A stretch of 12,043 bases of DNA from Verrucomicrobiota bacterium (GTDB taxonomy: Bacteria > Verrucomicrobiota > Verrucomicrobiia > Chthoniobacterales > UBA6821), in contig WBXG01000053.1 in NCBI GenBank assembly GCA_008932965.1, positions 1 through 12,043 on the forward strand, in the 5' to 3' direction. Shown here one piece after another: positions 1-12,043 of the stretch. The notes under the pieces were generated by a model, which was given only the letters and a program-made list of their open reading frames with translations, was not told the DNA's origin and did not search any database. Position numbers and translations under genes: made by a program. Every line of letters begins with the position of its first letter. Position 1 is the stretch's first letter.

Positions 1-565
1 TGTAGCAATCATCGACAATAAAACGAATGGGTGGTTTTTCTTTCTCATCGTAGAGATGAGAGATTTTGGTATTTTCGGCACACCATCCTACCATTGCTTT
101 AGAGGCATCAACATGGCAAACAGAGGCTCCCGCTGATGCCGCAGCGATGGAGGCAGCACCAGAGTAACCAAAAAGATTGAGTACCTTAATAGGTCGTTGG
201 GCAGCTTTTATTTTTTGGATGCACCAATCCCAATTAGGTGATTGTTCAGGAAAGAGACCAACCTGTTTGGAACTCGTTGGACGAATGAGAAAATGGAGGT
301 GGTCATACTGAATTCTCCATGGTTTGAGAGGAGAAATCTTCCATTTCCAATGACCGTGGTGAGTGCTGGAGGTCGGTTCAAACCAACCATTCCAATCATC
401 CCACGCAGCAGGATGACGCCGTGCCCAGTAAGCCGCAACTTCAGGACGAATCAAAATCTGATTTCCCCATCGCTCTCGTTTCATCCCATCACCCGAATCT
501 AGGAGCTCATAATCCCTCCATTGCTTTGGAATTAGGAGAGGAGTGTTATTTTCTGAAAAACTCAT
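1..565 (-). CDS. Class I SAM-dependent methyltransferase, RlmI/RlmK-like RNA methyltransferase family; N-terminal ~188 aa only, 3' end lies beyond the window start
   Basis: Absent from the ORF track because it runs off the edge. My hand translation of the minus strand from ATG at 565-563 is open to position 1: MSFSENNTPLLIPKQWRDYELLDSGDGMKRERWGNQILIRPEV...HFLIRPTSSKQVGLFPEQSPNWDWCIQKI...IKVLNLFGYSGAASIAAASAGASVCHVDASKAMVGWCAENTKIS...IRFIVDDCY. The YELLDSGDGxKxERxG start, the GLFPEQ segment, the LNLFxYxG SAM motif I and VxxVDxS motif II match the RlmI / RlmK-C-terminal type of methyltransferase. Confidence 0.7.
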   Translation of the reverse strand, partial: MSFSENNTPLLIPKQWRDYELLDSGDGMKRERWGNQILIRPEVAAYWARRHPAAWDDWNGWFEPTSSTHHGHWKWKISPLKPWRIQYDHLHFLIRPTSSKQVGLFPEQSPNWDWCIQKIKAAQRPIKVLNLFGYSGAASIAAASAGASVCHVDASKAMVGWCAENTKISHLYDEKEKPPIRFIVDDCY

Positions 566-578
566 TGTAATATTCTGG

Positions 579-1931
579 CTAAAGCCACGATTTCAGAGTC
601 AAAATCAAAAGCCATGCATTGAGTGCAAGAATTATTCCAGCAACACTCCATGCTGCTATTTTCATATACGAAGAGTTGACGAACTCCCCCATTTTCTTGG
701 CATTATTGGTAAAGCTAACCAGCGGAATAACGGCAAAACTGAGTTGCATGCTAAGAACAACCTGACTTGCTAGGAGAAGTTGATTCATTCCGCGATCGCC
801 CATAAACCAAACGACAATAATAGTTGGAATCAAAGCTAAAGACCGAGTTGCAAGACGTCGTACCCAGGGTTTCATTTTGAGTTGTAAAAACCCTTCCATG
901 ACAATCTGGCCTGCCATAGTCCCTGTAAGAGTACTGTTTTGACCTGCAGCGAGAAGTGCAATGGCAAAGAGGGTGCTGGCTCCGGTTACCCCAAGCATGG
1001 GAGAGAGAAGCTTATAAGCATCTTCAATTTCGGCAACATCATTGCGTCCCCCTTTAAAAAATGTTGCTGCTGCCACAATGAGAATAGCAGCGTTGATGAG
1101 CATGGCCAACGAGAGTGCTATGTTAGAATCAATACTTGCAAAACGAATCGCCTCTTTTTTTCCTATTTCGGTTAATGGATAGGAGCGAGTTTGTACAATG
1201 GAGGAGTGTAGGTAGAGATTGTGAGGCATCACGGTTGCCCCTAAAATTCCTATCGCTATATAGAGCATTCCTGGGTGGGTTATAATGTTAAGATGAGGTA
1301 CAAATCCAGCTGCAATAGCCATCCCACTGGGATGTGAAAATAAAATTTCAAGACCAAAGCAGATGCCAATAACCCCAATCAAGGTAATGATGAGTGCTTC
1401 TAAATAACGAAATCCTTTTTGTTGGAGAAAAAGTAGTGCAAAGACATCGAGTGCCGTAATACAGACTCCCCACATGATAGGAATATGAAAAAGAAGATTC
1501 AGGGCAATGGCAGATCCAATAATTTCTGCCAAATCACATGCAGTAATTGCTAATTCGCAGAGAACCCACAGTAGGAAATTCACACTAGGGCTGTAATGAG
1601 CGCGACACATCTGTGCAAGATTGCGCTCGGTAACAATACCTAATTTGAGCGACAGAGTCTGCAACAGCATTGCCATGATATTAGAAATAAAAATGACACA
1701 GAGCAGCGAGTAATTAAACTGAGAGCCAGCTGCTAGATCAGTAGCCCAATTTCCAGGGTCCATATACCCAACTGCAATGAGAAATCCTGGGCCGCTAAAG
1801 GCAAAAAGTTTTTTCCAAAAACTAAAATGTGCTGGAACTGGTATCGATCGATGTGATTGAGGAATGCTCTCTTCATTTAAAATTGTATTGGATTGAAAAC
1901 AATTTTTTTTAAAAAATGAAAAAAGAGACAT
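579..1931 (-). CDS. mntH: NRAMP-family divalent metal (Mn2+/Fe2+):H+ symporter MntH
   Basis: 450-aa ORF that is hydrophobic throughout. It has the NRAMP signature GPGFLIAVGYMDPGNWATDLAAGSQF near the N-terminus and ATVMPHNLYLHSSIVQTR mid-protein. About 11 predicted TM segments; length is typical for MntH. Confidence 0.93.
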   Translation of the reverse strand: MSLFSFFKKNCFQSNTILNEESIPQSHRSIPVPAHFSFWKKLFAFSGPGFLIAVGYMDPGNWATDLAAGSQFNYSLLCVIFISNIMAMLLQTLSLKLGIVTERNLAQMCRAHYSPSVNFLLWVLCELAITACDLAEIIGSAIALNLLFHIPIMWGVCITALDVFALLFLQQKGFRYLEALIITLIGVIGICFGLEILFSHPSGMAIAAGFVPHLNIITHPGMLYIAIGILGATVMPHNLYLHSSIVQTRSYPLTEIGKKEAIRFASIDSNIALSLAMLINAAILIVAAATFFKGGRNDVAEIEDAYKLLSPMLGVTGASTLFAIALLAAGQNSTLTGTMAGQIVMEGFLQLKMKPWVRRLATRSLALIPTIIVVWFMGDRGMNQLLLASQVVLSMQLSFAVIPLVSFTNNAKKMGEFVNSSYMKIAAWSVAGIILALNAWLLILTLKSWL

Positions 1932-1971
1932 TTGCTTAGAGTAGCAAATGATATTAGGTAAGGCTAATTTT

Positions 1972-1986
1972 ATTTTCTAAGAAAAT
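1972..1986. promoter_or_regulatory. Perfect 7-1-7 palindrome ATTTTCT-A-AGAAAAT in the mntH/pckG divergent intergenic region; candidate operator, function unknown
   Basis: Read directly: attttctaagaaaat, whose arms are exact reverse complements. It lies ~40-55 bp upstream of the mntH start on the minus strand, just upstream of a TAATAT -10-like hexamer (minus strand, about 1950-1955). I recognise no known regulator motif. Confidence 0.2.
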
Positions 1987-2016
1987 ATAAAACAGCCTTC
2001 GCTTCTTTTTCCACTG

Positions 2017-2079
2017 GATCGGTCTACAATATCTGGGCAAGCCCAGATTTCGTAGTAGATCGGTCTACAATATCCGGGC
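2017..2079. repeat. Pair of 22-bp direct repeats (gatcggtctacaatatcYgggc, 1 mismatch, 41-bp period); the first overlaps an 8-2-8 palindrome atctgggc-aa-gcccagat (2031-2048)
   Basis: Copy 1 is 2017-2038 and copy 2 is 2058-2079; they differ only at t2034/c2075. They lie 35-97 bp upstream of the pckG ATG (2114) in the 182-bp divergent intergenic region. Confidence 0.85.
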
Positions 2080-2113
2080 TAGACTCCTACTTCTGTTTCC
2101 ATAACACTGCTCT

Positions 2114-3970
2114 ATGATTCAAAATAAACCTTCTTTTGAAAAAAATGTAGAAAGGCACTCGCTGCGAAAAAAGAACGGCTCCAAAAGTTTGGATCAGATT
2201 CTCTTATTTGGGCAAAACGTTCCTTCTAATAAAAGCCTCAAGGAGTGGGTTCAACAAGTTGCATTACTGACACTACCAGATTGTGTTTTCTGGTGTGATG
2301 GAAGTGAAGAAGAAAAAGAGTATTTGAATGAACGGGCTGTTGCTCAAGGAGTGCTTATAAAGCTGGATCAAAAAAAGTGGCCTGGCTGCTACTACCATCA
2401 CTCGAACCCTAATGATGTTGCACGAGTGGAACAGAAGACCTTTATTTGCTCAGAGCGCAAGGAGGAGGCAGGCCCCACAAATAACTGGGCTGAACCGCAA
2501 GAAATGTATTCTAAGCTTGAGGAGATACTTCGTGGTTCGATGAAGGGTCGCACTCTTTATGTGATTACGTATCTTATGGGTCCTATAGGTTCTTCGATGA
2601 CCAGGGTAGGGGTGGAAATTACAGATTCTATTTATGTGGTCCTCAATATGAGAATCATGACACGTATGGGGAAGGTGGCTTGGAATCATTTGGGGGATAG
2701 TTCAAATTTTAATCGAGGTATTCATGCATTGCTTGATTGTAATCCTGAAAGGCGTTTTATTTGTCACTTTCCACAAGACAACACGATTATTTCTGTCGGT
2801 TCTGGGTATGGGGGAAATGTCCTTTTAGGAAAAAAATGCCTGGCTTTGCGTATTGGATCCGACTTAGGACGCAGGGAGGGATGGCTAGCTGAACATATGT
2901 TGCTCCTCTGTTTGGAAGACCCTCAAGGAAAAAAGACATATGTGGCAGCGGCTTTTCCTTCATCCTGTGGAAAAACAAATTTCGCAATGATGATTCCCCC
3001 TGCAAACTTTGAAGGCTGGAAGGTAACTACCATTGGTGATGACATTGCTTGGATGAGACCAGGAGAGGATGGAAGGCTCTATGCTATCAATCCTGAAGCA
3101 GGGTATTTTGGGGTTGTTCCAGGAACCAATGAGAGTTCCAATTGGAATGCAATGTCTATGATAAAAAAAGATACTATTTTTACTAATGTCGCACGTACTC
3201 CAGATGGAGATCTCTGGTGGGAGGGAAAAGATAACGCCCCTCCTTTAGGACTAATCGATTGGAAAGGTGATTTATGGGACCCTTTGAGTGCTGAAAAAGC
3301 GGCCCATCCCAACAGTCGTTTTACAGCTCCTATGAAAAATAATTCTGCATTGGCCGAGGAAGTCTATTGGCCAGAAGGGGTGCCCATTAGTGCTATTATT
3401 TTTGGAGGTCGGCGAGCCAATACAATGCCACTAGTATTTCAAGCATTTGATTGGATTCATGGAGTCTATATGGGAGCTACAGCAGGGTCTGAAATGACAG
3501 CTGCTGCAGCCGGTGGATTAGGCCAGGTTCGCAGAGACCCTATGGCTATGTTGCCGTTTTGTGGTTATAATATGGGGAAATATTTTGATCGCTGGTTGCA
3601 AATGCAATATCAGATTAAAGAGTTGCCCTCTATTTTTCATGTCAATTGGTTTCGCAAGGATGATGAAGGGAATTTTCTCTGGCCTGGTTTTGGTGAAAAT
3701 ATGCGCGTCTTGCAATGGATCGTAGAACGTTGCCAAGGGAGTGCCAGTGCACTGGAGACTCCGATTGGATGGATGCCTAGTTATGAAGATATGAATATGG
3801 ATGGCATTGCTGGTGGGATGACAGCCGAACGGTTTGCAGCATTGCAAAAAATTGATCCTGCAGAATGGAAACAAGAGCTTATTCTTCAAGAAGAATTTTT
3901 CATGAAGCTCTATCCTGATGTGCCCAAAGAATTGATCTCTCAACGAGAATTATTAATTTCAAGATTATGA
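2114..3970 (+). CDS. pckG: Phosphoenolpyruvate carboxykinase (GTP-dependent)
   Basis: 618-aa ORF with GTP-PEPCK hallmarks: the kinase-1a/P-loop region AAAFPSSCGKTNFAMM, IGDDIAWMRPGEDGRL, NPEAGYFGVVPGTN, HPNSRFTAP and FHVNWFRKDDEGNFLWPGFGENMRVLQWI. The length is typical of the GTP class. Confidence 0.95.
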   Translation: MIQNKPSFEKNVERHSLRKKNGSKSLDQILLFGQNVPSNKSLKEWVQQVALLTLPDCVFWCDGSEEEKEYLNERAVAQGVLIKLDQKKWPGCYYHHSNPNDVARVEQKTFICSERKEEAGPTNNWAEPQEMYSKLEEILRGSMKGRTLYVITYLMGPIGSSMTRVGVEITDSIYVVLNMRIMTRMGKVAWNHLGDSSNFNRGIHALLDCNPERRFICHFPQDNTIISVGSGYGGNVLLGKKCLALRIGSDLGRREGWLAEHMLLLCLEDPQGKKTYVAAAFPSSCGKTNFAMMIPPANFEGWKVTTIGDDIAWMRPGEDGRLYAINPEAGYFGVVPGTNESSNWNAMSMIKKDTIFTNVARTPDGDLWWEGKDNAPPLGLIDWKGDLWDPLSAEKAAHPNSRFTAPMKNNSALAEEVYWPEGVPISAIIFGGRRANTMPLVFQAFDWIHGVYMGATAGSEMTAAAAGGLGQVRRDPMAMLPFCGYNMGKYFDRWLQMQYQIKELPSIFHVNWFRKDDEGNFLWPGFGENMRVLQWIVERCQGSASALETPIGWMPSYEDMNMDGIAGGMTAERFAALQKIDPAEWKQELILQEEFFMKLYPDVPKELISQRELLISRL

Positions 3971-4872
3971 AGAAAAAATACCAATTCATGATGGTGCTCT
4001 GTTGTTTTTTTCAACTGCTTCATACCTCTTTTGCTTTAGCTGATACAATTCCTCCGAGTGACCCTTCTTCAGTGCCGATGCATCCACGTCCTGCTGACTG
4101 GAAGGTGATTTTTAATCGTGTCGTTTCCCTTTTTCATCATGATGGTGAATCATCAGAACATTCATCTAAAAAAATGAAGGGCCTTGCTCGCGCGGTGAGT
4201 TCTTTTCAGCCTTCCTGCGTGCTAGGTCTGCTACCTGTTTCTGATGAGGCCACTCTTAGCATGGAACAAGTAGACACATTTTGTTTTCTTCGTAAAGAAA
4301 TAGCGTCAACGAATCCTCATTGTAAATTTGAGGCGACCCTAAATCTGACACGATATCCAACAGCATCTGCACTCCTTTCAAAACTTCAAGAGATCAGTTT
4401 GAAAATTGCACCAGATATTTTTCTACTGGTTGTTCCTAAAAATAATGAGGTTGTTTACCCTTCTGTCTTGGCTAAGGGAATTGAGTACATTCACGAACAT
4501 GGTCAAGTCGTAGGATATGAAGGTCCAACCTCCATGATTCCTGATGGGATCGATTTTTTAATGATTTGTGCAGAGAATGGAATCATTCATCGAGAGGAAA
4601 TTGCTTCGCTGCGGATGAAACATCGTCTTCCTATTCTTGTTCGAGTTAATAAGTCGTTTTGGCATGAGAGTTCAACTTCATCAGAGCAGCATACTACCGA
4701 GGTGGAACAGGCAAAGTTACTCATACATCTTGCCGAGGAACAAAATGCCTTTGGATATCATTTTGTCTATCCCGTTCTCTCTGCCCTAGCCATGCGACAA
4801 CATGACTTTCATGATGCTGCAGAAAGTTCTTTGTTAGTGAGGATGAGAGCGTTGATGATGCGTTTTAATTAG
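3967..4872 (+). CDS. Hypothetical exported protein (N-terminal signal peptide), no family recognised
   Basis: 301-aa ORF. Its ATG overlaps the pckG stop (ATGA at 3967-3970), which suggests translational coupling. The N-terminus MKKKYQFMMVLCCFFQLLHTSFA/LADT has a positive n-region, a hydrophobic core and an A-x-A-like cleavage site. The rest is soluble-looking and I can name no motif in it. Confidence 0.6.
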   Translation: MKKKYQFMMVLCCFFQLLHTSFALADTIPPSDPSSVPMHPRPADWKVIFNRVVSLFHHDGESSEHSSKKMKGLARAVSSFQPSCVLGLLPVSDEATLSMEQVDTFCFLRKEIASTNPHCKFEATLNLTRYPTASALLSKLQEISLKIAPDIFLLVVPKNNEVVYPSVLAKGIEYIHEHGQVVGYEGPTSMIPDGIDFLMICAENGIIHREEIASLRMKHRLPILVRVNKSFWHESSTSSEQHTTEVEQAKLLIHLAEEQNAFGYHFVYPVLSALAMRQHDFHDAAESSLLVRMRALMMRFN

Positions 4873-4885
4873 AGCCTGTTACGTA

Positions 4886-5048
4886 TAGAGCATTTTAAAA
4901 AGAGTTATAGCCGCGTATTGCGTCGTCACTCCGAACGTCATCCCCGCGAAAGAGGGGATCGCGTCCTCGAGTATCGCTGGCTACACTGCGGGTCTCCGCT
5001 CCTCATTCCTGGCACTACATCGGCTATAACTCTTTTTAAAACGCTCTA
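4886..5048. repeat. 163-bp inverted-repeat element: 28-bp terminal inverted repeats (27/28 complementary) flanking a 107-bp GC-rich core; MITE-like, structured-RNA or bidirectional-terminator candidate
   Basis: The left arm 4886-4913 is tagagcattttaaaaagagttatagccg. The right arm 5021-5048 is cggctataactctttttaaaacgctcta, whose reverse complement differs at one base. The core is ~60% G+C by my hand count against an AT-rich background. It contains a hairpin atcccc-gcgaaaga-ggggat at 4940-4959. The element lies between convergent genes (3967-4872 + and 5261-5539 -). Confidence 0.6.
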
Positions 5049-5236
5049 GCCAAATTGCTTTGAAATTGCAAAAAATAGACTTGTTATTTTCAAGGAATAG
5101 CTTCGTTCTCATCACGTCACGTTATCTTTGGATAGCGCTTTGTCTGGCCTTGCTTTTTCTAAAAAATCCTGAATTCTTTCACATATTTTCAAAGTAATTT
5201 GACTATAGTGCCCGAACGCATTCTTTTTTAAAGCAA

Positions 5237-5264
5237 GGAATGGAACCTATGGAATGGAACCTAT
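5237..5264. repeat. Exact 14-bp tandem duplication (ggaatggaacctat x2) overlapping the stop codon of the 5261-5539 ORF
   Basis: Read directly: 5237-5250 is identical to 5251-5264. Confidence 0.9.
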
Positions 5265-5539
5265 TTTTGTATTGGTATTTGAAATTCCGATGTGAGGTCA
5301 TGGAACACTTTTGTCTCTTTTACAATGGGAAATGCAACATGAAATAAGATAGCTATGACAAAGATACATCCTGTTAGAATGTAAGAAAATGAGAGCATGA
5401 CATCAAGGCATCCCAAAAAAAGTGGAATCAGAGCCGCCAGAAGGCATTGTGTTGGAGATAGACCTAATAATCCTACCGAAAAATACATAACCCCTGCAAT
5501 AGCAGTGGATCTAAGACAACGAAAAACAATAGACTCCAT
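5261..5539 (-). CDS. Hypothetical small membrane protein (about 3 TM helices)
   Basis: 92-aa ORF with three hydrophobic stretches: STAIAGVMYFSVGLLGL, LLAALIPLFLGCLDVML and ILTGCIFVIAILFHVAFPIV. I recognise no homolog, and it is short, so coding status is uncertain. Confidence 0.4.
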   Translation of the reverse strand: MESIVFRCLRSTAIAGVMYFSVGLLGLSPTQCLLAALIPLFLGCLDVMLSFSYILTGCIFVIAILFHVAFPIVKETKVFHDLTSEFQIPIQK

Positions 5540-5654
5540 AAATCAAAAAATTAGGAATAAGATTAGAAACGAATTTTAAGCGCACATTGAAACTGGGTTT
5601 TCTTAAATGTGCAAGTTGTAAAAGCGCTCTCTGTTACTTTATAGAGAATAGTTC

Positions 5655-6551
5655 TCAAAAGCGTTGTTTCTGTTTTTTATTTGAATACCTCAATAAGAGT
5701 TTAGAAAGAAATTTTTGAGGATTGAAATCAAGCTGGTAAACTTTAGCAGCTGTTCGAAGAGCACTGCGATACTTCTTTAAACGTAGTAATAGAGCTATTC
5801 GAGTATGGTAATGAACAGAGCATTCTGGTTCTTTTGCGATAATCTGATCGAGCGCCGAGATGGCTTCTGTAAGCTTATGAGGATCTTCTGGGCCTTCGCG
5901 TTCTGCTAACAAGCCAACGAGTACTATTTGATCTTCAAGGAGTTCTGTAAAACCGGCAGGTTGAGGAGAGGGGGATGCTTTATCATTATTATCTACTTCC
6001 AATTCCTTTTTAAAAGAGATTATCTCACGAGCAGCCTCAATGCGTTGCTGTAATTCAGGAGCATGCTTGCGAGTATAAGAGAGCTGCTCAAGGAGTCGTT
6101 CTTGAATCCTTTTTTGATCTGCTCGCAACTCTTCCACTTCAGGAAGCAATTGCCTTGTTCTTTTCATCGATAGTAACGCTTCCTTAAACCGATGTTGACG
6201 TTCGAGTAGACTCGTTTTAAAGCGATGATAATTTCCATTATTGGGAAAAAGCTCCAGTGGCTTTTCTAGATAACCTATCGCTTCTTCAAGATATTCTTCG
6301 TTTGCTAAGAGATGGGCTAAAGCGACCAGATCTTCCGGGTCATTGTCAGAACACCAAAGAGCCCCAGTGGCCTTTTCAACAGCATCAGTGATGTTTTTAG
6401 CATTATTACGTTCCTGGCGGTACTTGAGCAATAAAAGCCGACGCGCGGTGATATCTAAAAGATCAATGGAGTAATGTGGATCACGAACCAGCGTATCGGC
6501 AATTAACTTTAAGATGGGTTCATTTTCTTCGAGGAGCTCTTGAGTAAACAT
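5655..6551 (-). CDS. TPR-like all-helical repeat protein with a central coiled-coil/charged segment; hypothetical
   Basis: 298-aa ORF starting 15 bp downstream of the preceding cluster gene. TPR-like units include EEYLEEAIGYLEKPLELFPNNGNYHRFKTSLLERQHRFKEALLSMKRTRQLLP and ISALDQIIAKEPECSVHYHTRIALLLRLKKYRSALRTAAKVYQLDFNP. They are separated by a charged helical stretch and an SPSPQP linker. Confidence 0.65.
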   Translation of the reverse strand: MFTQELLEENEPILKLIADTLVRDPHYSIDLLDITARRLLLLKYRQERNNAKNITDAVEKATGALWCSDNDPEDLVALAHLLANEEYLEEAIGYLEKPLELFPNNGNYHRFKTSLLERQHRFKEALLSMKRTRQLLPEVEELRADQKRIQERLLEQLSYTRKHAPELQQRIEAAREIISFKKELEVDNNDKASPSPQPAGFTELLEDQIVLVGLLAEREGPEDPHKLTEAISALDQIIAKEPECSVHYHTRIALLLRLKKYRSALRTAAKVYQLDFNPQKFLSKLLLRYSNKKQKQRF

Positions 6552-6566
6552 TAGCGTATTTTTAGG

Positions 6567-7172
6567 CTAGCTAGGATCAGTAGAATATGGCATAAGGTCT
6601 AAAATAACTTGTTGTTTAGAAAAAGAAGTATCGACTATAAACGCTGCCATTCTTCCAGCTTTCTTAGTTACTTTAAGATGTTTTTCTACCAAGTGATAGT
6701 GAGGGCGATCATAATAGTCATCAAACAAGATAATAGTTCCCAATTTTGAAAAAATTAAACTTGCTAAAAAACTAGCAGCGCGAAATCGCCCATCGATGAG
6801 AATCAGATCAGGCAATTCTGATGAAGCTAACATTTCTTTCCAAGCTGTTATACAGTAGTTAGGCCAATTCTTCATTAGTGAATGATCTGCTGGGTGGCCC
6901 CATTCTTTTGTTGGGCCAATATTTGAATAGTAAATCTTAAGATCAATTTTCGGATAGAGCTCCTGGGTTTTTTGTTGAACTGCCTGTAAAAAATGAAGGT
7001 CGGAGTCAATCGAATGGATTGTTGAAACACCACACTCCGCTGCAAAGAGAGTGCTGCCTCCAGATCCATATTCAAGATAAACTTTTGTTTTTTGAAGAGA
7101 TTCTTTAAGGAGATCTATTCCTTCTCGTTCCATGTGTGGGAGTAAAGGGATAATAGGGTTGTTTGGATTCAT
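6567..7172 (-). CDS. Class I SAM-dependent methyltransferase-fold protein (Methyltransf_24/DUF579-like), probable sugar O-methyltransferase
   Basis: 201-aa ORF. The glycine-rich motif I is VYLEYGSGGSTLFAAE, followed by IHSIDSD (an acidic residue ending beta-2) and the later DLILIDGRFRAASF block. This arrangement is typical of small polysaccharide-associated O-methyltransferase-like proteins. The subfamily assignment is from memory and not verified. Confidence 0.6.
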   Translation of the reverse strand: MNPNNPIIPLLPHMEREGIDLLKESLQKTKVYLEYGSGGSTLFAAECGVSTIHSIDSDLHFLQAVQQKTQELYPKIDLKIYYSNIGPTKEWGHPADHSLMKNWPNYCITAWKEMLASSELPDLILIDGRFRAASFLASLIFSKLGTIILFDDYYDRPHYHLVEKHLKVTKKAGRMAAFIVDTSFSKQQVILDLMPYSTDPS

Positions 7173-7204
7173 TTTTATTTATTTATCAAAATAAGTGTCT
7201 TATT

Positions 7205-8119
7205 TCATTCAAAAACAACACTTAGAAGATCTTTTTTAACAGCTGGATAATCATTAATTTTTTGAGTAGGTTGGCCGTTTTCAAGAAGGTAGCATGAATA
7301 TCCATAGGATTTCATTTGGTCAATATATTGATATGATGTTGCATTAGATACTTTCATTAGCTGCGAAGGATGCAACTCCGATAAGATAGGTGGTTTTTTA
7401 ACTTTAAATAAAATTTTAGCACCTTTGAAGACTAAAGGTTCTGCACCCTCTACATCAATTTTTATAATATCAGGAAAAATATTTGGTAGAAGTTCATCCA
7501 GTGGTGCCGCTTTGACTTTAATAGCTTCTTGATTTGAAGAGGGGATTTCTCCTTTAAAAACAAAAGATCCCCCTGGATTATCAGTATGAAATCCTGAGTA
7601 GAGATTTAATTCCTCCCATTTATCTAATAGAGCATAGTTCCAGAGATGAACGCGATCATCCAACTTATTATGAGTCAAAGTGCGTTTAAGCATCTTTGCT
7701 GTTTCTGGTCGAGGCTCAAAAGCATAAATAGCACCTTCATCTCCAATGTGCTTAGCTGCTACTAACGTAAACCAACCTATATTAGCGCCAATATCAAAAA
7801 CAATACTTTGATCTTCTAACTTCGAAATAAAATAATCTGTTTCACTAGGTTCCCATGAATTATTCAAACATCCTTTCGAGACATAGTTATCAGACAAATC
7901 AATCCATTGTGTATAACAATCTAAGATATCGACAGCAACCCATTTTGAGTTAGTAAAACCAAATCCATTTTGATTCTTAAACTCACTTGAGTTCAAAAAT
8001 ATTTTTCTCAATTGGTTAAAATTTTCTAACTGTAGCTTTTGCGTTATTACTTCTTCAGATTCTGGAACTCTTCCGAGGATTGCTCGATAGCACCAAACTA
8101 TTTCTTCTCTTGTAACCAT
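7205..8119 (-). CDS. FkbM-family SAM-dependent methyltransferase with an N-terminal DUF4214-like module
   Basis: 304-aa ORF. FkbM hallmarks are VFDIGANIGWFTLVAAKH...IYAFEPRPETAKMLKRTL and IIKIDVEGAEPLVFKGA. The N-terminal ~50 aa MVTREEIVWCYRAILGRVPESEEVITQKLQLENFNQLRKIFLNSSEFKN (about 7970-8119) are the shared module, copy D. Confidence 0.85.
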   Translation of the reverse strand: MVTREEIVWCYRAILGRVPESEEVITQKLQLENFNQLRKIFLNSSEFKNQNGFGFTNSKWVAVDILDCYTQWIDLSDNYVSKGCLNNSWEPSETDYFISKLEDQSIVFDIGANIGWFTLVAAKHIGDEGAIYAFEPRPETAKMLKRTLTHNKLDDRVHLWNYALLDKWEELNLYSGFHTDNPGGSFVFKGEIPSSNQEAIKVKAAPLDELLPNIFPDIIKIDVEGAEPLVFKGAKILFKVKKPPILSELHPSQLMKVSNATSYQYIDQMKSYGYSCYLLENGQPTQKINDYPAVKKDLLSVVFE

Positions 8120-8137
8120 TTTAATGTTTATATTAAC

Positions 8138-9085
8138 TTATTTTTTAATAATAAAAGTATTGGAGAGATAACGGGCAGGATCACCAGTTGATCCATCTTC
8201 ACGTACTTCTAATAGTTGACATTGCGCATCAGCAATAAGAGAAAAAATAAGAGATTGTGGGAGAGCGTGCATCTGCATATCAAGCGGATGGTCTTTTGCA
8301 ATCCATTCTTTTGTATTAAAAGAATAGTCTTTGATATAGGTAGGCACTTGAAAAATGGCTATTCCTCCAGGAAGGAGAGAGGCTAAGGCCATTTTAATAA
8401 GATGACGTATGAGGGGAGGAGGATTATGTTGTAAGACAATCCTAGAGTAAAAGCAATGACACTTTTCTAATGGTTCCAACAAATCATCAGAACAAAGATG
8501 GAAATGACATTGAGAATATCCTTTTTCGACTGCTTTTTGTTTTGCGATTTCTAAATGTCCTTCAGAAATATCATAAGCATCCACCTGAGCAAAAAGACTA
8601 GCAAGCCCCATCGTCACACGTCCTACACCACATCCATATTCCACAATCTTTTTAGAGGATAAATCCTCCAAGGAATAATTTTTAAGAATCGTTTCTAAAT
8701 GAGATGCTTCGCCTTCACCAGATTTCCAAAAGTCTTCTTCGTAATTATTTAAGTTTTCGGGAAGAAAATTTTTATTGGTGAGTACAGAAAAGTGAGGTCC
8801 AATAATGCCTAGATGAGTCCAAGCCTCTTTGATTTTTCTAATACACGCTTGAAGCTCTTCTTCACTACACCCCATTAAAATATTATTTTTTGGCAATGTT
8901 AGTGGAAGATAGGTATTTCTTTCTTGGATATTAAATTTACTTTTAAACTCTTTTGAATCTAGGAATATTTTCCTCAGTTGATCAAAGTTTTCTAATTTCA
9001 TCTTCCCAGCAATGACTTCTTCTGATTCTGGAATCCTACCAAGAATCGTTCTGTAGCACCAAATAACTTCCTCCCGAGTAATCAT
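8138..9085 (-). CDS. Class I SAM-dependent methyltransferase (Methyltransf_11/25-like) with an N-terminal DUF4214-like module
   Basis: 315-aa ORF. Motif I is IVEYGCGVGRVTMGLA, followed by VDAYDISEGHLEIAKQKA and a post-motif GGIAIFQVP. The N-terminal ~50 aa MITREEVIWCYRTILGRIPESEEVIAGKMKLENFDQLRKIFLDSKEFKS (about 8936-9085) are the shared module, copy C. Confidence 0.8.
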   Translation of the reverse strand: MITREEVIWCYRTILGRIPESEEVIAGKMKLENFDQLRKIFLDSKEFKSKFNIQERNTYLPLTLPKNNILMGCSEEELQACIRKIKEAWTHLGIIGPHFSVLTNKNFLPENLNNYEEDFWKSGEGEASHLETILKNYSLEDLSSKKIVEYGCGVGRVTMGLASLFAQVDAYDISEGHLEIAKQKAVEKGYSQCHFHLCSDDLLEPLEKCHCFYSRIVLQHNPPPLIRHLIKMALASLLPGGIAIFQVPTYIKDYSFNTKEWIAKDHPLDMQMHALPQSLIFSLIADAQCQLLEVREDGSTGDPARYLSNTFIIKK

Positions 9086-9509
9086 AATATTAATTTTATT
9101 AGTTATTTTTATTTTATTAGTTTCATTTTTCCTCTAGTTTTTTTAATAGAGATTTAAATTCTAGTGATTTTAAAAAAGCAGTTCGTAATTGTTCAAAATT
9201 TTCTAGTTTCATTTTTTCAGAAATGACTTTCTCTGATTCTGGAACCCTACCAAAAATCGTTCTGTAGCACCAAATAACTTCCTCTCGAGTAATCATAACA
9301 TTAATTTCGTTAGTTATTTTTATTTTATTAGCTTCATTTTTTTCCTCTAGTTTTTTTAATAGAGATTTAAATTCTAGTGATTTTAAAAAAGCAGTTCGTA
9401 ATTGTTCAAAATTTTCAACTTGCATATTTTGATCAATGACTTCCTCGGACTCAGGTTCCCTGCCGAGAATAGTACGGTAGCACCAAATAACTTCTTCTTT
9501 TGTAATTAG
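9086..9509 (-). repeat. Tandem ~212-bp coding repeat (two full units of 213 and 211 bp); a third partial unit continues into 8936-9085 across the gene boundary
   Basis: Unit 1 is 9297-9509 (213 bp, module A plus linker NEANKIKITNEINV). Unit 2 is 9086-9296 (211 bp, module B plus a degenerate linker containing the GT17 stop). A 73-bp stretch is perfectly identical between units (9131-9203 = 9344-9416). The array continues with the N-terminal module of the 8138-9085 gene. Confidence 0.9.
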
Positions 9510-10457
9510 ACCAGAATGGGAAAAGCGAAAAAGATGGTAATAAGAGGGTAGATCCTTCAGTACAGGAGAAGGAATATTTGAATTTAACTCATTAGTAATG
9601 ATATCTAAAAGTTGTTTGTGAAGTTGATCATTATAGGGCTTTAAACTTGATATTTGATTTTCTCGTGTAATCGCTAATGGTTTTGCATCATTTGAATTAG
9701 AACTATTTTTACTGGCTCCATGAGTAAAATTAGCAACTTTATATTCAACACACTTTTTTCCTCCAAAATAGGTTAAATGCCAACCTGCATTCTCAAGTAA
9801 TATTACTTTTTGATTTTTATAAAAAGGACTGATGTCATATCTTCTTCCTGGATTAACAATTTTTTGTGAGTTTATTAATTCATTACTTTTATCTAAATTG
9901 CAATATTTTCTCCCTGCCCCTGCAATATTATTTCTTAGTTCTACTGGGAAATATTTTCCAAAGATATTATAACGAATTGCAATAGAACCGAGCCATTTAT
10001 ATTTTTTATCTGAAGTATTACCTTCAATAAAAAACTTTCTGATATCCTGTTGAAAAAGGTATATTTCATCTTCTATACAACTTTTTGATACTTCTTGAAC
10101 AACACTGTTTTTTGGTATTTCATCAACATCAGAAATGATAACAAGGTCATCATTAGATAATTCTAACTCTAATAATGCAGGCATGATTTGATTCTTATGA
10201 TAAATTTCAAGCCATTGTCGATTTTTTTCCGTATCTGAAATAAGTGGAGGTAGATTCATTACCTTAAAATGATGAATTTTAGATAGAAATGCAGAAAACC
10301 TTTCTTTGTTTTCATCAAAATAAAAAGGTTTTTTTATTCCGGCAAAAGTTTTGGCACATTCGACAAGAACAAATTTATCTACGATATTCCAGAGTTCTTT
10401 TAGTCTAATTTCTAATGTATCTAATTCATTAAAAAACGGAAAAGCGTCAATGATCAT
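9123..10457 (-). CDS. GT17-like glycosyltransferase (GnT-III-like, beta-1,4-N-acetylglucosaminyltransferase family) with two C-terminal DUF4214-like modules
   Basis: 444-aa ORF. The N-terminus MIIDAFPFFNELDTLEIRLKELWNIVDKFVLVECAKTFAGIKKPFYF, the DLVIISDVDEIP (DxD-type) segment and the later GWHLTYFGG block match my memory of bacterial CAZy GT17 members. Residues ~317-373 (9339-9509) and 388-444 (9126-9296) are shared-module copies A and B, joined by a 14-aa linker. Confidence 0.7.
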   Translation of the reverse strand: MIIDAFPFFNELDTLEIRLKELWNIVDKFVLVECAKTFAGIKKPFYFDENKERFSAFLSKIHHFKVMNLPPLISDTEKNRQWLEIYHKNQIMPALLELELSNDDLVIISDVDEIPKNSVVQEVSKSCIEDEIYLFQQDIRKFFIEGNTSDKKYKWLGSIAIRYNIFGKYFPVELRNNIAGAGRKYCNLDKSNELINSQKIVNPGRRYDISPFYKNQKVILLENAGWHLTYFGGKKCVEYKVANFTHGASKNSSNSNDAKPLAITRENQISSLKPYNDQLHKQLLDIITNELNSNIPSPVLKDLPSYYHLFRFSHSGLITKEEVIWCYRTILGREPESEEVIDQNMQVENFEQLRTAFLKSLEFKSLLKKLEEKNEANKIKITNEINVMITREEVIWCYRTIFGRVPESEKVISEKMKLENFEQLRTAFLKSLEFKSLLKKLEEK

Positions 10458-10505
10458 TTTTATATTAATTTAAATAATTTATTTATAACATTGAGGAAAT
10501 ATTTT

Positions 10506-12043
10506 TTAATCATTTGCATGAATAACTCTTTTTAAAAATGCTTCCCATTGAGGCAATATTTCCTCTTGAGAGTAGCGAGAGGAGACTTCATCTCCTTGTT
10601 TTTTGAGTTCCGCTTGGACTTCCTGTGCGTTGGGTGCGTAGAGGACTTTTTTGAGAGCATGCACAAGGCTCATTGTTGAGTAAGGATTAAAATATTCTGC
10701 TGCTCGTTCATAGATTTCGCGGTGAACGGGAATATCAGAGGCTATGGCTATTCCACCTGACATCATGGCTTCGACTCCTGAAAAGTCAAAGCCTTCAAAG
10801 AGGCTGGGACAGACGGTTGCTGCTGCATGACTATAGAGAACACGTAGATCGGGAGCTGGGACAGAATTCAACATAAAAAGCTCACCCCGATCGATCCATG
10901 TTTTGAGCGTTTTAACGATGGCGGTATAACCCCAACCTAAGGTGCCAACGATGACTAATTTTATATTTGGATTAATTTCTTCTTTGAGAATTTCCCAAGC
11001 AGCTAACACACGCGTATGATTTTTGCGCGGTTCAATGGTAGAGACCACAAGAAGGTATTGAAACTCTTTATCAAAAAGATGCCGTTTGAAGAAATTTTCT
11101 TGCTCACGCAAATTTAAAAACTCAGGAGAAACTCCTAATCCCTTGGCTTCTGGGTCAAAGCCATAAATTCTAGAACGAATAATTCCACGCACCCGTTCAA
11201 AAGAGGTCGTCTCTTTAAAATAATGATGCGAGACGCTATTGTGGATCGTGACGACGCGATCGGCTATTTTCGGGAAAAGTCTTAATAAATCTTGCCGTGA
11301 TGATTCTGAAACGCAAGCAAACCAGGCTTTTGATTTGACATTGCTAACCAAAGCATGAATGTGCGTTGCCTGATGACTAGAAACGTCATTGATAGTGTGC
11401 GGCATGAAAATGGGAATCGCATCATGATAACGAACGACGAATTTAGTATTTTTACTGATGCGTGCTGGATAAGGAGTTTGCGCAATAAAGATATCAATAT
11501 CTTGTGTTGCTATTTTTGGATATTTTGGTGAAAAGCTCCAATTGAGTGAACCGAGCCCTGCCATATGCAACGTGAACCACGAAACCGAGCAAATACGATG
11601 AGGTGCGCGCGTGATAGTATCAAACTCTACCGGAGGTAGTGTCTTTGCAAAAAAGGAGCGCCATATAAAATCTTCAAAGGAGGATGGATCGAAAGAAGTT
11701 AACTTAATTTTTCCGATATTTGTGAAGAGCGAAAGTTGCAGAGCCATGGCTTCTGAGCGTTTATCGAACCAGTCCATCCATTTCTCCAGTAGTGTCAAAT
11801 AAGGCCGTTCCTTCATCGAAATGATAACATTAGAATATTTGGCATAACGTGCTGCTGGTTTTAGTAAACGCACCCAAAATCCTCCAATTCCTGATTGTTT
11901 TATTCCTTTAGCTATTTTGTGAGTGGGGCCTTGCAGCAGTCCTTCAAGATGAACTGAAGGAATCTTACTTAAATTAGAAAAAAGGAGACGTGTTTCTTGT
12001 GGGATACCTGCAAAACCTTCTGTGGCAGGACGTAGTTCTAAAA
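10506..12043 (-). CDS. GT4-family (GT-B fold) glycosyltransferase; 5' end beyond the window
   Basis: The track starts this ORF at a GTG (11873). My hand translation shows the same frame stays open to the window edge: LELRPATEGFAGIPQETRLLFSNLSKIPSVHLEGLLQGPTHKIAKGIKQSGIGGFW-VRLLK.... The GIPQETRLLF segment looks like a GT N-terminal nucleotide-sugar-fold start. The C-terminal half has the GT4 signature LLVVSTIEPRKN...VIVGTLGWGY...PSLFEGFDFSGVEAMMSGGIAIASDIPVHREI (EX7E motif). Confidence 0.85.
   Translation of the reverse strand, partial: LELRPATEGFAGIPQETRLLFSNLSKIPSVHLEGLLQGPTHKIAKGIKQSGIGGFWVRLLKPAARYAKYSNVIISMKERPYLTLLEKWMDWFDKRSEAMALQLSLFTNIGKIKLTSFDPSSFEDFIWRSFFAKTLPPVEFDTITRAPHRICSVSWFTLHMAGLGSLNWSFSPKYPKIATQDIDIFIAQTPYPARISKNTKFVVRYHDAIPIFMPHTINDVSSHQATHIHALVSNVKSKAWFACVSESSRQDLLRLFPKIADRVVTIHNSVSHHYFKETTSFERVRGIIRSRIYGFDPEAKGLGVSPEFLNLREQENFFKRHLFDKEFQYLLVVSTIEPRKNHTRVLAAWEILKEEINPNIKLVIVGTLGWGYTAIVKTLKTWIDRGELFMLNSVPAPDLRVLYSHAAATVCPSLFEGFDFSGVEAMMSGGIAIASDIPVHREIYERAAEYFNPYSTMSLVHALKKVLYAPNAQEVQAELKKQGDEVSSRYSQEEILPQWEAFLKRVIHAND

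Follow-up and report, generated by a model that had tools for sequence, protein, structure and literature searches.

Why should three neighbouring genes, which code for glycan enzymes of different kinds, all carry the same short module? This is the question raised by the DNA that we have studied, a window of 12,043 nucleotides from a metagenome-assembled genome (MAG) of an uncultured bacterium of the Verrucomicrobiota. An earlier reading of its letters (the sequence-only reading) had described a module of about 50 amino acids in four places, in tandem on a GT17-like protein and at the N-termini of two methyltransferases, and had suggested that it is a common tag. We have located all four copies. 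They are listed here with the genes around them:

5655-6551, minus strand: TPR protein, without module
6567-7172, minus strand: protein of 201 aa, without module
7205-8119, minus strand: FkbM-family methyltransferase, 304 aa (Methyltransf_21, E = 9e-18; TIGR01444, E = 3e-26)
7970-8119, minus strand: module D, N-terminus of the FkbM methyltransferase, aa 1-50
8138-9085, minus strand: class I SAM methyltransferase, 315 aa (Methyltransf_25, E = 5e-11)
8936-9085, minus strand: module C, N-terminus of the class I methyltransferase, aa 1-50
9123-10457, minus strand: GT17-like glycosyltransferase, 444 aa (Glyco_transf_17, E = 2.4e-27), catalytic part about 9510-10457
9147-9296, minus strand: module B, aa 388-437 of the GT17-like protein
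9360-9509, minus strand: module A, aa 317-366 of the GT17-like protein, in a C-terminal extension
10506-12043, minus strand: GT4 glycosyltransferase (Pfam), without module, truncated by the end of the window

A docking tag should be shared by at least two proteins of a pathway, and three genes of the window carry the module. It is not present on every enzyme of the operon, as had been supposed: it is missing from the GT4 (10506-) and from the 201-aa protein (6567-7172). The catalytic domains had also been described as unrelated folds. This is true of the glycosyltransferase; the two methyltransferases belong to separate families, but both of them are expected to have a Rossmann-like class I fold. 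The model and the profile of the class I methyltransferase have only generic class I methyltransferases as PDB relatives. The aligned stretch lies beyond query position 100, past the module, in all the 60 listed of the 103 PDB matches of the profile. No useful PDB relatives were found for the FkbM methyltransferase and the GT17-like protein.

The four copies are closely similar. Over 50 aa, module A has 40 residues identical to B, 36 to C and 32 to D; the other pairs have 39 (B-C), 33 (B-D) and 36 (C-D), which agrees with the earlier hand counts of 39/49 for B-C and 36/49 for C-D. In a BLASTP comparison of whole proteins with the carrier of module D as reference, C, B and A are found with E values of 7e-24, 1e-20 and 3e-19, and nothing outside the module aligns. 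The likeness is therefore far beyond chance. Among A, C and D the synonymous sites are saturated and dN is 0.15-0.26 (0.25-0.26 for A against C and D). The saturation rules out recent gene conversion, and these values indicate that purifying selection acts on A, C and D, which are old copies. A second module-like stretch in the class I methyltransferase (aa 73-124) falls below significance, with E = 0.32. Membrane targeting by the modules was dismissed, as their net charge of -4 to +1 is neither clearly cationic nor strongly acidic.

To which family does the module belong? The resemblance to DUF4214 which had been noticed is valid at the level of the superfamily, whereas no copy reaches the cut-off of the Pfam family. 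Only module D matches the PF13946 (DUF4214) HMM, with 12.9 bits (E = 0.12) over positions 26-71 of the 72 in the profile, while the gathering cut-off is 23.2 bits. Modules A, B and C have no match at E <= 10 and the whole carrier proteins none at E <= 1. When a profile of 114 modules is compared by hhalign with eight canonical DUF4214 units, the probability is 93.8% (E = 1.7e-7, 44 columns); the canonical units come from proteins which score 51-123 bits on PF13946 and which were originally found with the module profile. Both have equal unit length and a core Y-R-x-x-L-G-R-x-P-[DE] ... S-x-E. After L-G-R-x-P they differ: the module continues with E-S-E-x-V-I-x-x-H, canonical DUF4214 with D-x-x-G-l-x-y-W. 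Furthermore, the canonical DUF4214 proteins found here appear to be secreted or built of several repeats (calpain-type peptidase, fn3), whereas the module subfamily is found on cytoplasmic glycan enzymes.

The module profile also gives significant matches to the phycobilisome linker domain (PF00427; REP domains of ApcE, CpcC/CpcG), a small helical protein-protein adaptor. Among the solved domains, ApcE (7vea) is matched with E = 5.6e-14 over several repeats, and the single linker domains 3osj and 2l06 with E = 3.2e-6 and 3.8e-6, aligned at chain residues 93-136. The alignment falls on the 'FRHILGRxP...S.EY' half of the linker; its N-terminal 'YRQIFERD' motif is aligned too, and the linker domain has two such motifs. 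The module corresponds only to about positions 70-115 of the full linker model of about 126 positions (P0003, P0007, P0011). Some relatives exceed the DUF4214 and PBS_linker_poly cut-offs right at the position of the module, and P0003 exceeds both. Verrucomicrobia are not known as makers of phycobilisomes, and we have found no phycobiliprotein-related genes among the window genes, the carriers or the neighbours examined.

The subfamily has the signature Y-R-x-[ILF]-L-G-R-x-P-E-S-E ... L-R ... S-x-E-F. In a set of 93 modules from very different loci, chosen by their catalytic domain only, R17-x-P19-E20-S21 are 98-100% conserved (S21 99%). The mean pairwise identity in this set is 49% for the module and 57% for the catalytic domain. 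In the AF2 model of module C, residues 1-51 form four helices with pLDDT 81-93 (means of 10-residue blocks), while the tether to the methyltransferase, residues 52-57, falls below 50. The models thus predict a disordered linker between module and enzyme. In the model of the native tandem A-linker-B, too, each module has four helices (pLDDT 90.6 and 91.1), and the linker between them has a low pLDDT. The pTM of this model, 0.82, an indirect measure of packing obtained with an alignment which consisted of tandem pairs, may be read as confident packing of A on B. In a Foldseek search with this tandem model the top matches are all linker domains, with E = 0.1-1, TMq 0.34-0.40 and rmsd 9-10 Å, so that the predicted likeness to whole linker domains is weak. 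Each copy is an autonomous four-helix domain of about 50 residues. Within the DUF4214/phycobilisome-linker superfamily these domains form a subfamily of their own.

According to the sequence-only reading, a module found only in this tandem array would have spoken against a tag; this is not the case. A full HMMER scan gives at least 1,622 protein clusters with the module, and it is present in 49 loci of other species. It is most commonly placed at the N-terminus of methyltransferases, sulfotransferases and pyruvyltransferases. The 119 top matches include about 31 class I methyltransferases, 19 FkbM, 9 Sulfotransfer_2, 4 pyruvyltransferase and 2 ABC_tran proteins; among 66 carrier ORFs of other genomes there are 24 class I methyltransferases, 15 FkbM and 5 WcbI. 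Two KpsT/Wzt-like ABC ATPases, of the capsule/O-antigen type, also bear it. One of them (P0041, locus L050) has two modules at its C-terminus, aa 224-337, and lies beside FkbM methyltransferases; the ATPase of the sister-MAG cluster has 225 aa and no extension. Loci with the module are rich in GT4 and Wzm/Wzt genes. Two to four adjacent carrier genes are found in 15 of 48 loci and a single one in about two thirds of them; these counts cover +/-6 kb, and the number of carriers per locus is a lower bound. Orthologous enzymes have from 1 to 5 copies. Module A is 71% identical to its neighbour C, as compared with a between-locus mean of 44%; in most loci with several modules, these are no closer to each other than to modules elsewhere.

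The genes of the window do not all have the same history. The module is present in 95 of the 117 closest homologues of the class I methyltransferase, in 92 of them inside the first 30 residues, and about 10% of its orthologues truly lack it. The catalytic part of the FkbM enzyme is matched by 35 sequences, which are module-bearing proteins and locus ORFs, the window's own included. The joining of the module to either kind of methyltransferase, class I or FkbM, is an old architecture that has been inherited vertically. None of the 119 homologues of the GT17-like enzyme, with a median length of 284 aa, has a module, which indicates that this enzyme gained it within the present lineage. Its gene lies in a variable cassette. 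The cassette and the junctions around module B have the following features:

9112-10521, minus strand: low-GC variable cassette with the GT17-like gene, A and B, missing from the sister MAG L001
9337-9343, minus strand: A7 homopolymer at the end of module A
9297-9338, minus strand: linker NEANKIKITNEINV joining A to B; by DNA alignment, the B-to-C intergenic spacer in a copy that is translated
9086-9125, minus strand: stop codon of the glycosyltransferase gene and spacer upstream of the class I methyltransferase gene

The GC content of the cassette is 28-32%, against about 40-45% across most of the window. A blastn comparison of the window with L001 aligns only at 7634-9111 and 10522-12043, which places the boundary at 9111, 26 nt upstream of module C. 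In place of the cassette L001 has a GT90-like gene with two modules and a fusion protein made of a GT-like domain, a module and a methyltransferase.

Module B has a mixed composition. It retains its own ATG (9294-9296). Its nucleotides 1-66 are matched by C at 62/66 and by A at 49/66, while repeat nucleotides 94-171 are matched by A at 78/78 and by C at 47/78. The repeat periods are 213 and 211 nt. The counterpart of the A7 run after module B is A5 (9126-9130), followed by the TGA stop (9123-9125); owing to the two additional A's, the reading frame of the glycosyltransferase stays open into B. These alignments indicate that B is a recent chimeric copy, which resembles C in its 5' part and is the same as A in its 3' part, and that it arose by unequal recombination of about 212 nt between A and C, with in-frame fusion through the two additional A's. 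Thus the four copies are all present, as had been described, but they are not all independent. A simple assembly artefact is unlikely, given the divergence of 15-24% between the repeat copies and the cleanly chimeric junction; a chimeric assembly of the metagenome is conceivable. In the route of spread that we propose, the 5' module of a downstream gene and the spacer upstream of it would be duplicated, and read-through would fuse the copy to the 3' end of the upstream gene. This route is demonstrated for B, which is a clear example of gene-to-gene spread of a domain inside an operon. For A we infer it: this module may have had an earlier origin by the same route and have been retained afterwards by selection.

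The gene order in the sister MAG is Wzm-Wzt-GT4-variable GT-methyltransferase-FkbM methyltransferase, and its GT4 orthologue has 522 aa. No other conserved neighbour of module-bearing genes is as common as the GT4: its homologues are found in 17 of the 49 other loci, and a collinear block Wzm-Wzt-GT4-module gene is present in L001, L003, L008 and L034. This organisation is observed directly; the carriers would be cytoplasmic enzymes of an ABC-transporter-dependent polysaccharide pathway. The TPR protein and the 201-aa protein, on the contrary, have homologues only in the sister MAG among the 49 other loci.

What could the module do in such a pathway? We found no functional study in the literature of the module on glycan enzymes. 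We suggest a portable adaptor, which would hold the enzymes at one assembly site through protein-protein contacts. These would be either pairing of module with module or binding to a conserved component of the pathway, such as the GT4 of about 520 aa or the transporter ATPase; polymerisation, capping or decoration, and export would be coupled in this way. We tentatively give this putative, flexibly tethered adaptor somewhat less than an even chance, and prefer it to a glycan-binding module, which we find rather unlikely. The earlier idea of a common tag is consistent with the distribution of the module on many unrelated glycan-tailoring enzymes, on ABC export ATPases and in a normally module-free GT family, while glycan binding explains most of the same facts. 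It counts for the adaptor that the phycobilisome linkers, which alone among the homologues have been characterised, act as protein-protein scaffolds and contain two motifs of this kind in one domain, and that numerous unrelated catalytic families within one type of pathway carry the module, as do KpsT/Wzt-like ATPases. The adjacent carrier genes in 15/48 loci, the sister-MAG protein which joins GT-like domain, module and methyltransferase, and the saturated synonymous sites with low dN of A, C and D argue in the same direction. So do the predicted packing of the A-B tandem (pTM 0.82) and the fact that 0/119 GT17-like homologues have the module, yet A is so similar to C. The near-invariant R17-x-P19-E20-S21 across very different loci would fit a partner that is itself conserved better than a glycan that varies. 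On the other side, a single carrier gene in about two thirds of the loci is a poor fit to obligate hetero-docking, and 1-5 copies among orthologous enzymes are more typical of multivalent ligand-binding repeats. The weak three-dimensional likeness to linker domains (TMq 0.34-0.40), the lack of greater similarity inside most multi-module loci and the methyltransferase orthologues without module also count against the adaptor. A more speculative version, which we regard as conceivable, is that a self-associating, phycobilisome-linker-like mini-domain would be the common plug by which, in many bacterial phyla, polymerising glycosyltransferases, enzymes of capping or decoration and in some cases the ATPase of the exporter are brought into a single glycan assembly line in the cytoplasm; recruits would gain the plug by duplication of a 5' end onto their own 3' end.

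The module might rather target the substrate, by binding the nascent polysaccharide, its capped end or its lipid-linked form in a CBM-like way. Its distribution is indeed CBM-like: it is found at N- or C-termini, with flexible linkers, in 1-5 tandem copies and on many glycan-acting families. Wzt of E. coli O8/O9a has a glycan-cap-binding domain at its C-terminus, and on some transporters the module would act like it, as the two modules at the C-terminus of a KpsT/Wzt-like ATPase with adjoining FkbM methyltransferases would suggest. The Wzt domain has a beta-sandwich fold, whereas the models of the module are small and all-alpha, with four helices each. The greater similarity of modules within a locus, as between A and C, is what readers of a common glycan would show. 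Canonical DUF4214 is found in secreted, surface-associated proteins. A preprint reports that over 80% of Psh-type DUF4214 genes adjoin O-antigen or T1SS operons, and proposes O-antigen binding (10.64898/2026.09.02.748959); this proximity favours glycan binding. Psh, a secreted RTX-DUF4214 protein of Pseudomonas putida, has in common with our loci a DUF4214-superfamily domain, a linkage to O-antigen and a proposed glycan-related role (10.64898/2026.09.02.748959). It differs in being extracellular and exported by T1SS, with a canonical DUF4214 unit unlike the module subfamily, and its O-antigen binding comes from in-silico docking and genetics; sugar binding for DUF4214 has been claimed in silico only (10.64898/2026.09.02.748959). 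Residues which include the subfamily-specific P-E-S-E are near-invariant across phyla and across loci with differing GT sets, which is unexpected for a reader of variable glycans, and the characterised homologues are protein binders. On this balance we consider substrate targeting a rather doubtful alternative to the adaptor.

It is improbable that the copies have no shared function and are a by-product of local recombination, the module being a stabilising N-terminal cap which is sometimes copied to neighbours. B is demonstrably such a product, the cassette boundary just upstream of C shows recombination around modules, the two methyltransferase architectures are old and vertically inherited, and some orthologues manage without the module. 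Against this, A has been retained under purifying selection on a glycosyltransferase whose 119 homologues lack it, and over 10 unrelated catalytic families carry the module, as do ABC ATPases. It lies outside the catalytic fold, behind a disordered linker, and is nearly as conserved as the catalytic domain (49% vs 57%). The partner proposed by the sequence-only reading, the adjacent TPR protein as a scaffold on which the modules of the glycosyltransferase and the two methyltransferases would dock, has fared worse and seems to us very improbable. TPR domains are general protein-binding scaffolds, this protein is conserved beside the enzymes in the sister MAG, and TPR_19 is matched in 3 of 66 carrier proteins. 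Its homologues are absent from the 48 loci besides the sister MAG, the 25 commonest families of the 124 neighbouring ORFs in 26 loci include none of the TPR type, and the module family is far more widespread than the TPR protein.

The adaptor which we prefer may be compared with known systems. Dockerin/cohesin in cellulosomes and the docking domains of PKS/NRPS provide a working analogy, in which a linker attaches a short module to many different catalytic domains and these are thereby brought into one assembly. They have no sequence or fold relationship to the module, whose self-association is hypothetical. Another parallel is WbdD, which tethers itself to WbdA and to the membrane via a non-catalytic region; it has a C-terminal coiled coil and not an N-terminal four-helix DUF4214-like unit. 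The methyltransferase profile has 103 sequence matches in the PDB, and the 60 that are listed include no WbdD. In its own systems WbdD is described as both a regulator of chain length and a terminator (PMC3482155, PMC7820976). The transport-elongation-termination (TET) operons of O-antigens exported by ABC transporters, such as wzm-wzt-wbdD-wbdA of E. coli O9a and those of P. syringae, have an ABC-2 transporter, a GT4-type polymerase and an adjoining SAM methyltransferase (PMC3482155, PMC7820976); module loci share this gene logic of transporter, GT4 and SAM methyltransferase together. A fusion of GT and methyltransferase is found in some P. syringae isolates (PMC7820976) as well as in the sister MAG. 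By parallel with the wzm-wzt-wbdD-wbdA operon, the methyltransferases may decorate or cap the glycan, and those which bear the module might terminate the chain.

The route by which soluble tailoring and terminating enzymes reach the growing chain in ABC-transporter-dependent synthesis is detailed for few models, e.g. WbdD/WbdA. A module present in at least 1,622 clusters, mostly missed by Pfam, offers a general and testable handle on the targeting of enzymes to the chain. If true, the adaptor role would be the first cellular role for part of the DUF4214 superfamily. There is also a gain in annotation: in the precomputed Pfam annotation of about 120 module-bearing methyltransferase orthologues, DUF4214 is found in only three, and all the others carry only methyltransferase domains, with the module unflagged.

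A module of about 50 residues is found four times on three consecutive genes of the window, as the sequence-only reading had noticed; its copies A–D share 32–40 of 50 residues pairwise. Whole-protein BLASTP matches the modules between carriers with E = 3e-19 to 7e-24 and aligns no stretch outside them. The carriers lie in an operon-like row on the minus strand, from a GT4 glycosyltransferase through a TPR protein (accessions KAB2643321-25, Verrucomicrobia bacterium MAG):

10506 to window end, minus: GT4 glycosyltransferase
9123-10457, minus: GT17-like glycosyltransferase, 444 aa
9360-9509, minus: module A, GT17-like aa 317-366
9337-9343, minus: A7 homopolymer after module A
9147-9296, minus: module B, GT17-like aa 388-437
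9126-9130, minus: A5 homopolymer after module B
8138-9085, minus: class I SAM methyltransferase
8936-9085, minus: module C, class I methyltransferase aa 1-50
7205-8119, minus: FkbM methyltransferase
7970-8119, minus: module D, FkbM methyltransferase aa 1-50
6567-7172, minus: 201-aa protein
5655-6551, minus: TPR protein

The same reading placed a module on each enzyme of the operon, which is not the case: the GT4 and the 201-aa protein have none. The 201-aa protein (6567-7172) is named class I SAM-dependent methyltransferase by NCBI; it has no convincing Pfam family (best E = 0.053, chance level) and no NCBIfam model, and homologues of it were found in the sister MAG only. The GT4 gene (10506-12043) extends past the window end; the GTG at 11873 in the ORF list is probably not its true start, its orthologue in L001, the sister MAG, having 522 aa.

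The window copies are not recognised by the Pfam DUF4214 model: only D matches, and its 12.9 bits fall short of the cut-off (23.2). The resemblance to DUF4214 first claimed is thus lost at the level of the Pfam model, but it holds at superfamily level. When a five-sequence profile was run with HMMER against all 1.84 billion cluster representatives, 1,622 proteins matched at E <= 1e-3, 264 of them at E <= 1e-10; the module thus exists well beyond this array. A 114-sequence profile built from these matches aligns with canonical DUF4214 units (hhalign probability 93.8%) and with solved phycobilisome-linker domains (ApcE, E = 5.6e-14; 3osj, E = 3e-6), covering their 'FRHILGRxP...S.EY' half. Some family members are above both Pfam cut-offs, DUF4214 and PBS_linker_poly, at the module position. 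In AF2 models each module has four short helices: the tandem A-linker-B reaches pLDDT 90.6 and pTM 0.82, the full methyltransferase pLDDT 91.1 with a flexible, disordered tether at residues 52-57. The best Foldseek matches are all phycobilisome-linker domains, although weak (E = 0.1-1, TMq 0.34-0.40). From the profile, Pfam and structure matches together, the module represents a subfamily of its own within the DUF4214/linker superfamily, recognisable by P-E-S-E-x-V-I in place of the P-D-x-x-G-l-x-y-W of canonical DUF4214. One protein of 425 aa (P0019) has an N-terminal canonical DUF4214 (63 bits, Pfam) and three C-terminal P-E-S-E modules which Pfam misses; judged by sequence, it shows that both subfamilies coexist and are distinct.

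The module is carried by many catalytic families. In the 150 best of the 1,622 HMMER matches plus P0002, a protein from a word-indexed search (n = 151), it is N-terminal in 81, C-terminal in 22, internal or other in 19, and the remaining 29 are short proteins or fragments; there are 1 to 5 copies per protein. The partners in 119 top matches are class I methyltransferases (about 31), FkbM (19), sulfotransferases (9), pyruvyltransferases (4) and others. A set of 66 carrier ORFs from 46 loci of other species, two near-duplicate Roseomonas loci being left out, has class I methyltransferases (24), FkbM (15), WcbI (5), Sulfotransfer_2 (4) and GSCFA (3), plus GT1/2/4 and TylF. When homologues were collected by the catalytic domain of the methyltransferase, 95 of the 117 closest carry the module; about 10 truly lack it and the rest are truncated calls or have a more canonical DUF4214. 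None of 119 GT17-like homologues has it (median length 284 aa). In modules picked through their catalytic domain only, Y11, L15, R17, P19, E20, S21, L37 and E46 are 96-100% conserved, S44 and F47 91-92%.

Two KpsT/Wzt-like ABC transporter ATPases also carry the module. One (P0132) has a single N-terminal copy. The other (P0041, GCA_026190835.1, 10001-11035) has two C-terminal copies; it lies in a capsule-type locus (KpsM, Poly_export, Capsule_synth) and adjoins two FkbM methyltransferases and a 1,261-aa multi-GT4 protein.

The neighbourhood of the module points to polysaccharide export. GT4 (12 of 124 ORFs), ABC_tran (5), ABC2_membrane (5) and capsule genes predominate among the neighbours. 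A homologue of Wzm, Wzt (membrane part and ATPase of the exporter) or GT4 is found within 6 kb in 22 of 50 loci, the window included. A collinear Wzm-Wzt-GT4-carrier block is present in L001, Hydrogenophilus, a Methylococcaceae MAG and a Hydrogenophilales MAG; it occupies about 1300-7000 in each of L003, L008, L034 and L001, with a GT4 of about 520 aa and a module-bearing methyltransferase as carrier. Its GT4 orthologues match with E = 1e-195 to 1e-223, and such likeness across Verrucomicrobia, Hydrogenophilus/Hydrogenophilales and Methylococcaceae suggests that the Wzm-Wzt-GT4-methyltransferase block is a horizontally mobile unit. The window locus has its parallel in the transport-elongation-termination operons for O-antigens of the O9a type and for the common polysaccharide antigen of P. 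syringae (PMC3482155, PMC7820976); in the latter, glycosyltransferase and methyltransferase are sometimes fused (PMC7820976). We found no description in the literature of the P-E-S-E subfamily or of its link to glycan-tailoring enzymes; this variant of DUF4214 is real and widespread. The known tethering device of the O9a-type and P. syringae operons is a coiled coil, not this module.

The block in L001, a syntenic Chthoniobacterales MAG, comprises Wzm, a Wzt-like ATPase, GT4, a variable region, methyltransferase, FkbM, the 201-aa protein and the TPR protein, and is 92-94% identical to the window on both flanks of the variable region. In the alignment of both genomes 9112-10521 has no L001 counterpart. 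It comprises the GT17-like gene with its modules A and B, and its GC content is 28-32%, where most of the window has about 40-45%. Its place in L001 is taken by a GT90-like protein, whose two N-terminal modules are diverged, and by a 646-aa protein in which a single module stands between a GT-like domain and the orthologous methyltransferase. By gene order in the window and by fusion in L001, the module stands exactly at the GT/methyltransferase junction in both genomes. The cassette looks like a serotype-type exchange of glycosyltransferases. Its right-hand boundary is 26 nt upstream of module C. The L001 FkbM orthologue is interrupted (6967-7455, ORF of 162 aa, about 105 nt of window 7529-7633 missing); either a pseudogene or a misassembly could account for this.

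The module is a candidate adaptor or glycan binder. We lean, tentatively, towards a protein-protein adaptor, which would act through module pairing or through contact with a conserved pathway component, a partner which we infer. Those relatives that have been characterised are all protein scaffolds, with two such motifs packed into each domain; the native tandem A-B is predicted as one unit and a GT-module-methyltransferase fusion is on record. The main rival, a glycan-binding module, appears rather less probable. It agrees with the CBM-like architecture, the varying copy number and a position on the ATPase equivalent to that of the cap-binding domain of Wzt, as well as with the association between DUF4214 proteins and O-antigen loci; the subfamily motif is invariant in loci that must produce different glycans, which favours the adaptor. 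As partner of such an adaptor the TPR protein had been put forward, without support here: no TPR family is among the 25 commonest neighbour families (124 ORFs).

Modules of one locus may be closest to each other. C and D are 71% identical; C has 43-53% identity with modules of orthologous methyltransferases elsewhere, D 33-53% with those of orthologous FkbM enzymes. In multi-module loci the nearest relative is in the same locus in 15 of 38 cases, partly whole-gene duplicates, where a rough estimate expects about 1 by chance; many such loci do not have this effect. A, C and D are by their substitutions old copies, with synonymous sites saturated (pS 0.77-0.94, dN 0.15-0.26).

Module B is, as read from its DNA, a recent recombination product of A and C. 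Its nt 1-66 are C-like (62/66 identical to C, 49/66 to A), while nt 94-171 are those of A (78/78, against 47/78 to C). The 14-residue A-B 'linker' is translated from a duplicate of the spacer that separates the GT stop codon from the methyltransferase start, and the repeat periods around A/B/C are 213 and 211 nt. In length the spacer copies differ at one place only, which reads GAGG-A7-TGA behind A and GAGG-A5-TGA behind B. Five A's put the TGA in frame; seven keep the reading frame open, and it continues into B's own ATG. An unequal A-C exchange thus duplicated a segment running from the 3' half of A across the spacer into the 5' half of C, and the duplicate was joined to the GT by two additional A's. 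B is fused in frame only through the seven-A homopolymer, a slippage-prone tract: the GT-B fusion might alternate between on and off states, or might itself be a variant introduced by sequencing or assembly. With its own ATG retained and a spacer of the methyltransferase type upstream, B could also yield a free module of 57 aa.

Follow-up and report, generated by a model that had tools for sequence, protein, structure and literature searches.

The minus strand of a 12,043-nt stretch of Verrucomicrobiota DNA (GCA_008932965.1 WBXG01000053.1:1-12043; hereafter the window) carries a gene for a family 17 glycosyltransferase (GT17) directly followed by a methyltransferase (MT) gene. A tandem repeat crosses the boundary between the two, and a 2-nt difference in a run of A decides whether a unit of this repeat is read through or ends in a stop codon. 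The locus thus raises the question of how the boundary came about, and of whether the two enzymes are, or once were, made as a single polypeptide. The earlier note on this DNA had left three explanations side by side, namely a recent gene fission, a sequencing or assembly indel, and a switchable fusion. The structural reading of that note was sound, whereas none of its three explanations is favoured as stated, and below we set out a fourth.

Genes and tandem repeat at the GT17/MT boundary

The minus strand holds an operon-like run of genes (Table 1) composed of a GT4 glycosyltransferase gene that is cut by the window end, GT17, MT, an FkbM methyltransferase gene, and genes for a 201-aa protein and a TPR protein. 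As examined by Pfam, the GT17 product belongs to Glycosyltransferase family 17 (PF04724, 96.4 bits against a cut-off of 26), and nearly all of its 268 homologues, the best of which shares 45% identity, carry the same annotation. Its catalytic domain covers about residues 1-316 and ends at the motif YYHLFRFSHS, after which come module 1 (M1), linker L1 and module 2 (M2); the homologues P0002 and P0008 stop just past YYHLF. The MT product is a class I SAM-dependent methyltransferase, with Pfam matches to Methyltransf_25 (5.1e-11, 43.5 bits against 27) and Methyltransf_23 (35 bits against 27). A protein identical to GT17, P0001 (KAB2643325.1), comes from a Verrucomicrobia MAG. Exact-protein look-ups found no record for GT17/P0001 or the TPR protein, and those with the MT, FkbM and 201-aa proteins returned only one contig, L001. 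The GC content was 26-35% across positions 7000-10500, compared with 41-46% in the flanks. In addition, tRNA and Rfam scans of the whole window were empty, and a promoter/terminator scan of the GT17-MT interval gave nothing above shuffled expectation.

The tandem array that the earlier note had placed across the GT17/MT boundary was recovered by Tandem Repeats Finder with 87% matches and a score of 779, which is far above chance, and it runs from the 3' end of GT17 into the 5' end of MT. Offsets between its copies were 213 and 211 in an offset scan, and the copies lie head to tail at a constant period, as in a tandem segmental duplication. Specifically, L1 (9297-9338) reads AATGAAGCTAATAAAATAAAAATAACTAACGAAATTAATGTT, and the GT17 stop together with spacer S2 (9086-9125) reads TGAAACTAATAAAATAAAAATAACTAATAAAATTAATATT. 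The two differ by 4 substitutions and by the length of the A-run, which is A7 at 9337-9343 and A5 at 9126-9130, with the two extra A's at the 5' edge of L1. Hence, as had been claimed, the spacer is homologous to the in-frame linker of GT17, and the 2-nt difference in the A-run makes the stop. When A5 was changed to A7, a single 773-aa open reading frame was obtained, and a change to A4 gave one of 772 aa, each with a terminal stop only, in agreement with the ~770 aa proposed before. The MT frame is open upstream only as far as the TAG at 9134-9136, which is the nearest stop, likewise as described. The perfect identity between units had been given as 73 bp; the exact tract is present, and its length is 78 bp when the shared A5 is counted (9339-9416 = 9126-9203). 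We agree that this tract indicates recent recombination or gene conversion. When GT17 residues 310-444 were modelled from a single sequence, L1 was non-helical (pLDDT < 50) and lay between two helical modules, which is weak evidence for two modules joined by L1.

Table 1. Features at and around the GT17/MT boundary, in coordinates of the window
Feature	Position	Strand	Basis
GT17 gene, 444 aa	9123-10457	-	ORF; PF04724
Class I SAM-dependent methyltransferase (MT) gene, 315 aa	8138-9085	-	Pfam Methyltransf_25
FkbM-family methyltransferase gene, 304 aa	7205-8119	-	PF05050, 9.2e-18 (Pfam)
Low-GC (28%) variable cassette	9112-10521	-	blastn synteny, GC values, L002 gene list
Tandem array, 213-bp unit, 2.5 copies	8978-9498	.	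Tandem Repeats Finder and offset scan
Module 1 (M1), GT17 C-terminal	9339-9509	-	Module HMM, E = 1.6e-35
Linker L1, 14 codons, NEANKIKITNEINV	9297-9338	-	Aligns with S2: 4 substitutions and 2-nt indel
Module 2 (M2), mosaic, GT17 C-terminus	9126-9296	-	Matches to M1/M3; ATG at 9294-9296
A5 run (9126-9130), then GT17 stop TGA (9123-9125)	9123-9130	-	Read from sequence; same in L001
Spacer S2, 37 nt, A/T-rich MT leader without Shine-Dalgarno	9086-9122	-	Leader style and L002 homology
Module 3 (M3), first 57 codons of MT	8915-9085	-	Module HMM, 1.8e-37
Module 4 (M4), first 57 codons of FkbM methyltransferase	7949-8119	-	Module HMM, 2.9e-36

The ~57-aa module and its family

The repeated unit encodes a module of ~57 aa that is present in four copies in the window (M1-M4), the last of which is more diverged than the others and was not part of the earlier note. 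The module follows the pattern [M]-[IV]-T-R-E-E-V-I-W-C-Y-R-x-I-L-G-R-x-P-E-S-E-E-V-I...L-E-N-F-x-Q-L-R-x-x-F-L-x-S-x-E-F-K. When isolated modules were scanned with Pfam, M1-M3 gave no match, M4 gave a sub-threshold match to DUF4214 (E = 0.032, 14.7 bits against a cut-off of 23.2), and none reached the curated threshold of PF13946 or PF00427. When 1.84 billion proteins were searched with a profile made from the four copies, at least 895 cluster representatives matched at E <= 1e-3, of which 86 had E <= 1e-10; of note for annotation, this widespread subfamily escapes the current Pfam models. Among 119 relatives from the profile search, the module region had a Pfam match to DUF4214 in 16 and to PBS_linker_poly in 18, and the partner domains included class I methyltransferases (29), FkbM (16), sulfotransferases (5) and pyruvyl transferases (4). 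As modelled by AlphaFold (pLDDT 86.6), the module consists of four short helices, and the top 30 PDB matches of the model in Foldseek were almost all PF00427 (TMq mostly 0.7-0.8, rmsd 1-2 A), with E-values of ~1 for this very small domain. Given the transitive sequence link provided by the profile relatives and the common fold, the module is a short, divergent member of the DUF4214/PBS-linker (phycobilisome-linker) superfamily and forms a distinct subfamily of it. It has in common with DUF4214 (PF13946) and PF00427 the motif Y-R-x-[IL]-L-G-R-x-P-[ED] ... L-R-x-x-F-x-x-S-x-E-F, a matching fold, attachment to polysaccharide-modifying enzymes and tandem occurrence. In contrast, the modules of the window score below the Pfam thresholds and are about 50 residues long, compared with 72 positions in the DUF4214 model, and their subfamily typically sits at residue 1 of methyltransferases. 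A DUF4214 protein was reported to bind O-antigen (10.64898/2026.09.02.748959, a 2026 preprint), and by analogy the module may function in glycan or partner binding.

Tandem modules are common in the family, as two or more were found in 57 of 145 representatives, with a maximum of five. For example, P0132, P0133 and P0134 have 3-5 modules ahead of the same MT family, and P0137 has 3 ahead of FkbM. The module begins at residues 1-3 in 67 of the 217 modules of these 145 representatives. Proteins with a single N-terminal module (n = 56) had a median length of 314 aa, indicating that the 315-aa MT of the window has the canonical architecture. Note that stand-alone module proteins of 63-101 aa (P0124-P0130) were considered as proof of a free-module intermediate and rejected as such; at least P0124 resembles a truncated MT.

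Origin of module 2 and of linker L1

Stand-alone MT homologues at 48-50% identity, from 12 soil-metagenome loci and one Gammaproteobacteria MAG, begin MGVSADAVTWGYRFFLGRDPES with the same Met, and GGAGG lies 7 nt upstream of their ATG. This start and the family architecture together indicate that the Met before the module is the ancestral MT start codon. The spacer S2 in front of it is of the same style as the other leaders in the window, which are A/T-rich and free of a Shine-Dalgarno sequence, and its 37 nt compare with spacers of 48, 18, 32 and 15 nt. When metagenomes and genomes were scanned with the MT protein, one close relative was obtained, a Chthoniobacterales MAG from Deming Lake (GCA_049314455.1; L002, L015), the remaining matches being the homologues at 48-50% identity; the strain of the window itself came up in neither scan. 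Homology of L002 to the window begins at 9111, inside S2, as examined by blastn. At the three L1/S2 differences that could be aligned by hand, in a short alignment anchored on AACTAATAA, L002 has the S2 state; a MAFFT alignment of L1, S2 and L002 was ambiguous and differed from the hand alignment. On these sequence comparisons, MT seems to have kept its ancestral start and, in front of it, its ancestral A/T-rich leader.

M2 is a hybrid of two parental repeats with one switch point. Its 5' 93 nt match M3 at 83 of 93 positions and M1 at 68, and its 3' 78 nt match M1 at all 78 positions and M3 at 47; this mosaic is the product expected of unequal recombination between M1 and M3. Of the 123 internal modules of the family, only 2 have a Met at module position 1, indicating that the ATG at 9294-9296 inside GT17 is a vestigial, or fossil, start codon. 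M1 is probably native to GT17, given that the nearest GT17 homologues, P0005 and P0006, have a DUF4214 domain at the same place, after the GT17 domain and past the YYHLF end. The divergence between copies was uneven, with 0 differences in the 78 positions of the exact tract and 14 in 133 positions elsewhere (Fisher p = 0.0025). A single recent event is thus insufficient, and later conversion or a two-step history is needed.

We propose that, in an operon for polysaccharide modification, the GT17 C-terminus, the MT N-terminus and the FkbM N-terminus would each have borne one module. Unequal homologous recombination between M1 and M3 would have duplicated the 211-213-bp segment between two crossover points, which runs from the 3' part of M1 through the stop and the A/T-rich MT leader to the MT start codon with the first ~31 codons, and the product would be the hybrid M2 with a copy of the leader on each side. 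In the copy upstream of M2, an A-run two bases longer (A7) would have abolished the stop and turned the leader into a flexible linker of 14 residues and the start into an internal Met, so that GT17 would have come to end in two modules. The downstream copy would have retained A5-TGA, the leader and the ATG, and the 444-aa GT17 and the 315-aa MT would accordingly be two proteins from one transcript, with MT initiating at its own ancestral start. Later gene conversion, or ongoing recombination between the repeats, would account for the perfect tract of 78 bp.

A history in which the leader was captured as coding sequence takes two events (the duplication and A5 to A7) and is therefore favoured over fission, which takes three (an earlier fusion, the duplication and A7 to A5). 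The direction of the A-run change is inferred, and no orthologue of the GT17 3' end by which it could be polarised was found in the collections searched, the nearest GT17 homologue being the one at 45% identity. We consider the full leader-capture account, including this direction, to be probable, with appreciable room for doubt.

Arrays of domain repeats grow by unequal homologous recombination between paralogous repeats, for example in surface proteins and glycosyltransferases. The locus resembles such arrays in having crossovers inside two homologous modules, a hybrid new module and a long exact tract, and contig L001 is consistent with the product that is one unit shorter. It differs from them in that the modules come from two different genes and that a stop, a leader and a start codon were carried into a coding region. 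There is also a likeness to Rosetta-stone cases of fusion and fission, as adjacent enzymes of the same pathway are parted by a single stop and a frame difference and have fused counterparts (P0278-P0280; P0009, a GT17-FkbM protein; P0122, in which a GT-A-like domain precedes MT). Unlike in those cases, GT17 would have gained only the leader and the first ~31 codons of its neighbour, not the enzyme. The locus is, in this respect, an ordinary case of repeat-array growth with partial fusion, in which the process is known and the module subfamily had been missed by Pfam. If the leader-capture account is true, the window is a clean snapshot of the birth of a multi-module tail, with the crossover product, the translated former leader and the fossil start still legible, and conserved terminal modules common to neighbouring glycan-modifying enzymes can serve as recombination handles in polysaccharide loci. 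Annotators should leave the GT17/MT boundary as it stands and not "repair" it as if it were a frameshift.

Fused relatives and competing explanations

The earlier note had proposed a comparison with fused or split versions in related genomes. In the sole syntenic relative, L002, the MT is indeed fused, and its partner is a glycosyltransferase that is not homologous to GT17. L002 shares with the window a nucleotide identity of 94% in GT4, 92% in MT and 82% in PEPCK (blastn). In place of the GT17 cassette it has a GT90 gene, whose product has two N-terminal modules of its own, and a 331-aa GT-A-like domain, which continues in frame through the leader into M3-MT to give the 646-aa P0122. This fusion depends on the A8 run at 10959-10966 of L002, since with A7 or A9 the reading frame would end 20-30 nt short of the MT ATG. 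Fused forms are thus tolerated in this lineage. Note that the L002 fusion also counts against the leader-capture account, in that a fused form could have been ancestral. When the hypothetical 773-aa fusion was used as a query against 5.8 billion clusters, no protein with both halves at high identity was found, and the 90%-identity clusters of GT17 and MT held no GT17-MT fusion. The homologues do occur as one polypeptide elsewhere, in distant multidomain proteins with GT17 and MT (P0278-P0280 and P0093, 31-34% identity), and no close fused orthologue was among them.

The A5 run could be a miscall that affects what is really a single gene, or the L1-M2 unit and the copy number could result from misassembly or strain mixture. 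The window does derive from a metagenome assembly, the 78-bp exact repeat is longer than common k-mer sizes, and L001 (JGI 3300027969) joins M1-specific sequence straight to A5-TGA-leader-MT, a junction that is absent from the window. However, A5-TGA is found again in this independent contig, which showed 0 mismatches to the window over 2586 nt, and the 444-aa and 315-aa products are on record from 2 and 3 contigs, respectively; a homopolymer sequencing error, one of the explanations offered before, is therefore unlikely, the more so as a 2-nt error in a run of 5-7 nt is atypical of short reads. Furthermore, L1 and the 5' part of M2 differ from their paralogues at 14 positions, which argues for real reads and against a duplicated S2/M3 assembly, and the assembler output requires reads with both the M2-left to R and the R to L1 junctions. 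As to copy number, which comes from short-read assembly, the L1-M2 unit is missing from the path of L001, which ends 15 nt upstream of the repeat and is either a real allele one module shorter or a collapse over the 78-bp repeat. Altogether, we regard an artefact as quite improbable. Somewhat less so, though still unlikely, is the recent fission suggested by the earlier note, according to which an ancestral GT17-M1-linker-M2-linker-M3-MT protein of ~773 aa was split when A7 became A5 and made the TGA, MT re-initiating at a former internal Met. An uninterrupted frame of that length does return with A7, single polypeptides with 3-5 modules and MT exist (P0132-P0134), as do GT17+MT proteins in other lineages, and the syntenic relative has its GT-A-like domain fused to the same MT. 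Yet fission requires one event more than leader capture, because a fusion that absorbed the leader and start codon must come first, and it is thus less parsimonious than the reverse. A start before the module is the norm for MT throughout its family, and S2 looks like one of the operon's normal leaders. Moreover, in the hand alignment (MAFFT being ambiguous), the changes fall in L1 and the outgroup state is found in S2, which under fission should be the decaying copy, and there is no fused relative of the window's GT17 on record.

Homopolymer tracts are well known as contingency loci in surface-glycan genes of Campylobacter, Helicobacter, Neisseria and Haemophilus, and the window is similar: the locus is one of glycan modification, a homopolymer lies where the frame changes, and a change of 1-2 nt alters the products. 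Some cells or ribosomes might accordingly make a ~773-aa GT17-MT protein, either by phase variation, by transcriptional slippage, or by a +1/-2 shift at GAG GAA AAA UGA. The A-run is the only place where both frames are open, a -2 slip of tRNA-Lys on A5 re-pairs perfectly and yields EEK-NETNK as read from the sequence, an A8 run at the equivalent junction of L002 sets fused versus split, and surface-polysaccharide loci belong to a gene class in which phase variation is common (PMC3711429). The tract lengths used as criteria are, however, at least 7 nt in screens for phase variation and at least 8 nt for transcriptional realignment (PMC3711429). The A5 run at the frame transition is below these slippage-associated lengths and short of the hypermutable tract of ~7-8 nt or more that marks a phase-variable locus, and A/T runs of 7-8 nt are scattered through both loci without enrichment at the junctions. 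The run is A5 in the window, in L001 and in the protein records alike, that is, in every available contig, and in these 2-3 contigs no length polymorphism was seen. MT has its own conserved start, so that fusion is unnecessary for its expression; whereas contingency loci turn a gene ON or OFF, a change of the tract here would choose between one fused product and two separate ones. In prfB, a Shine-Dalgarno-like element precedes the site CUU UGA C at which the +1 programmed frameshift takes place. The junction is loosely similar, in that a potentially slippery codon is followed by a stop in the A site and a purine-rich GAGG is found 2 nt 5' of the AAA codon; the candidate frameshift sequence is GAGGAAAAATGAAAC. 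The codon and the spacing differ from those of prfB, however, no gene in the window uses a Shine-Dalgarno sequence, and GAGGAAAAA, including the GAGG, is merely the LEEK codons, which are ordinary coding sequence in the paralogous unit 1 as well. Downstream of the GT17 stop, no stable RNA structure (z = +0.66) and no Rfam match was found, and the combination of slippery site and stimulatory element that defines a programmed frameshift is thus not seen here. A literature search on the Campylobacter cgtA/neuA fusion gave nothing usable, and we do not rely on that precedent. The switchable fusion of the earlier note, for which there was also no fused variant, thus found no positive support, and we judge it very improbable. 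A fixed arrangement of two genes, in contrast, is highly likely overall.

The A-runs at junctions between a glycosyltransferase and a module-first MT might be read more broadly as a toggle between fusion and fission in a freshwater Verrucomicrobia lineage, a notion to which we attach very little weight. On such a reading, the window with A5 is split, its paralogue with A7 is fused, and the syntenic relative with A8 is fused. The junction would be of wider interest only if the A-run varied and thereby switched between fused and split forms. Slippage in replication or translation would then choose between tethered and separate enzymes, with an effect on the processivity of glycan modification or on its stoichiometry and not as an on/off switch of a gene.

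Module copy number and the glycosyltransferase–methyltransferase junction

We compared the junction between the GT17 glycosyltransferase and methyltransferase (MT) genes in the window with that in L002, the syntenic Chthoniobacterales MAG from Deming Lake (GCA_049314455.1). A run of eight A residues was found in L002 exactly where a 331-aa GT-A-like domain meets the module-first MT (see table below). Given this A8 run, the GT-A-like domain and the MT form a single 646-aa ORF (P0122), and a run of A7 or A9 in its place would lead to a stop 20–30 nt ahead of the MT ATG.

The module number at this junction was also compared with that in a JGI contig, L001 (Ga0209191_1028828). Nucleotides 1–96 of L001 align with window 9339–9431 and 9123–9203; sequence specific to module 1 of GT17 is directly joined to the A5 run, the TGA stop of GT17, the leader and MT, and the unit comprising the in-frame linker and module 2 is skipped. 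Elsewhere, L001 is identical to the window, with 0 mismatches in 2586 nt. The contig represents an allele with one module or, alternatively, a repeat that collapsed in assembly.

Within GT17, a fossil ATG retains a leader nearly identical to that of MT, and a free 57-aa module peptide might, in principle, arise by internal initiation at this codon. Furthermore, Phe replaces the Leu of the LGR motif in module 2 (TIFGR), a position at which 116 of 119 family members have Leu, hinting at relaxed constraint on this extra module.

Coordinates of features in the window and related loci
Feature	Sequence	Position	Strand
92-aa hydrophobic ORF, in ~780-nt gap between convergent genes	window	5261–5539	-
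Fossil ATG in GT17	window	9294–9296	
Leader at fossil ATG	window	9297–9338	
Phe in LGR motif of module 2	window	9252–9254	
A8 run	L002 (= L015)	10959–10966	
Variable cassette	window	9112–10521	
Variable cassette	L002	7892–10970	
Start of module-first gene	L002	7963–8364	
Start of module-first gene	L011	4196–4360	
Start of module-first gene	L012	5054–5218	

Module-first genes and the cassette boundary

The module opens further genes in related loci; two N-terminal copies are present in the GT90 gene of L002, and one copy lies at the start of the gene following MT in the soil loci (L011 and L012). The FkbM methyltransferase of L002 is split into 162-aa and 50-aa ORFs (L002 11960–12760 vs. window 7529–7633), and lacks ~110 nt of the window FkbM sequence.

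The GC content of the variable cassettes is ~28% in both genomes, whereas that of the conserved flanking GT4 gene is ~41%. The right-hand swap boundary of the cassette precedes the MT ATG by 26 nt, which suggests that recombination uses the region of the module and leader as its anchor.

Gene starts and small features

No Shine-Dalgarno motif was found within 30 nt upstream of the start codon in any of the eight complete window genes, and A/T runs precede the ATG in all genes of the low-GC island. The PEPCK stop overlaps the start of the next gene by 4 nt (ATGA, window 3967–3970); the 301-aa product of the latter had no Pfam match.

The 92-aa ORF is intact in L002 with 76% amino-acid identity, where it is uncalled as a gene, and probably encodes a real small membrane protein. 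Its 3' end is overlapped by a perfect 14-bp tandem repeat, two copies of GGAATGGAACCTAT (window 5237–5264).
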